DNA of 64,000 nucleotides. Origin: a virus. Its lineage: Duplodnaviria > Caudoviricetes. This document shows positions 1 through 64,000 of the stretch, one piece after another. The notes under the pieces were generated by a model. It saw only the letters and a list, made by a program, of their open reading frames with translations. It searched no databases and had not been told where the DNA came from. Each line of letters begins with the position of its first letter. Positions within the stretch are counted from its first letter, which is position 1. A program made the translations under genes and the position numbers. Where the stretch lies: positions 32,001 through 96,000 of IMG/VR virus record IMGVR_UViG_3300035520_000529. One strand, written 5' to 3'.

Positions 1-2
1 CG

Positions 3-698
3 ATTCAACTCGATGATTTAAAGAGAATGTTAGGAATTTCTCATAGTAAACAGTCTGAATATCGTTATTTTCGTAGAGATGTACTTGAAGTATGCAAGAC
101 TGCATTAGCTGAAAAGACCGATATAACGTTTACGTTTGAACCTATGCGAGTTAATAGAAAGGTACAAGCTTTAAAGTTTACTATTGAGAAGAACAAAGAT
201 TTTAAAGACAATTTAAGGCTAAAAGAGTTTATAAACCCTAAAGACTTAGAGGACATTATGGACGAACCATATCAGCCAATTCCTATTCCAGAACCACAAC
301 CTACAGAGAATGAGGTTAACGCTCATAGGGTAGCTAAATCTATTTGTGATGAGAGTCCGCTAGAGACGTTGTACTTGAGTTGCAATAAGGAGTATACTTT
401 AGAGCAACTTTTTGCCCTTTCTGACTACGTTAGAAGTTCGGGTGTGCCTTTAAACGTTAGCGTTGAAAACTACATATACTCAATATATCGCAAGATAAAG
501 ATTGAGGGGAATAAAGTTAACAGTTTGTATAAGTACACTTTTACCATTATTGAGAGCCAAATGAAAGAGTATATTTTTGGTAAGCCTAGCACTTCCGAAC
601 CCCCTAAGCCATCTAACCCTCCTCAAAAGAGAAAAGAAACCTCTTATGACATTGAAGAGTTTAAACGATTAGTAGAAGTTCGTGCAGTAGATGAATAA
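3..698 (+). CDS. Plasmid replication initiator, Rep_3/RepB family (C-terminal part; 5'-truncated by window edge)
   Basis: Frame is open from base 3 (IQLDDLKRMLGIS...). 'YRYFRRDVLEVCKTALAEKTDITFTFEPMRVNRKVQALKFTI' matches the second winged-helix of Rep_3 initiators. Confidence 0.75.
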   Translation: MQLDDLKRMLGISHSKQSEYRYFRRDVLEVCKTALAEKTDITFTFEPMRVNRKVQALKFTIEKNKDFKDNLRLKEFINPKDLEDIMDEPYQPIPIPEPQPTENEVNAHRVAKSICDESPLETLYLSCNKEYTLEQLFALSDYVRSSGVPLNVSVENYIYSIYRKIKIEGNKVNSLYKYTFTIIESQMKEYIFGKPSTSEPPKPSNPPQKRKETSYDIEEFKRLVEVRAVDE

Positions 699-726
699 AT
701 GTTAAGTGTAGAATAATTATGTGTTA

Positions 727-757
727 AAAGCCATCCATTGCTGTGGGTGGCTTTCCA
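727..757 (+). terminator. Putative intrinsic terminator after rep
   Basis: Hairpin aaagccatcca...tgggtggcttt just downstream of the rep stop codon. Confidence 0.5.
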
Positions 758-834
758 CGTGGCATAATTGGAAACCAACTGGGAAATATTCAACATAGTA
801 AATTTTTTAAATTAAAATATTTTATAAAAAAGTA

Positions 835-863
835 TTGACAATTATTATAGTTTATGATATAAT
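835..863 (+). promoter_or_regulatory. Sigma-A-type promoter
   Basis: TTGACA (835-840), 17-nt spacer, TG-extended TATAAT (858-863). Confidence 0.8.
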
Positions 864-902
864 TATAACATCAACTAAGAAAGAAGTGAAGTGCTTTGAA
901 TC

Positions 903-1091
903 ATGGATATTAAGGGAAATAAAAGAGCAATTTGGCTAGAACGTTATTCTTATGCGGTTGAGCGTATGACTCAAAACGCAGAAATAACAAATCAGTTAGC
1001 AGATTGTATTACTGAAAATTTTGAATCAGCTGAAGATTTTGATTTAGCTTTTCAAAAGTTTCAGCAAGAAATATATAAAAAGTATAGATAG
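903..1091 (+). CDS. Hypothetical protein
   Basis: 62-aa ORF directly downstream of the promoter. Confidence 0.6.
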   Translation: MDIKGNKRAIWLERYSYAVERMTQNAEITNQLADCITENFESAEDFDLAFQKFQQEIYKKYR

Positions 1092-1108
1092 ATAAAGAAA
1101 GGAATAAT

Positions 1109-1417
1109 ATGTGCAACAAAACTAAGCAAGTGTTAACAGTTCAACTATTATTAGTTACAGATGTTCAAGATTTTATAGAATTATCTGCTAGTCTATGTGG
1201 CAAGGCTAGGCTAATTCAAGGAGAAACTAACGTTTCAATTAACAGCCGTTTAGGGGTTATGAGTTTGGCTTATTCCAAAGAGCCCTTTAACATCGTATTT
1301 ACAGAATGCAGTGACAACGAAATTGACAGATTTAAACGCTTTGAATATAAAGAACCTCTCGATAAGTTTTCGGAAGATTCTAATAATATTGATGTTATTT
1401 TTAAATTGGAGGGTTAA
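1109..1417 (+). CDS. HPr-like (PTS phosphocarrier fold) protein
   Basis: SD AAAGGA. 'SINSRLGVMSL' resembles the HPr Ser46 motif (NAKSILGVMSL). No His15 equivalent. Confidence 0.55.
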   Translation: MCNKTKQVLTVQLLLVTDVQDFIELSASLCGKARLIQGETNVSINSRLGVMSLAYSKEPFNIVFTECSDNEIDRFKRFEYKEPLDKFSEDSNNIDVIFKLEG

Positions 1418-1421
1418 AAAA

Positions 1422-1907
1422 ATGAAAGAACAAGTACATCATCCTATGCACTATCAACATGGTAACTATGAATGCATTGAGGTATTAAGAGACGTATTAT
1501 CAGATTTAAATGGTATTGAAGCTTTTTGTATCGGAAATGCTTTTAAGTATCTTTGGAGGTTCAAAGATAAGAATGGCGTCGAAGATTTAGAAAAGTGTAA
1601 ATGGTATATAGAGTACCTCATAGGCAACGTATACGTAGGCTTTGAAGACGATGACGAAGAAGAGAACAAAAAGAGTTTTAATAGTGATGAAATTCCATTC
1701 GCTACTAACATCAAAGAATGTGATAAAGCACTTGAGGACATTTCTAAGCTATCTGAAGAAGATGCTGTTGCTCTCACTTTTTTAAATAGATTGTATCAAT
1801 CGTTTATAAAGACTAATGATGTTACATATTTAGCACAACTCAGTGAGGGATTATTACATTCAAAACCCATAGTTTCACAGTACTTTTACAAGTACTATTT
1901 CAACTAA
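1422..1907 (+). CDS. DUF3310-family phage protein
   Basis: SD GGAGG before ATG 1422. 'VHHPMHY...ECIE...FCIGNAFKYLWR...KNGVEDLEKCKWY' is the DUF3310 signature. Confidence 0.8.
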   Translation: MKEQVHHPMHYQHGNYECIEVLRDVLSDLNGIEAFCIGNAFKYLWRFKDKNGVEDLEKCKWYIEYLIGNVYVGFEDDDEEENKKSFNSDEIPFATNIKECDKALEDISKLSEEDAVALTFLNRLYQSFIKTNDVTYLAQLSEGLLHSKPIVSQYFYKYYFN

Positions 1908-1929
1908 TATTAACAGAAAAATCTAATTC

Positions 1930-1956
1930 AACTTGTACCCAACTTGGGTACAAGTT
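1930..1956. promoter_or_regulatory. Palindromic site copy 1 (candidate parS)
   Basis: Perfect 13-1-13 palindrome AACTTGTACCCAA-C-TTGGGTACAAGTT, intergenic. Confidence 0.6.
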
Positions 1957-2288
1957 AGAACCAGCATATAAAAATGCAATTAATATTTTTTTGTTAGACT
2001 CATATGGTAAAGCTTGATTTGGTTAGTAAAGAATCACATGAGACAATCTTATAAACAATACTCCGCAAGTTTTAAGATGAGTCTGTTCTCTATAGTGTTG
2101 AACCTTTACAAACCTTTCATAATAGATTTGAAAGAAGTGATTACTTTGAATGTTCTCACATTTCCAATGGTATATTTATTAGTAGTGGATTTTCACAAAG
2201 TTAATAAGGAACGCCATATAAAAATTAGTCATCCGCCGTAGCTTTTATTAACTCAGTAAGAAACTTTTTGGAAAGGATTGATTAATTT

Positions 2289-4359
2289 TTGAGTAAAGTT
2301 ATAGTAATTAAAAAAGACGGCACACAAGAATCGTTCAAGCCCGATAAGATTAGGTTAGCCGTCAAAAAGGCTAGTGATAGGGTGGTTTCAGACATTCCAG
2401 ATTGTAAGATAGAGTTTGTAATAGATTACGTTCTAAAGCATAATGACCCTAACACCAACACCTTAGAAGTTAATGAGATACACAATTTAGTAGAAAAAGC
2501 ACTCAGTGTAGTGGATGAGACTGTTGCAAATAGTTATAAAGAGTATCGCAATTACAAAAGAGATTTTGTTTCCATGATGGATGAAGTGTACAACGAATCC
2601 GAAAAGATACGTTATCTAGGGGATAGAGATAATGCTAATACTGATGCTACCATGGTTAGTACTCAAAGGAGTCTAATATATCAAAAGCTAAATAAAGAAC
2701 TCTATAAAAAGTTTTTTCTCAATAATGCTGAAAGACAAGCTATTAACGATGGTTACATATATATCCACGATATGGGAGCAAGGTTGGACTGCATTAACTG
2801 TTCACTATTCGATGTTGCCAACGTTTTAGATGGTGGTTTTGAAATGGGTAACCTATGGTATAATGAACCTAAATCTCTAGACGTAGCATTTGACGTTATT
2901 AGTGATGTTATCATCAATAGTGCAAGTTGTCAGTATGGGGGTATCACCATATGTGAAGTGGACAAACTTCTAAATAAGTATGCAGAGATGTCTTATACTA
3001 GGTACTATGATGAGTGTATAAACATTTTAAAACATGGTAATGATATTGAGTTATCTAAAGAGCAAACAGCCTATGCTAATGACTATGCTACTAAAAAAGT
3101 CTACCGAGATTTTGAACAAGGTTTTCAATCATGGGAAATGAGGTTTAATTCAGTAGGCTCTAGCCGTGGAGATTACCCCTTTATCGCCATAACAATTGGA
3201 CTAGGAACTAGTAAGTTTGAAAAGATGGCTACCGAAGTAGCATTAAAGACTAGAATGAATGGTCAAGGAGAGGACACAAAGAAAAAGATAGTATTATTTC
3301 CTAAAATATCTTTTCTTTATGATGAGGAACTTCATGGAGAGAATAAGACTAATGAAGACCTATTTAAGATAGCAATAGAATGCTCATGTAAATCAATGTA
3401 TCCCGACTATATTTCCCTTACTGGTGAGGGATATATACCATCAATATATAAGAAGTATAAAGTACCAATTAGTTTGATGGGCTGTAGAGCCAGTCTATCA
3501 CCATGGTATATAAATGGTGGTTTTACTCCTAACGATGCTGATGATAAACCAGTATACGTTGGTAGGTTTAACTGTGGTGCAATATCATTAAATTTACCTA
3601 TGATATTAGCTAAAGCACGTGAAGAAAATAAACATTTTTACGATGTTTTAGACTATTATTTAGAGATGATTAGGAGTCTTCATAAAAGGACTAAGAATTA
3701 TCTAGGAAATAAGAAAGCTTCCACAAATCCATTAGGGTTCTGTCAAGGAGGTTTCTTAGGGGGAACTCTCAATCCCGATGATAAGATTGCCCCACTACTT
3801 GAACCTATGACTTATAGTTTTGGAATCACTGCTTTGAATGAATTGAATCGATTATACAATGGTGAATCAATCTATGAAGATGGTGAGTTCCCATTGCAAG
3901 TTATGGAGTACATCAACAAAAAAGTTGAGGAATATAAAGAACAAGACCATATGTTATATGCAATATATGGTAGTCCAGCAGAAAGTTTGGCTAGTTTACA
4001 AGTTAAGCAGTTTCGCAAGAAGTATGGAATTATAGAAAATGTATCTGATAGAGAGTATGTTAGTAATAGTTTTCATTGTCACGTAACTGAGAATATTACA
4101 CCTATTGAAAAGCAAGATTCCGAATCAAGGTTTTGGAACTTATTTAATGGTGGCAAGATTCAGTATTGCAAATACCCAATTCAATACAACACAAACGGCG
4201 TAGCTACGTTGGTTAGAAGAGCAATGAAACTCGGCTTTTATGAGGGTGTCAACTTAGCATTGTCTTATTGTGATGATTGTGGTTATGAACAACTCCACAT
4301 GGATGTATGTCCGAAATGCGGTAGTGATAAGATAACAAAGATTGACAGAATGAATGGAT
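2289..4359 (+). CDS. nrdD: Anaerobic ribonucleoside-triphosphate reductase, exon 1 (spliced product ~717 aa with 5492-5574)
   Basis: N-terminal ATP-cone, YIHD...NC, MGCR, CDDCG/CPKCG Zn site. Ends at RMNG-T, just inside the glycyl-radical motif. Confidence 0.93.
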
Positions 4360-5491
4360 TAGAGCCTAGATAGTCCATGTAAAACCACCTAAATTGCGGG
4401 GAAGTCCCCAAAACCTTAGTTCGCAACAACGTAACTGGAAACGGTAAGCGTGACTGCGGTATGAGTTCAAAACTTTAGAAACCATAAAAAGTAACTAAGT
4501 CAGGGATTACCGAGTGTGCAAGTCACTCCCACGCAACGAAGCTCCTAAACCACAAGGCATGGAGAACGCTCAACGACTATAATGGTGGGATATCAAAACG
4601 CAATTTAGAAAACTCATATAAAGGAGATGTTTTTTATGAATTGCAAGAGGTCACCAAAAATTACAAAAGACCAAGAAGAACGTGTTTTAAGATTACTTGA
4701 ATCCAACAATATGAAATGTACAGACATTGCAGAATTAGTAGGAGTAACCACCAATCAAGTTTATGAGGTTAAAAAGAGATATTCTCTTTCCAATAAAATC
4801 AATAAAACTTTTAAATTTTCAGCCTTACAAGAGCAAATTTTAATATCTGGTAAACTAGGAGATGGAAACTATAAAAGTAATGGTAAGATTGGATGTTATT
4901 ACAGAGAAAGTCATGCCGAGCCTGAATTAGATTATTTAAAATGGAAAGCAGACATTTTAAAAGAATTTTTAACTCCAAAAGGTATTATAAAGGTTAAAAA
5001 CTTTAAACATGATGGCTCTTATAATGTAAATCAAACTTACTATTTCATGACTAGAACTTCTTCCAGTTTTAATAGATTTAGAGACATGAGCATTGAAGAA
5101 TGTATAGAAAGTTTAAATCAATATGGTTTAGTACTACTGCTTTTGGATGATGGATGGACAAATTTTCATAATAACAAAAATGGTTATTCATTGGGTTTAA
5201 ACATTGCTGGTGGAACTTTAACCAATTCACAATTAAACCTACTGTGTGAAAAGTTCAAGCAATACGGAATTGAAAAAGTTAATATTGTTGGAAATATTAG
5301 GTGTAATTTATCAATATCAAGTAAATATACTGAAAAAATCTTAAATATGATTTTAGAAATTATGCCTATTGAAACGGATATTATACAAAAGAAGTTTAAG
5401 TACATGGTATAATGTAGTTTTTAAATTTGTGTTTTGATATCATTGTATAGTCTACTCCCTAAAAAATACTACGAAAGTAGGGGTATTAAGG
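4360..5491 (+). ncRNA. Group I intron in nrdD
   Basis: P1 TGGAT|...GTCCA with U.G wobble. Core elements AATTGCGGGGAA, CTCAACGACTA and TATAGTCT. Terminal G at 5491. Splicing restores RMNG-Y-LGY. Confidence 0.92.
4627..5412 (+). CDS. Intron-encoded LAGLIDADG homing endonuclease with N-terminal HTH
   Basis: Motifs ILISGKLGDG and LVLLLLDDG. Flanked by inverted gatatcaaaac.../...gttttgatatc (P8 stem). Confidence 0.88.
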   Translation: MFFMNCKRSPKITKDQEERVLRLLESNNMKCTDIAELVGVTTNQVYEVKKRYSLSNKINKTFKFSALQEQILISGKLGDGNYKSNGKIGCYYRESHAEPELDYLKWKADILKEFLTPKGIIKVKNFKHDGSYNVNQTYYFMTRTSSSFNRFRDMSIEECIESLNQYGLVLLLLDDGWTNFHNNKNGYSLGLNIAGGTLTNSQLNLLCEKFKQYGIEKVNIVGNIRCNLSISSKYTEKILNMILEIMPIETDIIQKKFKYMV

Positions 5492-5574
5492 ATTTAGGAT
5501 ACACACAAATTAATGGTAAGTCACGCTTTAACGATGGTAAAACTATTGAAATTAAAGAGCGAGTAAGTATGTAG
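5492..5574 (+). CDS. nrdD: nrdD exon 2
   Basis: Encodes (Y)LGYTQINGKSRFNDGKTIEIKERVSM*, the typical NrdD C-terminus. Confidence 0.9.
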
Positions 5575-5663
5575 GTTAATGAAAATTGTGTAAGGATAGT
5601 CTGTGAGTAATTGTCCTTACACAACAATAAATAAAATCATTATATATGTAAAGAGGTGTTTTT

Positions 5664-6248
5664 TTGGAAGATAGAGGGTTAAAAGTTCATGATGTTTTCG
5701 TAACTATGGGTGCTAGTAACCATGCTCAAAATATTCGTGAGATTAATGACTATTATGCTACCCATCCAACAGCAGTGGAAAAGCTTTTACAGAGGGAATC
5801 ATTTTCACACAAAATATTAGAACCATGTTGTGGTGGAGGTCACATATCGAAAGTGTTATTAGAACATGGTTATGATGTGGTATCCACAGATTTGATAGAT
5901 AGAGGTTTTGGTGTAGGTGGTATAGATTTTTTACAACATACCACAGTAGATTGTGACATAGTAACTAATCCACCTTACAAGATTGGTTTAGAAATAGTAC
6001 AACACGCATTAGAAATAGTTACACCTAATCATAAAGTAGCCATGTTATTAAAGATTCAGTTTTTAGAAAGCAAAAGCAGAAGAAAGTTTTTTGATATTTA
6101 TCCGCCAAAGTATGTTTACGTCTTTAGTGAAAGAACAAATTGTGCAAAGAATGGTGAATTTGAAAAATCTCCATCAAGTGCAATATGTTATGCGTGGTAC
6201 ATATGGGTTAAAGGTGAGCGTTCAGAACCTATTATTAGGTGGTTATAA
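5664..6248 (+). CDS. Phage amino-DNA (N6A/N4C) methyltransferase
   Basis: DYYAT, ILEPCCGGG (SAM-binding) and IVTNPPY catalytic motif. Confidence 0.8.
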   Translation: MEDRGLKVHDVFVTMGASNHAQNIREINDYYATHPTAVEKLLQRESFSHKILEPCCGGGHISKVLLEHGYDVVSTDLIDRGFGVGGIDFLQHTTVDCDIVTNPPYKIGLEIVQHALEIVTPNHKVAMLLKIQFLESKSRRKFFDIYPPKYVYVFSERTNCAKNGEFEKSPSSAICYAWYIWVKGERSEPIIRWL

Positions 6249-6265
6249 AGAAAGGAAATGGTTTT

Positions 6266-6448
6266 ATGAATAATTGGAAAAGGTATAGTAAAAAGCAAAC
6301 GTCTAGTGGTTTTGCGGAAAGTTTGAACTCTATAAAGTGGAGCAATCCATTTTTGTCAATATCAGAAGAAGAAGTTTCTCAAAACGTAAAAGAAGCCACT
6401 GAAAACATAAGAGCAAAATATTACACTTGTTACAAAAATAAGAGATAG
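6266..6448 (+). CDS. Hypothetical protein
   Basis: SD AAAGGA upstream of ATG (MNNWKRY...). Fills the gap in the operon. Confidence 0.5.
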   Translation: MNNWKRYSKKQTSSGFAESLNSIKWSNPFLSISEEEVSQNVKEATENIRAKYYTCYKNKR

Positions 6449-6471
6449 TGTTAGGATACAGTAAACTATCG

Positions 6472-6500
6472 TAACTTGTACCCAAGTTGGGTACAGGTTA
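6472..6500. promoter_or_regulatory. Palindromic site copy 2 (candidate parS)
   Basis: TAACTTGTACCCAA-G-TTGGGTACAGGTTA, intergenic. Confidence 0.6.
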
Positions 6501-6524
6501 AATATTAGAAAGTGAGAAAAAATT

Positions 6525-7040
6525 ATGAAAATTTTAGGAAATGAGTTATACTTTTCAAAAGTTAAACCTAAAGCAATTATTCCAAACAAAACGGATGAGA
6601 ACGCAGGGTATGATATTTATGCGTGTTTTGATGAAGAGTACTTAGAAATCAAGCCACACACTACAGAATTAATTCCTAGTGGCATAGCTAGTGCTTTTAG
6701 CGATGATTATTATATTCAAATTCAAGAGAGAGGTTCTACTGGAGCGTTAGGAATTAAGTATTCCGCAGGAGTAATAGATTCCTCATATCGTGGAGAGTGG
6801 TTTATTGCAATTACGAATACAAATAGCAAGAGCGTAATTATTACAAGTTTAGACAAGTTTGAAGTTGCGGAAAGGTTTCCAAACTTAGATGATTTTATAT
6901 TATATCCTAAAAATAAGGCAATTGCACAAGCAATAGTACATAGAGTTCCAAAGATGGATGTTAAAGAAATATCATATGAAGAACTAAGAGAGTTTAAGTC
7001 TATTCGTGGTGATGGAAAACTAGGCTCAAGCGGAAAGTAG
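6525..7040 (+). CDS. dut: Trimeric dUTPase
   Basis: AGYD, ERGS, GVIDSSYRGE, IAQ and RGDGKLGSSG motifs. Confidence 0.92.
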   Translation: MKILGNELYFSKVKPKAIIPNKTDENAGYDIYACFDEEYLEIKPHTTELIPSGIASAFSDDYYIQIQERGSTGALGIKYSAGVIDSSYRGEWFIAITNTNSKSVIITSLDKFEVAERFPNLDDFILYPKNKAIAQAIVHRVPKMDVKEISYEELREFKSIRGDGKLGSSGK

Positions 7041-7110
7041 ATATGATATTATATAAAATAAACTTATGTAAGTGTTTTAAAATCAAAGATAAAAAGAAAG
7101 GAAAATAATC

Positions 7111-7989
7111 ATGGCATTAGTAGAATACACAGCAAGTGGAAAAATAGACAAGGTAGCAAAGGCAATTGAGCGTATAAAAAATTTTGAGCCTATGGCAAAT
7201 GGGTTTGATGATAAACCTTATTACGTATGTTATAGTGGCGGTAAGGATAGCGACTGTATTAGGCTACTATGTGACTTAGCAAAAGTCCCATACGAATTAG
7301 TGTGCAATTGGACTGGTATAGATGCTCCAGAAACTTGGGAGTATATTCATACAATACCAAACTTAAGAATTGAAATGCCTAAAACGTCCATGTTTGAGTT
7401 GATAGTCAAGAAAGGTATGCCACCTACTAGGCTAATTAGGTACTGCTGTGCAGAACTTAAAGAACATGGCGGGGGGGGGCGTTTTTGTATGACTGGCGTA
7501 AGATGGGCAGAGTCAGTGAGACGTTCTAAGAACAGAGGTATGTTAGAAAGCATTGAGAAAAAACTTTCGGATAGAATTATCTTAAATAATGACAACACAC
7601 ACGATAGAAAAGTAATGGATGTATGTATGTCTCAACATAAACGTGTGTTAAATCCTATTATAGACTGGACTGATGAAGACGTTTGGGAATTTTTGCATTC
7701 GCAAGGTTGTGAGGGAAATCCATTATACAAGCGTGGCTTTAAACGTATTGGCTGTATTGGATGTCCACAACAGTATTATAAAGAACGTGAACGTGTGTTT
7801 GAGATGTATCCCAAGTATAAGAAGATGTATCTAAAGGCATTTGAGAAGATGTTAGAAGAACGTAAACGCATAGGTAAACCTTGTACATGGCAATCTGCTG
7901 AAGAGGTTTTTGACTGGTGGATGTATAGCGATGTTCGTAAACGTGCTAAGAAAAGAGAAGAGATGAAAAAACTTAAAAACAATGAGTAA
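7111..7989 (+). CDS. Phosphoadenosine phosphosulfate reductase family protein
   Basis: YSGGKDS PP-loop, RYCC..LK, GVRWAES..R, NPIIDW, RIGCIGCP. Confidence 0.88.
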   Translation: MALVEYTASGKIDKVAKAIERIKNFEPMANGFDDKPYYVCYSGGKDSDCIRLLCDLAKVPYELVCNWTGIDAPETWEYIHTIPNLRIEMPKTSMFELIVKKGMPPTRLIRYCCAELKEHGGGGRFCMTGVRWAESVRRSKNRGMLESIEKKLSDRIILNNDNTHDRKVMDVCMSQHKRVLNPIIDWTDEDVWEFLHSQGCEGNPLYKRGFKRIGCIGCPQQYYKERERVFEMYPKYKKMYLKAFEKMLEERKRIGKPCTWQSAEEVFDWWMYSDVRKRAKKREEMKKLKNNE

Positions 7990-8006
7990 GGTAGTTTAAC
8001 AATGAT

Positions 8007-8043
8007 TGCCCCACCTCTAATAAGGGTGTAGGTGGGGCAGTTT
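8007..8043 (+). terminator. Putative terminator hairpin
   Basis: tgccccacct...aggtggggca followed by gttt. Confidence 0.5.
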
Positions 8044-8073
8044 ATAACACGATAAAAAAAGGAGTGTTAACTT

Positions 8074-8262
8074 ATGAGTTTTGCTTGTATTAATGGCGGA
8101 GAGTGTAGTGGCTGTATGAAGTGCAGAGAGAGTAAAAATCATCTATTTTGTGATTGGTGTGGCAAAGAAATTTTTCACGATGAACGTTATTATGATATGG
8201 GTGACGAAACTGTTTGTGAAGATTGTATTGATGATTGTTGCAAAATTTATTATGGAGATTAA
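8074..8262 (+). CDS. Small Cys-rich (Zn-finger-like) protein
   Basis: SD AAGGAG and several CxxC motifs. Confidence 0.7.
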   Translation: MSFACINGGECSGCMKCRESKNHLFCDWCGKEIFHDERYYDMGDETVCEDCIDDCCKIYYGD

Positions 8263-8285
8263 AGTGTTTTGGAGGATAAATTATT

Positions 8286-8630
8286 ATGTATGAAGATAAT
8301 TGGAACGAAATTCATAATATGGTTTTAGGAAAATTTTACTACCTTAAGGATAAATTGCTTATCACTAAAAAGGAGCACTTACAAAAATTAGTGCATGATG
8401 ACATCATTAAAGAGATAGTTGCCAATCTTAACGCAGGATTTAAAAACTATTCTCAAAAAGAAATTATGGAAGCGTTAGAGGGGCTAAAACATAGAATTTG
8501 GAATATTTTGAGCAATATTAAAAATTGCACTCAATTTGTAGAAGTTGAAGCGTTGATGATAGTCAATGAATGGTATTTACTTTTACAATATCAAAATTAT
8601 AGTATAATTTCAATAGATGAAGATGAGTAA
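8286..8630 (+). CDS. Hypothetical protein
   Basis: SD GGAGG, 114-aa ORF in operon. Confidence 0.65.
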   Translation: MYEDNWNEIHNMVLGKFYYLKDKLLITKKEHLQKLVHDDIIKEIVANLNAGFKNYSQKEIMEALEGLKHRIWNILSNIKNCTQFVEVEALMIVNEWYLLLQYQNYSIISIDEDE

Positions 8631-8632
8631 CG

Positions 8633-8896
8633 ATGGAGAAAATAATTATGAATAAGAGAATTACTAAAAGACATCAAAGCAAAGAGCAAGATTTCAAGTT
8701 AAATAGTAAAAATCACAAGTCAATTGCAGATACATTAAGGAATCCACATAATTGTAAGTATTGTGCTCACTGTAGTAATAAATTTCCTACATTTTGTATA
8801 TTGTATTGTTGTCCTTGTTGTGAAATTTCTAATTGTCAATCGTATTATTCTAACATAAAATATTTTAAATTATATGAATCTTTTTTTAAGAATTAA
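8633..8896 (+). CDS. Cys-rich hypothetical protein
   Basis: 87-aa ORF with CKYCAHC motif, in operon. Confidence 0.5.
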   Translation: MEKIIMNKRITKRHQSKEQDFKLNSKNHKSIADTLRNPHNCKYCAHCSNKFPTFCILYCCPCCEISNCQSYYSNIKYFKLYESFFKN

Positions 8897-8959
8897 AAAA
8901 GATTATTTTAAGTCAATCGTGTGACTATAAAAACTAATTTGAAAGGAAGTGTTCTAGAA

Positions 8960-10008
8960 ATGTTATTAGTAAATGAATTGTTTAGTGGTATAGGGAGTCA
9001 AAGACAAGCGTTGCAAAGGTTAGGAGTGCCTCATAGAATAGTAGGTATCAGTGAGATAGATAAGTACGCTATTCAGTCATACAATGCAATATTTGGTGAA
9101 ACTCGCAACTATGGGGATATTATGCAGATTGAAAAACTAGACTATGCTGACCTTTGGACGTACTCATTCCCGTGTACGGATATTTCAGTAGCAGGTAGAC
9201 AAGAGGGGATAATTAAAGGAGTAACACGTTCAGGATTGTTGTATGAAGTTCAAAGACTGCTAGAAAAGTCTAAAGAGTGCAATGAATTACCAAAGTATTT
9301 GTTATTAGAGAACGTCAAAAATTTAGTAGGTAAGAAGTTTAAACCTCAGTTTGATGCGTGGTTAGAATATCTAGATGCACTAGGCTACAATACATATTGG
9401 CAAGTGTTAAATGCTAAAGATTATGGAGTTCCACAGAATAGAGAGAGAGAGTATTCGCAGTAAGTATTCGAAAGGATATTGATACTAAGCAATTCACATT
9501 TTTGGAATATACTACATTTAATCCACCAGGTTTGCAATTATTACGATGTTTAGAACTTAATGTTGATGAGAAGTTCTATCTAAGTGAGAAAGTAGCTAGT
9601 AGGTTTAATCAAACCGATGCAACACTAACTAAGAATATCATAGGCACTGTAGTAAAGACTGATGATGGAAAAGAACGCATTGGACAAAGAGCGTTAGTAT
9701 ACAATCCCAGCGGAATAATTGGTACACTGACGGCTACTGATTATAAAGAACCTAAGAAAATTATTGAATTTTTACCACATGGTGGTTATAGACTTAGAAA
9801 ACTTACACCACTAGAATGTTGGAGATTAATGGGTCAATACGATGAGGACTTTTACAAGGCTAAAAATAGCGGTATTAGTGATAGTCAACTATACAAACAA
9901 GCAGGTAATTCCATAGTGGTCAATGTATTAGAATCCATCTTTACTGAATTAATTTTCGCTCAAGAGATAGAATTATCAGAAATCATATTCAGAAAGGAAG
10001 TTGTTTAA
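8960..10008 (+). pseudogene. C5-cytosine DNA methyltransferase, frameshifted at (AG)6 tract 9440-9451 (possibly phase-variable)
   Basis: FSGIG, SFPC, ENV and PQNRER lie in ORF 8921-9463; RKLTPLEC and YKQAGNSI lie in ORF 9502-10008. Removing one AG gives PQNRERVFAVSIRKD and a continuous 348-aa protein. Confidence 0.85.
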
Positions 10009-11713
10009 AATGCTTGGAATAGAATATTATCCAACACCTAGGAAATTAGGAAAGTATTTAGTCAATGACATAGACTTTGCAAAGTTTAGCAATAAATACA
10101 TGACTATATTAGAACCTAGTGCAGGCGATGGAAATCTGTTAGAGAGTTTAATAGAAACTCATAATGAGTTTTGGAACGAAAAAGTATATTTTAAACCATA
10201 CGATAATTACGTTGAGAGAAAAGCCGTTAAGAAGCCTAATAGGTTTAACATAGATTGTATTGAGATAGACTCAAACCTTAAGAGCATTCTAAGGGGTAAG
10301 AAGTTTAAAGTAGTTAATGATGATTTTCTAAAGTTCAAAACGTTCAAACAATATGATTTAATTCTAATGAACCCACCATTCTCAAACGGCGACTTACATC
10401 TATTAAAAGCTATAGATGTAGCAGAAAGCGGTGGCTCTATTAGATGTATCTTGAACGCTGAAACCATAAAGAACCCTTATACTAATACTAGAAAACTACT
10501 ACTTCAAAAGTTAGAATGCTTAAATGCAAAAGTTGAGTATATGACAAGTGCATTTAGCAATGCAGAGCGTTCTACAGACGTTGAAATAGCAATCATTAGA
10601 ATAGACGTTCACAAAGAGTATGAGTGTGACTTATTAAAAAACCTTGAGAGAGATAAATCATTAGAAAAGTTAAGGGATATGATGTTTGAAGAAAATGTAG
10701 AAAATCAAATAATTGAACGTGAGGACACTGTCACTCAGTTAATTAACCGCTACAATGACGAAGTTAGAATGTCAGTTAAAGTTATAAACGAAGTCAACGC
10801 TATCAAACCACTGCTAACAACTGGTTTCAATGAATGTGATAGTCCAATATTAACTTTACACGTAAATGGTATAGACCGTAATTCGGCAAAAGATTATGAA
10901 TGCGATGGTGAAAACTTAATCAATTCAGTAATCAAAGTTATCCGAAAAAAGTATTGGTACGCACTGTTTGAAAGTGATGAACTATCGAAGTTGATGACTG
11001 ATGGTCTTAAGCAACAGTATTACTTACAATTAACCTCAATGAGTGACTATGATTTCAATAAACACAACATCTTACAATTAAAATTAGACCTAGTTAATAA
11101 CTTGCAAGTTAACTTAAACCAAGCGATAGTTTCATGCTTTGACAATTTTACCAAATATCATATGGATGAATATAGTAGTAATGTGCATTATTTTAATGGT
11201 TGGAAAACCAACAAATCATGGTACATTAACAAAAGGGTTATCATTCCAAAGAGCGGTTTAGTAGGTTACCAAGGAAATTGGGATATTTATTATGCTTTAA
11301 AGGATGAGCTGTCCACATTGGAAAAAGTGTTTAACTACCTAGATAATGACTATGACGGAATTTTAAATTCTGAGAATAACATAGTTAAAAAGTTATACGA
11401 TTTTCAGTTTTGTAATAGTAGTAATACTAGTAACGTCATAGTTGGAGAATATTTTGAGATTAAACTCTACAAGAAAGGTACATATCATATACACTTTACC
11501 AACTTGGAACTTCTAAAGAAGTTTAACCTCTACGCTTGTAAAGAAAAGGGTTGGTTACCATTTGGTTACGGCACTAAAGCATATAAAGACTTATCCAGAG
11601 AAGAGAAAGAGATAGTAGATAGTTTTGAGGGCGAGAAGTCTTATAACGAAACCTACGCAAACGCTAGTTACTATCTATCTAACAATAACGAAATTTTAAA
11701 GCTAATGGCTTGA
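10001..11713 (+). CDS. Class I SAM-dependent (amino) DNA methyltransferase with DUF4942-like C-terminal domain
   Basis: YYPTP, ILEPSAGDG, MNPPF. The C-terminal 'GWKTN...YKKGTYHI' region is typical of DUF4942 proteins. Confidence 0.8.
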   Translation: MFKMLGIEYYPTPRKLGKYLVNDIDFAKFSNKYMTILEPSAGDGNLLESLIETHNEFWNEKVYFKPYDNYVERKAVKKPNRFNIDCIEIDSNLKSILRGKKFKVVNDDFLKFKTFKQYDLILMNPPFSNGDLHLLKAIDVAESGGSIRCILNAETIKNPYTNTRKLLLQKLECLNAKVEYMTSAFSNAERSTDVEIAIIRIDVHKEYECDLLKNLERDKSLEKLRDMMFEENVENQIIEREDTVTQLINRYNDEVRMSVKVINEVNAIKPLLTTGFNECDSPILTLHVNGIDRNSAKDYECDGENLINSVIKVIRKKYWYALFESDELSKLMTDGLKQQYYLQLTSMSDYDFNKHNILQLKLDLVNNLQVNLNQAIVSCFDNFTKYHMDEYSSNVHYFNGWKTNKSWYINKRVIIPKSGLVGYQGNWDIYYALKDELSTLEKVFNYLDNDYDGILNSENNIVKKLYDFQFCNSSNTSNVIVGEYFEIKLYKKGTYHIHFTNLELLKKFNLYACKEKGWLPFGYGTKAYKDLSREEKEIVDSFEGEKSYNETYANASYYLSNNNEILKLMA

Positions 11714-11719
11714 TTTAGA

Positions 11720-13063
11720 ATGAGGAAATTCATATTGAAAGAAAGTAATAAATTAAAAGTAGTATCATTATTTTCGGGTTGTGGTGGATTAGACCTTGGG
11801 TTTATCAACGCTGGCTTTGAGATAATATGGGCAAATGACTTTTTCGAGGATGCTGTTAATTCATATCGTAAGAACATAGGACAACACATAGTGTATGGTG
11901 ATATTACTAAAATCTCCAGTTGTGACATACCTAACGGAGCTGATGTCATAATAGGGGGATTCCCTTGCCAAGGGTTTTCTGTCGCCAATATTAAACGTTC
12001 TATGGAGGACAAACGCAACTTCTTGTACAAAGAGATGTTAAGGGTTATCGCTGACAAAAAGCCTAAGTTTTTTGTAGCTGAGAACGTAAAAGGGTTACTA
12101 TCTATCGAGGGTGGAAGAGTGTTTGAGATGATAAAGTCCGACTTTGAGAACCTAAAGGATAGTGATGGCAACATAATCGGCTACAAAGTGGATGCACGAA
12201 TATTAAACTCTGCAGAGTACGGCGTGCCACAAGCACGAGAACGAGTTGTTATTATCGGTAATAGGATTGGAGTGGAGAACCCATACCCTAAGCCAACACA
12301 CTACGTTGTAGGCACATCCAGCAACACTAGTGGACTAATACAAGCAATAACTACAGAGCAAGCTATAGGCTTTTTGGCTAACAAGAAACTAACTAAGAAC
12401 GTCATACATATAAGCAAGGCGGAAATAAATGAACACATCCAAAAGACTGGATTACAAGACGTTGAGGGACTATATTCCATATTGGGGGTAACTCTTGACT
12501 GTGAAGAGATTCTTATAACTAACCACGTAGCATCCGAAAACGTTGCTGATACTTTTTGGGGACGTAAGTATGCAGTTAACCAATCTGACATTTGCGACTA
12601 TCTGCGATATTGGAGGGATAAGAGTGGTTGGACTACTAAGGCAGTTGACGAACATTTCGGATACTCTTACACTGCGGGGCATTGGTTTAGAAAGGATAAC
12701 AAGTCGGGTAGTATCCCCAAGCCTGAAGATTGGTGGGAGCTAAAGAAGATATTCGGCTTTGATGATACGTACGATAAAGCAGTTACTACGTTAGTTGAAA
12801 AAGAGATTCAGTTTGAACAGTCATTACGCATTACCAACTGGGACAGACCTAGCGACACCATCACTGCTACAAGTCCTGAAATACACGTTAACAAAATGCG
12901 TAGACTAAGTGCGAGAGAATGTGCTATCCTACAGACTTTCCCTCTTAGTTATGAGTTTACTGGTAGCTTGAACAAGATGTACACCCAAATTGGAAACGCA
13001 GTCCCAGTTAAACTCGCTACCAAGATAGCTGAGGGAATATATAATGTAATTAAGAAAGGATGA
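11720..13063 (+). CDS. C5-cytosine DNA methyltransferase with HTH-like insertion in the variable region
   Basis: FSGCGG, GGFPCQ, ENV, PQARER, R.LS.RE, QIGNAVP. Confidence 0.9.
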   Translation: MRKFILKESNKLKVVSLFSGCGGLDLGFINAGFEIIWANDFFEDAVNSYRKNIGQHIVYGDITKISSCDIPNGADVIIGGFPCQGFSVANIKRSMEDKRNFLYKEMLRVIADKKPKFFVAENVKGLLSIEGGRVFEMIKSDFENLKDSDGNIIGYKVDARILNSAEYGVPQARERVVIIGNRIGVENPYPKPTHYVVGTSSNTSGLIQAITTEQAIGFLANKKLTKNVIHISKAEINEHIQKTGLQDVEGLYSILGVTLDCEEILITNHVASENVADTFWGRKYAVNQSDICDYLRYWRDKSGWTTKAVDEHFGYSYTAGHWFRKDNKSGSIPKPEDWWELKKIFGFDDTYDKAVTTLVEKEIQFEQSLRITNWDRPSDTITATSPEIHVNKMRRLSARECAILQTFPLSYEFTGSLNKMYTQIGNAVPVKLATKIAEGIYNVIKKG

Positions 13064-13069
13064 TATTTT

Positions 13070-13606
13070 TTGAACTATCATGATATTAAAGTAGACGATT
13101 TAAACAATGGAAGTGGTGTAAGAGTTACACTGTTTGTTAGTGGTTGTGAGCATAACTGTCTTGAATGTCACAACCCACAAACTCATGATGCTAATAGTGG
13201 ACGATTGTTTGATGAGAATGCAAAGAACTATATTTTTGAGTATTTAGCTAAAGATTACATAGACGGCATTACATTAAGTGGTGGTGACCCTCTCTATCCT
13301 ACAAATGTTGAGGATATTTTTGAACTAGTTAGTGAAATAAAAGATAAGTTTCATAACAAGACCATTTGGTTATATACTGGCTATACTTTAGACATTCCGA
13401 ATATATTTACTAGTAACAAGCCTAATTTATTAGAAAAACAGAGATATAATATTATTAGGTTATGTGATGTTGTAGTGGATGGTAACTTTGTTAAATCTTT
13501 AGCAGATATTAATTATCCGTATGCAGGTAGCACTAACCAAAGAGTTATTGATATTCAAAAGAGTTTCTTTAACCAAAAACTAACTCTCTTTGATAATACT
13601 CTATAA
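13070..13606 (+). CDS. nrdG: Anaerobic RNR activating protein (radical SAM)
   Basis: GCEHNCLECHN CxxxCxxC motif, LSGGDPL, GSTNQR. Confidence 0.93.
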   Translation: MNYHDIKVDDLNNGSGVRVTLFVSGCEHNCLECHNPQTHDANSGRLFDENAKNYIFEYLAKDYIDGITLSGGDPLYPTNVEDIFELVSEIKDKFHNKTIWLYTGYTLDIPNIFTSNKPNLLEKQRYNIIRLCDVVVDGNFVKSLADINYPYAGSTNQRVIDIQKSFFNQKLTLFDNTL

Positions 13607-13616
13607 AAGGAAAAAC

Positions 13617-13647
13617 TTAACCTGTACCCAAGTTGGGTACAGGTTAA
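13617..13647. promoter_or_regulatory. Palindromic site copy 3 (candidate parS/operator), upstream of parA promoter
   Basis: Perfect 15-1-15 palindrome TTAACCTGTACCCAA-G-TTGGGTACAGGTTAA. Confidence 0.65.
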
Positions 13648-13664
13648 AAAGTTTAAAATAATTC

Positions 13665-13693
13665 TTGACAATCTGATAAAGCAATGCTATAAT
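13665..13693 (+). promoter_or_regulatory. Sigma-A promoter of parAB operon
   Basis: TTGACA, 17-nt spacer, TG-extended TATAAT. Confidence 0.8.
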
Positions 13694-13727
13694 TAAATCA
13701 TAAAAATTAATTTTGGAGGTGCTTTTT

Positions 13728-14546
13728 ATGATAATTACAATATGTAATTTTAAAGGCGGTGTTGGAAAGACTACAACTTGTCATGCACTAGCAACAGCAA
13801 AAGCATTGCAAGGCAACAAAGTCTTAGTGTTGGACTTAGACGGACAACACTCCTTAACCACATCTTGTGGTGTGGATGTTAAAAAGTTTGGCAATAGTAC
13901 AGTCACCATTAGTGACCTAATTATGGCAGATATTAAAAACATTGACTATGATGTTGATGATGTTCATGAAGCTATCATTGAGTTGAAGAACATAAACTTA
14001 ATTCCATCTACTAAAGTTCTATCATTCTGTGATAAAGAATTGACAATATCTAAAAAAGCAAACGTACTTGAAAATATTCTAAACAAAGTTAAAGATGAGT
14101 ACGATTACATATTTTTGGATTGCTCACCAACTAGAAATAGTCTTTGTGAGAATGCCCTATACGCTACAGATAGTGTTATTATTCCAGTAGAATCGTATTA
14201 TTTAGGTTCTGAGGGATTGTATGACTTTATAGAAATTGTAGATGAGATTAACAATAGGTTTAATAAAAATGTCTATATTGAGGGTATTATTTTAACTATG
14301 TTCCAAAATGCAAACCTTTGCAAGACTGTTAAGTCCTATATTTTAGATGCAATTAAAGGCAAAAATGTGAAGAACGCTATTAAAAGCTCTAAAGGAAACG
14401 AAATAAAAGTGTTTGAGCAGACTATTCCACGTTCCGTAAAGGTTTCCGAAGCTGGGTTATATGGTAAATCTATTATTGAGTATATGCCAAACAATCCAGT
14501 ATCTAAGCAGTATATGAAGATTGCAGAACAAATTAAGGTGGTGTAA
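13728..14546 (+). CDS. parA: ParA/Soj partition ATPase
   Basis: KGGVGKTT deviant Walker A, DLDGQ, DCSP. SD GGAGG before ATG 13728. Confidence 0.92.
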   Translation: MIITICNFKGGVGKTTTCHALATAKALQGNKVLVLDLDGQHSLTTSCGVDVKKFGNSTVTISDLIMADIKNIDYDVDDVHEAIIELKNINLIPSTKVLSFCDKELTISKKANVLENILNKVKDEYDYIFLDCSPTRNSLCENALYATDSVIIPVESYYLGSEGLYDFIEIVDEINNRFNKNVYIEGIILTMFQNANLCKTVKSYILDAIKGKNVKNAIKSSKGNEIKVFEQTIPRSVKVSEAGLYGKSIIEYMPNNPVSKQYMKIAEQIKVV

Positions 14547-14549
14547 ATT

Positions 14550-15467
14550 ATGGGATTGAAAGATAAACTATTAGAAAGCGGAAGTCTAACCGATTATATA
14601 GTGCAAACAAGTGTTGATAATGATGATATAGATATTATACAAATGATAAAGCTAACTAGTCTTGAAATTATCTCTAATCAACCTTTTAAGGAATATGTAA
14701 ACACATCTAGATACCAAAGCTTAAAGGAAAGTGTTAAACTTAATGGAATTACCAACCCTTTGATAGTTAGGCTCACTGACGATGGAAAGTATCAAATACT
14801 ATCGGGCAGACATAGGTATTTAGTAGCTAAAGAACTTAATCTTTTAGAAGTACCTTGTATAGTTAAGAAAAATCTTTCTGATGACGATGCAGAGATAATC
14901 TTACTAGACAGTAACCTATGTCAAAGAGAGGAACTATTACCATCAGAAAAGGCATTTTCATACAAGCAGAAGAACGATATTCTAAAAAGGAAAGGTGTGC
15001 GAACTGACCTATATAATGATAGTAATAAAGGCATAAAGTCGGTTGAAATTATTGCTAGTACTATGGGTAGTAGTAAGAGTGAAGTTATTCGTTACATAAG
15101 ACTTACTAACTTAATCCCTAAATTTTTAGATAGACTAGACAGTAAAACCATGCCAATTAGTGTGGGTTATGCTTTGAGTTTTTTGAGTGAAGATTCGCAA
15201 AAAATAGTCAATGATACTATCGAAAATAACGGTATAATAGTATCGTTAAAGATGGCGAATGCGTTGAAAGAACTATCTAACAATAGTATAAAAGTATCTA
15301 AAGAGGATATTGAGAGAGTGTTATTAAATAGCAGTCCAGTTTCAACCAAAACATCTCTAAAAAAACTTAGAACTGACTATCTATCAACATACTTTTCGGA
15401 TGATACCTCTGATGATGAAATGATTGAAACTATAAAGAAAGCTTTACAGTTGTACTTAAACAAATAG
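14550..15467 (+). CDS. parB: ParB partition protein
   Basis: GITNPLIVR, ILSGRHR (ParB N domain), LDSNLCQRE, GVRTDL and an HTH. Confidence 0.9.
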   Translation: MGLKDKLLESGSLTDYIVQTSVDNDDIDIIQMIKLTSLEIISNQPFKEYVNTSRYQSLKESVKLNGITNPLIVRLTDDGKYQILSGRHRYLVAKELNLLEVPCIVKKNLSDDDAEIILLDSNLCQREELLPSEKAFSYKQKNDILKRKGVRTDLYNDSNKGIKSVEIIASTMGSSKSEVIRYIRLTNLIPKFLDRLDSKTMPISVGYALSFLSEDSQKIVNDTIENNGIIVSLKMANALKELSNNSIKVSKEDIERVLLNSSPVSTKTSLKKLRTDYLSTYFSDDTSDDEMIETIKKALQLYLNK

Positions 15468-15475
15468 CGTGGAGC

Positions 15476-16633
15476 GTGAAAAATAAAATTATGCTATATA
15501 CTTTAATGCACCAAAATATTGAAGTTTTCGACCTAACTTTAGATGAAGATTCGGGTACGATAGTAGAGGTTGGAAAAGTTCACAATCCCGAACATATTCC
15601 TATAGGTGTGTGCTTTGATGGGCAGAACATACCTAAAAGAGAAGTTATACACTGGTGGAATGGTAGGTCTATACCTGTTAGCCGTTCGGGGTTGAGAAAC
15701 TTCATGTTGAAGTTAGACCTTACTGACGTCAACGTGTGGGTAAAAAAGAGCCTAGGTTTGAGTCTATCCGATCAGTATTGGATTAAGCCTAAAGATAGTT
15801 CAATACACTGGGAAGATGTGAACTTTTTCGACAACAACTTTTCGGAAGATATCGGCAAACTGTTAATGGGTTACAAGAGTGATTACGCAGTCTACGATTT
15901 TAAATCTCCTGATAGCACGTCTAATGGTTGGCTAAAAAAACGTTGGACTATCATAGATGGAAAGAGATATTTAATCAAAGGTAGCTCTACACTCTTTCAA
16001 GAGCCTTACAATGAGGTTATAGCTTCACACATTGCAGAAACTTTAGGCATACGCCATCAACCTTACAGACTAATCTACAACGAAAATAAGCCTTACTGCC
16101 AGTGTGAAAACTTTGTAACTCGTGATACCGAACTTGTGGATGCTAGTGCTATTGTGCATAGTGTAGAAAGACTTCCTAATGAGAGTAAGTTTGAACACTT
16201 TAAACGTAGTTGTGAACGTTGGAACATCCCAAACTTTAGTGAGCGTATGGACGAAATGTTAGTGCTAGATTACATTATAGCCAACCAAGATAGACACTTC
16301 GGAAACTTTGGGTTTATCCGAGACGTTAACACTTTGGAGTTCCTAGACTTTGCACCTATATTCGATTGCGGAACTTCATTACGTTATGACACACCCACTA
16401 AATATATTGATATCAGCCTTGACGTTGAGTCACAACCATTCTTAGACACACATTCCCAACAGATAACACTAATCAACGATTGGAGTAAGTTCGACCTATC
16501 CAAACTGGGCAACATCTCCAACTGGATACACAACTTCCTAACCTCGGGAGTAAACTCAATCTTCATAGATGAGGAACGCAGCGAGAAGTTGGCGACACTA
16601 GTCGAACGTAGAATAGACACACTAAAACAGTAG
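15476..16633 (+). CDS. HipA-like/CtkA-like Ser/Thr kinase
   Basis: SLSDQYWIK, GWLKKRW, YNEVIAS, NQDRHFGNFG and APIFDCG kinase motifs. Confidence 0.82.
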   Translation: MKNKIMLYTLMHQNIEVFDLTLDEDSGTIVEVGKVHNPEHIPIGVCFDGQNIPKREVIHWWNGRSIPVSRSGLRNFMLKLDLTDVNVWVKKSLGLSLSDQYWIKPKDSSIHWEDVNFFDNNFSEDIGKLLMGYKSDYAVYDFKSPDSTSNGWLKKRWTIIDGKRYLIKGSSTLFQEPYNEVIASHIAETLGIRHQPYRLIYNENKPYCQCENFVTRDTELVDASAIVHSVERLPNESKFEHFKRSCERWNIPNFSERMDEMLVLDYIIANQDRHFGNFGFIRDVNTLEFLDFAPIFDCGTSLRYDTPTKYIDISLDVESQPFLDTHSQQITLINDWSKFDLSKLGNISNWIHNFLTSGVNSIFIDEERSEKLATLVERRIDTLKQ

Positions 16634-16643
16634 CTATTTTGCG

Positions 16644-16683
16644 AAAAACAATCCCCTACCATAATGGTAGGGGATTAATTTTA
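16644..16683. terminator. Bidirectional terminator between the converging arms
   Basis: aaaaac-aatcccctacca-taa-tggtaggggatt-aatttt between the two stop codons. Confidence 0.75.
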
Positions 16684-17913
16684 TTATGTAGTGTACTTAG
16701 CAACATCACTCTTAGATAACCCAAAGTATGTGTAGAAGTCCGTCCACTTAGTGTTGTACTTCCAAATGGACGAGTTACCACGGATTTCATCACCACGATA
16801 CTTTGAACCAGTACGCACATCTACATGGGTGGCTTGATACTTACTCGAAATGTTCGCAACACCGCCAAAGCCTAAGTCACTAGCTACACAGCACACAATC
16901 TTAGCGGAAATGACACCACTAGAGTTTTTGCAAACTATGTCACTAGCCTTGCCTAAAACGTGCTGACCGCTACCCGAACCACCTACAGCCTTATCGTGGA
17001 CTGATGTTCTGTAGCCACTATTAACAGTGATTGAAGTGCATTTCAAAGTATCAAACAACTTTTCTAACATTTGCACCAAATCATAGGATATTAGCACGTT
17101 ATCGGAGTAGAGGTTACTACCGCTAATACTTGCGAACTCCTTAACTTGGAAATGCTTAGATACGTATGTGTTGCCGTCCTTAGCATAGCTAAACGTCTTA
17201 ACGCCCTCCCATGTGGGATAGCTTGTACTTGATGTTGTAGCGGTTACTGTTATGCTAGTAGTATCGCCATAGCCGTTAAGCTTTTTGGACTGTATCAAAG
17301 TAGGATAGTCTACATAGCAATAGTCGAGGTCTACGTTTCCAGTAATGCCACTAACAGAACCCTTTTCGGAATATTGCCAAACGCCATAGCTACCAGTGTA
17401 TGAACACGCATTAGCGTAGTTTGCTACCCATAGGGCATACCTAGATTTTATGGTATCAGTGTAGTAGTTTGTTAGATAGTTAGGGTTTGCGTAGAAACCA
17501 GCCCACCATCCTTGCGACTCACAGTACTTGCAGAACGCATTCGTCATATCGGAAACTAGTTGCTTAGTGGCTTTGATTCCGTAGGTCTTCTTGATGTATG
17601 TACAACTTTCATCTTCCCAGTCATAGTATACTGGTAGGTCTATCTTGCCACTATACTGGGATATGGTATCTATGCATAGCTTGGCTTCTTTCTGGGCTTG
17701 TGCCACAGTAGAAGCGTATCCAAACCAGTAAATGCCGATATGTAACCCTTGCTCAATAGCACCTTGCATATACTCATGGAGCTTCGTATCCACGTTAGAA
17801 TTTCCGTATCCCGCACGGATAATTACACCTTGTACACCACTATCTTTAACCTTAGCAAAGTCCACAGTGCCGTTGTGGTGCGATAGGTCTATAAGTTTGT
17901 ATTTAACTTCCAT
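16684..17913 (-). CDS. Endolysin: GH25 muramidase plus C-terminal peptidase M15
   Basis: IDLSHHNG, YYDWED, WQYS..G.V.GI.GNVD (GH25). SGYR...H...SQHVLGKASD...HVDVR (M15). Confidence 0.9.
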   Translation of the reverse strand: MEVKYKLIDLSHHNGTVDFAKVKDSGVQGVIIRAGYGNSNVDTKLHEYMQGAIEQGLHIGIYWFGYASTVAQAQKEAKLCIDTISQYSGKIDLPVYYDWEDESCTYIKKTYGIKATKQLVSDMTNAFCKYCESQGWWAGFYANPNYLTNYYTDTIKSRYALWVANYANACSYTGSYGVWQYSEKGSVSGITGNVDLDYCYVDYPTLIQSKKLNGYGDTTSITVTATTSSTSYPTWEGVKTFSYAKDGNTYVSKHFQVKEFASISGSNLYSDNVLISYDLVQMLEKLFDTLKCTSITVNSGYRTSVHDKAVGGSGSGQHVLGKASDIVCKNSSGVISAKIVCCVASDLGFGGVANISSKYQATHVDVRTGSKYRGDEIRGNSSIWKYNTKWTDFYTYFGLSKSDVAKYTT

Positions 17914-17927
17914 AATGTCAATCCTTT

Positions 17928-18269
17928 CTATTCCGTATCATTTCGGAACTCTTCCAAAATGCTTTTTAACTTTTTGGGGAGAGGTACTCCCAGTTTGCCT
18001 ACATTTTCTGTAATGCTTATTGCCTCGTTGAAGATAGCCCATGTACACACCATCGTGTATAGTACATCCTTGCCAAAATAGATTCTATCAATAGTGGAAC
18101 ACATTACTATTATTAGCATGATTAGATACTTTTTGTATAGCCCTTTAGTCATTACAGCACTCTTTAATGTGTGACGTTTGGTGGCTTTTAGTACTCCAGT
18201 TAGCACATCCAAGCAGATAAGCACAAACACTAGGTATATTAGCTTGTTGATAATTAATAAATCGCTCAT
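17928..18269 (-). CDS. Phage holin
   Basis: TM segments with LDVLTG...NEAISITEN..KLGVPLP, directly upstream of the endolysin. Confidence 0.88.
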   Translation of the reverse strand: MSDLLIINKLIYLVFVLICLDVLTGVLKATKRHTLKSAVMTKGLYKKYLIMLIIVMCSTIDRIYFGKDVLYTMVCTWAIFNEAISITENVGKLGVPLPKKLKSILEEFRNDTE

Positions 18270-18287
18270 GTAATCATCCTCTTAGTA

Positions 18288-19076
18288 TTAGTATGTGTAG
18301 TTATACCTTATTGTGGCACTAGTTAGAGGTGTGTTGCCAGTGCTACTAATAGAAATATTACTCCATTGAGCTGATGTACCAGCATAATAAACGTTTTTGA
18401 GCGAGGTAGATAGATAAAAAGCATAGCTATCAATAACAGAAATAGTGTTAGGTATGTATATACTAGTTAAGCTTGTACACTCTGAAAAAACATTTTTTGA
18501 AATAGAAGTAACACCGCTAGGAATCTTTATAGTAACTAAGCTTGTGCAACCATTAAAAGCACCACTACCAATACTTGTAACACCACTGGGAATAACTACA
18601 CTAGTTAAGCTTTCACAACTAGAAAAAGTGTTTTGTTTAATGTATGTGACACCATTTGGGATAATTGCATTAGTTAAGCTTTTGCAACCACTAAAAGCAT
18701 ACTCATCAATAGAAGTAACTGTGTTAGGTATGTCTATATTAGTTAATTTTGTGCAAGATGCAAAGGCTCTATTACCAATAGAAGTAACACCATTAGGAAT
18801 AGTTATACTAGTTAAACATGCATAATTTAAAAAAGCATAACTTCCAATAGAAGTAACACCATCTGGAATATTAGCTTCTATACTAGCACCCGTTAACGTA
18901 CCGCTACTATCAATAGTGTACTCAAAGCCCCCACTAGCATCTATATTTTGCAACTTACTCACAAGGCTATCGAAACTTTCGCTTTTGGAAGCTTCCACAT
19001 CAAAGGAATTAAGCTTGTCTACAAGATCGCCTTTAATGGCAACCAACTTTTCTAAATATTCAGCAATAGTTTGCAT
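18288..19076 (-). CDS. BspA-type leucine-rich-repeat (LRR_5) protein, probable tail/receptor-binding
   Basis: Repeats of IPxGVTSIGxxAFxxCxxL after an N-terminal helical segment. Confidence 0.85.
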   Translation of the reverse strand: MQTIAEYLEKLVAIKGDLVDKLNSFDVEASKSESFDSLVSKLQNIDASGGFEYTIDSSGTLTGASIEANIPDGVTSIGSYAFLNYACLTSITIPNGVTSIGNRAFASCTKLTNIDIPNTVTSIDEYAFSGCKSLTNAIIPNGVTYIKQNTFSSCESLTSVVIPSGVTSIGSGAFNGCTSLVTIKIPSGVTSISKNVFSECTSLTSIYIPNTISVIDSYAFYLSTSLKNVYYAGTSAQWSNISISSTGNTPLTSATIRYNYTY

Positions 19077-19079
19077 TAG

Positions 19080-21284
19080 CTACCCTCCATTCACTATATT
19101 ATCTAATGCGGATTGCACATCGCCTAGGGTGGTAGTAATATCATCAATAGCGGACTTTACTACCTTATTCTGCACTGCATTGGTAGACGTGTCGCTAAGT
19201 GCGGAATCGAATCCTAATTCTACAGTATTAGACAACTTATTCATGTGACTTTCAAGATAGTTTAACTCATCTACAACAGTAGCAAAACCATTTACAGATT
19301 TCAACACAAAGTTAGTAATAATGTTTTCCTCATCATCTGTAGTTTGATATGCTACATCATAAGTAGTAGATGGATTCAACGTATAGAGGTAACCCTCAAT
19401 CTTACCAGAAGACACTGTTAGTAGCTCATCGTTTATGGTTATGGTGTAGTTATCGTCACTAGCAGTAAAAGAGTATTTAACTAGTTTAGTATCCGCATTA
19501 GTAATAAAAGTAGTGTTTTCAGTTTGAGATAGTTTATCTTGAGATAGTAGCACTATGTTCTCATCCTCGGAAACTTCAAAGTCTCCCAAAGTAGATAAGT
19601 CAACTTTAGTTTCCAAAGCAGAATAAACTCCACCACTAGTTACTAAATTTTCACTAAGCCTAGTAGGAGTTTTGTCAATTTCTTTGTCAAACTTGTAATT
19701 TAGAAGTTCCCAACCATTTTCGTTATGGATATAGTACTGAGTAGAACTTTCTGCACCAGTAACTACATAGATAACACCATCAATTATGTCTTTTTTAGGT
19801 AGTTCATCCACTGCAATCCTTTTTACATAGTCCAAATTGTCTAAAGCTAAGCAATCTATAGTACCCTCAACTGATAGATTACCCATAATGAATGTGTTAC
19901 CATTCCAGTCTATGGTTAAAGCGTTTGAACGTGTAATTGTATTCTCATTAGTATCTTCATTAGTTTCTTTAGTGCCATTACCAATAATGAATGCATATTG
20001 GTTATTTTCATCCGATAGATTATAACGTCCTATAGTGGTTTGTGCTTCACCATTTGCTATAGTTCCAATACCACTACTATGAGAATAGTGTGAAATTGCT
20101 TGTGTATTATAGCCCTCAGCGTGTGATGATAGACCATTTGCAATACAACCAGTACCCTCAGCATGAGAACCCTCACCTATAGCTTGTGTATAGATGTCTC
20201 CCAAGTTACCATTATTCTGTGTAGGAATAAAGTAGCCCTCAGAGTGAGAGCCTAAACCCGAAGCTATTGAAGAATATCCCTCAGCATGAGACTGTGCGTT
20301 GGTAGATTGTGTATAGAAGCCCTCCGCATGGGAGTAGTCTCCTAACGCTTTAGAGCCTATTCCCTCAGAGTGGCTGTTATCACCTATAGCAACAGTATGG
20401 TAGCCCTCAGCGTGAGAATGACTACCTATTGCAACAGAACTATTTCCCTCTGAGTGGGTACACGTACCAATAGCATATGTATTAGCACCCTCACTATGTG
20501 CATTTGGAGCAGAGCCATCATTTATACTAGTAATGTCTTCTAATGTAGTACCCCACGTTGTAAGTAGCTCATCGGATATTGTTAAATCGTCAGAAAATCC
20601 AGACACTGTTTTATAACCCTCTGCGTGTGAGTTACTAGAGTGTGTAGTAGTTGAAGCACCCTCAGTATGTGAGGTGTTACCATAGGCAATAGTGTTACTG
20701 CCCTCTGCATGAGAGTACTTTCCTAGTGCAACGTTTAAGTTTGAATCTGCGTTGTTGCGTTGAGAAACGTTAAAGACTTCTGCTCCAATATTAGCTGTTT
20801 TAGATATACCACTTACATTATAACTTTTTCCAGTAATATCTGCACCTGCACCATATATAGTACCATCCTCTTTTTCTAGAATGGTAAAATCATCAATTTT
20901 TACACCGCCAAGTGTAGTACTTGTTGCAATTGGTAGAGTGTAAGTATCTACTAGGTCAGTAACTAGTATATATATGTGTTTGTTGTTGGAATTAGCTATT
21001 ACCAAATCAATATATTTATCTCCAATATTATATCCATCTACTGGAGAATTATCTTCGGTACATTCTTCTACTGAACCACTTTCTACTACTAAATCTTTAG
21101 GAATGTTTATCTTTTCACCGATAGCAACGTCATTGTTATATAATTGATATGTAGTAGAATATCCATCTTCAGCAGTGTCTTGCTTTTTGATAGTATAGTT
21201 TATCGTTTCTAATGAATCTCTTGCTACAGTGTCTCTAATATCTAACTTTTCACCATTTAGATTAATATGCGAAACCCATGACAT
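19080..21284 (-). CDS. Tail fibre-like protein with YadA-head-like (SHAEG) repeats
   Basis: Many SHAEGxxTxAxG repeats and a YTLPIATSTTLGGVK motif. Confidence 0.78.
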   Translation of the reverse strand: MSWVSHINLNGEKLDIRDTVARDSLETINYTIKKQDTAEDGYSTTYQLYNNDVAIGEKINIPKDLVVESGSVEECTEDNSPVDGYNIGDKYIDLVIANSNNKHIYILVTDLVDTYTLPIATSTTLGGVKIDDFTILEKEDGTIYGAGADITGKSYNVSGISKTANIGAEVFNVSQRNNADSNLNVALGKYSHAEGSNTIAYGNTSHTEGASTTTHSSNSHAEGYKTVSGFSDDLTISDELLTTWGTTLEDITSINDGSAPNAHSEGANTYAIGTCTHSEGNSSVAIGSHSHAEGYHTVAIGDNSHSEGIGSKALGDYSHAEGFYTQSTNAQSHAEGYSSIASGLGSHSEGYFIPTQNNGNLGDIYTQAIGEGSHAEGTGCIANGLSSHAEGYNTQAISHYSHSSGIGTIANGEAQTTIGRYNLSDENNQYAFIIGNGTKETNEDTNENTITRSNALTIDWNGNTFIMGNLSVEGTIDCLALDNLDYVKRIAVDELPKKDIIDGVIYVVTGAESSTQYYIHNENGWELLNYKFDKEIDKTPTRLSENLVTSGGVYSALETKVDLSTLGDFEVSEDENIVLLSQDKLSQTENTTFITNADTKLVKYSFTASDDNYTITINDELLTVSSGKIEGYLYTLNPSTTYDVAYQTTDDEENIITNFVLKSVNGFATVVDELNYLESHMNKLSNTVELGFDSALSDTSTNAVQNKVVKSAIDDITTTLGDVQSALDNIVNGG

Positions 21285-21301
21285 ATTCTTTCACATCCTT
21301 T

Positions 21302-22618
21302 CTAATATATTTCTTCATCATCATCAGCAAATATATACAATGTATCCTCATCTACTGTATTGCTTTCAACTAGAGCATTCCACTCATCTTGTGTTATGAC
21401 TTGATAACACTTGAAATGTGTAGTAGTAGAATTACTATTGCTCTCACTATTACCACCATTTGAATTAATGTATAACGTTTCTTCATCTTCTACATACCAA
21501 ATAGATGGGAGTAGTTGGTCTACTTCTTCTTTAGTGTAGTAGTTTTGGAAAATTGCTGTGATTTGGTTGATAGTATAGTAGTTTTGCAAAATTTCAGTAA
21601 TTTGTGTAATGGTATAGTAGTTATTAGTTAAGATATTATTAATTTCCTCGTTAGTGTAATAATTTTCCAAAATATTAGTTATTTCTTCTTTGTTGTAGCA
21701 ATTTTCAAAGAATTGGTCTATTTCTACTTTGGTGTAGTAATCATTGATTATTTCGATTAGCTTTTCAGTAGTAACATACTTTTCTAGTATCTTTTCAATT
21801 TCTTCTTTAGAATAGTAGTTAGATAGTAGTTCAATAATTTCTTCTTTTGTATAGTACTTTTCAATAAGTTTGAGTAGTTCTTCAGTAGTAGTATACTTTT
21901 CAAATAGTTTATCTATTTCTTCTTTAGTATAATATTTAGACAATAATTCTGTAATTTCTACCTTAGTATAGTAATCCTTGAGAATTTCAATTAACTCCTC
22001 TTTGGTGGTGTATTTTTCTAGGAGTTTATCTATTTCCTCTTTAGTATAATACTTAGACAATAACTCTGTTATTTCCACCTTAGTGTAGTAATCCTTAAGG
22101 ATTTCAATTAGTTCTTCGGTAGTAGTATACTTTTCTAATAGTTTGTCAATCTCTTCTTTAGTATAGTAGTTGCTTAAAAGTTCGATGATTTCCACTTTTG
22201 TATAATACTCTTTAAGGATTTCGATAAGTTCTTCTTTAGTTTGATACTTTTCCAAAAGCTTGTCTATTTCCTCTTTAGTATAATATTTAGATAGTAGTTC
22301 GATAATTTGCACTTTGGTGTAGTACTCATTAAGAATCTCAATTAACTCTTCTTTGGTTTCATATTTTTCTAAAATTTTGATAATTTCATCCTTAGTATAA
22401 TAATTGGATAAGTCTATATCTATACCAGAACCTCCACCAGTGCCACCAGTACCACCTAATTGAATATACTTGTTATCGTTCCAAATGTAGATAATCTTAG
22501 TACTCAAATCCACATATATTAGCGAAGAGTTTCCCTCTGTAGGAAACTCCTCACTAGTTGCATATTTTTTAATAGCACATTTGCACTTAAGCAATGCGTA
22601 TAATATTAAATTGCTCAT
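21302..22618 (-). CDS. Tail fibre-like repeat protein (YYTKEEI 13-aa repeats)
   Basis: More than 20 tandem repeats. C-terminal ITQDEWNAL...TLYIF module. Confidence 0.7.
   Translation of the reverse strand: MSNLILYALLKCKCAIKKYATSEEFPTEGNSSLIYVDLSTKIIYIWNDNKYIQLGGTGGTGGGSGIDIDLSNYYTKDEIIKILEKYETKEELIEILNEYYTKVQIIELLSKYYTKEEIDKLLEKYQTKEELIEILKEYYTKVEIIELLSNYYTKEEIDKLLEKYTTTEELIEILKDYYTKVEITELLSKYYTKEEIDKLLEKYTTKEELIEILKDYYTKVEITELLSKYYTKEEIDKLFEKYTTTEELLKLIEKYYTKEEIIELLSNYYSKEEIEKILEKYVTTEKLIEIINDYYTKVEIDQFFENCYNKEEITNILENYYTNEEINNILTNNYYTITQITEILQNYYTINQITAIFQNYYTKEEVDQLLPSIWYVEDEETLYINSNGGNSESNSNSTTTHFKCYQVITQDEWNALVESNTVDEDTLYIFADDDEEIY
21520..22410 (-). repeat. Coding tandem repeat, 39-bp unit with 117-bp higher-order period
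   Basis: KYYTKEEIDKLLE / KYTTKEELIEILK / DYYTKVEITELLS cycle repeated. Confidence 0.8.
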
Positions 22619-22629
22619 AAAATATCACC

Positions 22630-22899
22630 TCAAGTTGTAGTGGTAGAATTATTACAGCAACAATCACAACCTAATTCAACCCATCCATCCTTGGTCAATA
22701 TAAACACTTGTGATGTTTTCATTATTAGACACACAGAACCTAATGATGGAATATGTCCTTTACACTCATCCGTTTTACCTTTAACCAGTACACCATTTTT
22801 ACGAGTAGGCAAAAGTTCTAAATCAGAGAGACTGTCTACGCAATATTCATACGCATTAGTAGACGTTCTGTGTCCCATTACTATTAAACTACCAGCCAT
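22630..22899 (-). CDS. Hypothetical tail-associated protein
   Basis: SD GAAAGGA, in tail operon. Confidence 0.65.
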   Translation of the reverse strand: MAGSLIVMGHRTSTNAYEYCVDSLSDLELLPTRKNGVLVKGKTDECKGHIPSLGSVCLIMKTSQVFILTKDGWVELGCDCCCNNSTTTT

Positions 22900-22932
22900 T
22901 GGTTAATCAAATCCTTTCTAAATACTTAATTA

Positions 22933-25900
22933 TTAATTAGCAGTTTCCCAGTCAAATAAGTCTGTAAACGTAGTTGTTTTATCGTTACAGATTATTTTAT
23001 TCGCACCAATACTTCCTATATTATATCTGCTTGATGTCTTATACGTTCCATCATCAAGATATATATACCATTGCACAGGTGTATTATTTGGTTCACTTGG
23101 AACATGAGGTAAACGTACATCATAACTAGTAACTAATTTAGCACCCAAATCTATACCATAATCCTCAGATATTTTTTCTTCTTTATTTACTAAATACGCG
23201 TAAGTTGGTCTAAAATAGGTTTCATTTATAGGGTAGCTATATATTAATGAATACGTTTGATTTAATGCGTTTTTAATATCATCATAATTGCCTTTATAAT
23301 GAATAGTGTCTAGTGCATCCATTAATTCAAACTTTACTTTATATAAATTTTCAACGTCTATTTCAAAATTTTCTTTAAATCTTGAAGAAGCACTTATAGT
23401 TAAATCTAACTTGTAATCTTGAATAATATGCTTATCACTGTTAACACTCTCGTCTATTCTATAGAATAAACTTTCACCAATTTTAAAGTTACGCATTATA
23501 AATGGTATGGCTAGTCCTTTAATTGCAGTTTCATTCGTACCATAAGGTTCTGTTACTATAATTTGTCTAGTGGGTCTATAATAATTAGAATTATGAGTTG
23601 CTGTTAAGGACTCTGCCAATATGGCACCATCATATACATTTATATTATCTGGAAACGTATAAGTTTGCGTAACTTCATCATATGTATAGCGATAGACATT
23701 ATCAGCATTTTCTAATAATTTTGATTGAGAAGTAAAATTGATTAAACTACTGAACCATTGTGAATTATGACGGATACTCGCAATTTCACTGCTCGTCAAA
23801 TGTGGGAACATTTCAGTTATATAGTTTGAACCAGAAGTAGTGGTTCTTGGTAAATATCCTCCACTTCTACTCGTTCCAATACTTAATGTTAATACGTCAT
23901 CTTCATCAATTGAGGTGTTTTTACAACCACACGCAGTTATGATAATATCATAATCACCACCAGTCTCATATGTGTGTGATTTACTTATCATGGTTGAATC
24001 TTCATAATCATTTACTAGTTGTGTACCATTAAAACTTCTGCCATGAATTAGTGTGGCATTGTTATTACTACCATAAATTTGTGAATAAAAATTTCCCGAA
24101 CTTGTACTGTATGAACTTAACAAATCGTATCTAATTACTTTCATGGTATCATTGAATGAGTAGATGTCAAAAGTTCCGTCTCCCCAATACACATAACCTA
24201 TTGTGCTTACGCTTTCTTCTCTTATGTACCTATCGCCCTCAAAAGATGAATATTCGCCATATGGAGTATTTTTTTGGTACTTATCATCATCAACACTTTT
24301 ACTAAAAATATTATCTAATATTACAGTAGTGTTGTTATTATATGATATTTCAGAGTTAACGTTTCCATTGGAATCAGTATATGTACATTCAGAGAGATAT
24401 TCTAGAAAATCATCTTGAGATTCAAAGAAATCAGCCGATACTAATCTGCCATCACTACAAGCTGAAAGTGAATACGTTCCACCATTTGGGTCTTCAACAC
24501 TCTTGTATACAGTTGTAGTTTCAATTACGGGGTTTAAGCAAGGCACTCCACGATATGTAAAGTAATGATAATGACCAGAACCCTCAATTACATCTTTTTC
24601 TGTTATAAGTTCAGTGTTAAACATATCAGTAGAACTTGTCCAATCAAAAGCCTCTAATGGTACACTTACAATATAGCTACCATAGTACTGATTTTCATAA
24701 CCACTATCTTCAACAGTAACACCTAAAGTAAGTGGAGAAATATCTTTTCTAATAATTCCATCTTCTACTAATGAATTTCTCTCATCATAGTATGGTCTAA
24801 TATTAACGATTATTTCTTCGTCCCAATTCTTTCCTGCATTAGAGGTATATGTTAATTGAACAGTTTGACCTTCACCAAACTTATACCTAGCGTTTGAGAC
24901 ATTAGGAAATTCATATTTTGTAGTTGTAATAAGTAAATTTTGTTCTTGTTTATCTTGAACTAATTCCTTATTATTGTTATAACACTGATAATGTAACGTT
25001 GCAGTTGGAAAAACCGCTTCACAATTGACATATTGAATCTCTGCCCACAAATATCTAAATGGATACCAATCGAGTTCAGATTCGTTCATTGTCATACTAA
25101 TTTCTTCTAAATAATATATAGGATATTCTATTTTTAAAATATTTCCACTATCGGGAGAAGTATATGTTATCTTCATGGTGTGTTCACCATATCCACTATT
25201 ACAAGGTGTATTATAATATTGTACTTTGTTAAATAAAGAATATGATTCAAGTGTATCACATTCCCATGAATTTAATTTATCTACGGATAAACTTGTTCCT
25301 ACCATTTCACCATCGACTTCATGAAACCAATATACACTAGTTGTAATTTTTTGAGCGAAGTACGTTTCTAAGAATTTTTCTCCTATGCAGTTGTCGGCAA
25401 CCTTTAAATATTCATTAAATTCTTTAGGTTTGTTTAAATTCCAAATAATTTTACTACCTAAAGCCATTTTCCAAATAACATTACTATCCCTGCTTATGTT
25501 TAGATATTTAAAACTAGGCATATGTGAGCCTATTCTCATACTTCTAATTTCTTCACTAGCATCATACCCACCAAATAATACTTTGGCACAAGATGATGAG
25601 TCTATGTGAAAATATGAAGAATTAGTAGTGCCTATTAAAGAATCGTCATCAATATAATAATTTATTTTTTTTAAATTTGAACATCCTACAAACGCACTTG
25701 ATGATTGTTCTTCAAGTGACACTACTGATGGTTTGGTTTTAGAACCAAAATTAACAATTTCTAATCCACTGTTAGAACATGAACTATTTTCTACTATTGC
25801 CATATATGGAACGTTCAATTTTTTAAGATTAGTAGCACCATAAAAAGTACCCGAACTAATACGTTTAAGATTATCATCTAACTCACAGTTTATTAAGTAT

Positions 25901-26133
25901 GAGTTATTTGCACAAAAACCATATCCAATTTGTTCAAAATCAGTAGTGGTAAATGTAACAGTATATGTGCCACCACTTGCATAACTATGTGAACTAGAAC
26001 CATATACATAGTCACTAGTTGTATCATCACCCCAATCTATAGTACCTGTAATTGAATTGCTTGTGGATATAGGTGATAAACTAAGACTAAATGCATCAGT
26101 TGAACTAAATGTAAATTTATTAATCATGCTCAT
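22933..26133 (-). CDS. Large tail protein with PKD-like domains and short LRR segment
   Basis: IDWGDD...SHSYASGGTYTV (PKD) occurs twice in related form, plus an LRR-like segment. Confidence 0.65.
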   Translation of the reverse strand: MSMINKFTFSSTDAFSLSLSPISTSNSITGTIDWGDDTTSDYVYGSSSHSYASGGTYTVTFTTTDFEQIGYGFCANNSYLINCELDDNLKRISSGTFYGATNLKKLNVPYMAIVENSSCSNSGLEIVNFGSKTKPSVVSLEEQSSSAFVGCSNLKKINYYIDDDSLIGTTNSSYFHIDSSSCAKVLFGGYDASEEIRSMRIGSHMPSFKYLNISRDSNVIWKMALGSKIIWNLNKPKEFNEYLKVADNCIGEKFLETYFAQKITTSVYWFHEVDGEMVGTSLSVDKLNSWECDTLESYSLFNKVQYYNTPCNSGYGEHTMKITYTSPDSGNILKIEYPIYYLEEISMTMNESELDWYPFRYLWAEIQYVNCEAVFPTATLHYQCYNNNKELVQDKQEQNLLITTTKYEFPNVSNARYKFGEGQTVQLTYTSNAGKNWDEEIIVNIRPYYDERNSLVEDGIIRKDISPLTLGVTVEDSGYENQYYGSYIVSVPLEAFDWTSSTDMFNTELITEKDVIEGSGHYHYFTYRGVPCLNPVIETTTVYKSVEDPNGGTYSLSACSDGRLVSADFFESQDDFLEYLSECTYTDSNGNVNSEISYNNNTTVILDNIFSKSVDDDKYQKNTPYGEYSSFEGDRYIREESVSTIGYVYWGDGTFDIYSFNDTMKVIRYDLLSSYSTSSGNFYSQIYGSNNNATLIHGRSFNGTQLVNDYEDSTMISKSHTYETGGDYDIIITACGCKNTSIDEDDVLTLSIGTSRSGGYLPRTTTSGSNYITEMFPHLTSSEIASIRHNSQWFSSLINFTSQSKLLENADNVYRYTYDEVTQTYTFPDNINVYDGAILAESLTATHNSNYYRPTRQIIVTEPYGTNETAIKGLAIPFIMRNFKIGESLFYRIDESVNSDKHIIQDYKLDLTISASSRFKENFEIDVENLYKVKFELMDALDTIHYKGNYDDIKNALNQTYSLIYSYPINETYFRPTYAYLVNKEEKISEDYGIDLGAKLVTSYDVRLPHVPSEPNNTPVQWYIYLDDGTYKTSSRYNIGSIGANKIICNDKTTTFTDLFDWETAN

Positions 26134-26154
26134 ATTTTATAAACACACCCTTTC

Positions 26155-26709
26155 TTAATACATTTCTTCGTCATCATCTAAAAAGACATAAATCATATTT
26201 TCGTCTACATTTCCATTACTCACAAGTGTACTCCATTCACTTTCGGCAATTAATGTAAAACATTTAGTTACATTACTATCACTATTGTTATTATTATTTC
26301 CACCTTTAGGTTTAGCTTTACCATTTCGCATAGAAATCCAACCATTTGTAGGCGTTTTCCTATACTCTAAATAACCATATTCACCGCTGGAAATTATTTC
26401 ACCGCTTTTATTTAGTGCTTTGAATGGTTCATCGACTTCGCCTAGCAGTGTAGTGACCTGCACATATCCATCATCACCCTCATCGGATAAGAACTTTATG
26501 GGTATTCTATGAACTATTTTAAACTCGTCTAGACATTTGCTTATCATAGTTTTAACAAATTTTTTCAATGTGAGTACAAACAAAACACACTTATATTTGA
26601 TTTCGGCTTGTTCATAGCTACCATTTGTTGTAGAACCACTACTTATATTTACAGTCTTATTTTTAAATGCATTGGGGTTTTCACTAGGTAATTGTGATAA
26701 AATTGCCAT
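26155..26709 (-). CDS. Putative tail tip/baseplate protein
   Basis: Position in operon. C-terminal module shared with 21302-22618. Confidence 0.55.
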   Translation of the reverse strand: MAILSQLPSENPNAFKNKTVNISSGSTTNGSYEQAEIKYKCVLFVLTLKKFVKTMISKCLDEFKIVHRIPIKFLSDEGDDGYVQVTTLLGEVDEPFKALNKSGEIISSGEYGYLEYRKTPTNGWISMRNGKAKPKGGNNNNNSDSNVTKCFTLIAESEWSTLVSNGNVDENMIYVFLDDDEEMY

Positions 26710-26725
26710 AAATAATCACCACCTA

Positions 26726-27907
26726 TTATAAGTTATCGCTTTCAGCGTATGCAGGAAGATATTTGATATTGCATACTGATACTGACATATCGTCTAAGCC
26801 TATTGGAATGGTTAATGACGTTATTAAGCAGTTTTCTTGTGTCCAATCTAAATATGCTGACGTTACAGAAACTATTCTATTAACGTCTAAGTGTGGTATT
26901 AGTGGGCAACTAAAACTAGTACTCATAGTTACTGCTGACTTTTGATTTAGTTGATAGTATGCATAATCGTGACAGTGTTTGTCATCGTAACACATATCAC
27001 TTTCCTCAACTTTTTCGCATTTTTCACCAATTAGCGAAATTCTAGTAGGTGAAGCTGGATTTGTATTTTTAGCAGTGTAACTGTGTATTAGACCATCTAC
27101 GTCAGTACCATATACTTTACAAACATTTATTATAGCACCTAAATCATAGTTTGCACTTAGGTTAGAAATTTCTGGCTTGGAAGTATCAAAGAACCAACTA
27201 GGTGCTTCTCTTATATATGTATCTATCTTTGATTCTGTGAAGTTTAAACAACCATATATATCGTAAAACACATCAGCATTTAGCGATGTTCCTAATTCCG
27301 TTAAAATATCTCCTAAGTAACTATCTGCATCTTTTGTAATATCGTAAGGTAATAGAGTCTTACACATTGACATATCCACTAATGGTTCTATAGGGTCTAT
27401 AGGAACTCCATGCCCCATATCTAATGCTAAAGTTCCAGTGATAGCAGAATATGCGTTAGTATTGTATGGTATTTGATATGTTCCTTGTAAACAATGTTGA
27501 TTCAAGTCTTCGGTAAAAAATCCAAATTTATCTACTCCCTCTATTTGAACCTCATGTGGAGTGACGTTTAAACTTTTAATTACAAACACTCCTTGACTCC
27601 ACCAATAAGTGTTTTCGCTACTTTTAACACCTAGCCATATCTTAAACTTTTGATTTATCCAAATTAAAGAACTTTCATTTGGTAAAAATTCGTTGTCTAG
27701 ATTTCGTAAAGTTAAACTACACGTTCTTCTAACTCCTTGTTGGTACGTTACACTAATAGAGCCTTTAGTATCCGTTGAAACTTCTTTAGAAATCTCCTTT
27801 AACGTTTCCTCAAAATGGTCTAGTAGTTCTAGTTTAAGATACAAGTTATACGTTGATGATTTTAACGTGTTTTCGTATCCAGTATTGTATATATTAAAAT
27901 ATTCCAT
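26726..27907 (-). CDS. Baseplate hub/tail (Tal-like, DUF5048-like) protein
   Basis: GVRRTCSLTL, QGVF, IPHLDVN motifs. Position two genes after the tape measure. Confidence 0.65.
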   Translation of the reverse strand: MEYFNIYNTGYENTLKSSTYNLYLKLELLDHFEETLKEISKEVSTDTKGSISVTYQQGVRRTCSLTLRNLDNEFLPNESSLIWINQKFKIWLGVKSSENTYWWSQGVFVIKSLNVTPHEVQIEGVDKFGFFTEDLNQHCLQGTYQIPYNTNAYSAITGTLALDMGHGVPIDPIEPLVDMSMCKTLLPYDITKDADSYLGDILTELGTSLNADVFYDIYGCLNFTESKIDTYIREAPSWFFDTSKPEISNLSANYDLGAIINVCKVYGTDVDGLIHSYTAKNTNPASPTRISLIGEKCEKVEESDMCYDDKHCHDYAYYQLNQKSAVTMSTSFSCPLIPHLDVNRIVSVTSAYLDWTQENCLITSLTIPIGLDDMSVSVCNIKYLPAYAESDNL

Positions 27908-27940
27908 AATATGCCTCTTAATTATTGATAAATAATACCA

Positions 27941-30694
27941 TCAATTCTTTTTTACATAAATGTTATGTATATCGTTTATTTGTGTATATGAGAACGATAT
28001 TGTTGTGTATAGACTCAACTCTTCGTCATAGTTGGTAGTAGGGTTATCCGATATGCTTACTTGCCAAACATCACCTTTTTGTGAACGTAGTATATAAGAA
28101 TCATACTTAATTATAAAGTCTCTCCATTCAGATACTTTTTGAAAATCGTCTACAAAATTATCAGTATCACAATCTATAGTGCCTAGCATTGCTGATAAGC
28201 TACCACTAATATAGTTGTTGCCTAGTTTACCTACTTTAGGATAATTACTATATGATTGGTGTACTTGTGTATTAATATTTTGTACAATGTCTGCTGATTC
28301 TAATTGAGAATATAGTCTCCACGTATCTTGAATGTAGTATACGTCTTTACCACATTCGGTAGCAGAAGTCTTTTCTAAGCCAGTAATAGTCCAACTACCA
28401 TTATCGTTACAGTACCAGGGTGTTACATACTTATAATATTTGTAACTTACTTCTCCATTAATATCACCAGTGGCTTTAACTTGCAATAGTATAACATATC
28501 TATAACTTACATTATTTCCAACACAATAGTCGGTACAGTTTAAGATTTTAGACATATTCTCATATACCATACTACTATGTATTAAGTCTATTTGGTTTCT
28601 ATTTTCTTCTTCTCGATATACACAAACAGATTGTGTATTGGTAATATAAGTACTTTTAAACAGCCAATTGAAGCTAAAACTACCATCCTCAGAATTGAAA
28701 TATGTTTTAATCTTTGTGTATTTATTAGTGATTTCGTTTTCTACCTCTTCTTCTTCATCAAGAACGATTATATTATTATTATCATCTAGGTATTGTAAAA
28801 TGTCTAAGGCGTTGCCGTTTTCATCTTTTTCAGATTTAGGAAAAGTTATAGTTTTACTTAGAGTAAACGTTGAATCGTTTTCTGTCCTAATGTTTATTGT
28901 GCCTTTTAATACTTTATCTATTGCTAAATATGAGTTTCTATAAAACGTATTCATTTTATAAAAATCTTCTGTTTCGATTAGAGTTGAAGCGTTATCCTCA
29001 AAAATGTGATAAGTTGCTGATTCACTAGGATACTTTGAATATCCGCTAGATAGCGTAATAACACCAGTGTTGGAATCATATCCAATGATATTTCTAGAAG
29101 AAATGTCGAATGAAGTATCACCAACATAAAACTTTTTACCAATTACGTTGGATAATCCTTTATCTATGTATAGCGTTTGTGAGTTATAAGTAACACTCGA
29201 TGAATATTCGTCATCATCTTCTATTGATATGGTTTCTTTCATTTTCCAAATAATATTCAACTCTTGTTCAGCACCTAGACAGTAATATCTATCATATGCA
29301 AATCCTTTAAAAGTTTGTCCTTGAATGATTATAGTTAATTCCTTATCTAAAGTACTTTGTGGAATATCAGACATTTTAACAATGCTCATATTAGTTTCTT
29401 TAGCAGAAGAGCTTCTATTGTTTTGACTAATGCTAAATTCATAGCAACCACCACTTTTTATTTTAGAACTAGACAGTTTACATTCACCTAACAAAGTTCC
29501 CAAGGTATCGTAATATCCTACAATTATATCTTGTGTAGAAGAATCGCTATCAGTAACGCCAGTAGTAAAACCACTTACATAACAGATAGAATCTGTTGTG
29601 CCTGAGTCATTGTATACCATAAAATTTGCTTTAGTTAGTTTGATAACATCATCTGAGCCATAGGTATGCTCTTTTGTACCATATACGTATACATAGTTAT
29701 AATCATCGTTAGGTAAAGTGTTTGTATTGTCTACAATATCACTCCAACACACTCTTAAATACACATTATTTCCATCCAGTTCTTCTTCAACAACGTTATT
29801 ATAATCATTTATTAAATACCTCATATTTGCTTTTGTGGTTAGCGTTTGGGTTTCGGAAACTTCCTTAGTTATAGTAGAAGATTCAGTAGTTGGTCGAAGT
29901 ATATTACCACTGTATAATTCACTTTTCATATTTGTGTAATCTTCTATTTTCCACTTATAACTTTTGATTAAAATACCATCCTCTTGGCTATAGTTACAGT
30001 ACCATGCACTACCTCCATTAGATAAATATTGATTATCTAATGTGACTATTTCAGTAGTGGGATTCTTTCTAGTTTTGAATACGTATTCTGGTGACTTTAC
30101 ATAGTTACTATACACTCTATATTGTGTACCTATAGATAGGCTTTGAGTAAAAGGTTTATCAAAAACAAGGCAATAATTAGAACCATCATAATTATATGAA
30201 TTGACTATTTGTCTTCTTTCGTTTCCAATATCTACAGCTAAATAATAACCAAACGTCATAAATTCATTAGAATATTCCCTAGGAGAATGCAATAAACTGT
30301 TGGCTGTTACTAACAAAGAACCATTACCTAAAATACCTGTAATACCACCTTGAAATAAAAATTGATTAATTTTGCTTTGTGAAATCATTAGATAGTACTT
30401 ATACTTTCTGCCATTTTCTAAATAATATGACTTAGTACCTAATTGTCCAAAATTTATTGAAGTGCGTTGCATATTTAATACAGTAGTACTAGCCTCTTCT
30501 ACAGACAAAGCACTAGAATTTCTACCAAAACTATATCCCATACAAATACACTCATTAGTTATAGCATCGAATAAATATATTTCCGTTCCAGTCATATCAT
30601 CGCCGTAAAAATCGAATGAATAACATTGTTGAATGTCCGCATCGACAGTAGTCATATGTGGAGATACATTTATTGGATATTTCAAAATTATCAC
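27941..30694 (-). CDS. Tail protein (distal tail-like)
   Basis: 917-aa beta-rich ORF immediately downstream of the tape measure gene. Confidence 0.6.
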   Translation of the reverse strand: MIILKYPINVSPHMTTVDADIQQCYSFDFYGDDMTGTEIYLFDAITNECICMGYSFGRNSSALSVEEASTTVLNMQRTSINFGQLGTKSYYLENGRKYKYYLMISQSKINQFLFQGGITGILGNGSLLVTANSLLHSPREYSNEFMTFGYYLAVDIGNERRQIVNSYNYDGSNYCLVFDKPFTQSLSIGTQYRVYSNYVKSPEYVFKTRKNPTTEIVTLDNQYLSNGGSAWYCNYSQEDGILIKSYKWKIEDYTNMKSELYSGNILRPTTESSTITKEVSETQTLTTKANMRYLINDYNNVVEEELDGNNVYLRVCWSDIVDNTNTLPNDDYNYVYVYGTKEHTYGSDDVIKLTKANFMVYNDSGTTDSICYVSGFTTGVTDSDSSTQDIIVGYYDTLGTLLGECKLSSSKIKSGGCYEFSISQNNRSSSAKETNMSIVKMSDIPQSTLDKELTIIIQGQTFKGFAYDRYYCLGAEQELNIIWKMKETISIEDDDEYSSSVTYNSQTLYIDKGLSNVIGKKFYVGDTSFDISSRNIIGYDSNTGVITLSSGYSKYPSESATYHIFEDNASTLIETEDFYKMNTFYRNSYLAIDKVLKGTINIRTENDSTFTLSKTITFPKSEKDENGNALDILQYLDDNNNIIVLDEEEEVENEITNKYTKIKTYFNSEDGSFSFNWLFKSTYITNTQSVCVYREEENRNQIDLIHSSMVYENMSKILNCTDYCVGNNVSYRYVILLQVKATGDINGEVSYKYYKYVTPWYCNDNGSWTITGLEKTSATECGKDVYYIQDTWRLYSQLESADIVQNINTQVHQSYSNYPKVGKLGNNYISGSLSAMLGTIDCDTDNFVDDFQKVSEWRDFIIKYDSYILRSQKGDVWQVSISDNPTTNYDEELSLYTTISFSYTQINDIHNIYVKKN

Positions 30695-30724
30695 TTCTTT
30701 CTATGTATCATTGCTATATATAGC

Positions 30725-30748
30725 ATCCCCACCTACTAGGTGGGGATA
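30725..30748 (-). terminator. Hairpin after tape measure gene
   Basis: atccccaccta-c-taggtggggat. Confidence 0.45.
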
Positions 30749-30757
30749 GTTTGTAAT

Positions 30758-33700
30758 CTATAAGTTTTCTTTAAGTAAGGTTGTTAATTGGTCTATGAAT
30801 TGTGTAGGATTGTCAGTGGCTACTTTGTCTATATTTATAGTTAAAGTTTGTGCTACTTGTGTGGATGATTTTAACAAACCATTACTTAATGCAGACGAGT
30901 TTTTTAAATCCGTTAATGCTTCGTTAGTAACGTCTACAGAGTTCTTTAAGTTATTAACTGGTTCGGCAACAGTTGTGGTCAAACTAGTATTAAAATCTTC
31001 GGGTAGTCCTAAAATTTTATTAATGCTTTCTTGAGTTAGCTTAGTAAACTCATTAACGCTATTTGTAAGACCAGTAAGTTCATCAGTGTGAGTAGAGTTC
31101 ATTTGTTCTTCTAACGCACTGATTTGCTTATCCAAAGCTTCTTCTTGTTTGTCAATAGCATCTATTTCTTTATCTATAGCATCTTGTTGGTCTTTAAGAA
31201 CGTCTATTTGATCATCTAAGCCATCAATAATATCATTTATGCCGTCTATTTGGTCATCTAAAGCATCAATTTGGTCATCAAGAGCATCAATTTGCTTTTC
31301 AAGTTGAGCAATTTCTTCTTCTTGTAAAAGTTCATCGAGTTCTTGTTGAGCCTCCTTGATTTCATCTTTATCCGTTTCCCATTGCCAACCAAGTTCCTCA
31401 GTAAACACTCTAATAGTTTTTTGATTGAGTGCATTTTGTAATCTGATTTGTGCTTCTTGGATTTTTAAAGCACGTTCTTCCTCTTCATTCTTTTCTTCTA
31501 ATAAATCTATTTGGTCTTGGATAGCATCCTTTTGCTTTTCGATAGCTTCCTTTTGGTCTTCGATTAAGTCTATTTGGTCATTCCAATAGTCTTTCTGGTT
31601 TTCGATAGCATCAATTTCATCATCTAGGGCATCTTTTTGAGCATTCCAATATTCTTTAGTTTCTTCTAAAGCTTCTTTTTGACTTTCCAGCAGTTCCTTT
31701 TGAGCATCTAATAGACCTTTATAAACTTCTTCTTCATATTTACGATAGTCATCAAGATACTCTATCTTATTGGCATAATATTCTTGATTTAGTTCATTGA
31801 GGTACTTATAATAGTTCGCATCGTCTATAACGTTCATGTTGTGTAGATGTTCAAGGTATGCAAATTGTTCTTCAGCTTCTGCTTTGTAATAGTCAGTATC
31901 ACTGCCGTAATTACCCGTAGTAACCATAGCTAAATTATTTTTCAATAATTGTAAAGCTTGAATTTGAGCATAAATTTGTTCTGTAGCTTGTCCTCTACTA
32001 ACTATCGATTGTAAATTAACTAATTGCTCATCAATTTCTGCTTCAGCTAATTGCTTATAACTATTAGCATTTAGAGTTAGTTTACCAGTAGTCTTATCCA
32101 GTTGAATACATTGTGCATAACCACTATCTATTAACGATGTCATGGTACTTAATGATAAATAACCATTATCTTTAACTTCTTTAAAGGCATTACTCATGGT
32201 TGAAGCACTAGATTCAATGTTTTTAGTAGCTGATAAAATATCGCTAAAACTACCATTTGCAACTGAACCTACTCTACTAGACAAATCTTCCCACATAGAC
32301 AATATATACTCATTATCTTCTAATGATTGACTATTTTCGTCCAAAGCTTTAGATAATTCTTGTACTTGTTGACTAGCATAGGATTTATCAGCGGTTGAGA
32401 CTGTTGAGTCACTAAGTTTTTGCTTGTATTCATTAATAGTACTAATTAATTGTGTTTGCTCTTCTTTTAAAGAGTTTATTGCGTTTTGACTATCAACTTT
32501 ATAAGCTTCAATCTTAGCTTGTGCTAATTCCTCATACTTTTCAGTATTGATAGTTACTAAACCACTTTCTTTGTCTAGTTCAAGAATATCATCGAAATCG
32601 CTTTCTATTAGTTTAGTAATGTCCTCACTAGATAGACTTCCGCCTTTTCTAATGGTTTCCATCATCGTAGAGATTTCGCTAAATTCACTAGACAACGATG
32701 TTATCATATCTGAACCTATTTTAGTTGGACTGATTTCATCTTCAAATGATTTGTATTCTTGTTCAAGAGCATAAAGGTCAGTATTTATTTCATTAAGTGC
32801 TTCATCGTAGCCAAGGTTGTCAAACTTAACTTGTAACATTGCTTGAATAGTTGGGTTGCTTTGACTAGCAATATCTTTCAAATCACTTTCTTTAGCACGT
32901 TCCAATTCAGCCTTTTGAGTAAGTAGTGTTGCTTTTTGGTCATTGTACTTCGCTTGAATTAGTTTTTCTAAAGCTTCTCTATCTAAATTGTATACATCAG
33001 CGTTAGAATTATAATTTAAAGCTTCACTGTAACCATTGCTAATTAAAGATAGTATGGTTTCAGAAGTGAGTTTTCCTTGCTCTGACATTTCTGAATACGC
33101 ATCAGTTATTAAGTCTAAATTATCGGCTAGGGTTTCAAGCTCATCAGAACTACCACCCAATGCTTCTATTAATTCAGTAGTGGTTTGACTAATATTTTCA
33201 ATTGCACTAGATACATTGAATGTATGTTCAGACGTATCCTCACTAATATATCCAAATTCTTCTAAATATTCGATTAGATTTTCAAAAGATATTCCACAAT
33301 CATCGGCAACGCTTTGCATATATTCAAATATATTAGCGTAACTTTGAGCCTTGTTTTTGTAGTCACCAGTTTGGAAGTCTAAAACAATTTCCGATGCTGT
33401 AGCAGTGCCTATTAACTTATTAAGGTCAATCTTAGAGAAAATATTTTCAATCTTAGTCTTGATAACATCTTCGTTAAAGTTAGTTAAAAATCCATCAAAC
33501 CACGATTCTACTGTATCAGAAAGACCTTTAGTTTCAATACCTGTAATAGTATCTTTTAAGCTATTTAGTACATCTGACTTAGACATCAGCATATTATAAA
33601 GGCTTTCAATTTCTTCATAAGTAGATGTTGCCTTTTCAGTTTCACCATTGGCTATATAATCATTGTATTCACTAATTAAACTTTCAACACTACTTTTCCA

Positions 33701-35561
33701 TTCGGAAAGAGTTTTACCATCTATATCATCGGTTGAGTAGTCTACAAAACTATCCAAGAATGATGAAATTGTAGTTTCATAATCGTCATATGTGTCCGAG
33801 GAATATTTGGAAATTTTCTTCTGTATAGTAGTTAAAACTTTACTAACGTCTTCACCAGTTTGAGTACCATATGCCTTAACATCATCGTAGGCTTTTTGTA
33901 AGTCCTTTTTATATTGATATATAGAACCATCATTGGTAATACCATATGTATACGTCATGCTTAAATCATTAAGAGATTCTGCTTTAAACCCATTGTTTTT
34001 CAAGATATTACTAACTTCAGTAGAGAAATTATTTCTACGGAGTGAGATTGATGTGGAACTAAAAATTTTAGATGGGTCATACATCTTTTGGTAAGCAGTT
34101 TGAATATCCTTAGAATTTTCTTGCACAAACTTTGAACTTTCTAGAGCAGATATTTCTTGAAGTTTTTCCAATTGCTCATCAAGTTTACCATTAACTAAGT
34201 CTACACCATCTGCTTGTGTTCCGTAAGTATCTATTAAAGTTTGTTGTAATTCTAATAATTGCTTATTTGTATCGACTAAGTTTTCAGTGTCTCCACTATT
34301 AGCATAGTCTTCTTGTGCTTCTTTTAATTCTTTCAAGTTGGAAATATTTTCTTCAAGTTCGTCATTAAAAGTTTTAAGATTACTACTAGCTTCAATAGTT
34401 TCATCGCTGACCTTACCCAATCCCTTAGCCCAACTAACCAAAGTTGATACTATATGTGAAATAGCATATGAAAACAATCCGCCAACCACAGCATTTAATA
34501 TACCCGATACTACACTTAATGCAACTGTTCCTAATTTTGCAACAGCAAGTTTAGTTGCATAGCCTACTAAACCAACTTGTGCTTTATTTAAACTTTGTAG
34601 CTGTTCTGCTAATTTAGGATTTGATAATGCCAAAGTATTTAAAAATTCTTTCTGCGTATCATTTGCAACGTTAAGTTTCAAAGAATTTTCGTCAGCCAGT
34701 TTATTGTATTCACTTAATGCAGTTAACGTACCAGATAGCCCTTTGCCATAATTAGATGTCTGTAGAAATTCCATGTAAGTTTGGTTGGTTGCTTGAGCAT
34801 TTATTTTGGCTCTTGTTGCAAGATAATTTTCTAAGACAGTATTGGCGTTAGAAACCTCTTTTATGTACTTTGACATATCTCCATTGTTTTTAAGCGTATT
34901 ATTATAGTTAGTAATGGCTTGTTTATAATCCTTAGTATTAATAATCGATGCACTATCCATTGAACTTGACAAATTAGAACTAATAAATTTACTTGACGTT
35001 AAAGATTTACTTACAAGCGTGTCAAATTTTTTGAACAATGTACTTAGTGCGTTACCTATATTTTTGATAAAGGATGTGTTTAAAGTTTTGGTTATTATCT
35101 CCACAGAACTAGTAACATTTTTTAGAGAAACGTTATTTATGTTATTAAAGCCATTTTGAATTTGGCTAATCTTGTCGCTATAATTATTCAAAGGTGTTGA
35201 ACTTTTCTTAATGTTCTTAAAAAACTCATCAGTAAATCCTAAAGTACCAAATTTTTTATTCATTAGTCCATAAGCACTACCTATACTAGCAATTAGTACT
35301 GGAATTGCTCCAAATAAATCTACAAGTCGGTTAGCTTTGTTGATGAGTTGGTTTATGCCGTCTAAAAAGTCTTTTATAAACTCTGTATCGAATGTTGTAG
35401 TGGATATTTCTTGTGCAGATGCTTTAATAACATTTACTTTACCCTCAATGCTATCTACATATTTTTGGTTTTCTGTTTCAGCAGAACCCTCAGCATTGTT
35501 TGCAACTTCCAATGCTTTTTCAACTTGTGACCAGTTTGAGAGTAATGCTGATACTTGGTTT
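30758..35561 (-). CDS. Tape measure protein, exon 3
   Basis: Frame extends upstream of the called start to NQVSALLSNWSQVEKALEVANNAEGSA, which continues exon 2's ...AGKNRA. Long helical/coiled-coil protein. Confidence 0.88.
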
Positions 35562-35646
35562 CATTTATATTTAGCGAGTTCGTTAGGCTCACTTGATTTT
35601 AGTTAATAATAGTGAGAGTTGAAGCCTTACAACTCTCGCTTGTGTT

Positions 35647-38184
35647 TTAGTCTAAATATGTAACTTTCTTGCAACCATCGAAAGCATCTTTTACGATTGT
35701 TTTAACTGTTTTAGGTACTTCTATTTCTAGATTTGTGCATCCTTTAAAAGAACCGCTTTGTATTGATTGTACACTATTGGGAATTGTTAGTTTTTGTAAC
35801 GATTTACAATTATGAAATGCATATTTACCGATAAGTTTCACATTTTCTCCGATGGTGACTTTTTCTAGGTTAGTACAGTCTTCAAAAGTACTTATACCAA
35901 TGCGAGTTACTTTATTTGGAATTTCTATTTCCGTTAAACTTTTACAAGCCCTAAATGCTTCGCTGTATATTTCTTTAATGTTTTTTGGTAAATTTACTTT
36001 TTCTAAGCTAATGCAATCTTTAAAAGCATGTGCACTAATACGAGTTACAGAATTAGGAATATCTATTTTTTTTAAATTTTTACATTCCGCAAAACATCTG
36101 CTACTTATACTTTTAATATTTTTTGGTAAAATTATTTCTTCTAAATTACAACAACCACCAAAGGCAACATATCCAATACTTGTTACAGAATTAGGAATAT
36201 TTATTTCTTTTAAATTTTTACAACCATAAAACATTGCTCTGTTTATATTTTTAAGGTTTTGTGGCAGAGTTATTTTTTCTAAATTAGTACAGCCACTGAA
36301 CGTTACTCTGTTTATATTTTTTATGTTTTTTGGTAGAGTTATTTCTTTCAAATTAGTACAATTGCTAAAACTCCAATCACTAATGCAAGTTACAGTACTA
36401 GGAATCTCTATTTCTTTTAAACTTTCACAACCACTAAAGGCTTCACTGTGTATTGCTTTGATACTTTTTGGCAAATTTATTTTTTCTAAGTTACTACATC
36501 CACTGAAAGCTTTTTCTCCAATCGTGGTTACTGTATTAGGAATCTCTATTTTCTTTAAAGTTTCACAATAACAAAATGCTTCATTGCATATTTTTTTAAG
36601 GTTTTGTGGTAGAGTTATTTCTTCTAAATTAGTACAACCATAAAAAACACTTTCTTCAATACTGCTTACAGCATTAGGAATGTTTATTTTCTTTAAACTT
36701 TTACAGTTAGAAAAAGCTTTGGTATATATACTTTTAAGGTTCTGTGGTAAAGTAATTTCTTTTAAGTTACTACATCCACTAAAAACACTTTCTCCAATTG
36801 TGGTTACTGTGTTTGGAATTTCTACTTCCTCTAAAGTTTCACAATTTCTAAAAAGTCCATTGTTAAAGATTTTGATGTTTTTCGGTAAAGTGATTTCTTC
36901 TAAATTAGCACAACCATCAAAAGCATATTTGCCAACACTTTTAACACTATCTAGAAGTACCATCTTTATTATATTAATACAATTTCTAAAAGCATTATCT
37001 CCTATACACTTTATATCCTTTGAAACTATTATTCCCTCTAAATCTACTTTTTGAGGACACTTTATGATAGTACTGTCACATTTATTAATTAACGCTCCTT
37101 GCGAATCATAATACTTTTTATTGTTTTTATCCACAGATATTGTTTTTAAATTATCGCAATCATTGAAAGCATTTGAATCAATATGCATTACACTGCTAGG
37201 TATAGTTATTTTTTCTAGACTAGTACATTCTTTAAAATCGGATGCGTCGATAGAAACTACACCATGTGGAATAGTTAACTTGATTAGACTTGAACACCCA
37301 CTGAAACTAATCTTTTCAGTATTTACTAACGATTTAGGAAATATTATTTCTTTTATAGTGGAACAGTCTACAAAAGCGTTAGGGTGTATATTACATATAT
37401 TGTTTGGTATTGTTAATATACTTTCACACCCTTTATATTTGTAAAGAACATTGCCTAGCACAATTAAATCATTTGGATAATCTCTTATGAATGGTGTATT
37501 TTCAAAGGCATTATATCCAATAAAAATAACAGTATTTGGAATAATTATGTTGCTTAAACTTGTACAATTCTTAAAAGCATCTTCTTCAATAAATTTAACA
37601 CCATTAGGAATTGTTATGCTCTCTAAGTTTATACAATTGCTAAAAGCACCCTTATCGATGGAGACAACGCTACTTGGAATAGTTATGCTTTTTAAAGCTG
37701 TACATCTACCAAAAACACCATCTCCTATAGAGGTAACATTATTAGGAATACTTATATTAGTTAAATTTGTGCACTCGTGAAAAACATATTTACCTATAAA
37801 GGCAACACTATTAGGAATAGTTACACTAGTTAAATTTATGCAACCATCAAAAACATTATCTCCAATGGTGATAACTCCATTTGGAATAGTTACATTAGTT
37901 AAGTTTGTACAACCTTTAAAAGCACACTCTCCAATAGATGTAACACTATTAGGAATAGTTATATTGGTTAAGCATGTGTAATTTTTAAAAGCACTACTTC
38001 CAATAGACTTAACACCATTAGGAATAAATATACTACGAATTTTTTGATTTCTCCATGAGAAGTCAGAACCACAAAATGCATAATCTCCAATAGATGTAAC
38101 CCCATCGGGTATTACAACGTTGACTTCAGTTCCATTGTAATGTTCTAAAATACCATCTACAATTACAAAATCTTCACTTGCCAT
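35647..38184 (-). CDS. Intron-encoded BspA-type leucine-rich-repeat (LRR_5) protein, no signal peptide
   Basis: About 30 repeats of IPNxVxxIxxxAFxxCxxL. SD GAAAGG. Confidence 0.92.
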   Translation of the reverse strand: MASEDFVIVDGILEHYNGTEVNVVIPDGVTSIGDYAFCGSDFSWRNQKIRSIFIPNGVKSIGSSAFKNYTCLTNITIPNSVTSIGECAFKGCTNLTNVTIPNGVITIGDNVFDGCINLTSVTIPNSVAFIGKYVFHECTNLTNISIPNNVTSIGDGVFGRCTALKSITIPSSVVSIDKGAFSNCINLESITIPNGVKFIEEDAFKNCTSLSNIIIPNTVIFIGYNAFENTPFIRDYPNDLIVLGNVLYKYKGCESILTIPNNICNIHPNAFVDCSTIKEIIFPKSLVNTEKISFSGCSSLIKLTIPHGVVSIDASDFKECTSLEKITIPSSVMHIDSNAFNDCDNLKTISVDKNNKKYYDSQGALINKCDSTIIKCPQKVDLEGIIVSKDIKCIGDNAFRNCINIIKMVLLDSVKSVGKYAFDGCANLEEITLPKNIKIFNNGLFRNCETLEEVEIPNTVTTIGESVFSGCSNLKEITLPQNLKSIYTKAFSNCKSLKKINIPNAVSSIEESVFYGCTNLEEITLPQNLKKICNEAFCYCETLKKIEIPNTVTTIGEKAFSGCSNLEKINLPKSIKAIHSEAFSGCESLKEIEIPSTVTCISDWSFSNCTNLKEITLPKNIKNINRVTFSGCTNLEKITLPQNLKNINRAMFYGCKNLKEINIPNSVTSIGYVAFGGCCNLEEIILPKNIKSISSRCFAECKNLKKIDIPNSVTRISAHAFKDCISLEKVNLPKNIKEIYSEAFRACKSLTEIEIPNKVTRIGISTFEDCTNLEKVTIGENVKLIGKYAFHNCKSLQKLTIPNSVQSIQSGSFKGCTNLEIEVPKTVKTIVKDAFDGCKKVTYLD

Positions 38185-38220
38185 AACATCAAGACCTTTC
38201 TACAATAATTTGTTAGGTAT

Positions 38221-38249
38221 ATTATAGCAAATGTTTTGTGAAAAGTCAA
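38221..38249 (-). promoter_or_regulatory. Sigma-A promoter for the intronic LRR gene
   Basis: TTGACT (38249-38244), 17-nt spacer, TG-extended TATAAT (38226-38221). Confidence 0.82.
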
Positions 38250-38431
38250 TATAAATCGTTTGCTTTTATTCGATATTTTAACTAAAATCACTCATGCTTT
38301 CACATGAGATTAGACTATTTCTTCACCCTCACCATTATGTGTTAGGGGCATACCTTTTCCGTTTAAGAGGTTTTCACTCACTCACTTGAGCCGTACTCCT
38401 ATTGACACAATTCTGTCTATTGTGTCCTATG

Positions 38432-38612
38432 GGATAGCCGTTGAAGTTTCTCCGTGCCTTTCGGTTTAGGAGCTTACCTGCATGAACAACCATTGTTATC
38501 GGTTATTTAGGATTTAACCATGTAACCATCCTTACGTTGTTTCTACTTTCGTACCATCGTAGCGTGATTTCTCCGCTACTGTGGTGTAAGGCTTTAGGTA
38601 TTACCTGCAATT
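38432..38612. repeat. Direct repeat copy A (intron core), 180/181 identical to 41612-41792
   Basis: Direct sequence comparison. Single mismatch 38575 G vs 41755 A. Confidence 0.95.
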
Positions 38613-38660
38613 AGATATGTATGTTATGCACATTTCTGTACATAAGGGTAAATTAAGTTT

Positions 38661-39434
38661 GCCCTATTCTTACCTGCAATTTTTTCAAGTAATCCAGCTT
38701 GATTTATGTCGGATAAATCATCCCAAACGTTAGCAATTTCTCGCATAATTTCATAGGTTGATTTATATGTGTTACTATCTTTCATGATGTCTATACCCGA
38801 CAAAGCTTTAATATCTTCTCTCATTTTGGAAGTGGTTTCAGCCATACCCTCAGTATCTTCGCCCATTTCCTCAACTTCTACCTTGCTAGAGCGTAACCTC
38901 ATGGATAGCGTTTTTAATGCGTTACCCATACTGTTGGCATCTTGGGTTATTTCAGTACCACCAGTTATCATTGCTATAGATTCGTTTAAACTATTTCCTG
39001 CTACCGCTAAAGCACTAGCACTTTGTGTTAAACCCTCGCCAATATCAGAGGAACTTAACGCAAACTTATTACCTACATCGTTGAACGCATCCACGATACT
39101 AATGCTATCCTCAGCTTCAACGTTAAAAGCTTTCATAGCAGTTACAAGGTCACTAGTAGCAGTATCAATGTCAATGAAGCCTACATTAGAATACATAGTT
39201 GCAATATTACCTAATGTTGTAGCTTCGTCTAGAGTGTAACCTAGTCTACTAAATGACGATACTGCATCAATAACGTCTGTAACAGTACTAGCTAACTCTT
39301 TAGCACTACTAGTAGCAGTAGTTAAAAACTTATCATAAGTATCACTGGTTTCGGAAGTAACACGTTTTAAGGTTACCATCGAAGTATCGACTTCTTCAAC
39401 AGTAGTTAACATTTCTTTGAAATAACTTATTACT
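38661..39434 (-). CDS. Tape measure protein, exon 2 (conserved core domain)
   Basis: RVISYFKEMLTTVEEVD...FSRLGY...GNALKTLSMRL...IAGKNRA is typical TMP core. 774 nt. Confidence 0.9.
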
Positions 39435-39612
39435 CTGATATATAAACTTTATAATTATTTATAAACACTCAAAAAATTATAAGATTATTTCCTTATTCAA
39501 CGTGTCCGCTTTGGATTGTATTTCTACAATCTACTCACGCTTGTATGACACTCCAAAGGCGTAAATTCGGCGTTATCAACACCTACATATTAGCATAATC
39601 TTGATATTGACT
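39435..39612 (-). ncRNA. Putative TnpB omegaRNA scaffold / right end
   Basis: Region downstream of tnpB shares blocks with 59569-59760 (ccttattcaacgtgtccgcttt; tgacactccaaaggc). Confidence 0.6.
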
Positions 39613-40761
39613 CTATGCTAATTGATAGTTTGCTAAATTAATACTAGCGTTCTTATCTCTATCCAAAGTGAAACCACACACATCACAGTGGTATGTTCTA
39701 TCCTTGAGTTTCAAATCTTTCTTGACGTTTCCACATTGAGAACACCTTTTGCTTGATGGATAGAACCTATCAGCTTGAATAAATCTAATTCCGTACTTTT
39801 CGGACTTGTACTTCATAAGGCTAATAAACTGATAGAACCCCTGTTCTGCTATGGCTTTTGAAAGATGTTTGTTTTTCAACATACCTGTGACGTTTAAGTC
39901 TTCCATAACTATTCTCGATGGCTTGGTTTTCGCAATCGCATTAGTTACTTGGTGGTTGTGATTTAGACGGATGTTCTTTAACTTTTCGTGGATAAGCTTG
40001 ATTATTCGCTCTAGTTTCAAGATGTTTTGAGTCTTAACATACCTCTTGCCTTGGCGGTTCTTCTCATATTTCCTCGAAACTTGACGTTGCAATCTTCTAA
40101 GTCTCTTTTTCAACTTTCTAATCTTTTGAGTTTTGTTGATATTTCTAAAAGGACTATCGAAATTACTAACAGTCGCGAGTTCCTTGATGCCTAAGTCAAT
40201 GCCTACAGATAAGTTCTCATCCAGTTCTAAAGGTTGGTTTTCACACTCAATACCTAAAGACAAGTACCAGTATCGTCCATTGAATTTTATTCTTGGATTG
40301 CATACTGATATTTTATCTTTCTTGTAATTGCCTTGAGGTAGCCTATTTTCGTCATTCATCTTGACTACACCAATCTTTTCAAGCTGTATTTGACTATCCG
40401 TAACTTTAAATTTAGTTGGTAAGTGATAGAAAGATATAGTGCTTCTCTTCTTGGACTTATGTCTAGGATACTTGGCAACTTTCTTAAAGAACTTACTTCT
40501 AGCATCGTCAAAGTCTTTAATGGCTTGTTGAGGTATCTCCGAGGAGACTTCTTTAAGCCATGGGTACTTGTTAGAGTTCCTAATCTTAGTGAAGTGCTTT
40601 CGCATAGTACCAACGCTTACAGATTTTCCGTATAGTTTGTAATAGGTTTCGAAAAATCCTAACGCCCAGTTGTACGCAAATCGCATAACACCTGCTGATT
40701 TCCACATTAAAGTCTCTTGCTCTTTCGTTGGATAGAGTTTGACTTTTATGCCTTTAATCAT
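39613..40761 (-). CDS. tnpB: TnpB RNA-guided endonuclease
   Basis: GIDLG, VMEDL, FYPSSKRCSQCG...CDVCG, DRDKNA. RuvC D-E-D triad intact. Confidence 0.95.
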   Translation of the reverse strand: MIKGIKVKLYPTKEQETLMWKSAGVMRFAYNWALGFFETYYKLYGKSVSVGTMRKHFTKIRNSNKYPWLKEVSSEIPQQAIKDFDDARSKFFKKVAKYPRHKSKKRSTISFYHLPTKFKVTDSQIQLEKIGVVKMNDENRLPQGNYKKDKISVCNPRIKFNGRYWYLSLGIECENQPLELDENLSVGIDLGIKELATVSNFDSPFRNINKTQKIRKLKKRLRRLQRQVSRKYEKNRQGKRYVKTQNILKLERIIKLIHEKLKNIRLNHNHQVTNAIAKTKPSRIVMEDLNVTGMLKNKHLSKAIAEQGFYQFISLMKYKSEKYGIRFIQADRFYPSSKRCSQCGNVKKDLKLKDRTYHCDVCGFTLDRDKNASINLANYQLA

Positions 40762-41365
40762 CTTCAGACAACTCCTTAATTATCTTTTTGGTTTTATTGG
40801 CTCTTTTCCCTTGTAATCTACAACTGAACACAGTTATTATTTGGATTAAATCTTCGACAATTTCTTCTTCGTCACTTCTTTCGGTATTGTCGATTATTTC
40901 AATTTCAACACCCTTAGAAATACAAATATTTTCTATTAGTTCGTATCCAAACCTAACCAATCTATCCTTATATAGAATTACGATTTTAGAAACTTCCTCA
41001 TTTAAAACCATACTCATAAGCTTGTTCAAGCCTTTATTTTGATAATTAATTCCGCTACCTATATCCGAGATTATTGAAAACTGATAGCCTTTAGCATACA
41101 TATACATCTTGACGTTTTCAATTTGTCTATCTAAAGCTTCTTTTTGCTTTTGACTAGACACTCTACAGTAGCCTATTGTCTGCTTAGATTTTACCTTTTC
41201 ACCATTATAAATTTTAAGTTGTTCATCGGTATAATAGCGATAACCTGTCACCTCATCCACATATGCAGGTTTTAGTTTACCACTTTTATCCCAATTTCTT
41301 AAAGTTTGTTCTGTACGATTTATTAATTTAGCAAATTGTCCTATGGAATATTTTCTAATTTCCAT
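40754..41365 (-). CDS. tnpA: IS607 serine transposase
   Basis: MerR-like HTH (TLRNWD), GYCRVSS, DIGSG, YKDRLVRFG. Confidence 0.95.
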   Translation of the reverse strand: MEIRKYSIGQFAKLINRTEQTLRNWDKSGKLKPAYVDEVTGYRYYTDEQLKIYNGEKVKSKQTIGYCRVSSQKQKEALDRQIENVKMYMYAKGYQFSIISDIGSGINYQNKGLNKLMSMVLNEEVSKIVILYKDRLVRFGYELIENICISKGVEIEIIDNTERSDEEEIVEDLIQIITVFSCRLQGKRANKTKKIIKELSEDD

Positions 41366-41386
41366 GTTTTATCACCTCTTGTACTA

Positions 41387-41415
41387 ATTATAACATAAAC
41401 ATTATAATATGTCAA
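41387..41415 (-). promoter_or_regulatory. tnpA-tnpB promoter
   Basis: TTGACA, 17-nt spacer, TG-extended TATAAT. Confidence 0.75.
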
Positions 41416-41455
41416 GAGTTATTTTGAGTATTTATAAATAATTATAAAGTTTATA

Positions 41456-41884
41456 CCTTTTGCTATAGAACGCAACTTCTATAACGCTATTTCGCTCACG
41501 CTAATAGCCACTCTCTTTCGAGACGTGCAAAGACTATTTCTTCACCCTCACCATTACGTGTTAGGGGCAAACCGCTTCCACTACCATACGCTTGTAGTGT
41601 ACTCCATCTCTGGATAGCCGTTGAAGTTTCTCCGTGCCTTTCGGTTTAGGAGCTTACCTGCATGAACAACCATTGTTATCGGTTATTTAGGATTTAACCA
41701 TGTAACCATCCTTACGTTGTTTCTACTTTCGTACCATCGTAGCGTGATTTCTCCACTACTGTGGTGTAAGGCTTTAGGTATTACCTGCAATTCAATTTGT
41801 GTGCTACGCTCGTTTCCGAACGTACCCAGCTGAAAACTCTATAATTTTATATTTTTATTATAGTTAATTATAAAGTTTTCGTTA
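41456..41884 (-). ncRNA. Group I ribozyme core of intron 1
   Basis: P2 tacgttcg-GAAA-cgagcgta, P3 caaattg/cggtttg, TTCAACGGCTAT, AAGAAATAGTCT, P9/P9.1/P9.2 hairpins. Confidence 0.9.
41612..41792. repeat. Direct repeat copy B (intron core)
   Basis: 180/181 identical to 38432-38612. Confidence 0.95.
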
Positions 41885-44800
41885 CTGTAAATCATAGTGC
41901 CTAAAACTGCTTTTAAACCTATCTTTGAGAATAAGTTATCTAATTCTTGACCAACACTTTTACCAGTTTTGCCAAGTTTAGTAACTTCTGTTTTAATGCT
42001 TTCAAACCTACTTTGTAAACCTAGTAGATTTTCTTTAGTCCTATCTATGCTATTTGCTTCACTAATAATACTATCTAACTGAGACTTAAATGAATAAGTC
42101 GAACTCATTGCTTTTCCGTTTTTTGCTTGAAATTGTGTAACATCAGCTATAAGTTTAGAGTATGCACTATCTATTTTATTTTGAGAAGTTGTAAAACTTA
42201 CGCCACTTAACGCACTAGCAGATTCACTCTTTAATTTTTCAAAGTTTTCAGTACAGATTATTATATTATTGGATAAGCTTTGTAGTTGTGCACTTTGAGA
42301 TTCAAAAGTATTTTCTCCATTTTTGATACCATTTAAAATAGTTGTAAATTCTACTGTATTTTTGTTTAGTTCTTGTTGCTCTTTATTTAAAGCTTCAATA
42401 TAAGTTTTTCCAACGTAATTTTTATCACTGATGGTGGTGGTATCTTTAATAGTAGCATTTTTAGTATTCTCATTAATGCTTAATTTGTTAATTAAATTTG
42501 TAATAGTATTGTTTGTTACTGTTGCACTATTAAGTTGTGATTCATATTTTTGTAAGGTTTTAAGTTGTGAATTTATTGACTCAAATTCTTTATTTAGTTC
42601 TTCATATCTAGTAATAGCTTTTTTGGGATTGGACTTGTCTATGTTATTTAAATTAGTTTGAATTTCTTTTAGATTATTTAATAATTGAAACTTTTCTAAC
42701 GCACTAGATTTTGTGCCTAATTTGGTAGTAATTTGATTATTTAATTCACTAATTTTATCCTCAATTTTAGGTATAGCATTACTTTTAGTGCTTAATTCAG
42801 TAACACTTTTTGATACATTATCTATATTAGATTTAAAGATAGCTAGATTTTCTGTATTAATATTAGTAGGATCGTTTACTAAAGTAGCATACGTTTCTTT
42901 TAAAGATTCAAGAGAAGTTTTTATCGTATTGATATTATTAGTTAATTCAGTACCTAAACCATTTCCACCCAAATTGTTAAATTTTTCTTCAATTGTGGTA
43001 AGATTGCCACTTACCTTGTCTAATTCTTTTTTATATTTTTCAAGTTGGGTGATGTTTTGATTAATAGTATTATCGGTTATCTTGCCATAGTTTCTAGTAT
43101 AATTTTCATATCCTTTTTGATAAGCCTTTTCTAACTTAGCAATGGTTTCATCACTAAAACCATACGTTTCAGCTATGTTAGTAGTCTTTTGACTATCATT
43201 CTGTAGTTTTGCTTGAATGTATTCTAGATATTTTTTACCAGTTTCATCGAGTAAAGCTGTTTGTTCTCTAATAATAGTATTTTCGGAATTTAATTCATTT
43301 TCAACAATCTTACTTGTAGCGGATGATTGAAGTTCTAATTTTGTTTTATTTGCAAGAGCAGTGGTGATTTTTGTTATAATGTTTAGTTGCTCTTTTAACA
43401 CATTATTATTATAATTATTATTATTATAACTATTAAGTGTTTTAGTGTTTTGATTAGCGTTGCTATCAATAGCATTGCCATAATTCCTTATAGAGGGTAT
43501 GTTATAATATTGTTGATACATTGAATTTAATTTGGCAATAGTTTTTTCGCTAAGTCCATACTTGTCAGCTATATTAGAACCATTTTCGCCATTCATTAAA
43601 GTTTTAATATATTCTAAGTATATTTTACCATTTTTATTGAGCAAAGCAGTTTGTTCATCAATGACCTTATTTTCAGAAGCTAACCTTTCCTCAAATGTTT
43701 TGTCTGTGGTAGTCGATTGAAGAAGTTGCTTATTTCTATTAGAATAAGCTTTAGTGATTTCTTTAATATAACCTAATTGTGATTTAAGGTTCTCGCTATT
43801 GTTAAGTGATTCTTTACTTTGCTTTGATTGAGCGATTTGTGTTGTTTTGATATTAACAGTTAAGCCTACTTTTTTTAAAGCTTCTTCAATTGCAGTTTTA
43901 AGGTTTTCAATAGCACCTGTGGCTTCAAACGCACCTATTTTTATAGTTAAAGGATTGCTTTTATCGTTTAACTTGCCAACAACATTCTCGTTAATCTCTT
44001 TCTTAGTTAGAGGTTTGATTTGAACTGGTATCTTTAAATCAGAAACCTTTTTTTTAACTTCGTTAATTGCTTTAGTAGCACTAATAGACTTTAGATTAAG
44101 AGTAATTTTATTGTTTAGTTTTTCGCTTATAAGAGTTTTTAATTCTTTAATGTTTTGGCTATTAACTTTCAAGTTTACTTCTAATGGTACATTAGTGCTT
44201 TTTAATTTTTCACGGAGTTCCTTTAAGGCTGAACCATACGTAAACTTGCTAACTCCAACTGAAACATTAACCTTATTTAGTTTAGTTTTTAATTTATCGT
44301 TTATGCTTGATATACTATTAGATTTATTATCATATCCAAAACTTAAATTTACCTTTTGAGAATCAACGTATTTTTGTACTTGATTTAATGTATTTTGTAG
44401 CGTTTCTTCATTAAACCCATTAAACTTTAGTTGAAAATCTAACTTGTTAAGTTCATCAACAATTTTAGAATAATCTATTGTAGCATTTATATTAGAACCA
44501 TTTAAATTAATATTAATCGGATTGCTTTGTATGTTTTCTCTAATTCTAGTTAGAGCTTCAGTGATTTGGGTCTCTATGTTTTGAACGTTAGTAGTAAGTT
44601 CGATTTTTGGAACAGCATTCTTAATAGTTTCAAGTTGTTTATTAAATGTTTCTGATGAGGAAAAATTATTTTCCAAAGATATTTTTATTTTTGTATTTTC
44701 TTGAATAGATTTTAGTGCTTCATTTAATTCTTTAATTTGGTTTATAACAGTGTCATTTTCTATAGTAGTTTCACTTGTGGTTGTTTTGCCAACTTCCTCA

Positions 44801-45930
44801 TTAACTTCATTAATCTTTTTTTTTACATTTTTAATGTCATCGGAAATATTAAGTTTTAAAGTGTATCCCTTAGTATTTTTGCTCCATTTACTTAAGGTTT
44901 CATCCGCTTCCTTAATTACTGTTAAAACATCTTTTAAATCACTAGCATCTACTTCTATCTTATACTTTAGATTACCCTCTTTAATTCTTTTTAAACTTTC
45001 ACTATATGCTATGTCTGGGTTAAAATTATTAGTTAAAGAGTTAGATACAGTATCATAGTCTAATTTTACCATTTTAGTTTGTAATTCAGAAACCATTTTG
45101 GTATATTGAGACAATATTTCCTTTTTAAAGTCAGTAAAACTATTACCATACTGATTTTTTGCTTTATTCAAAAAATCATTTATCTCTGCAGAATTGTCAA
45201 ACATAGTACCCATCCACGTTTTAAATCCGCTAAAATTAGATTTAGTACCATTTTGGTATTGGTATTTTTCGATATTTTGTAATATTAGAGCTAACGCATT
45301 GGCTCGGTCTAATATCTCTTCCTGTGAGACGCTTTCCGCATTTTTGACTTCTTCTCCTGCTTTTAGAATTTTCTCACTTATACCATCACCATACAATTGG
45401 ATAGCTTTTTCAACACTAGTTTTATCTTGACTAAACTCCTCAACTAGTGCTGATGAACTTAATTTAGTCCTATCTGAAAGAGTTTCTAGAGAGGTAATTA
45501 AACCATTTATCGAAGAACTGTCGAGACTTAATTCCTTGAGCTTTGTTTTATTCAAATCACTTACATCAAATAATTTTGAGAATTTTTGTTCCTCTTTTTG
45601 AGTAAAATACATATATTCAAAATTACTTGCTTGTTCTAATAGTTTTAACGCTTCTATCAATTCCAATATTTTTTTAGTAGAAGCATCAGTATCAATTTCT
45701 GGAATTTTCAAACTATCTAAATCATCGTTTACCTTATTTTTTAATTTGTCTATTACACTTTTGAATTTAGCAGTAGCGTTTGCAAGTTCATCAGCGTTCA
45801 TATTAGGCTTAAATGTAATATCATATTTTCTTTTTGTTATGTTTATGGCATTTTCAACAATTTGATTCAAGTCTTCTTGATTAAGACCAGCACCAAATTT
45901 AATCATTGCTCCATTAGTTGATTCTGACAT
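41885..45930 (-). CDS. Tape measure protein, exon 1 (spliced product ~3207 aa)
   Basis: SD GAGGTG. Long helical protein. Exons of 4046+774+4804 nt = 9624 nt, in frame. Confidence 0.85.
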
Positions 45931-45955
45931 TTACAACAATCACCTCTTAATAATA

Positions 45956-46531
45956 TTATTTTATTGTCATTCCACTGAGTTTTTTTATTTCATCAAAACA
46001 GAGATTTTGTAATTGATACCCTAAGGTTAATCTAGTGTCAGATAATTCGTCTTCTATTGTTTGTTTTATACCTTTTTCCTTTTTATTATCCATAAAAGCT
46101 CTAGGTTTATTCCATGGGTATTGCACTAGACCATATCCGTGTTCAATCATTGAAGACAGAAAAGCAGTTTTATAAAACCCATTGTGTTCTGTATCCTTAA
46201 AAGGATTCATAAATGGTAAGTACTTAATAGGATTAGGTCTAGTAATGTTATGAAACTGTAATATGCAATTTACAGTAAAATTTTGATGGTTAAGCTCATA
46301 AGTAGGAGTATCAAAAGTAATATTTTTAGGGTCGCTCAATCCACCATTATTTTTTCGCCTAATATAAAACATAGGATTATATTTGCGATATACTAATCGA
46401 TTTACAGTTTTTGTATTTACTTGCTTCAATCTTTTTTTTACAAGACGAACAGTTTTTTTTACACCTTTTTGTATACTTCGAGTAATTTCTTTTTCAGCGT
46501 TACTTACTTGTCTTTCTATGCTTTCGGGCAT
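45956..46531 (-). CDS. Putative tail completion/HK97 gp10-like protein
   Basis: VY..YNP..Y.RR...GGL.D and PRAFM motifs. Position upstream of TMP. Confidence 0.55.
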   Translation of the reverse strand: MPESIERQVSNAEKEITRSIQKGVKKTVRLVKKRLKQVNTKTVNRLVYRKYNPMFYIRRKNNGGLSDPKNITFDTPTYELNHQNFTVNCILQFHNITRPNPIKYLPFMNPFKDTEHNGFYKTAFLSSMIEHGYGLVQYPWNKPRAFMDNKKEKGIKQTIEDELSDTRLTLGYQLQNLCFDEIKKLSGMTIK

Positions 46532-46535
46532 ATAA

Positions 46536-47054
46536 TCACTTCTCTTTAACAATGTTATCGACTTGGTCTTGAGGGGTTTCTTCTTTATAAGTATTTAATA
46601 GTTCACTAGCCACATTTTTAATATCATTTGCGTTCTCAGAGATGTAAGATATTAATTCTTCTATAATGTCATTTAACTTATTCTTATGGTTAATTCTGTC
46701 TTGTTCATATTTAATACAATCTTCTAAGTTTTGTAAAATAAAGTATAATTTATTATCATTTTGCTCGTTTAGAAGTTCTAAAACTTCTTCCAAATTACTA
46801 TATAAACACATTAAATATAGTTCATCTTCTGTAAACTCCTCTGTTGGAAAGTTACTACAATGCTTTAATAATGTCATATATGGACTAATATCCACCATAT
46901 AAGGTATTATCTTTTCGCCATCGAAACATCTATTAATAGTTTCTTCGCACATGATTTTAAAATCTTCAACTGAAACAGCATCAGTAAAAGAAACTTGCCT
47001 AAAGTCATAAATATATTCTACAAATTGGTTTTGAGTATTCTTTTCGTTTTCCAT
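46536..47054 (-). CDS. Hypothetical protein (possible tail assembly chaperone)
   Basis: SD AGGAG. Acidic, helical, in tail operon. Confidence 0.55.
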   Translation of the reverse strand: MENEKNTQNQFVEYIYDFRQVSFTDAVSVEDFKIMCEETINRCFDGEKIIPYMVDISPYMTLLKHCSNFPTEEFTEDELYLMCLYSNLEEVLELLNEQNDNKLYFILQNLEDCIKYEQDRINHKNKLNDIIEELISYISENANDIKNVASELLNTYKEETPQDQVDNIVKEK

Positions 47055-47109
47055 ATTTTTTCTCCTATCATTGTATTATAGTTACATATTTTAGAAAGAA
47101 TCACTAACA

Positions 47110-47550
47110 TTATTTTACTTTCTTTCTAAGTTGTCTAAGCTTTTTAAGAGTTTCGTATTCTATCCAACCACCATCACACTTTGAATAGGTTATCCAAACG
47201 TAATCAATATCGGGATATTTATACCAAAAGAGTTTCCTTTTAAGTTTAGCTACGTTATCGGGCATGCCTTTGATGTCAATAACTTTTGATGTACCATCGC
47301 TATATTCAACGTAAAAGTCGGCTATATAGGTAATAGCTTTAACAGTTTTGTTGTTCTTGTGAAATTTTGGTTGCAGTTCATAAGACTTTTGCAATTCATA
47401 GTGTGTAATGTCACCATTTTCTACACTAGGTAAAATCACATCACGATAGTATTTCATTTCTAAAACACTATCAAACACAATTCCATTGTAACTCCTTTTG
47501 GATTTGTCTTTATCCACATTGAACTTACTTCTATTAATACGAGTTTTCAT
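47110..47550 (-). CDS. DUF1064-family (PD-(D/E)xK nuclease-like) protein
   Basis: GIVFDS..E, ITYIADFYV, VIDIKG, KRKLF. Confidence 0.8.
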   Translation of the reverse strand: MKTRINRSKFNVDKDKSKRSYNGIVFDSVLEMKYYRDVILPSVENGDITHYELQKSYELQPKFHKNNKTVKAITYIADFYVEYSDGTSKVIDIKGMPDNVAKLKRKLFWYKYPDIDYVWITYSKCDGGWIEYETLKKLRQLRKKVK

Positions 47551-47617
47551 AACAATACCACCTTAAAAAATAGTTAAGCCACACAAAAATTATGTATGGC
47601 TTAACCCATTAAAGCTT

Positions 47618-47986
47618 CTATTTAGACTTTTTTCTTGAGGATTTCTTTGTGGTTGTAATATCTTCATTAACTGCATCGACTATTTCACTAAGTGTTTTGT
47701 CGGGATTTTCCTCAATATAGTCTTTTAAATCTTCTTTAGTTTGTTCTAACGCTTCTTCTGGTGTCATGGATTGAATCTCTTGGATTTCCGCTTGACTTAA
47801 AAGAGTCTTAGCTTTTTCTTTTTGTTCAATCTCTCTAAGGTCTAGTATTTCTTTAGTATACTTAATATGACATTCCTCAGAACAACAAAAACTTCTCCAT
47901 GTTTGAGTTCTTAGACAGTATTTACAAGCATAATACTTTTTGCCACAGCACCTACAGATGACGTTAGGTTTCTTTACTATTGCCAT
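47618..47986 (-). CDS. Hypothetical Zn-binding protein
   Basis: CRCCGKKYYACKYC...CCSEEC. Confidence 0.65.
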   Translation of the reverse strand: MAIVKKPNVICRCCGKKYYACKYCLRTQTWRSFCCSEECHIKYTKEILDLREIEQKEKAKTLLSQAEIQEIQSMTPEEALEQTKEDLKDYIEENPDKTLSEIVDAVNEDITTTKKSSRKKSK

Positions 47987-48016
47987 ACGCAACAACCTGC
48001 TTTCTCAAAGTTAATA

Positions 48017-48862
48017 TTAGTCCTCACATACAATGAAATCCCACAACTTGTTTGAAGCGGTAGTGCTACAAGTATCTATTAGGTTATTAATAGTAAAGTC
48101 TTGCATTACTTGGTCACCAGATACGTCTATATCGAAACTACCAGAGAATTGACCTCTTGGCATATGTATATAACACTTGTAAACCTTATCGCAAGTATCA
48201 GTAGCAGTTAATTCAATCCATACATCTAGAGTCTTACCAAATATGTCAGCATAGTTAGTAATAGTAGTTGCATTAGTTTCATAATCATAAGATACTACTA
48301 CAATAGTTCCATCCTCAACAGAGTACAATGCATCATCTTCGTTGCCATAAGTACTCTTAGATGGTAATGTTATCGTGTTATCAGTTTTATTATAATAGAA
48401 TGTTGGTGAACCACCACTAGGAGTTGATTCACTAGATTGAGTATACTTCTGTTGAGAAACTATGTCACCATTAGCACTTCTAACGAATATTGTACCAATT
48501 TCGTTACCTGTTGTACCTACTGGAGTATGTGTCAATTTACCAACACCACTAGTAATTTCAATAACATCTAGATGACGAACGATAGTAGTGGCACTACTAA
48601 CTGGATCAGAACCTACTTGTGCAGATAATAAAGAACCAGACCATACTGCGTTATCACCAGTAACTTCTACTGCTTTATTTTTCTTAATTTTCTTTAAAAT
48701 TGCTCCATCTTTACCAGTTACATCAGTTTCATCCTCAGTGTTGGATATGTTTATGTTATCTAATTGGTCTAGATATACTGATAAGTCACCACTGCTTCTA
48801 TCATATGCATAAATACATTCAGCAGAGGTGATTATCATATTATTAATTGAAATATTTTCCAT
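48017..48862 (-). CDS. Major tail tube protein (putative)
   Basis: Size, beta-rich composition and position after the neck genes. Confidence 0.65.
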   Translation of the reverse strand: MENISINNMIITSAECIYAYDRSSGDLSVYLDQLDNINISNTEDETDVTGKDGAILKKIKKNKAVEVTGDNAVWSGSLLSAQVGSDPVSSATTIVRHLDVIEITSGVGKLTHTPVGTTGNEIGTIFVRSANGDIVSQQKYTQSSESTPSGGSPTFYYNKTDNTITLPSKSTYGNEDDALYSVEDGTIVVVSYDYETNATTITNYADIFGKTLDVWIELTATDTCDKVYKCYIHMPRGQFSGSFDIDVSGDQVMQDFTINNLIDTCSTTASNKLWDFIVCED

Positions 48863-48886
48863 TAAGAAATCTTCCTTTCATATTTC

Positions 48887-49678
48887 TTACTTTTTAATTT
48901 GTTGTTTTCGTGCAACTGTAGAGTAGTCTATAGTAAACCAATCTAAGTTGCGTTCTTTTATTTTAGAACTATCCACACAACCACTATATATGCCATGATA
49001 TAAGTTATCCACTTGATACTTCTTCACAATTTGTCTAACACTGGCATTAAAATCATATATGGTTAAATCGTAGACAGTTTCAAAATCGTATTTAAAGTTT
49101 GAGTTGTTAACCATTGCTAAGATTAAGCTATCTAGATGAGATGTGCTTTTCTTCTTTTTGTTAAACTTTGCTTTTGTTAATGCTCTTTCTATAATGTAAT
49201 TTTTAGCAGTTTCATTACCTGGAATGATACGTCTCTTTTTTGTGTACATATGCATAGTACAAAATACACTAGAAAGCCACTTGTATTTAAACTCGTCTAT
49301 GACTACATCGTCAATAGAGTTGTATAATACTATTTGACCATTGTTCTTATTTTCTGATATTTCAAAATCTGCAAAGTTAAAAGTTTTAAACATTAATGGA
49401 GAAACTTTCCTAATGATTTCCTTGTCTGTGATACTATACAGCAAAAGAAACAGTTGATAGTCAGTATATGTAGTAAAGTCTATGTTCATTTCATGTAGGG
49501 GTGCTATACAGTCACTAGGAGTAGTAAAGAATAACTGTAGTACACTATAATACTCATTTTCATCATTATCTTTACCCGTTTCAAAATCAGTTCCTCTAAT
49601 CTCTCGCAATGTAGGTATTACCACAGTTATCTTCTCATCCAATTGATATTGTCTCTTGTTTAATAGACTAATTTCCAT
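48887..49678 (-). CDS. Hypothetical virion morphogenesis protein
   Basis: SD GGAG before ATG 49678. PTL.EI...LTIY.F...GIYSG pattern. Confidence 0.6.
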   Translation of the reverse strand: MEISLLNKRQYQLDEKITVVIPTLREIRGTDFETGKDNDENEYYSVLQLFFTTPSDCIAPLHEMNIDFTTYTDYQLFLLLYSITDKEIIRKVSPLMFKTFNFADFEISENKNNGQIVLYNSIDDVVIDEFKYKWLSSVFCTMHMYTKKRRIIPGNETAKNYIIERALTKAKFNKKKKSTSHLDSLILAMVNNSNFKYDFETVYDLTIYDFNASVRQIVKKYQVDNLYHGIYSGCVDSSKIKERNLDWFTIDYSTVARKQQIKK

Positions 49679-49743
49679 ATTTGTATTCTCCAAATACTTT
49701 TACGCAAAATTGAGTAAAAGTGCAAACTACTCTTTAAGGTAAT

Positions 49744-50226
49744 CTATGTCTTTGTTTCATAGCACTCTACAGCTAAATCTTCTGCATAGAACGTCATTAC
49801 TCGACAAGCGTTTTTGTCATTTACGTTACCTGCAACATTGCTAATGAGTTCTAATTTTTTTAGTCCTACTATTCTTTTATTGTTAAACATATCATCTATT
49901 AGAGCAGAAATTAAGTCGATTCTAGTACCGCCACGATGAGTTCTCATTAAGTTTACATGAGATATTATGTATATGGTTATTACCAACTTACCATAAACGT
50001 TATTTTGTTCGCTATAGATTTCGGGAATATCTACTTCTAAACAGATATAGTTCTTTTCATCCTCTGGAGAGTCTGGAACTCGAATAAAGTTAAAAAAATT
50101 ATCATACATATAATCATCGGGATGGTTTATCTTATCTTTATCTACCAACGCTAATATTTGCTTATTGGCTATGATTTTAGCCATTAACTTTTCTTTATAC
50201 TCTGCTATTGCCCTTGATTTACTCAT
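49744..50226 (-). CDS. Putative tail terminator/neck protein
   Basis: RIDLI..LID..F motif and position. Confidence 0.55.
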   Translation of the reverse strand: MSKSRAIAEYKEKLMAKIIANKQILALVDKDKINHPDDYMYDNFFNFIRVPDSPEDEKNYICLEVDIPEIYSEQNNVYGKLVITIYIISHVNLMRTHRGGTRIDLISALIDDMFNNKRIVGLKKLELISNVAGNVNDKNACRVMTFYAEDLAVECYETKT

Positions 50227-51271
50227 ATAGACTCACCACCTTAACGTATAGTTCTGACTTGTATTCACCAAACTCATTAGTTAATACTAGTTTGAATTGC
50301 GTACCTATAAGACTTTCATTAAACTCTACTCTAATTTTGATAGTGTTGCCGTCTATAGCATAATCGAAATATTTTTCTTCACTCTCTAATGTTATTAAGT
50401 TCCATTGAACAGATTGATTTAATTCGTTATTGTTTTCGTCAACAATTTTACCAGTAAACTCTTTATATGAGCCACCACACTTTAAAATAGGTTTTCCCTC
50501 ACAATTTATTTCACTGTGTATCTCATTACTAGAATAGAATGGGTTATCCTTACCTAAGTTTTCATCATAATCAGCAATCATCAAATCGAAGTTATCTCTA
50601 TCATCGTTTCGCTGAGTTTGTGTAAACATGAATATTATTAGGTGGTCTTTAGTATTAAGTTCTCCATCTTCATCAACGTCTTTGGTGTTAAAGTTGTAAT
50701 TCATTACATTTCTGTTAGTTACTATATATGCATCGGGATTGAAGCTATCTATATCGATTAAAAATCGCCTATCTCTGCGAATTTTAATAGTCTCGCTATC
50801 TAATGGAAAGTATCCCTTGTAACGCTGTTCTAGTTGATACATAACATCTCCAGATGTTTTTAGACCTACCGCTTGTTTAGTGCTATCCGATAAGTAACCA
50901 TATCTACCTATGATTTCGCCTTTTTCATTTTGCCATTTTAGGTATACGTTACATCGATACATCATTCCACGTTGGTATATAACGTCCTCACAATCATTGT
51001 CATAGACTATCCAATGCTCATCGTTCCACTCTACTATAGACCCTATATTAATAGACTCATTAGGCATTGAAGTTATCTTTTTGGTATCTAATTCTGTGGA
51101 TGAGGATATTATTGCCACAAACTGAGGTTTTCCGTCTACCAAAACCTTTTTGTAGGCTGGTGAATGTTGTACCATTTTGGATATGTCTCTCTTAGTTCTC
51201 TTAATAGTTCTATCTCTTTGAGTCTCTCCATCGCAATGCAGTAGACTCGAATATATGTCCCATTGAACCAT
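50219..51271 (-). CDS. Putative head closure/neck protein
   Basis: Position. GS.VEW...W.V and CN..LKW motifs. Confidence 0.55.
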   Translation of the reverse strand: MVQWDIYSSLLHCDGETQRDRTIKRTKRDISKMVQHSPAYKKVLVDGKPQFVAIISSSTELDTKKITSMPNESINIGSIVEWNDEHWIVYDNDCEDVIYQRGMMYRCNVYLKWQNEKGEIIGRYGYLSDSTKQAVGLKTSGDVMYQLEQRYKGYFPLDSETIKIRRDRRFLIDIDSFNPDAYIVTNRNVMNYNFNTKDVDEDGELNTKDHLIIFMFTQTQRNDDRDNFDLMIADYDENLGKDNPFYSSNEIHSEINCEGKPILKCGGSYKEFTGKIVDENNNELNQSVQWNLITLESEEKYFDYAIDGNTIKIRVEFNESLIGTQFKLVLTNEFGEYKSELYVKVVSLYE

Positions 51272-51726
51272 TATAGATACACCACCTTATGTCCTTTAGT
51301 CTTTTCGGATAGGTTAGTATACTTAAAGGTGTATTCGTTAACTCGTAAGCGAATGTTTTTCCTAGCAGTATCGTATACTGCTTGAATCTTTTCTATTAAA
51401 TTAGCGGTTGAGTACTCGGTAAAGTCTCTAGTATTAAGTCTATTCTGTAATAACTCATCATCATGTATGATAGGGTTTAGCCACTCTACCACCATAGCTT
51501 CTGCTAAGAGGTCTATCTCAATACTTCCTAAAGTATCCTTGAAAGATTGATTTTCCTCATCTACATCAGTGACATCTACTTTTAGCTCGGTTTGGTATTC
51601 AGCACAAGCAGAGTCTAGATAGTTTCTAAGGATATAATCTCTATTGTCTTCGGGAATTTCCATTATTTTATAAGTGGATACCTTAAACAAAAACTTATTA
51701 TATACACTAGAAAAAGGAGTTGACAT
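51271..51726 (-). CDS. Putative head-tail adaptor
   Basis: MSTPFSSVY..FL, EI.LLA..MV.EWL, DF..YS.AN. Confidence 0.6.
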   Translation of the reverse strand: MSTPFSSVYNKFLFKVSTYKIMEIPEDNRDYILRNYLDSACAEYQTELKVDVTDVDEENQSFKDTLGSIEIDLLAEAMVVEWLNPIIHDDELLQNRLNTRDFTEYSTANLIEKIQAVYDTARKNIRLRVNEYTFKYTNLSEKTKGHKVVYL

Positions 51727-51741
51727 ATTATCAACTCCTTT

Positions 51742-52299
51742 CTAATTTTCAATAAGTTCGTAACCTAGAACTTCCTCTAACGCCTTAATCTTTTTAACTG
51801 AGTCTAGTGTACCATCTTCAATTAACTTAATGGCTCTTATGCCTACAGATTGCTTCATAGAACGTGATAACTTACTTACCTTGTCTTTTAGCTCTTGCTC
51901 ATCTAGTTCAAAGATAGAGTCAAACTCATCAACGGGTATAAAGTCTTTATAAAACTTTTCTACTCCTAAGGCTCTTTGCACGATAGGGTTTACTTCTATC
52001 CAATTTTCAGAGAATACTTTAGGATACCTCTTTTTAATCTTTATGAGGTCTCCCATCTCCATTTCAATAGTATCTCCAAAGTTTTCTAACTCATTAGCAT
52101 AACCATCATTATCTACTAAGACTAATAAACCTTGCGTTGCATTGGTAACTTTTACTAGTTCATCTGTTGGAATTTTAGTTCTAGTCCTAACCTTTGCAGA
52201 CTCCTCTTGTACAGAAACTTCCGAAGTTGTTTTAGTAACAACCTCGGAAACTGTAGTAGTATTGTCAGTAGTGTTAGAAGTTTTCTTCTTTACAGCCAT
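51742..52299 (-). CDS. Hypothetical virion protein
   Basis: SD GGAGGTG. Follows the capsid gene. Confidence 0.6.
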   Translation of the reverse strand: MAVKKKTSNTTDNTTTVSEVVTKTTSEVSVQEESAKVRTRTKIPTDELVKVTNATQGLLVLVDNDGYANELENFGDTIEMEMGDLIKIKKRYPKVFSENWIEVNPIVQRALGVEKFYKDFIPVDEFDSIFELDEQELKDKVSKLSRSMKQSVGIRAIKLIEDGTLDSVKKIKALEEVLGYELIEN

Positions 52300-52316
52300 A
52301 ATTTTCACCTCCAACA

Positions 52317-53345
52317 CTAAGCAATCTTATAAACACCATTCTTCTTACCAGCTAGTACTACACCACAACCAAACTTTTCCAAAGTGATAAAGTCTTGTGA
52401 TAAGTCCGCATTCTTATTTAATTCGGAGGTAAATACGTATGGATTGCCCTCAGTTACAAACTTAACGGGCTTCTCACCAGAGGTGCTTATTACATAGATA
52501 GTATCATCTGGAAGATAGAAATCCACGTTATTCCTTTGTAGTGCGTTTGGTATATAGATACAATTATATCCAAAGAACTTTCCGTAGTAACCCATTTCAT
52601 ATAGGTCTTCTTTAGCCTTTTCTGCAAGTAGAGTAGTATCTATCTTGATATTTCTTAAAGCTTTCTTAGTACCTAGAATGGTTGGTGCAGTGAAGTTCTT
52701 AGCTTCAACTCTCATACATAGGTCTAGTAGAGTCTCCTCAGAATAACCAGTTGATGATACTTCAAAGATATTGGTAGGATTGGAAGCAGTAATTCCTAAA
52801 AATGATGTTAATACTAACTCAATCTTCTTTCTAGCAAATGACTTACTAGTCTTATTGATAAATTCATCTATATTAGTTCTACCAGATAGTACTCTAATTA
52901 GTTCATCGTAAAACTTAACTTCATAGGTGTTGGTTTGAACCTCAAAATTCTTACCACCAGATAATCTTTGTCTAATAGCACCAGCAGTACCATCAGCTAT
53001 TCTGCTAACGTAGAAGTCGGAATCGTCTGGAATGTAGAAAGAGTTCTTGTCGCCTAAAGCAATGTTTTTGTACTCTACTATCTCGTTCCATAGTGGTAAG
53101 TCTAGTAGGTGGTCATCTTCTGTAATGGAAATGATGTCCTCAATGATTGAAAATAAACCATTGCACTTATTATCACGAATGTCTCGTAAATCAAAACTAG
53201 TTTTACCATTGTTTGCTTCTATTAAAGCCTTGTGTAATGCAGTTAGAGTCTCATCCTTGGAATAGGTTGTTGAAACAACGTTGTTTCTTGAAACGTCTAC
53301 CGCCATGGATACTAAAGCGTTTCTGTCATTAAATTCTAAACTCAT
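52317..53345 (-). CDS. Major capsid protein
   Basis: 342 aa, position after scaffold and decoration genes, ILGTKKAL and KPVKFVTEG motifs. Confidence 0.75.
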   Translation of the reverse strand: MSLEFNDRNALVSMAVDVSRNNVVSTTYSKDETLTALHKALIEANNGKTSFDLRDIRDNKCNGLFSIIEDIISITEDDHLLDLPLWNEIVEYKNIALGDKNSFYIPDDSDFYVSRIADGTAGAIRQRLSGGKNFEVQTNTYEVKFYDELIRVLSGRTNIDEFINKTSKSFARKKIELVLTSFLGITASNPTNIFEVSSTGYSEETLLDLCMRVEAKNFTAPTILGTKKALRNIKIDTTLLAEKAKEDLYEMGYYGKFFGYNCIYIPNALQRNNVDFYLPDDTIYVISTSGEKPVKFVTEGNPYVFTSELNKNADLSQDFITLEKFGCGVVLAGKKNGVYKIA

Positions 53346-53366
53346 ATTAAATCACTTCCTTATAAA

Positions 53367-53912
53367 TTAGTATATTCTCACAATATAGTAAGTCTCAAAG
53401 TCATATTGGAGTACGTTTTCAATAAAGGCAAAAGTTGGAGCAGTAGTAGTATCTTCTGAACCTACTGTTAACTTACCATCGTTTGAAAGAGTTACTTGCT
53501 TGTTTATACCTAAATCATCGGGATTTGTAAAGCATTCCGCTGAAAGACCAAAGCAAGATCTTTCTGTTAATGCGTAGGCTCTAACTACTAACCCAGCTTC
53601 GTTGTAGTACTCGTCTAGTGCGTGATGTGTACACTCATCATAGATTAGTTCGGGAGTTGCTACGATTGCTAATGTTGACTTATCTGCGGAAGCGTTAGTA
53701 TTTATTTGTGCAGAATATACTTCTAAGTTTGGTTCATTTAGTAAGGTTGTTAAAGTCTTAACTGCTCCTAAATCGATAATAGTACCATTATCACATTCGA
53801 TAGGAGTATCATTTTTGGTAACTAGTGCAGAATATACGTCTGTGGAATTTTCTGTACCACTAGCACGAGCGACATTAACAACGCCATGCTTTTTGGACTT
53901 ATCGTATGCCAT
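53367..53912 (-). CDS. Putative capsid decoration/structural protein
   Basis: DNG, PELIYDE, AG..VRAY motifs, between scaffold and MCP. Confidence 0.6.
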   Translation of the reverse strand: MAYDKSKKHGVVNVARASGTENSTDVYSALVTKNDTPIECDNGTIIDLGAVKTLTTLLNEPNLEVYSAQINTNASADKSTLAIVATPELIYDECTHHALDEYYNEAGLVVRAYALTERSCFGLSAECFTNPDDLGINKQVTLSNDGKLTVGSEDTTTAPTFAFIENVLQYDFETYYIVRIY

Positions 53913-53930
53913 GTTAATCATTTCCTTTCG

Positions 53931-55016
53931 TTATGCATTTAAATATTTCTTAATTAGTAAATCTTTTTCGGATTCTACTTTAGACACGTTATTTTGGTTT
54001 CCAAATGAAAAGTTTACAACGTTTGTAGTATCAGTGTGCTTAGTATTCTTAGTAGCAATTGCTTGTGCTTGTACATCCGCAAAGATACACTTGCACTTTA
54101 CTTCTAAGTCTTCAACAGAATATGTATCCATAGAGTCTTTTACTTTAGTAAATTCGTCATTGTCTTCTAAGTATGCACTCCATTTAGAGATTACTTCTAA
54201 ACATTCGTTATGCTTTTGTTCTTGTAGAACATTAGCTTTAAATTGACTTAATTCCTCAATTTGCTTGGATAGATTCTCAATCTCTTGCTTTTGTAATTCA
54301 TAAGACTTCTTTAAGGTTTCAAAATACTCTTTGTCTTCATCAGCTTCACTTTGAGAATTATTTTCCTCTTCAATGATAGAATCTAGTTCTTTACGCATTT
54401 CCTCAATAACCTCAGAAACGTCTCTATCTAAACTAAAGTTAATTAGTTTAGCACAAGCACCCTCCATAGCAGGTTGAATATCGTTACTTAATAGAGTAAC
54501 GCCCATATATGTAAAGTCTGTAACATCAAGGATAGTTTGTTCATCACAAATAGTTTCTTGATAATCGTTTACAGCAATCTCCATAGATAGATTAATAGTT
54601 TCGTCACGTTCAATAATATCTTGTGCATAGTTAGAATATTCTTTCCAAACGTATCCGTCTACTAACACATGATTTCTACCATCAGTCTGTTCTACAGCAT
54701 AGTTACACTCTTTAGGAACGAAACCTATTGGAACTTCCTTGTAAATCATTTTGGTTTGACTTTCGTCAAAAGCATTAGTTTCTAGAACCATATCGTGTCC
54801 CGAAAATTGATACTCTCCATTTTCGTCTTGAACAACCCTAGCTAATATTGGAATTAATTGTATTGAATCCTTAGCTTTTTGGATAGTATCAATGGAAAAA
54901 TTGATAGCATTCTTATTAACACCATCATGACAAACATTTAGTCTAAGCTTTAGAAATTTGTCAGAATTAAAAGAATCGTCTAAAGAACAAGTTACTTTAA
55001 TATTTTCTTTGCTCAT
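53931..55016 (-). CDS. Prohead protease/scaffold
   Basis: HDG.N.N, F.GH, SMEI, PAMEG, then a C-terminal coiled coil. Confidence 0.72.
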   Translation of the reverse strand: MSKENIKVTCSLDDSFNSDKFLKLRLNVCHDGVNKNAINFSIDTIQKAKDSIQLIPILARVVQDENGEYQFSGHDMVLETNAFDESQTKMIYKEVPIGFVPKECNYAVEQTDGRNHVLVDGYVWKEYSNYAQDIIERDETINLSMEIAVNDYQETICDEQTILDVTDFTYMGVTLLSNDIQPAMEGACAKLINFSLDRDVSEVIEEMRKELDSIIEEENNSQSEADEDKEYFETLKKSYELQKQEIENLSKQIEELSQFKANVLQEQKHNECLEVISKWSAYLEDNDEFTKVKDSMDTYSVEDLEVKCKCIFADVQAQAIATKNTKHTDTTNVVNFSFGNQNNVSKVESEKDLLIKKYLNA

Positions 55017-55019
55017 AAT

Positions 55020-55223
55020 TTACTCACCTACCTTAAAAAATAGTTTATTGGTAAACGTTAGTTTACTCTTATCTAAACCCAACGGTCTATCTTGAAAAAG
55101 TTGGGTAGATTCGACATTGTTTTTAAATATAAAATTGCCATTCAATGAATTTAGCATTGAATAGCCTAAGTCTAGTAATATATTTTTAGTCTCCTCATCA
55201 TTGGTGACTATGAACTTCTTCAT
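55020..55223 (-). CDS. Small hypothetical protein
   Basis: MKKFIVT...LGY...FKN...TNKL.F, between portal and scaffold. Confidence 0.6.
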   Translation of the reverse strand: MKKFIVTNDEETKNILLDLGYSMLNSLNGNFIFKNNVESTQLFQDRPLGLDKSKLTFTNKLFFKVGE

Positions 55224-55224
55224 A

Positions 55225-56781
55225 TTAGACATCATTAACATCTCTTTCTTTTGTGGATTCGCCACTATCAGTTAAATCGTTTCCAGACTCCTCACTAGTA
55301 GGTCTACCATTGTTTTCAGAGGAATCCGCACTACTTGTAGTGTATGACGATTGCAAAGGCTTAAACTCATCAACAAGATTAAGAAAATCGTTCTCAGTAA
55401 AGCACATACCCTCTAAAATGGATTGGTCGAAACCTAGGCTGGAAACTATAGCACTCTTAGTTGGAATGCCATATTGAGCATCTTTTAGGTATAAATCGTG
55501 CATATCTTTTTGATGGTAGTATGAAACGTCTAAAATATTTATTTGGAATTTAATAGTACCACTTAAACCTTTTAGAAGTCTATTAACCACTCTCTCAATC
55601 TGCCTATTTAATGAAAATGCTAAAGCTTCATCTGCCATTAAACTAATTTTCAAAGAAGTTGAACTTTGACTATCTCCACCAAATAATAGACTGCTTACAC
55701 CTACATCATTAAAATAATCCGCAACAGCTTCACTTACAGAGTTTGAGGAGTTGTCTCGCTCAAAAGTAATCTCTTGTAAGTCAGTAGGAGTCATATACAA
55801 GCCTACATTTTCGGGGAGTATGTTTAGTATCATTTCATAAAAGTTATCCATTTCATTGTGAGACATTAAAGGTTGTCCATCGCTACCAATAGGAACTTTT
55901 AAACCTAACGCTTTATAGTTTTCAATCTCTGATGATGACAACTTAATGTCTTTATAGTCCTCAATATCATATAAGGCAGGTAAACATCCTAAAAATGGTA
56001 TTACTGGTTTTAAACTATCCTCATTAACTTTTATGCAAAATTCGTTCTTATGGTCTAATTCTTGCCAACGATAATTATTCCTATCCTTTGCATAGTTTTG
56101 ATACTTTAAAACAAATTCTTCTCCATATTGCTTTAATTCTCTCTCTAAATCGTTTCCGAACCTATCGAAATAGCTAAAATCGAACGAATATACATAACAA
56201 CCATCACAGATACCGCTGATGGCACAATAGTCTGGATTTAACGTCCTTATGTACACAGAATCTTTGTTTTTGTATATGTATCCATAAAAAACATCTTCTC
56301 TCCATGCTATGATTTTAGCCTTTATCATTTCATGTTTTAAATTGAGAATTTCCAAAAAGTCACACGCTCTTTTATAGCACGTTTTGAAAGTCTTACCATT
56401 ATCCTTTTGGTATTTTTCTTTATCGAATTTAAAAGGGCGAATGGTGTAATTTAGCGGTGTCATATTAGCAAAATATTGTATGGTTCTCTTATACTGCGGT
56501 GATACGTTGTACAAGTGCCTAGATAGGTCTCTTAAAACCTTTTCATTAGCTTCTGGATTGCTCATGAGGTTCAAGAGTTCGTCTTTACTTATGCCAAAAT
56601 GATGATGCTTCATCTCGGAAACCTTACCATCTTTTAGACAATAACCATGGTATCCGTATATTCTTGCACGATTATCAGTAGGCTTTCTAGGATTTTTTAA
56701 ATCCACCAAAGGAACTTCTAAAGAACTAAAATAGTTTTTCCAACTAACCTTATTTGAATCTTTATCGGCATTGTTTTCCAA
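55225..56781 (-). CDS. Portal protein
   Basis: 518 aa after terminase. LR.LS..LY..S..YKR, GVSSLLF, C-terminal GRP. Confidence 0.8.
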   Translation of the reverse strand: MENNADKDSNKVSWKNYFSSLEVPLVDLKNPRKPTDNRARIYGYHGYCLKDGKVSEMKHHHFGISKDELLNLMSNPEANEKVLRDLSRHLYNVSPQYKRTIQYFANMTPLNYTIRPFKFDKEKYQKDNGKTFKTCYKRACDFLEILNLKHEMIKAKIIAWREDVFYGYIYKNKDSVYIRTLNPDYCAISGICDGCYVYSFDFSYFDRFGNDLERELKQYGEEFVLKYQNYAKDRNNYRWQELDHKNEFCIKVNEDSLKPVIPFLGCLPALYDIEDYKDIKLSSSEIENYKALGLKVPIGSDGQPLMSHNEMDNFYEMILNILPENVGLYMTPTDLQEITFERDNSSNSVSEAVADYFNDVGVSSLLFGGDSQSSTSLKISLMADEALAFSLNRQIERVVNRLLKGLSGTIKFQINILDVSYYHQKDMHDLYLKDAQYGIPTKSAIVSSLGFDQSILEGMCFTENDFLNLVDEFKPLQSSYTTSSADSSENNGRPTSEESGNDLTDSGESTKERDVNDV

Positions 56782-56789
56782 AAAATCAC

Positions 56790-58547
56790 CTACTTTCTTT
56801 TTAGCATTTTAGGAGGTCGCATTTTGTATTTAAAGTTAGACAATGTATCATTAGGTTTTTTGAGTTTCAATTCTAACTCATTAGCAATTTGGTTTCCATA
56901 AGACAACGCAGAATAGCGGTCTTTACGTCTATCCGATTGCTCTTTTATTTTAATATCATTGCCTTGTGCAATGTATTCTAGGTTTACTAATTCGTTGATT
57001 AGTAATGAAGTTTGAATATATGGCAACTTAACTTCTAAGCGTTGCTCAGAAGACAAGTCTTTGTAATACTTATTAGTACTCATTCGGTTTTCAAATTCCG
57101 CTTCGCTTTCAAGGAGTCGCATTTTACCTCTACTTAGGCAATCTCTCAAAGAGTACGCACACGCACTATTAAACGAAGCACTTGCTTTAATGCTATATAT
57201 TACTTTCCTTGGAAATGAATCTTTTCCCTTATAACGTTCTGCCATTTCTTTGCTATTACAACATTGCAACGCTGGAAATATTTTTCCAGTTCCATCATCG
57301 ACTAAATCGTCCACAAGGTTGTCAAATACAGTCATGCCTACTCCGTTGGTGTCAAGAACGATGTAATCACACTCTAAATCATCGAAAATGTTCCTAATTT
57401 GTAAAGCTTGTGACTTACCATGTCCACCCTCAAATACTTCTAAATACACAACATTTCGGATATATTGCCCATTATCCGTGGGGAGAAGCTGTAACACAAA
57501 TATCGCAGTTGCATCGTTTTTATTCTTTTTAGAACTCATTACAGCAATATCCACACAGACTAAACGCAATTCGCCTTTAATCTTATGTGTGTATTTTATG
57601 ACTTTATCACTAACGCTTGAATACACATTGTTTACATACAATGGCAATTGCAATCTCCTAGATTTGATTAAATCGTCATATTTGAAGAATGCGTTTTCAC
57701 TTTCGCCGAAGAACAAGCAACCCATCTCCATCATGAAAGAAACTTCATTAAAAGTGCTTTCTGACATCTCATCCTCAACTCTTTGTCTTGAAAGCAAACC
57801 CTCCTTAATAGCCAATTGATATGGAAACCCACAAACAAAATAGCTACGTTTATCGTCAATCATATTAACACAATAATCTTTAACGTGTTGCCATGACCAG
57901 TGGTTTTTTAGCCAACATGACGATAAATAGACTGTTTGCTCACGTTCCTCAAGATTTGCATACTCTGGTTTGTCTTTGTAGTTTGGTCTTCTTTGAATTA
58001 AAAATTTTCTAATGACAGTATCTACTACACTTTTGTCTATTTGTCGATATTCGTCTATTATTAATACTGTGGCACGATTACCTCTTGCATTATCATTGGC
58101 AGTAGCTACCTTTATATATGAGCCATTCTTAAAGACTATTTGTGCTTTTTGACCAGTGATTACAGTTAGCTTTTGAATGATTTCATTCGCTAACAACGCA
58201 GAATTGGGAATTAACTCTTTCTCAATCTTTTCTAAGACTTGATTTGCTTGTCCCCTAGTTTTAGAAACTACCACTATTTTACTTTCGGGATAGAGTATGG
58301 CTTTTGCAACCGCAAATACTGCTGACATAAACGTCTTACCAATTCCCCTCGAAGCTAAATTGGTAAAGTTAGCATTGTTAAACATCATCACAAGGAGAAT
58401 TTGTTGAAACTTTTTTAGGTGTAGATTAAGGTAATCTTTTGCGAACCTATGTGGATTTGCTCTGTAATATCCGCACCAAACGTCCACTCCTTTGAGGATT
58501 CTTTCAGCTTTGCTATTAGGATTTTCAAAAATTTTTTCCATGTTCAT
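56790..58547 (-). CDS. Terminase large subunit
   Basis: ASRGIGKT Walker A, LIIDE Walker B, VDIA nuclease, KDRYSA. Confidence 0.9.
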   Translation of the reverse strand: MNMEKIFENPNSKAERILKGVDVWCGYYRANPHRFAKDYLNLHLKKFQQILLVMMFNNANFTNLASRGIGKTFMSAVFAVAKAILYPESKIVVVSKTRGQANQVLEKIEKELIPNSALLANEIIQKLTVITGQKAQIVFKNGSYIKVATANDNARGNRATVLIIDEYRQIDKSVVDTVIRKFLIQRRPNYKDKPEYANLEEREQTVYLSSCWLKNHWSWQHVKDYCVNMIDDKRSYFVCGFPYQLAIKEGLLSRQRVEDEMSESTFNEVSFMMEMGCLFFGESENAFFKYDDLIKSRRLQLPLYVNNVYSSVSDKVIKYTHKIKGELRLVCVDIAVMSSKKNKNDATAIFVLQLLPTDNGQYIRNVVYLEVFEGGHGKSQALQIRNIFDDLECDYIVLDTNGVGMTVFDNLVDDLVDDGTGKIFPALQCCNSKEMAERYKGKDSFPRKVIYSIKASASFNSACAYSLRDCLSRGKMRLLESEAEFENRMSTNKYYKDLSSEQRLEVKLPYIQTSLLINELVNLEYIAQGNDIKIKEQSDRRKDRYSALSYGNQIANELELKLKKPNDTLSNFKYKMRPPKMLKRK

Positions 58548-58551
58548 ATCC

Positions 58552-59562
58552 TCAAATTTGACCAAACACATCTTCAAAGTTTGGTGGTTCTACATCATCG
58601 TCATAGGTTGGAGGGTTTACAGTATACTTTTCCATTTCATTAAGATACTGTTGCGAATACTCATTTTTAATACCAATCATCTCACATAAATGTCCCAAAA
58701 AGAACACTTCAATATACTTTTTAATTCCATCTATATCTTGCCACTCATTAGAGGGTTGTGAAATTGGTCTCTCATTTTCCACCTTTTTTATGAACGTTCC
58801 AAAAGTATTACTGTCTGCTAAAATAGCATCATTCTGTTGGTTTGGCTTGATGTTTGCAGACGTTAGATAGTCATTATATTGCTTTAACAAATCTGCGTAC
58901 TTTTCACCGCTCTGCATATTTTTCAATATTTGCAAGTCCATTAACGATAGCTTTTTAAAGATTTCTTCTTGTGCCATAGTTTTGCATTCATGACGATTTA
59001 TCCATGAGTTGTATTTTTCATTTAAGAATATGTAATCGGTTTCTTCAAAACCAAATCCCCACTTTTTTACATCGTCTTGCGTAGTGGTAACTTTTTCATT
59101 TAGAACGTCATTAATAGAAGTTATCTTCGATTCTTCGACTTTTTCTTCTTCAATAGTATCTAGATAAGATTTATTAGAATGCTCTCCTACACTCACTTTA
59201 TTAATGTACTGAGTAACCCTATTTTGAGGTTTCGAACTCTTTAAAACTTGCTCTACTACTTCTTTATTATAGTAAATATCGAATGCCATACAAACATATC
59301 TATACGATGTAAATTCATCGTAGATACGTGCGTACTCAAGATATTGCCAGTTAATACAATCGTTACATATTGGCAAATAATTACCATTTCCAACATAATA
59401 TTTACTGCATGATATTGGAAAATATTTTGCTTGTTCTTCATACACTTTTCCGCACTTGCAACATCTATGGTTAATGTCTAAAGAGAACGTTTTATCCACT
59501 TTATTTTCCAATATTTTTTTAGATTGTGAACCGTTTTTTCGACCTAAATTTTGTTTAGCCAT
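58552..59562 (-). CDS. Zn-finger protein upstream of terminase (possible small terminase)
   Basis: CCKCG...PICNDC, WGFG. Position. Confidence 0.55.
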   Translation of the reverse strand: MAKQNLGRKNGSQSKKILENKVDKTFSLDINHRCCKCGKVYEEQAKYFPISCSKYYVGNGNYLPICNDCINWQYLEYARIYDEFTSYRYVCMAFDIYYNKEVVEQVLKSSKPQNRVTQYINKVSVGEHSNKSYLDTIEEEKVEESKITSINDVLNEKVTTTQDDVKKWGFGFEETDYIFLNEKYNSWINRHECKTMAQEEIFKKLSLMDLQILKNMQSGEKYADLLKQYNDYLTSANIKPNQQNDAILADSNTFGTFIKKVENERPISQPSNEWQDIDGIKKYIEVFFLGHLCEMIGIKNEYSQQYLNEMEKYTVNPPTYDDDVEPPNFEDVFGQI

Positions 59563-59762
59563 TAAAACCCGTTACTGAAAACTTATAAAAAGTTATAACA
59601 ACTCTTGATTAAGTTACAAAATTTATAACTTTTAGGTTTCATTCCTTATTCAACGTGTCCGCTTTGAGTTTTGTTTCCAAAACCTACTCACACTTGTGTG
59701 ACACTCCAAAGGCTTAAATTCCCGACTAACGTATCGGTACATTCGTGTAACACTTGTGTTAG

Positions 59763-60929
59763 CTATGCTACACGATAGTCTGTACAGTTTTTCAAATTCA
59801 CACTAGCTTGGAAGTCTCTATCTATGGTGTTTCCACAGACTTCACAATGATAAATTCTATCTTTAAGCTTTAGGTCTTTCTTGATGTTTCCACAACAAGA
59901 ACATATTTTACTTGATGGATAGAACCTATCAGCAACCCTTAATTCTATGTGCTTCTCTTGGCACTTATACTCTAACTGTCTATGGAACTCATAGAAGCAT
60001 TGTTCTTGGACTGCCTTAGCTAGGTGCTTATTCTTCAGCATACCCTTAACGTTCAAATCTTCCAACACTATGAACTTTGGTTCTCGGTTCACAATCTCGG
60101 TAGTGGTTTGATTCAAGTAGTTATGTCGAATGTTCGTTAATCGGTGACTTAATTTTAAAAGTTGTCTTTGACTTTTTACAACGTTACGTGTTTTACAGTA
60201 ACGTTCTCCTTTCTTATTCATTAGGTATTTTCTAGATGCCTTGCGTTGTAACCTACGCTTTTTCTTGTTTAACTTACGTACTTTCATACTTTTGTTGATG
60301 TTCTTATAAGTGTTAGCGTCTGAGCAGATAGCCAAATCTTTGACACCTAGGTCTATGCCGATTCCATCATTTTTTGGTGTAACGTAACGCTCATCACACT
60401 CAATGCCTACAGATAACCACCAGTTAAGACCGTCGAAAGTAACTCTAGGATTAGAGTACTTTGCATTTTCGGGGATTCTGTTAGGCTCTGCGAGTCGAAC
60501 CCAGTTGAAAAGTTGCTTGTTAACTTTTCTACTAGTGGTCAACTTTTCGAGTTTGACTTTACCATCTTTAAATTTAATCTTAGCGGTATCTACATAGAAA
60601 CTAGGCTTTGAATGGTGTCTGCTCTTAAACTTTGGATGCTTAGCTAAACCTTTAAAGAACTTCTCAAACGCTCCACAACAGTCAATGATAGCCTGTTTAG
60701 TAACGTTGTTGCTGTAGTCATTAATCCATTGATACTCATCTTGAGTTTTGAGTTGTGTGAAAAGTTTTCTTAAATAATAATGACTGATAAACTTTCCACC
60801 GTTCTTGTAATTTTTATTTTGGTAATCTAATGCCCAATTGTACGCAAATCTCGCAACACTTGCACTTTGAAAGAGTTTAGTCTGTTGCTTATTATTAGGA
60901 CAAAGTTGAACTTTAATAGTCTTAATCAT
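59763..60929 (-). CDS. tnpB: TnpB RNA-guided endonuclease
   Basis: GIDLG, VLEDL, FYPSSKICSCCG, DRDFQA. Confidence 0.95.
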   Translation of the reverse strand: MIKTIKVQLCPNNKQQTKLFQSASVARFAYNWALDYQNKNYKNGGKFISHYYLRKLFTQLKTQDEYQWINDYSNNVTKQAIIDCCGAFEKFFKGLAKHPKFKSRHHSKPSFYVDTAKIKFKDGKVKLEKLTTSRKVNKQLFNWVRLAEPNRIPENAKYSNPRVTFDGLNWWLSVGIECDERYVTPKNDGIGIDLGVKDLAICSDANTYKNINKSMKVRKLNKKKRRLQRKASRKYLMNKKGERYCKTRNVVKSQRQLLKLSHRLTNIRHNYLNQTTTEIVNREPKFIVLEDLNVKGMLKNKHLAKAVQEQCFYEFHRQLEYKCQEKHIELRVADRFYPSSKICSCCGNIKKDLKLKDRIYHCEVCGNTIDRDFQASVNLKNCTDYRVA

Positions 60930-61527
60930 CTTCCGTTAACTCCTTTATCATCTTCTTAGCTTTATTTGCTCGTTTACCTTGCAATTTACAGCTAAAAACG
61001 GTCACAATTTGAATTAAGTCCTCAACTAGTTCTTCTTGTTCGGTTTTTTCGGTATTATCTATCACTTCGATTTCACAGTCATACAGTTCTGCAATATATT
61101 CAATTAATTCAAATCCAAAACGTGTAAGTCTATCCTTGTACAGAACAACAACCTTTGATATACTGTGGTTTATTATACATTTTATTAAATCTTGTAATCC
61201 TTTTCTTTTGTAGTTAATACCTGAACCTATATCGAATATTATTTCAAATGGTTTACCCTGTGCAATAAGATAGGTTTGCATATTTTCTATTTGTCTTTGC
61301 AAATCATCTTTTTGTTTAATAGAACTAACTCTACAATAACCTACAGTCTTTTCAACTTTTTTGACTGGTTTGTTTAACAATTGGTTTAAATCATCTTCGG
61401 AGTAGTAACGATAACCATTAGGACTTTTATGATGTGGTTTTAATTTCCCACTTCTATCCCAATTTCTCAACGTTTGTGCAGATACTCCTAATATTTTCGT
61501 CATTTCATGTATAGTGTAATATTTCAC
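60922..61527 (-). CDS. tnpA: IS607 serine transposase
   Basis: HTH, GYCRVSS, DIGSG, YKDRLTRFG. Confidence 0.95.
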   Translation of the reverse strand: MKYYTIHEMTKILGVSAQTLRNWDRSGKLKPHHKSPNGYRYYSEDDLNQLLNKPVKKVEKTVGYCRVSSIKQKDDLQRQIENMQTYLIAQGKPFEIIFDIGSGINYKRKGLQDLIKCIINHSISKVVVLYKDRLTRFGFELIEYIAELYDCEIEVIDNTEKTEQEELVEDLIQIVTVFSCKLQGKRANKAKKMIKELTEDD

Positions 61528-61699
61528 TCAAATCACCTCTATACATAGAATAACATAATTATTTATAAAAGTCAATATACATTTATAAGTTTTTATAAGT
61601 TTTCTCTAACTGTTAAAAGCCTCCTATCCTTAGTTACATCCACCTTGGACTTTTGCAAGTATATAGTATTAGCTCAGCGACATACTCTCTTCGCCTACA

Positions 61700-62131
61700 T
61701 TACGTTAGGGATAAAAAATTGTTAATATTAGTTAAATATATTCTAATAAGTTCTTTTTTCGCTTCAACCATATTTTCATATTCTCTTACCATCGGAATAG
61801 TAAATTTATACTCGTTAGAAAAATATTTGATATATTCATTAATGTTGAAATGCGGAATATCACTTAAAAGAGTTGAATTATAAATACCTTTTATATCATC
61901 AGATATAAGATTTAAAACAGTTTTCACTGTATTAATATCTAATTCATCATCAAATGATTTTAATTTACTATTAAAAATTTTTCCCTCAACATAAACAAAT
62001 TCAGTAAAGTTATCGTCTATGCAGTGTATAAGAATACCTAAATTTATCCTTTCACCTGCTATAATTGAGGGAGAGCATTGCAATATAGAATATTCAAATT
62101 TTTTCGTAAAAATCCCCTCCCTATAGTCCAA
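61700..62131 (-). CDS. DUF3037-domain protein
   Basis: FEYSILQCSP....GERINLGIL...KLKSFDDELD. Confidence 0.7.
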   Translation of the reverse strand: MDYREGIFTKKFEYSILQCSPSIIAGERINLGILIHCIDDNFTEFVYVEGKIFNSKLKSFDDELDINTVKTVLNLISDDIKGIYNSTLLSDIPHFNINEYIKYFSNEYKFTIPMVREYENMVEAKKELIRIYLTNINNFLSLT

Positions 62132-63122
62132 ATTTATCTTTGTTACTAGAAATAGCTTTTTTATCCGCTTTTATGTAGAATTTATTAGTAACATCCGTAG
62201 ATTTGTGGTTTAATAGGATAGAAATATCTTCGAGAGCCATTCCTCTATTTTTTAAGAGAGTTGCACCAGTATGCCTAAAATCGTGTGGATGTAGTTCTGG
62301 AATATCTATTAATTTTCCGATACGTTTACACCATCTCCAAAGGGTGGTAGAATCCACTTTGTGGTATATATTATCATCCTTAGAATTGGAATTTTTGGTA
62401 ATGAAAAGATACCCATTATCGTCAATATCGTTATCGTAACGATATTGTTGCAACCTCAAAAGAACCTCCTTAACCTCTTGCGAAAAGTACAGTGTTACGA
62501 GGTATCCCTCTTTTTCAATAACGTTGTTAATGGTTCTAGTTTCGTAATCTATCATTTTCCATTCAATGTTGCTAATTGCACTAACCCTCGCCATCGTGGA
62601 TAGCGACAACAACGCATAGCACTGATACTGCAACGCTAAATGAGTTTTATCTTTAAACGAGTACTCTCTAATCAAGTCTATTAATTGCTCTTTTAAAAGA
62701 CTAATCTGCTCATCGGTTAGAAAAGTTTGCGTAGCTACGTCAGTATCTTTTTTAGGGCGGTCTATAAATTCCATGGGATTTTCGGGTATAATTTTCTTTT
62801 TCCTTAGAAACTTATAGAATGCTCCTATGCTAGACATTCTGCGTTTCATCCTGCGAGAATTATTTCCATTGGACTTACAATAGTATAAAAATTCCACTAT
62901 GTCATCGGAATCAAGTTCGGTAATACATACGTTTCCTTGATTTTCTAATATGTAAATCCACCACGCTGATAAATCATAGTAATATTGATTTATAGTTTGT
63001 TCAGATAGTTCTCGCAAGGACATATCTATTTGGTATTTATTCCATAATTTTAGAGTAGTAGGGTTGATTTTTTCTAATTTATCAGAATTAAAAAGTTTAA
63101 CACGTTTGTGTTTATTAGACAT
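62121..63122 (-). CDS. Tyrosine recombinase (XerC/D-like)
   Basis: T.AR, HPHDFRH, LNH and FY catalytic residues. Confidence 0.9.
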   Translation of the reverse strand: MSNKHKRVKLFNSDKLEKINPTTLKLWNKYQIDMSLRELSEQTINQYYYDLSAWWIYILENQGNVCITELDSDDIVEFLYYCKSNGNNSRRMKRRMSSIGAFYKFLRKKKIIPENPMEFIDRPKKDTDVATQTFLTDEQISLLKEQLIDLIREYSFKDKTHLALQYQCYALLSLSTMARVSAISNIEWKMIDYETRTINNVIEKEGYLVTLYFSQEVKEVLLRLQQYRYDNDIDDNGYLFITKNSNSKDDNIYHKVDSTTLWRWCKRIGKLIDIPELHPHDFRHTGATLLKNRGMALEDISILLNHKSTDVTNKFYIKADKKAISSNKDKFGL

Positions 63123-63154
63123 CTTAAATCAATCCTTTCTAATATTTTTTGATA

Positions 63155-63225
63155 TTGCGGTGACTGGACTCGAACCAGTGTTTATAGCGTATGAGACTAC
63201 TGAGATTCCACTTCTCTACACCGCT
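63155..63225 (-). tRNA. tRNA-Met(CAT), initiator-like, no encoded CCA
   Basis: Cloverleaf: acceptor GCGGTG/CACCGC with 1:72 mismatch, D stem GAGA/TCTC, anticodon CAT, T arm ACTGG-TTCGAGT-CCAGT. Confidence 0.82.
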
Positions 63226-63337
63226 AAATATACGTACCCATGTGGGTTAGCGTAGAGTTTTACCACGTTCAACGCTATTGGTGAAAGTAAAGGAGGTGTT
63301 ATGAATGAATATATTATCATGTAAAATTTAGTAATTT

Positions 63338-64000
63338 TTACTCTTGTAAATCTTCTTTGTCATGTTCTAATTGTCTAAAAGAGATGGCTTTCTTTTTCTC
63401 TCTTTGATAGGCTTTGGACTTTATTAAGTATCCGTGAAAAGACTTTCTTTCGCCGTTTAAGACTCTTAAAATGTTCTTTCTTATGGTGTAATCATTTTCA
63501 CAACTTTCAAAGTTCTTCTTAAAATAGTTAGTTAATTCATACAAATCTTTAAACTTTATTTGGTTATTAGGATTCTTTTTGCTAACTATCGTAATAGGTA
63601 AATTTGCATAACCCACGTACTTCTTTTGAAGTTTAGGTTTTTTAGTTTTTATCTTTTTAATAGCCTTTAAATGAAATCGATATTTTTTTATCCATGATTT
63701 AAGAGTACTTTTACAAATACCATACTCTTTGGCAATTTCACCCATAGATTGACGTTTTAACTTATACAACAATTCTTCTCTCGTTGGAATAATGTCTATT
63801 CTTAAATACTCTGCGTGACATTCGTTACAGCAGAATATCGCATCTTTATTTTGACTTTTAAAGTCTTTCCCACAGTTTTTACACACAAAGTGGTAGTACA
63901 CTGGTGGACTAGTAAATGTATTGTCTCCCATGTCGACAAGCACTCCAGTTGCATGAAACCTATTATGGTCTCCAAAGGTTCTAAACACTAAGAGATTTTC
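63338..64000 (-). CDS. HNH endonuclease (5'-truncated) with Zn finger and HTH domains
   Basis: Frame is open from the window edge: ENLLVFRTFGDHNRFH (end of HNH motif), CKNCG...FCCNEC, HTH. Confidence 0.7.
   Translation of the reverse strand, partial: ENLLVFRTFGDHNRFHATGVLVDMGDNTFTSPPVYYHFVCKNCGKDFKSQNKDAIFCCNECHAEYLRIDIIPTREELLYKLKRQSMGEIAKEYGICKSTLKSWIKKYRFHLKAIKKIKTKKPKLQKKYVGYANLPITIVSKKNPNNQIKFKDLYELTNYFKKNFESCENDYTIRKNILRVLNGERKSFHGYLIKSKAYQREKKKAISFRQLEHDKEDLQE

Follow-up and report, generated by a model that had tools for sequence, protein, structure and literature searches.

Tape-measure genes interrupted by introns (Tourasse and Kolsto 2008, PMC2504315; Barth et al. 2023, PMC10448857) and IStrons (Tourasse 2014, PMC4227781; Zedaveinyte et al. 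2023, bioRxiv 10.1101/2023.11.20.567912) have both been published, and the locus described here clearly adds a further case to an arrangement known in phages. TMP-IVS1/2/3 are group I introns in the tape-measure genes of Bacillus cereus-group prophages (PMC2504315). In one isolate of Vibrio phage ICP1 two intronic ORFs lie at the tape-measure locus, and the same paper describes the tape-measure gene as one that is often interrupted (PMC10448857). Among IStrons, group B comprises BcISt1, CsISt1 and CbISt3/4 of Clostridium phage c-st (PMC4227781) as well as CboIStron and CseIStron (bioRxiv 10.1101/2023.11.20.567912), and members of the group have been found in phage genomes before. They follow a 5′ exon that ends in G, begin with U and carry an AU-rich 'IR stem' of 15–34 bp, with a further copy as a direct repeat close to the 5′ end (PMC4227781). 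Published IStron splicing efficiencies range from about 2% to 80% (bioRxiv 10.1101/2023.11.20.567912).

The window analysed here is a 64,000-nt stretch (positions 32,001 to 96,000) of IMG/VR record IMGVR_UViG_3300035520_000529, a metagenomic virus contig with a completeness estimate of 64%. Its ORF list contains three minus-strand frames at 41839–45930, 38624–39412 and 30758–35512, separated by the ORFs of tnpA, tnpB and an intronic cargo gene (Table 1). The preliminary description proposed that the three frames are exons of a single tape-measure gene, and our analysis confirms this: they form a single predicted gene, encoding a phage tail tape-measure protein of 3207 residues and carrying two introns. 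The joined exons (4046 + 774 + 4804 nt, 9624 nt in frame) give 3207 codons with a terminal stop only, homologues are contiguous across the joints, and the translation reads naturally through both (...LGTMIY-R-VISYFKEM... and ...IAGKNRA-NQVSALLSNW...). At the DNA level the predicted joints read ...TTTACAG then AGTAATAAG... and ...ATAGGGC then AAACCAAG..., with ...AVLGTMIYR and ANQVSALLSNWSQVEK as the predicted junction-spanning peptides. The ~5.5 kb of intron to be removed amounts to 5549 nt (2450 + 3099 nt). In both introns the host frame meets a stop 12–15 codons past the 5′ splice site, ahead of the ribozyme core.

Table 1. Features of the interrupted tape-measure gene, in positions of the window.
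Feature	Position	Strand	Remarks
Tape-measure exon 1	41885..45930	(-)	1348 codons + 2 nt; ATG at 45930
Intron 1	39435..41884	(-)	2450 nt; after ...TACAG, first base T, end ...ATCAG
IStron ribozyme (P1-P9)	41509..41879	(-)	Rfam Intron_gpI 43.6 bits, E 6.8e-10, full model 1-253
AU-rich stem, 5′ arm	41422..41455	(-)	34 nt, inverted repeat I1, 97% complementary; encloses tnpA, tnpB and guide RNA
Promoter of tnpA	41387..41415	(-)	Predicted; consensus sigma-70, 12/12 hexamer positions, extended -10
tnpA	40754..41365	(-)	IS607-type serine recombinase; MerR HTH + Resolvase domain, catalytic motif CRVSS
tnpB	39613..40761	(-)	IS607-clade RNA-guided nuclease; Pfam OrfB_IS605, Cas12f1-like_TNB; RuvC D/E/D present
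RAGATH-18 motif, TnpB guide RNA scaffold	39489..39559	(-)	Rfam 68.4 bits; 54 nt before splice site
AU-rich stem, 3′ arm	39441..39474	(-)	Ends 6 nt before 3′ splice site
Tape-measure exon 2	38661..39434	(-)	PF10145 core; PHROG 4211 tape-measure profile positions 602-842
Intron 2	35562..38660	(-)	3099 nt, group I (IA2-like); ribozyme 5′, cargo in enclosed loop, end ...AAAUG
Intron 2 ribozyme	38291..38670	(-)	Rfam Intron_gpI 53.2 bits vs threshold 50, model 1-253
Cargo-enclosing stem, 5′ arm	38278..38290	(-)	Perfect 13 bp; partner 35594-35606
Promoter of LRR gene	38249-38221	(-)	Predicted; the gene's own
Cargo ORF	35647..38184	(-)	845 aa, BspA-type leucine-rich repeats; Pfam LRR_5 E 4.5e-289
Weak terminator-like hairpin	35637-35614	(-)	Inside intron 2, upstream of 3′ splice site
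Tape-measure exon 3	30758..35561	(-)	1 nt + 1600 codons + stop; PHROG 4211 profile positions 862-1471

Hundreds of tape-measure homologues were found, and alignment to uninterrupted ones crosses both joints without a single indel. At joint 1 the homologues P0001–P0003 and more than ten others read ...GTM(I/V)YR(V/A)I(S/G)YFK..., and at joint 2 P0004–P0009 and others read ...AGK(T/N)RANQV(S/A)ALL.... For the closest homologues, P0002 and P0003, colinearity begins at residue 6 of exon 1 and continues through exon 2, exon-2-like and exon-3-like parts share a single frame in 21 other homologues, and the DNA of two further loci, L004 and L070, is uninterrupted over both joints. Colinearity at joint 1 is based on the protein sequences of P0001–P0003 and on these more distant DNA loci. 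One of P0001–P0003 is encoded on a 119-kb contig. In DNA of ~30% G+C, uninterrupted frames as long as 1348, 257 and 1600 codons, together with the indel-free colinearity over both joints, go far beyond chance. The protein belongs to the TP901/PhageMin_Tail type of tape measure: exon 2 holds the conserved core, as had been suggested (PhageMin_Tail, PF10145, Pfam E 5.6e-24), and the PHROG 4211 matches of exons 2 and 3 follow one another along the profile. Neighbouring ORFs had no family match in profile searches, so gene order cannot be used as support for the tape-measure assignment. Megablast found no close relative among GenBank phages, named phages reached at most 38% identity by tblastn, and a metagenome scan returned two distant loci only.

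Every component of a group B (IS607-type) IStron is present in intron 1: ribozyme, TnpA, TnpB, RAGATH-18 guide RNA and AU-rich stem. Both tnpA and tnpB are oriented as the host gene and lie 3′ of the group I ribozyme, and TnpB matches ISFba1 TnpB (PDB 8IAZ) over its full length (E 3.9e-65). A third copy of the stem repeat is found near the 5′ end at 41858–41878 (repeats D11 and I3). The junctions read ...TACAG|T...ATCAG|A, with a G-ending target, the same dinucleotide at both junctions and no target duplication. By the published layout (PMC11061315; bioRxiv 10.1101/2023.11.20.567912), the guide of the TnpB RNA would be the first ~20 nt of exon 2. Copies at different sites attest to the mobility of the element: a 95.4% identical IStron lies inside the gene for DNA polymerase III alpha (PHP and DNA_pol3_alpha) of another viral contig, L003, and a 75.6% identical one inside another long, tape-measure-like ORF of L004. 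Homology of both copies to intron 1 stops exactly at 39435 at the 3′ end and 5–8 nt upstream of 41884 at the other, the figure for L003 being 5 nt, which corresponds to the shared target TACAG. The insertion sites are ATACAG| in L003 and TAACAG| in L004, and both copies have the same ATCAG end and lie in frame in sense orientation.

Intron 2 belongs to a family present on 54 IMG/VR contigs, nearly always in tape-measure genes. Compensatory changes affect 16 of the 26 predicted pairs, and P1 covaries with the exon among the relatives; 97% of 30 family contexts have a P1 of 5 bp or more, as against 30% of shuffles. The stem that encloses the cargo recurs at the same place in relatives L035 and L056 with different sequence (15 and 14 bp). 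The peptide read into the intron, ...YVQKCA*, is the C-terminal end of 13 of 120 homologues, which points to introns of this one family in many related genes. The Rfam match begins 10 nt inside exon 2. An intron ending at 38291, the other end of that match, was rejected, as all three frames downstream stop before the start of the leucine-rich repeat (LRR) gene. In Pfam searches the cargo gene showed LRR_5 repeats only and no nuclease domain, so it does not resemble a homing endonuclease. Relatives carry ORFs of ~300–455 aa at the same place, some with Myb-like DNA-binding domains. A search of IMG/VR with the LRR cargo gave a partial match at 33% only, and no relative with an LRR gene inside an intron was found there. 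A weak TMP_N match in Pfam inside the LRR ORF was dismissed, as it covers 30 residues with no passing stretch.

The two introns share much of their ribozyme. As noted in the preliminary description, their cores are repeated: segment 41612–41824 of intron 1 is 94% identical to the intron 2 core over 213 nt, a similarity also seen as repeats D6 and D7. Both have the conserved P3–P9 core of RF00028. Intron 2 exceeds the gathering threshold of 50 bits and intron 1, at 43.6, falls below it despite the shared core. P1 of intron 2 pairs exon AGGG with CCCU directly before the conserved P2 motif; in intron 1, read by eye, CAG + U pairs with GCUG. Neither 5′ exon ends in U, the almost universal last base, which makes a U-G wobble pair where the ribozyme cleaves. 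That of intron 1 ends in G, and its U-G pair takes the U from the start of the intron, and that of intron 2 ends in C facing A in P1 (G in relatives). C at this position is a rare documented exception (PMC4227781). Shifting the register to give exon 2 a terminal U was rejected, as this creates an in-frame stop. Both introns end in G (...ATCAG and ...AAATG), and within the ambiguity windows of 3 nt (cag) and 4 nt (aaac), checked by hand, each has a single position that gives a G-ending intron. Both introns are predicted to splice in vivo.

Alternatively, the tape-measure gene may be broken, its insertion or insertions unspliced or poorly spliced, in a defective phage or decaying prophage. The lack of a terminal U in either 5′ exon and the sub-threshold score of intron 1 fit such a state, as does the terminator-like hairpin within intron 2, at which a fraction of the transcripts could end early. 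Splicing of only ~2% is on record for one IStron (bioRxiv 10.1101/2023.11.20.567912), and the contig, at an estimated 64%, is incomplete. We nevertheless consider a broken gene unlikely, given that 9.6 kb of exon sequence has remained free of stops and frameshifts in AT-rich DNA, that both cores fit the full model and stand near family members, and that in two further long genes, probably essential ones, the same IStron also keeps the frame. The G-ending 5′ exon is, moreover, the published rule for splicing group B IStrons (PMC4227781). It is considerably less probable still that the gene works in pieces, its three frames translated separately into fragments that assemble without RNA splicing, although split essential phage nrd genes do work as fragments according to an entry cited in PMC10448857. 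Exon 1 has a Shine-Dalgarno sequence (GAGGTG) 9–14 nt upstream of its ATG. The sequence upstream of exons 2 and 3 holds neither a ribosome-binding site nor a start context. In these two exons an in-frame start codon first occurs 7 and 16 codons into conserved sequence, and the interruptions are bounded by ribozyme ends rather than gene ends. An assembly artefact that put mobile-element sequence into the gene is scarcely credible: the contig is metagenome-assembled and the 213-nt repeated core could mislead an assembler, but the ends of intron 1 are exact and meaningful (shared TACAG/ATCAG core), as are those of intron 2 (P1, terminal G, the family's usual site), both insertions restore the frame, and the same intron family occupies the same place in tape-measure genes on many independent contigs.

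The arrangement is very probably one late structural gene, for a 3207-residue tape measure, from which two group I-type introns, an IStron and a member of the tape-measure-core intron family, would be spliced out. The ribozyme cores, the colinearity, the IStron copies, the intron 2 family and the missing ribosome-binding sites of exons 2 and 3 all support the single gene with two introns. On this observed anatomy, with its colinearity, element boundaries and family membership, we base the following model. Both introns would have to leave the transcript for the full-length tape measure to be translated. The 5′ ribozyme of the IStron would splice the element out of the mRNA, while the TnpA serine recombinase would move its DNA. 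TnpB with the RAGATH-18 guide RNA would probably target the empty site, cutting an intron-free allele (TACAG + exon 2 start), and the cut would lead to the IStron being restored or spread. In intron 2, P1 would form with the end of exon 2, and the 13-bp stem would draw the core and the 3′ splice site together across a distance of 2.7 kb. The loop closed by this stem holds the separately promoted LRR gene here and an ORF of ~300–455 aa in relatives. Unspliced products would presumably be unable to build a tail, and we reasonably infer that virion assembly would depend on two ribozymes, as originally proposed. By the general rule of about 0.15 nm of tail per residue, a tape measure of 3207 residues would correspond to a tail of roughly 480 nm.

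The 94% shared core, together with the phase 2 position of both introns (ag|a, gc|a) and an exon 2 of exactly 258 codons (774 nt), means that exon skipping or recombination between the cores would stay in frame and yield a product without the PhageMin_Tail core; the arithmetic given for in-frame skipping was right. That core recombination or exon 1–exon 3 splicing gives rise to two tape-measure forms, and possibly to two tail types, is nonetheless a very distant prospect. A likelier reading is that the IStron TnpB and its guide RNA may provide RNA-guided homing against intron-free tape-measure alleles of co-infecting phages. If TnpB does target the empty site, an RNA-guided nuclease would drive intron inheritance in phage crosses.

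Automated annotation would report three unrelated ORFs and miss the 3207-residue tape measure, and would thereby misclassify the phage and get both its tail length and its gene count wrong. As the locus also shows, the tape-measure conserved core in gut phages is a crowded intron landing site. A transposon-type and a resident intron with nearly the same ribozyme core in one gene also provide material on how IStrons acquire or exchange their ribozymes.

Among known systems, the core segments show ~71% nucleotide similarity to the phage IA2 introns of Staphylococcus phage K and Twort-like phages, which interrupt other host genes (lysK and related) and lack both an IS component and a long 3′ cargo loop. 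A close parallel within tape-measure genes is TMP-IVS1/2/3, where several group I introns (IA1/IA2 in Bacillus) also lie within one gene, the P3–P7 core is near-identical at two sites (90–92% in Bacillus, 94% here) and P1, P2 and P9 diverge in keeping with the respective site (PMC2504315). The Bacillus introns are short or hold homing endonuclease gene remnants (PMC2504315), whereas here one is a full transposon, the IStron, and the other carries a self-promoted LRR gene. Vibrio phage ICP1 likewise has an essential tape-measure gene interrupted by one or more ORF-carrying introns (PMC10448857). Its cargo consists of HNH endonucleases, in place of the transposon and LRR gene of the present locus, and its splicing was shown by RNA-seq and RT-PCR (PMC10448857), where that of the present locus is predicted from sequence. 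Intron 1 follows the group B IStrons in its order of 5′ group I ribozyme, TnpA serine recombinase, TnpB and a guide RNA abutting the 3′ splice site, and in its G-ending 5′ exon, first intron base U, AU-rich stem around the ORFs and size of ~2.4 kb. It differs from most of them in its target and end, ACAG/CAG rather than the usual GG/CGG, CsISt1 being the only group B IStron reported with AG/CAG (PMC4227781). Unlike the published group B IStrons, the present element has a tape-measure gene as its host.

The three long minus-strand frames in this part of the window, which covers part of a 108-kb virus record with a completeness estimate of 64%, are the exons of one tape-measure gene, with other ORFs lying in the stretches between them. 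Translated at the boundaries of the preliminary description, the joined pieces (4046 + 774 + 4804 nt) encode 3207 residues with a single, terminal stop. That description had proposed one gene with two introns and had called for alignment of the spliced protein to uninterrupted homologues; this comparison bears it out, as homologues are contiguous over both joints. A search of exon 2 against longer proteins gave 709 relatives, which were aligned to the joined protein. Joint 1, between exons 1 and 2, is crossed without indel by the three closest homologues (58, 59 and 51% identical) along with numerous more distant ones, with the text ...GTM(I/V)YR(V/A)I(S/G)YFK..., and joint 2, between exons 2 and 3, by P0004-P0009 and others, with the text ...AGK(T/N)RANQV(S/A)ALL.... 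Exon 1 is colinear with the homologues P0002 and P0003 from its sixth residue on, and exon-2-like and exon-3-like parts lie within a single frame in 21 homologues. At the DNA level, the more distant loci L004 and L070 have no interruption across either joint. The PhageMin_Tail (PF10145) core is encoded by exon 2, and successive segments of the PHROG 4211 tape-measure profile match exons 2 and 3.

Coordinates of the tape-measure gene, its introns and further features of the virus record
Feature	Coordinates	Strand	Detail
Exon 1	45930-41885	minus	ATG start at 45930, good Shine-Dalgarno upstream
Exon 2	39434-38661	minus	exactly 258 codons
Exon 3	35561-30758	minus	
Long open frames	41839-45930; 38624-39412; 30758-35512	minus	
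Intron 1 (IStron)	41884-39435	minus	2450 nt
Intron 2	38660-35562	minus	
Group I core, intron 2	38670-38291	minus	Rfam, 53.2 bits
Shared core, intron 1	41612-41824		213 nt
Shared core, intron 2	38432-38644		213 nt
P2 motif, intron 2	38644-38624	minus	21 nt
Stem, intron 2	38290-38278 with 35606-35594		perfect, 13 bp
Hairpin, intron 2	35637-35614	minus	weak T tail
DUF1064 / Holliday-junction-resolvase-like endonuclease ORF	47110-47550	minus	roughly 1.2 kb upstream of exon 1
Second IS607 element	59580-61640	minus	
tnpA of second element	61527-60922	minus	TnpA 57% identical to that of the IStron
tnpB of second element	60929-59763	minus	TnpB 47% identical to that of the IStron
RAGATH-18 of second element	59712-59642	minus	
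Intron-core match	4539-4580	plus	83% over 42 nt
Intron-core match	101423-101488 (genome position)		81% over 67 nt, beyond the window

Intron 1 is an IStron. It comprises, in order, a group I core matching the full Rfam model (43.6 bits, E 7e-10), a perfect sigma-70 promoter, a serine recombinase (MerR-plus-Resolvase, CRVSS motif), a TnpB with a full-length match to the IS607 TnpB structure 8IAZ and the RuvC acidic residues present, and a RAGATH-18 RNA (Rfam), which has been published as the scaffold for guides of IS607 TnpB. The genes lie within an AU-rich stem of 34 nt, 97% complementary, whose motif recurs as a third copy near the 5' end. The ends of the element are independently proven by copies in two other viral contigs, L003 (95.4% identity) and L004 (75.6%), whose homology stops exactly at the equivalent of 39435 and 5-8 nt before 41884, inside a shared target motif. 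Each copy lies in frame and in the sense direction; that in L003 (848-3297, minus strand) separates the PHP domain from the polymerase domain in a phage DNA polymerase III alpha gene, and that in L004 splits another long tape-measure-like frame. As the closest tape-measure homologues are without the insertion, it is probably recent in this gene. The second IS607 element of the window is preceded by ...AACAG and ends in ...TTCAG, and gave no Rfam match to a group I ribozyme. The DUF1064 ORF may be a free-standing homing-type nuclease.

Intron 2 is a member of a tape-measure intron family and has a complete group I core. Within a 4-nt ambiguity (aaac), only ...GGGC|AAAC...AAATG|AAAC gives a terminal G, which fixes the splice register and means that exon 2 ends in C, a rare but documented exception to the usual U. 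With P1 and P10 pairings read by eye, this C stands opposite A in P1, where relatives have G. The perfect stem occupies the same place as the 14-15-bp stem that encloses an ORF in the relatives. Its loop holds a near-consensus promoter, an 845-aa BspA-type LRR gene, where relatives carry ORFs of roughly 300-455 aa between core and 3' splice site, some with Myb-like domains, and a weak terminator-like hairpin. Lying upstream of the 3' splice site, the hairpin might lower read-through into exon 3 and the yield of full-length transcript.

The 21-nt P2 motif of this family occurs in 54 IMG/VR contigs (loci L011-L064), within the tape-measure gene in about 48. In joined-protein numbering, the insertions lie near residues 1470, 1525-1531, 1595, 1602 and 1606, and some genes carry as many as three introns (e.g. 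L062 and L055). The conserved core of the tape-measure gene is a hot spot for introns among uncultured phages: this one family occupies at least five sites in a stretch of about 140 codons. P1 pairing between the exon end and the six bases that precede the motif is present in 97% of 30 distinct contexts, compared with 30% of shuffles, and involves at least ten different sequences. An alignment of 16 members has compensatory changes in 16 of 26 predicted pairs. The motif ends in TAA, which matches the host reading frame in 24 of 25 contexts regardless of where the intron is inserted, and the family apparently maintains an in-frame stop 10-13 codons past the 5' splice site. In the window the exon 2 frame enters intron 2 for 12 codons before a stop within the motif, and the read-through peptide ...YVQKCA ends 13 of the 120 homologues listed, mostly at the same site. 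The homologues P0004-P0008, P0012, P0024, P0028 and P0030 cross joint 2 and end 10-25 residues beyond approximately residue 1716-1735 in joined-protein numbering; their conserved tails, ...MHKPENCW...YQSAA and ...PTNTLM.TWNE..A before the stop, look like read-through into an additional conserved insertion, located at a different site.

The two intron cores share 94% identity over a 213-nt segment and 92% over a 49-nt segment. That of intron 2 resembles the IStron cores (94% and 92.5%) more than any other core in its family (at most 87%, over shorter stretches), while its P1-P2 region is typical of the family. Intron 2 looks chimeric, with P1-P2 of the tape-measure intron family and a P3-P8 core nearer that of the IStron, and the simplest reading suggests that a ribozyme core was exchanged between the two introns.

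From this anatomy and the published splicing of related elements, splicing of both introns is most likely. BcISt1, CboIStron and CseIStron splice at 2-80%, and splicing of the ICP1 tape-measure gene was seen by RNA-seq (2023). Exon 1 would be translated from the late transcript, its frame continuing 15 codons into the IStron to a stop where ribosomes would halt. The IStron ribozyme would fold, the long stem would draw the 3' end near and the exons would be ligated; with intron 2 removed likewise, only doubly spliced mRNA would yield the full protein. A gene expressed in pieces without splicing is unlikely, given that neither exon 2 nor exon 3 has translation signals of its own. Skipping of exon 2, raised in the preliminary description, is arithmetically sound: both interruptions fall after codon base 2, and exons 1 and 3 together (8850 nt) keep the frame. 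The product would be without the only conserved domain, and the data hold no sign that it is made.

This locus is well worth correct annotation, but it belongs to known kinds and will not surprise a specialist. A 2008 report described several group I introns in one tape-measure gene, some of them pairs whose cores are near-identical but whose P1 differs. Tape-measure genes were termed frequently interrupted in 2023, with splicing demonstrated. IStrons of the same layout were described in 2014, including in Clostridium phages, and dissected in 2023. The window IStron is preceded by ...TACAG, begins with T and ends in ...ATCAG; it shares with group B IStrons a 5' exon ending in G and U as first base of the intron, and also has the AG/CAG variant reported for CsISt1.

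Follow-up and report, generated by a model that had tools for sequence, protein, structure and literature searches.

Introduction

To our knowledge, the open reading frames (ORFs) of group I introns have been treated as homing endonucleases, maturases or IStron transposon genes, all of which serve the spread of the element itself. The introns in td, nrdB and sunY of phage T4 are IA2 introns that carry I-Tev endonuclease ORFs. In fungal mitochondria, the ribosomal protein gene rps3 resides within the rnl group I intron mL2449. Phage genomes also hold morons, autonomous promoter-gene-terminator cassettes of the late region whose content is variable at a fixed site. Tape-measure genes of Bacillus cereus-group prophages contain IA1 and IA2 introns at several sites per gene (Tourasse and Kolsto 2008, PMC2504315). 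Among these paralogues the P3-P7 core is conserved and P1, P2 and P9 have diverged; the introns are ORF-less or without a complete homing endonuclease gene, and accessory cargo is unreported for them (PMC2504315). IStrons are chimeras of a group I intron and an IS605 or IS607 element (Tourasse 2014, PMC4227781; Zedaveinyte 2023, bioRxiv 10.1101/2023.11.20.567912).

The stretch analysed here (the window, 64,000 nt) belongs to a large, temperate, SPbeta-like phage of Firmicutes, and the group I intron in its tape-measure gene resembles each of these systems in part. It shares with the T4 introns an IA2 core, an ORF that is looped out from a peripheral helix with its own expression signals, and an essential phage host gene, but its ORF encodes an LRR solenoid throughout and no nuclease, and the content of the loop varies among orthologous introns. 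The host gene, the intron class and the presence of several intron sites in the gene are shared with the Bacillus cereus-group introns, for which no accessory cargo is reported. As in IStrons, an IA2 ribozyme holds a non-endonuclease payload in a 3'-domain loop with an AU-rich stem, and splicing would render the insertion harmless. Unlike in IStrons, the payload encodes no transposase and no TnpB, it is placed in P9.1 and not after P9.2, the termini are unrelated, there is no omega-RNA, and the intron has no evident mobility function. A non-nuclease protein gene resident in a group I intron is also seen in the rps3/mL2449 case, although rps3 is a single fixed organelle housekeeping gene with no promoter cassette or allelic exchange. 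Finally, the locus is like a moron in that a cassette occupies a fixed site between conserved flanks and differs in content among related phages; in contrast to morons, the site is inside a coding gene, where it would be tolerated via RNA splicing, and each flank is one half of a ribozyme. Within the library of papers covered, our search on group I introns together with LRR, cargo, ToxN, abortive infection and morons returned no description of such cargo, and the initial annotation of this DNA knew of no described intron-borne cargo system of the kind. The system is a novel form of ORF-bearing group I intron.

Results

The tape-measure gene is interrupted on the minus strand by a 3,099-nt insert at AGKNRA/NQV (slashes mark junctions; Table 1). 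C38661 is the last base of the 5' exon (..AAG AAT AGG GC) and G35562 the last base of the intron (..AAAUAUAAAUG), with exon 3 running from 35561. Joining 39412-38661 to 35561-30758 gives a single open frame of 1,851 aa, and its junction, LLEKIAGKNRA/NQVSALLSNW, gives a gap-free alignment with intronless tape-measure genes such as that of L015 (LLETLAGKNRANVLAAILNNF). The split between KNRA and NQV proposed in the initial annotation is borne out by this match to intronless homologues. All sequences compared are metagenome assemblies, with no cultured phage among them.

Exon 2 matches the tape-measure genes of Brevibacillus phage Sundance and of Bacillus phages in tblastn searches. Alignment to the tape-measure protein of G002 extends to residues upstream of ATG 39412 (..ISYFKEM), and we therefore place the start of exon 2 at the 3' splice site of an IStron and not at this ATG. 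The 1,363-aa upstream ORF was considered as a separate gene and rejected, as its C-terminus and those same upstream residues align contiguously on one G002 protein. Exon 3 has no Shine-Dalgarno sequence and no credible start of its own, and it is 89% identical at the amino acid level to its counterpart in contig L040 (omega 0.10, dS 0.57). All three tape-measure exons are open, over 3.2 kaa in total. Short tape-measure fragments (P0181 and the like) were examined as intron-bounded exons and rejected as decayed remnants in bacterial chromosomes; the tape-measure fragments of L029 and L030 were uninformative.

Table 1. Coordinates of the intron, its structural elements, its cargo and the flanking exons in the window
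Feature	Position	Strand	Description
Whole group IA2 intron	38660-35562	minus	3,099 nt, A38660 to omega-G35562
Tape-measure exon 2	38661..39434	minus	PhageMin_Tail, Pfam PF10145 E 1.9e-23; ends ..LLEKIAGKNR(A) at C38661
Tape-measure exon 3	30758..35561	minus	1,600 aa, begins (A)NQVSALLSNW
Catalytic core P1-P9	38291..38670	minus	RF00028 match; includes P7.1/P7.2 insert typical of subgroup IA2
P1 and internal guide sequence	38645..38665	minus	cleavage-site pair C38661 opposite A38649
Core segment, P3-P6/P8 side	38432..38644	minus	near-identical to sibling IStron 41824-41612
P9 hairpin	38291..38308	minus	7 bp, GAAA loop
P9.1 5' arm (UGAUUUUAGUUAA)	38278..38290	minus	13-nt inverted repeat, 100% complementary
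Cargo promoter	38221..38249	minus	sigma-70-type, TTGACT-17-TATAAT with TG, 11/12 matches
Cargo ORF	35647..38184	minus	845 aa, BspA-type LRR_5 only
Post-stop hairpin	35614..35637	minus	weak terminator-like site
P9.1 3' arm (UUAACUAAAAUCA)	35594..35606	minus	13-nt inverted repeat; mini-intron fold
P9.2 hairpin and 3' tail AAAUAUAAAUG	35562..35593	minus	hairpin 35593-35573; tail closes with omega-G35562

Rfam RF00028 matches the first 380 nt of the insert (E 1e-10) over the full model, positions 1-253, and the score of 53.2 bits exceeds the gathering score of 50; omega-G35562 closes the intron. The complete group I core at the 5' end and the terminal G, both read initially from the letters alone, are borne out. 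In the Rfam alignment and the alifold structure, P7 and P3' are separated by an insert of about 90 nt that forms two hairpins. This P7.1/P7.2 element and the extended P9 domain (P9, P9.1, P9.2) are the criteria by which we assign the intron to subgroup IA2 (PMC4227781).

Within P1, intron bases AAA (38660-38658) pair with UUU (38652-38650). Since the 3' exon opens with AAAC, as does the intron, whose first four bases are those paired with the guide sequence, P10 can replace the P1 extension; omega-G and the potential for P10 are likewise present in the orthologues L028, L040 and L042 described below. The 5' splice site departs from the canonical U.G pair in that the exon base, the second base of an Ala codon, is C and not U, a feature the initial annotation did not flag. 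This C faces A in the window copy and G in both L028 and L042 (CG:2 CA:1 in the fold alignment), and the Rfam alignment marks C38661/A38649 as a non-standard pair. A Watson-Crick pair at this position lowers cleavage in the Tetrahymena ribozyme. In the fold alignment of three orthologues, 22 of the 109 predicted core pairs have changed on both sides with pairing kept, and the count is 25 of 130 for mini-introns that include P9.1 and P9.2.

A perfect 13-bp P9.1 helix shuts the 2.67-kb loop, as first described from the sequence and recovered by our repeat search. Such an inverted repeat alone is near chance expectation in AT-rich DNA; its position is not, since the arms directly adjoin the P9 and P9.2 hairpins. 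With the loop removed, the 3' domain of the resulting mini-intron folds as P9, P9.1 and P9.2. The identical P9 hairpin occurs in six ORF-less phage introns, ORF-less relatives have a short P9.1 hairpin at the exact position of the clamp, and the relatives L019-L024 show the same design of P9.2 and tail. Compensated changes are found in the P9.2 stem of L028 and L042, and the clamps of the window (13 bp), L028 (10 bp) and L042 (16 bp) differ in sequence while complementarity is perfect in all.

The loop contains a gene whose product matches Pfam LRR_5 (PF13306) in nine stretches (E 4.5e-289; 941.7 bits, gathering score 27.7). About 34 repeats of 23 residues tile residues 1-845, with 27 strict motif hits at 23-aa spacing. 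No nuclease, transposase or defence family was found in this ORF with Pfam, NCBIfam, PHROGs or PADLOC, and it contains no LAGLIDADG, GIY-YIG, HNH, His-Cys box, PD-(D/E)xK or Vsr-like domain; the four profile databases give LRR families alone, which upholds the original reading of an intact LRR_5-only ORF free of nuclease. The protein has no evident signal peptide. A search for homologues returned only generic LRR_5 proteins at 37-42% identity in uninformative contexts, and GC and GC3 of the gene are inside the range of the phage's own genes. The expression signals ascribed to the gene at the outset were recovered to different degrees. Its own promoter is near consensus and ranks second best in the region in a promoter scan. 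A Shine-Dalgarno sequence is present, but modest (GAAAGG, 10 nt upstream of the ATG). A hairpin does follow the stop codon, whereas its described lack of a U-tract is only approximately right, as the hairpin is followed by ACTATTATTA and scored as terminator-like. Two ACTAAAA repeats bound the 49-nt segment that contains the hairpin, and L040 lacks this segment. The loop of the window intron is a cassette of promoter, gene and hairpin in the place where phage introns normally keep a homing endonuclease.

An orthologous intron occupies the identical tape-measure codon in four further public contigs (L028, L040, L042 and L043), and some sister phages have no intron at the site; intronless alleles and the same intron with other cargo, the two states envisaged in the initial annotation, thus both exist among related tape-measure genes. 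L040 holds the same LRR gene (84% nucleotide identity, dS 0.58, dN 0.15) with one additional 46-aa double repeat. Its dS equals that of exon 3 and its omega is 0.26, which points to co-inheritance and purifying selection of the LRR gene. The cargo of L028 comprises an 84-aa ORF, a CapP-like M78 peptidase (PADLOC 2.8e-28) and a membrane protein, and that of L042 and L043 is an NYN-domain gene after a repeated leader. When the window is aligned with L028, the flanks of the cargo match on both sides and the cargo itself does not. The boundaries AGGGC/AAAC ... AAAUAUAAAUG/AAA recur in L028 and L042/L043, and the 3' boundary alone recurs in L040. In the complete copies, the cargo is located in P9.1 behind a consensus promoter; judged in copies whose contig includes the 5' end of the loop, the promoters of L028 and L042 match at 12/12 positions and lie at the equivalent place, just inside the 5' arm. 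The L028 and L042 introns were assigned by alignment to the window copy, as Rfam detects neither. Rfam left the sibling IStron described below and the introns of L028, L042 and L033 unreported even at E<=10, and we treated these misses as a reflection of the low sensitivity of RF00028 for AT-rich IA2 introns, with alignment and covariation used in its place. Among features of a moron or accessory cassette, the promoter consensus and replacement between relatives are present, and the terminator is weak in the window and absent in L040. Three unrelated cargo sets at one codon support the central proposal of the initial annotation, that the ribozyme may act as a splice-neutral landing pad for self-promoted, non-nuclease cargo. 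Its further suggestions, that the gene could be expressed in the lysogen or plasmid state, that the LRR protein could have a cytoplasmic anti-defence or decoy function and that transcription could read through the hairpin, are conjectural.

L028 has a second tape-measure intron with a ToxN/AbiQ gene in an apparent ToxIN cassette, whose ToxI repeats and toxN putatively occupy the P6 region, and a search for contigs with this ToxN protein returned L028 as the sole match. Vsr-like ORFs are carried by the relatives L009, L011, L020 and L031; those of L031 are ordinary and lie between tape-measure pieces. In wider searches, megablast of the region against phages and plasmids gave a single hit, to 59 nt of the conserved core of an intron in Pseudomonas phage PhiPA3, exact patterns from the P1 region, the P7.1/7.2 segment and the 3' end had no additional copy in IMG/VR, and genome contigs searched with the P9 pattern and the exon 2 protein gave no match. 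Two metagenome contigs that matched a 20-mer across the P9/P9.1 junction were rejected as chance matches in unrelated, eukaryote-like DNA.

A sibling IStron, whose boundaries were set by three-way comparison, lies 3 kb upstream in the same tape-measure gene. A repeat search shows that the two introns share 213 nt of core at 94%, about 181 nt of it with a single difference, and this is better explained by recent gene conversion between both introns. The insert itself contains no TnpA, TnpB or RAGATH-18, and its ends are unlike those of the sibling. The IStron is contiguous in the independent contig L006 (95% over 2,455 nt), and the join from the LRR gene through the 3' intron to exon 3 recurs in L040, an independent Logan contig; together they answer the concern, raised in the initial annotation, of an assembly chimera across the repeat.

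Discussion

We propose that the insert is an IA2 self-splicing intron of the tape-measure gene in which the terminal loop of P9.1 probably serves as an exchangeable cargo bay. The late tail transcript would cover the entire insert, and the P9.1 helix would clamp the ends of the loop so that P9, P9.1, P9.2 and the omega-G tail come to lie beside the core. Guanosine-initiated splicing, to which the open, selected exons and the structural covariation point, might then join ..AGGGC to AAACCAAG.. and restore the tape-measure protein to its full length of about 3,200 aa. Splicing fell with longer cargo in IStron constructs (bioRxiv 10.1101/2023.11.20.567912), and the 2.67-kb loop would be expected to lower splicing efficiency. 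The host-type promoter just inside the loop could allow the cargo to be transcribed separately, possibly also when the late genes are silent. Cargo might be swapped between phages, most simply by homologous recombination with the conserved ribozyme on one side and P9.2 and exon 3 on the other. As it has no nuclease of its own, the intron was most likely inherited vertically or moved by recombination.

It is very improbable that splicing has been lost, leaving a broken tape-measure gene in a defective prophage, or that misassembly across the 181-nt repeat produced the arrangement. The non-canonical C at the 5' splice site, the very large loop and a contig judged 64% complete with several IS607, TnpB and IStron elements would fit such a view, but the three exons have stayed open, exon 3 is under strong purifying selection and lacks any start signals of its own, the ribozyme and the clamp show compensatory evolution, and the IStron and the join from the LRR gene to exon 3 recur independently in L006 and L040, respectively. 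Descent from an IStron that decayed, with the LRR gene taking the place of its IS607 genes, is also improbable, if slightly less so. In its favour, the same gene contains a genuine IStron of near-identical core, and in IStrons, too, an AU-rich inverted-repeat stem closes the loop that holds the payload (PMC4227781). Yet the sibling carries its payload after P9.2 and not in P9.1, the insert lacks the TCAG 3' end, has a different 5' end and contains no RAGATH-18 or omega-RNA remnant at E<=1, its P7.1/P7.2 and P9 regions are similar to those of ordinary phage introns, and these non-IStron ends are shared by the orthologues that carry other cargo.

The nature of the LRR protein invites a stronger challenge, which concerns the cargo and not the intron. 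The gene could have a late function in the tail or in adsorption, its product being an adhesin associated with the virion or a helper of one, and could simply happen to reside in the intron and be expressed with the tail operon, in the manner of rps3 in the fungal rnl intron. We regard this as unlikely, but it is a live rival, since the N-terminal third of the protein shares 53% identity with a 262-aa LRR_5 paralogue whose gene is flanked by those for the tail fibre and the holin, closer than any database match, and LRR_5 domains are present in tail-module proteins here and in the relatives L041 and L042. Co-orientation with the tail operon, the missing signal peptide and the adhesin-type LRR families that alone are reported by NCBIfam point the same way. 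Against it stand the gene's own near-consensus, host-type promoter and the absence from the protein of an N-terminal 60-aa segment found in the tail-module paralogue. Sister phages, moreover, have unrelated non-structural cargos or no intron at the same site, which indicates that tails of this lineage can be assembled without the LRR gene. Given the defence-like look of the alternative cargos, our best guess is an accessory-class binder that acts in superinfection exclusion, defence or counter-defence. The protein nevertheless matches no defence family, and its nearest relative is the tail-module paralogue.

The exchangeable cargo bay proposed here may have a wider counterpart. It is conceivable, although we would put it at somewhat below an even chance, that tail-gene group I introns of this lineage form a general hotspot, favourable to recombination, for swapped, prophage-expressed genes of defence, exclusion or counter-defence, with the LRR protein as a new effector. 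The LRR binder may then block or sense a competing phage or a host defence, and splicing may pay the cost of insertion in an essential gene. If so, the LRR gene, the CapP-like protease module, the NYN RNase-like gene and ToxIN would be the first members of the class.

In this system, one intron at one codon holds accessory genes that have their own promoters and are unrelated from phage to phage, and structural selection maintains both the ribozyme and the clamp around the cargo. The ribozyme loop would offer a safe harbour within an essential gene, and the two ribozyme halves would act as homology arms for the exchange of cargo. Gene callers and defence finders call for caution at such loci, where cargo lies between apparent fragments of a split structural gene and is easily misread. 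If the arrangement proves general, it would provide a compact design for placing payloads inside genes without disruption, it would account for the persistence of some nuclease-less introns, and it would represent a new class of accessory and defence hotspot in phages.

Results

The source record is a 108-kb IMG/VR viral contig with completeness judged at 64%; its relevant features are listed in the table. The initial annotation had placed a split of the tape-measure gene at KNRA/NQV, and this is borne out. Joining 39412-38661 to 35561-30758 yields a single open frame, and the resulting junction (..LLEKIAGKNRA/NQVSALLSNW..) aligns without gaps to uninterrupted tape-measure genes from four other viral contigs and matches annotated tape-measure genes of Brevibacillus phage Sundance and Bacillus phages. 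Since the residues on both sides of the sibling IStron align contiguously to a single tape-measure protein in the relative G002, the tape-measure gene is predicted to comprise three exons encoding ~3,200 aa. Elsewhere in the window, ParB-like and HipA-like kinase genes (14550-16633, plus strand) adjoin the lysis cassette, consistent with a temperate or plasmid-like lifestyle.

Features of the tape-measure locus, the second IS607-like unit and the L028 cargo
Feature	Coordinates	Strand	Remark
1,363-aa ORF	45930-41839	-	most 5' of the series
Group-I-like core, then IS607-type genes	between 1,363-aa ORF and PhageMin_Tail segment	-	
Serine recombinase with MerR domain	41365-40754	-	IS607-type
TnpB	40761-39613	-	
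RAGATH-18 RNA	39559-39489	-	directly 3' of tnpB
Tape-measure segment with PhageMin_Tail domain	to 38661	-	
Studied insert	38660-35562	-	3,099 nt
P9 hairpin	38308-38291	-	
P9.1 5' arm	38290-38278	-	13 nt; directly after P9 hairpin
P9.1 3' arm	35606-35594	-	perfect complement of 5' arm
Tape-measure remainder	35561-30758	-	1,600 aa
Second IS607-like unit, TnpA	61527-60922	-	
Second IS607-like unit, TnpB	60929-59763	-	
Second IS607-like unit, RAGATH-18 RNA	59712-59642	-	
L028 cargo gene 1			84-aa ORF
L028 cargo gene 2			M78 peptidase; PADLOC capP match, 2.8e-28
L028 cargo gene 3			185-aa protein, hydrophobic segments

The claims of a complete group I core at the 5' end of the insert and of a perfect 13-bp helix closing its loop both held. 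The Rfam group I model spans 38670-38291 at full length (53.2 bits against a gathering score of 50), and the two helix arms are fully complementary. The intron ends at G35562. Its first four bases, AAAC, also open exon 3, so the 3' exon could replace the P1 extension and form P10. The exon base just before the 5' splice site (38661) belongs to an Ala codon, which holds it as C in every orthologue; it faces A (38649) in the window and G in the orthologous introns of contigs L028 and L042. A U.G pair is near-universal at this position in group I introns, a rule from which this C is a rare departure. In the Tetrahymena ribozyme, a C.A wobble can stand in for U.G, and a C-G pair is poor.

The P9.2 hairpin and the tail AAAUAUAAAUG lie directly 3' of the second helix arm, and the 3' domain is predicted to fold as P9, P9.1 and P9.2 once the loop is swapped for a tetraloop. 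The same P9 hairpin is present in six ORF-less phage introns, all of which hold a short variable hairpin at the exact position of the helix, followed by a similar P9.2 and tail. Because of this correspondence, the helix reads as P9.1 and the 2.67-kb insert as its terminal loop. In IStron constructs, splicing falls with large loops (bioRxiv 10.1101/2023.11.20.567912). A 59-nt match (88% identity) connects window 38427-38485, where the P7 side of the core passes into the P7.1/7.2 insert, to positions 116700-116757 of the Pseudomonas jumbo phage PhiPA3; the annotation there is 'putative endonuclease', and a group I intron may have gone unannotated in that region.

A protein-collection search with exon 2 and the beginning of exon 3 pointed to four independent contigs (L028, L040, L042 and L043); every intron copy compared comes from an assembly of an uncultured sample. 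In all four, the orthologous intron interrupts this very codon, and the junctions are identical wherever they are on the contig (5' AGGGC/AAAC; 3' AAAUAUAAAUG/AAA). L040 matches window 36234-30000 at 84% identity, a stretch in which the same LRR gene is represented by its C-terminal 204 residues, followed by the 3' end of the intron and exon 3. L028 aligns with the window up to the cargo, through exon 2 and the core to the P9.1 5' arm, and again beyond it from the 3' arm onward; its 1.74-kb loop contains three genes different from the window cargo. The ~1-kb loop of L042 (7657-8706) and L043 carries an NYN-domain gene. A pair of 51-nt direct repeats with a spacing of 118 nt and a terminator-like hairpin precede this gene, a layout that recalls type III toxin-antitoxin loci. 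The initial annotation had suggested looking among related tape-measure genes for intronless alleles and for the same intron with other cargo, and both were found: the intron is absent from G002 at this codon, so that the loci form a series at one codon from an empty site to three unrelated cargos.

L028 and L042 share with the window a consensus promoter immediately inside the loop's 5' arm. The P9.1 helix varies in length (window, 13 bp; L028, 10 bp; L042, 16 bp) and in sequence, with perfect complementarity in all three. Among the three complete orthologues, 22 of the 109 predicted core pairs have changed on both sides with pairing kept (25/130 with P9.1 and P9.2 added). In L043, an M78 peptidase gene and a 203-aa gene (6788-8020) separate the tape-measure gene from the tail gene that follows it. 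Since neither occurs at the corresponding position of L042, a sister contig, this module is an ordinary moron-type insertion, of a kind kept intronic in L028.

The window loop holds a putative promoter (TTGACT-17-TG-n-TATAAT, 38249-38221, 11/12 matches) and a modest Shine-Dalgarno sequence ahead of the 845-aa ORF. LRR_5 covers the whole ORF (E 4.5e-289), and its ~34 units of 23 residues leave no space for a further domain. NCBIfam returned only adhesin-type LRR families, all sub-threshold, PHROGs two unknown-function families and two weak matches, and PADLOC no match. These results agree with the earlier description of a self-promoted, LRR_5-only gene that encodes no nuclease. Database homologues are generic (37-42% identity). 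The N-terminal third has its closest relative within the phage itself: at 53% identity, a 262-aa LRR_5 protein whose gene is flanked by those for the tail fibre and the holin. The LRR gene resembles the phage's own genes in base composition, whereas tnpB of the sibling IStron deviates. LRR_5 proteins in the tail/lysis region (18288-19076 and 22933-26133, minus strand) are this paralogue and a 1,066-aa tail-module protein with a weak N-terminal LRR_5 segment; at the syntenic gene, LRR_5 is also present in L041, a further relative, and in L042.

Selection was estimated against L040 over orthologous blocks only (158 codons) and over 1,598 codons of tape-measure exon 3. The LRR blocks are 73% identical (dS 0.58, dN 0.15, omega 0.26); exon 3 has dS 0.57 and omega 0.10. 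The equal dS values argue that the LRR gene and the intron have been co-inherited since these phages diverged, and an omega below 1 shows that the product of the LRR gene is a working protein. The LRR gene evolves faster than the tape-measure gene, and its two copies differ by one 46-aa double repeat, features typical of interaction surfaces. L040 is without a 49-nt segment holding the post-stop hairpin, and its LRR stop codon falls inside the P9.1 3' arm; this hairpin is thus not essential.

The sibling IStron, delimited by three-way comparison with contigs L006 and L007, ends at ~41893 and 39435 (minus strand, 3' TCAG). It comprises a group I core, an inverted-repeat stem, a 12/12 promoter, an IS607-type serine recombinase, TnpB and a RAGATH-18 RNA that is probably part of an omega-RNA. 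Its payload comes after P9.2, and the loop that holds it is closed by the arms of a 34-nt inverted repeat (41455-41422/39474-39441), as described for IStrons (PMC4227781). The TCAG end is like that of group A IStrons, yet TnpA is IS607-type. Splicing at the transposon boundaries would introduce a stop codon; use of G39433, 2 nt downstream, as the 3' splice site would preserve the tape-measure frame. A second IS607-like unit (61527-59642, minus strand) adjoins a tyrosine integrase gene (63122-62121), with too little upstream space for an intron core. Beyond the window, a third IStron-like element (L004, genome 99923-102988) splits a 402-aa ORF and consists of a weak group I match (28.6 bits) and a TnpB-only gene.

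Discussion

Endonuclease ORFs in group I introns are textbook knowledge. Group I introns have also been found in tape-measure genes, with a conserved core and diverged periphery (PMC2504315), and IStrons carry transposon genes (PMC4227781). In the paper library searched, we found no account of a phage group I intron with self-promoted non-mobility cargo exchanged between orthologues. The structural claims on this cargo-bearing intron are well supported, and we infer the functional ones.

The studied intron and the sibling IStron have ~181 nt in common, with one position different. Descent of the LRR intron from this IStron is disfavoured, as P1, P2, P7.1/7.2, P9 and the termini all differ, and we read the shared stretch as probable recent gene conversion between neighbouring introns. 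For the LRR protein, a structural or adsorption role is plausible because LRR paralogues sit in the tail module; an accessory role is favoured by its own predicted promoter and by the defence-like appearance of the alternative cargos.

Two contigs hold candidates for further cargo-bearing introns. In L033 (1450-3340), a tape-measure fragment is followed by a group-I-like core (recognized by eye; an Rfam search of L033 gave no group I match), a promoter, a ribbon-helix-helix repressor-like gene and a Bro-N/ANT anti-repressor gene, with the 3' exon off the contig. In L028, a tape-measure exon restarts (..NKFALSS) directly after a structured stretch with P7 strands GACUG and CAGUC, a P8 hairpin, a J8/7-like UGAAUAUC and three 3' hairpins. 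By eye, it is similar to the 3' half of a ~320-nt ORF-less intron that L041 holds complete at another tape-measure site; blastn against the locus set without L041 found no similar intron. Upstream of that P7 (L028 1-896) are two ToxI-like 39-nt repeats, a terminator and a ToxN/AbiQ gene (Pfam 1e-48, PADLOC 1.4e-37). The contig begins within this ToxIN cassette, leaving the 5' half of the intron off the contig, and the location of ToxIN inside the intron is likely but unproven. If confirmed, L028 would present an abortive-infection system carried within a group I intron.

What the first reader, a model, noticed from the sequence alone, without database searches (positions are those of the whole stretch)
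39435..41884. IS607 IStron in a phage structural gene; TnpB guide would target the intronless TMP allele
Seen: group I core followed by tnpA and tnpB with intact catalytic residues. The outer 5' end carries IS607-like AAACTTTATAATTA motifs inside the P1 extension hairpin. Both junctions share AG rather than the GG usual for IS607. Known: TnpB omegaRNA takes its guide from the right flank, and splicing competes with omegaRNA formation in IStrons. Inference: the guide is AGTAATAAGTTATTTCAAAG (TMP exon 2). TnpB would then cut empty TMP sites, including those of co-infecting relatives, acting as an RNA-guided homing or competition nuclease.
Basis: partly seen in the sequence, partly recalled or inferred. 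Interest (0 to 1): 0.72.

Follow-up and report, generated by a model that had tools for sequence, protein, structure and literature searches.

The report
IS607 IStron in phage tape-measure gene
A self-splicing intron fused to a jumping gene, carrying its own RNA-guided DNA cutter, sits in frame inside the giant tail tape-measure gene of an uncultured gut phage; it is a clean, apparently active new member of an already described family (IStrons), with an unusual ACAG target site.

Summary
Window 41884-39435 (minus strand) is a 2450-nt group B (IS607-type) IStron. It has a group I ribozyme, an intact serine-recombinase tnpA, an intact tnpB and a RAGATH-18 guide-RNA scaffold.

Three other copies (73-95% identical) lie in other genes: a DnaE-like polymerase, another site of a homologous tape-measure gene, and a small Ruminococcus-MAG gene. 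All begin right after ACAG. The three whose right end is held end in TCAG. Removing the element restores long open frames, and two uninterrupted tape-measure homologues align without a gap across the joint.

A hairpin loop upstream of RAGATH-18 is complementary to positions -6 to -2 of the right end in five sequence classes.

The 34-nt inner repeat, the left-end motif in the P1 hairpin, the shifted U-G pair and even an AG/CAG variant are published features (Tourasse 2014). Guide-from-flank homing and the splicing/guide-RNA conflict were shown for CboIStron. So this is a new member of a known kind; only the ACAG site is uncharacterised. Splicing, cutting and phage competition are untested.

The scan separately noted the sibling elements in this same genome.

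The parts
41885..45930 (-). Tape-measure gene exon 1 (1348 codons + 2 nt); its last four bases ACAG (41888-41885) are the conserved target/TAM-like motif
   Evidence: ORF. An in-frame joint with exon 2 gives ...GTMIY|RVISYFKEM. ACAG precedes all four family copies.
39435..41884 (-). Whole IStron (2450 nt): both the transposon and the intron
   Evidence: Alignments to L014 (95%), L016 (76%) and L035 (73%) start at or a few bases before 41884. Those to L014 and L016 stop exactly at 39435; L035 is cut by its contig end. The flanks are unrelated.
41832..41880 (-). P1-extension hairpin holding the outer left-end (TnpA-site-like) AT-rich motif
   Evidence: Fold (-17.5 kcal/mol, z -4.2). 21 nt are 90% complementary to the right end (pair I3).
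41827..41830 (-). Internal guide sequence GCUG, pairing with exon CAG plus the first intron base U (P1)
   Evidence: the pairing is invariant in four copies. The guide sequence changes with the target motif in sibling elements (GCCC for GGG in IStron C, GCCU for AGG in phage c-st).
41509..41879 (-). Group I ribozyme core (P1-P9)
   Evidence: Rfam RF00028, 43.6 bits, full-length model. 94% identical to the 53.2-bit core of the neighbouring intron. About 93% conserved even in the 76%-identical copy L016 (my estimate from the alignment).
41422..41455 (-). 5' arm of the 34-nt AU-rich 'IR stem' that loops out the IS genes
   Evidence: pair I1: 34 nt, 97% complementary to 39441-39474, 88% A+T. This is the layout described for group B IStrons (PMC4227781).
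40754..41365 (-). tnpA, IS607-type serine recombinase (203 aa)
   Evidence: Pfam Resolvase and MerR. PDB IS607-family TnpA catalytic domains, E 1e-30 to 1e-33. Intact and 83-98% identical in the three other copies.
39613..40761 (-). tnpB, RNA-guided nuclease (382 aa); overlaps tnpA by 8 nt
   Evidence: Pfam. E 3.9e-65 to PDB 8iaz_A, which I take to be ISFba1 IS607 TnpB: the ISFba1 paper names 8IAZ. RuvC D189/E287/D369 and CxxC...CxxC are invariant.
39569..39583 (-). Hairpin GGUG-UUGAUAA-CGCC; its loop is the upstream half of the pseudoknot
   Evidence: loop UGAUA is complementary to UAUCA at positions -6 to -2 of the right end. L016 has UGAUG with CAUCA (a compensatory change).
39489..39559 (-). 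RAGATH-18 motif, the core of the guide-RNA scaffold
   Evidence: Rfam RF03064, 68.4 bits, E 1.5e-11. Present after tnpB in all ten IMG/VR relatives.
39441..39474 (-). 3' arm of the IR stem, the right-end TnpA-site-like motif. It is also a local palindromic hairpin, the last stem-loop of the scaffold
   Evidence: I1, I3. Consensus fold of four copies (12-bp hairpin).
39436..39440 (-). Downstream half of the pseudoknot (UAUCA). G39435 is the last base of the element and the intron's terminal G
   Evidence: The flanks of the copies diverge right after this G.
39415..39434 (-). Predicted 20-nt guide and target (AGTAATAAGTTATTTCAAAG), the first bases of exon 2
   Evidence: Inferred from the scaffold's end, with 1-2 nt uncertainty at the 5' end. 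The first 16 bases occur once in the 108-kb record.
38661..39434 (-). Tape-measure gene exon 2 (258 codons; PhageMin_Tail domain)
   Evidence: Pfam PF10145, E 5.6e-24. Colinear with uninterrupted homologues L024 and L016 across both joints.

Best explanation
This is an autonomous group B (IS607-type) IStron, and it was probably mobile recently.

As DNA, the whole 2450-nt unit is moved by its serine recombinase TnpA. TnpA would exchange strands at an AG dinucleotide: the AG of the ACAG target on the left and the terminal AG of ...TCAG on the right. It inserts without target duplication.

As RNA, read through from the tape-measure gene, the unit folds as a group I intron. Exon CAG plus the first intron U pair with GCUG (P1). 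A 34-bp AU-rich stem loops out tnpA and tnpB and brings the 3' end to the core. Splicing at ACAG|AGUAAU then restores one reading frame.

Alternatively, the 3' part of the transcript folds as the TnpB guide RNA. Its parts are the pseudoknot hairpin, RAGATH-18 and a terminal hairpin made from the same right-end repeat. Its 3' extension is the first ~16-20 nt of exon 2.

TnpB loaded with this RNA should cut any copy of the gene that has ACAG directly joined to AGTAATAAG..., meaning a site emptied by TnpA or a never-invaded allele. Repair from a filled copy reinstalls the element. The filled locus would be spared because TCAG, not ACAG, precedes the target there.

Shown here: the anatomy, the boundaries, mobility as a unit, frame restoration, intact catalytic motifs and the pseudoknot covariation. 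Inferred from studied relatives: splicing, excision, guide usage, TAM and homing.
For: Boundaries and mobility as a unit:
- Four copies lie in four different sites, all preceded by ACAG. The three with a right end end in TCAG.
- tnpA and tnpB are intact in all four, 70-98% identical.

Frame restoration:
- Removing the element gives open stretches of at least 1154 and 1327 aa in L014 and L016.
- It gives a 3207-aa three-exon tape-measure frame here.
- Uninterrupted homologues align without a gap across the joint.

Ribozyme:
-.
- P1 is CAGU/GCUG in all copies.
- The internal guide sequence covaries with the target motif in IStron C and in phage c-st.

Guide RNA:
- RAGATH-18 lies 54 nt from the right end, against 50 nt in the ISFba1 reRNA (PMC11061315).
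- The pseudoknot is complementary in five sequence classes and always ends at position -2.

Function in relatives:
- CboIStron TnpA, TnpB, homing and the splicing/guide conflict (10.1101/2023.11.20.567912).
- PMC13521648.
- Group B IStron layout and the AG/CAG variant CsISt1 (PMC4227781).
Against:
- No empty allele of this tape-measure site was found in IMG/VR or in JGI metagenome contigs. A natural target for TnpB is therefore not documented.
- The ribozyme scores below Rfam's gathering threshold (43.6 against 50 bits).
- The inner 5' repeat matches the right end better (34 nt, 97%) than the outer left-end motif does (21 nt, 90%). TnpA action on the inner pair cannot be excluded.
- The inferred TAM (ACAG) differs from every IS607 TAM in the papers read here (TGGG, AGGAG, GAGGG).
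- The self/non-self difference would rest on position -4 alone (A against T).
Confidence: 0.8

Rival explanations
1. Nested elements. An ordinary IS607 (39441-41455, bounded by its own 34-nt inverted repeats) landed in the P9 region of a pre-existing phage group I intron. Only the inner segment is mobile, so the guide RNA would not be tied to the exon joint by transposition.
For: The inner repeats are longer and more alike (34 nt, 97%) than the outer left end against the right end (21 nt, 90%). The ribozyme core is far better conserved than the IS part: my estimate is about 93% against about 75% in L016. The same core also occurs with other cargo (intron 2, L029-L033), so core and cargo do get recombined.
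Against: All four copies carry intron and IS together with identical outer boundaries, at four unrelated sites. No inner-only copy turned up. L015 holds only a tnpB-and-right-end remnant with no left end. The right end lies 6 nt from the 3' splice site, so even an inner element shares its right boundary and guide with the intron. Long AU-rich stems around the ORFs are a defining trait of group B IStrons (PMC4227781).
Confidence: 0.06
2. Spliced but otherwise retired. The element persists as a harmless intron, while TnpB and its RNA no longer cut DNA (decayed, or turned to another use such as regulation).
For: Many IStrons in the literature have lost tnpA and are immobile. This phage also holds a tnpB-only IStron. 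No empty target allele was found.
Against: Both ORFs are full length with all catalytic residues in four diverged copies. A 95%-identical copy sits in a different gene of another phage, which points to recent movement. Pseudoknot and scaffold are maintained by compensatory change.
Confidence: 0.1
3. The guide is not the exon-2 flank. The guide RNA ends at or just after RAGATH-18 (39489), and the next ~20 nt inside the element (AUAAUCUUAUAAUU...) are the guide.
For: Rfam's model ends at 39489, 54 nt before the element's end.
Against: In the solved ISFba1 RNA, RAGATH-18 spans -51 to -122 from the guide. The intervening 50-71 nt here form a conserved hairpin. The pseudoknot partner lies at -6 to -2 of the right end in five classes. 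An internal guide would make the element target itself.
Confidence: 0.03

Closest known systems
CboIStron of Clostridium botulinum BKT015925 (Zedaveinyte et al., bioRxiv 10.1101/2023.11.20.567912), with later mutational mapping in PMC13521648
   Same: Group I intron, serine TnpA, TnpB and guide RNA in one unit. Splice sites coincide with the transposon ends. The guide is taken from the right flank. A pseudoknot uses the last bases of the right end. The replicon also carries a tnpA-less IStron and plain IS607 copies, as this phage does.
   Different: Target/TAM is TGGG and the right end is ...TCGG there; here they are ACAG and ...TCAG. That paper discriminates self from non-self at position -3; here it would be -4. 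No direct TnpB comparison was made. Against the related phage c-st IStron, TnpB is 53% identical. Nothing has been tested experimentally here.
Group B IStrons CbISt3 and CbISt4 of Clostridium phages c-st and D-1873, and BcISt1 (Tourasse et al. 2014, PMC4227781)
   Same: IS607-type IStrons inside phage genomes. The intron starts UAAC..., with the U-G pair one base inside the intron. The left-end motif lies in the P1 stem. A long AU-rich IR stem surrounds the ORFs. TnpB is 53% identical.
   Different: They insert after GG-ending sites and end in CGG. Their host genes differ.
CsISt1 of Clostridium sporogenes (PMC4227781)
   Same: The one described group B IStron that sits after an AG site and ends in CAG.
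   Different: CsISt1 has ORF B only. Its ORF B is distant (about 30% to ISLhe9, as listed in the paper). I did not compare sequences directly.
ISFba1-type IS607 TnpB with RAGATH-18-derived reRNA (Ren et al. 2024, PMC11061315; PDB 8IAZ)
   Same: TnpB E 3.9e-65 to 8iaz_A. RAGATH-18 core with an extension of about 50 nt and pseudoknots before the guide.
   Different: TAM is AGGAG or GAGGG there, with no intron. By my residue mapping from the alignment, the TAM-contacting residues are not kept: K80 and K83 are E and Q here, and N121/N122 fall in a gap. This is a lead, not a test.
Homing-endonuclease intron of phage PhiPA3 (gp210; PMC11620839)
   Same: A group I intron in an essential phage gene whose nuclease cuts intron-less relatives during co-infection. 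This is the precedent for the competition idea.
   Different: It uses a protein-guided nuclease with no transposase. The only sequence link is a 58-nt match to the ribozyme core.

Membership tests
Group B (IS607-type) IStron | Group I (IA2-like) ribozyme at the 5' end of the element | tested here: met
   RF00028 full-length match, 43.6 bits (below the 50-bit gathering score). 94% identical to a 53.2-bit sibling core. Conserved across copies.
Group B (IS607-type) IStron | IS genes placed after P9.2 and enclosed by a long AU-rich inverted-repeat stem (15-34 bp, over 80% AU) | tested here: met
   34 nt, 97% complementary, 88% A+T, at 41422-41455 and 39441-39474. Criterion taken from PMC4227781.
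Group B (IS607-type) IStron | ORF A is an IS607 serine recombinase; ORF B is TnpB | tested here: met
Group B (IS607-type) IStron | Inserted after a G-ending site (usually GG) and ends in CGG; no target duplication; the U-G pair lies one base inside the intron | tested here: met
   ACAG|U... and ...UCAG|, the AG/CAG variant that the paper records for CsISt1.
Group B (IS607-type) IStron | Removing the element at its ends restores the host reading frame | tested here: met
Group B (IS607-type) IStron | Self-splicing of the RNA | not testable with these tools
Group B (IS607-type) IStron | Copies at different loci share the same ends (mobility as a unit) | tested here: met
   Four sites.
IS607 TnpB guided by a RAGATH-18-derived RNA | RAGATH-18 motif just downstream of tnpB | tested here: met
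   68.4 bits. Present in all ten IMG/VR relatives.
IS607 TnpB guided by a RAGATH-18-derived RNA | Scaffold runs on for about 50 nt to the transposon end and is closed by a pseudoknot; the guide is the flanking DNA | tested here: met
   54 nt. Loop/tail complementarity holds in five classes: UGAUA/UAUCA, UGAUG/CAUCA, CGUUA/UAACG, CGCUAC/GUAGCG and CGUUG/CAACG. The guide itself is inferred.
IS607 TnpB guided by a RAGATH-18-derived RNA | G-rich TAM (TGGG, AGGAG or GAGGG) | tested here: not met
   The motif next to the left end is ACAG at four of four sites. The real TAM is unmeasured.
Homing-endonuclease group I intron | Intron-encoded LAGLIDADG, GIY-YIG, HNH or His-Cys box nuclease | tested here: not met
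   The only ORFs of 150 aa or more on the coding strand are tnpA and tnpB.

The most novel reading that the evidence does not exclude
In this phage the TnpB-guide RNA is more than transposon upkeep. During mixed infection or prophage induction it cuts the intron-less tape-measure allele of close relatives. It thereby converts or excludes them, as an RNA-guided counterpart of intron homing-endonuclease competition. The ACAG-specific TnpA, TnpB and ribozyme guide sequence would then represent a co-ordinated three-way retargeting away from the GG sites of all characterised IS607 systems.
Probability: 0.25. Interest if true: 0.7.

Novelty: new member of a known kind. Interest (0 to 1): 0.4.

Why it matters
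The element adds little conceptually. IStrons, including IS607-type ones in phages, and RNA-guided homing by their TnpB are published. It is useful as material in four ways.

1. It belongs to a small family of four intact copies with precisely mapped ends. Their target motif (ACAG) differs from every IS607 TAM in the papers read here. Recombinase core, nuclease TAM and ribozyme guide sequence must all have shifted together, which gives a natural test of how the three constraints co-evolve.

2. The pseudoknot covariation gives a simple sequence rule for locating IS607 right ends, which are otherwise hard to call.

3. The host gene is an essential virion gene of a 108-kb phage record. That record also carries a tnpB-only IStron, a plain IS607 and a sibling intron with non-nuclease cargo. 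It is a compact system for asking whether RNA-guided nucleases act in phage-phage competition.

4. Related IStrons occupy two different positions about 65 codons apart in homologous tape-measure genes, so this gene is a repeated landing site.

Tried and rejected
- I first assumed a classical 5' splice site after U41884. No in-frame 3' site ending in G exists for that choice. It was rejected in favour of ACAG|U, which fits the frame, the copies' boundaries and the published group B rule.
- I first read the plain IS607 at 59.6-61.6 kb as ending in ...TTTTCAG. Comparison with about 20 relatives shows it ends ...CAGTAACGG, so it is GG type.
- Empty-site search: a codon-degenerate pattern for the ligated joint in IMG/VR gave 0 hits. 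The exact 26-nt exon-1 end in JGI metagenome contigs gave 0 hits.
- A right-end pattern search in IMG/VR returned only the two contigs already in hand.
- megablast of the region against GenBank phages gave only a 58-nt ribozyme match to PhiPA3.
- The site homologous to the IStron A insertion in the L016 phage's tape-measure gene is uninterrupted. It reads TTTAG|AATTATTGCC..., which by my count matches 10 of 16 guide bases and lacks ACAG, so it is not a target.
- The minimum-free-energy fold of the 3' region alone pairs the guide with the scaffold. It was not used; the four-copy consensus and the pseudoknot analysis replaced it.
- L015 (tnpB 88% identical, right end ...TCGG) is a left-end-less remnant. 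It says nothing about left boundaries.
Full report
**Setting.** The window is bases 32001-96000 of a 108-kb IMG/VR virus record. The region of the finding lies in a minus-strand block of virion genes: terminase, tail genes, and an integrase next to a tRNA at 62-63 kb. All coordinates below are window coordinates, and the element reads on the minus strand.

**What is there.**
- The 1363-aa ORF 45930-41839 runs into the element. A 262-aa ORF with a PhageMin_Tail domain (39412-38624) follows it.
- A group I ribozyme lies in between. The Rfam model matches 41879-41509 over its full length at 43.6 bits when the stretch is searched alone. It was missed in wider searches.
- This core is 94% identical over 213 nt to the core of a second intron at 38670-38291, which passes Rfam's threshold at 53.2 bits.
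- tnpA (41365-40754) has a MerR-type HTH and a resolvase catalytic domain. It matches IS607-family TnpA structures at E 1e-30 to 1e-33.
- tnpB (40761-39613) has all three TnpB Pfam domains and scores E 3.9e-65 against PDB 8iaz_A, which I take to be ISFba1 TnpB.
- RAGATH-18 lies at 39559-39489 with 68.4 bits.
- In an alignment of eight TnpB proteins, RuvC D189, E287 and D369 and four zinc-finger cysteines are invariant. TnpA keeps its GYCRVSS serine motif.

**Boundaries.**
- A TnpB-based scan of IMG/VR and of GTDB genomes found three further copies: L014 (95% identical DNA), L016 (76%) and L035 (73%, in a Ruminococcus MAG contig that is cut before the right end).
- Each alignment to the IStron begins at or a few bases before 41884. 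Those with a right end stop exactly at 39435. The flanks are unrelated.
- The left flanks read TTACAG, ATACAG, TAACAG and AGACAG. The right ends read ATCAG.
- Deleting the element at these points gives open frames of at least 1154 aa (L014, which looks like a DnaE-type polymerase from its residues; not tested against Pfam) and 1327 aa (L016).
- In this phage the deletion gives ...LGTMIY|RVISYFKEM... in frame.
- Two uninterrupted tape-measure homologues (L024, and the L016 phage's own gene) align across this joint without a gap.
- The L016 IStron lies in the homologous tape-measure gene about 65 codons upstream, where this phage's gene is uninterrupted. These are therefore independent insertions.
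- All four copies keep full-length tnpA (83-98% identical) and tnpB (70-94%).
- The unit that moves is therefore intron plus IS, not the inner 39441-41455 segment.

**Intron side.**
- Exon CAG and the first intron base U pair with GCUG (41830-41827). An AT-rich 15-bp hairpin carrying the left-end motif lies between them. The pairing is the same in all four copies.
- In the sibling IStron C the exon ends GGG and the guide sequence is GCCC. In phage c-st the exon ends AGG and the guide sequence is GCCU. The ribozyme's guide sequence thus tracks the transposon's target motif.
- The U-G pair sits one base inside the intron, as Tourasse et al. describe for group B IStrons.
- The 34-nt, 97%-complementary, 88% A+T repeats at 41455-41422 and 39474-39441 correspond to their 'IR stem' that loops out the ORFs.

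**Guide-RNA side.**
- RAGATH-18 ends 54 nt before the element's end. In the solved ISFba1 RNA it spans -51 to -122 from the guide.
- The intervening stretch forms a conserved 12-bp hairpin from the palindromic right-end repeat.
- Just upstream of RAGATH-18 a 4-bp hairpin carries a 7-8 nt loop. That loop is complementary to positions -6 to -2 of the right end.
- The complementary pairs are UGAUA/UAUCA (IStron A, L014), UGAUG/CAUCA (L016), CGUUA/UAACG (the plain IS607 here and about 18 relatives), CGCUAC/GUAGCG (IStron C) and CGUUG/CAACG (phage c-st).
- In each case one more G follows, and then the flanks diverge.
- This matches the PK-1/PK-2 pseudoknot mapped for CboIStron and places the scaffold's end at the transposon's end.
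- The guide is therefore the exon-2 flank, AGTAATAAGTTATTTC..., give or take one or two bases at its start. Those 16 bases occur once in the record.
- The first base of the crossover dinucleotide (A here, G in GG-type elements) pairs with U or C of the loop. The AG/GG difference is thus mirrored in the RNA.

**Mechanism.** By analogy with CboIStron:
- TnpA excises and inserts the unit at AG.
- Read-through RNA either splices (long IR stem formed) or matures into the guide RNA (local hairpin and pseudoknot formed).
- TnpB with this RNA cuts ACAG-flanked empty sites, and repair from filled copies restores the element.
- The filled site has TCAG in place of ACAG. All four left flanks have A at -4, and all three known right ends have T.
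- None of these steps was observed here.

**Comparison with what is known.**
- Tourasse et al. 2014 catalogued IS607-type IStrons, including ones in Clostridium phages c-st and D-1873. They described the triple repeat layout and recorded CsISt1 as sitting after AG and ending in CAG.
- The TnpB here is 53% identical to that of phage c-st and 55% to Bacillus phage copies.
- The TAMs reported in the papers read here are TGGG, AGGAG and GAGGG. ACAG is not among them.
- The ISFba1 residues that read the TAM are not conserved here, by my mapping. This is only a lead.
- I file the element as a new member of a known kind.

**Surroundings.**
- The same record holds a plain GG-type IS607 (61619-59569).
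- It holds a tnpB-only IStron in a YonO-like RNA polymerase gene beyond the window (TGGG|...GCGG|).
- It holds a second tape-measure intron (38660-35562) with a near-identical core and an 845-aa LRR gene as cargo.
- With both introns removed the tape-measure gene is one 3207-aa frame.
- Earlier notes of this scan give the same coordinates. I had derived them independently before reading those notes.

**Limits.**
- No expression or activity data could be had.
- No empty allele was found.
- The family is small: four copies.

Noticed in passing
window 35562-38660 (-): Second group I intron in the same tape-measure gene. Its core is 94% identical to the IStron's core. Its cargo is an 845-aa BspA-type LRR gene (38184-35647) behind a TTGACT-17-TATAAT promoter-like site. 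A perfect 13-bp stem (UGAUUUUAGUUAA / UUAACUAAAAUCA) encloses the cargo. The best-fitting 5' splice site is GGGC|AAAC, with a C-A instead of a U-G pair in P1. Exon 3 starts with the same AAAC, which gives a textbook P10.
   Followed up: partly
window 30758-45930 (-): Three ORFs form one 3207-aa tape-measure frame (exons 45930-41885, 39434-38661 and 35561-30758). It is colinear with uninterrupted homologues L024 and L016 across both joints.
   Followed up: yes
window 59569-61619 (-): Plain IS607 (tnpA 201 aa, tnpB 388 aa, RAGATH-18 at 59712-59642) lying between a DUF3037 gene and an unannotated 336-aa ORF. The left flank is ...AGGAGG| and the right end is ...CAGTAACGG|, so it is GG type, matching the AGGAG TAM of ISFba1-like TnpBs.
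   Followed up: partly
L011 3762-5778 (-), i.e. G000:C1 about 99762-101778, beyond the window: tnpB-only IStron (group I core, 392-aa TnpB, RAGATH-18 at 78 bits) splitting a gene with an RdRP-fold (YonO-like) polymerase domain. Junctions are GTTGGG|UAAC... and ...GUAGCGG|GAGAAU, in frame. It has no tnpA of its own, so it would need one in trans, perhaps the GG-type one of the plain IS607.
   Followed up: partly
L016 2373-4811 and 4991-5038: A 76%-identical IStron lies in the homologous tape-measure gene of another phage, about 65 codons upstream of this phage's insertion site. Each phage is uninterrupted at the other's site.
   Followed up: yes
L029-L033 (IMG/VR contigs): The same ribozyme core (an exact 25-mer shared) occurs in five more phage contigs without IS607. 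In two of them about 900 nt are inserted inside the core, so this ribozyme lineage carries varied cargo.
   Followed up: partly
L015 3424-4830: An intergenic remnant with a tnpB 88% identical to this one, only about 80 nt of the tnpA 3' end, no intron, and a right end reading ...TATCGG instead of ...TATCAG. Its pseudoknot loop is unchanged and would pair through a G-U.
   Followed up: partly
L012 2929-2996 and 4446-4519 (+), before the window: Two pistol ribozymes (72.7 and 60.9 bits) at the start of the record.
   Followed up: no
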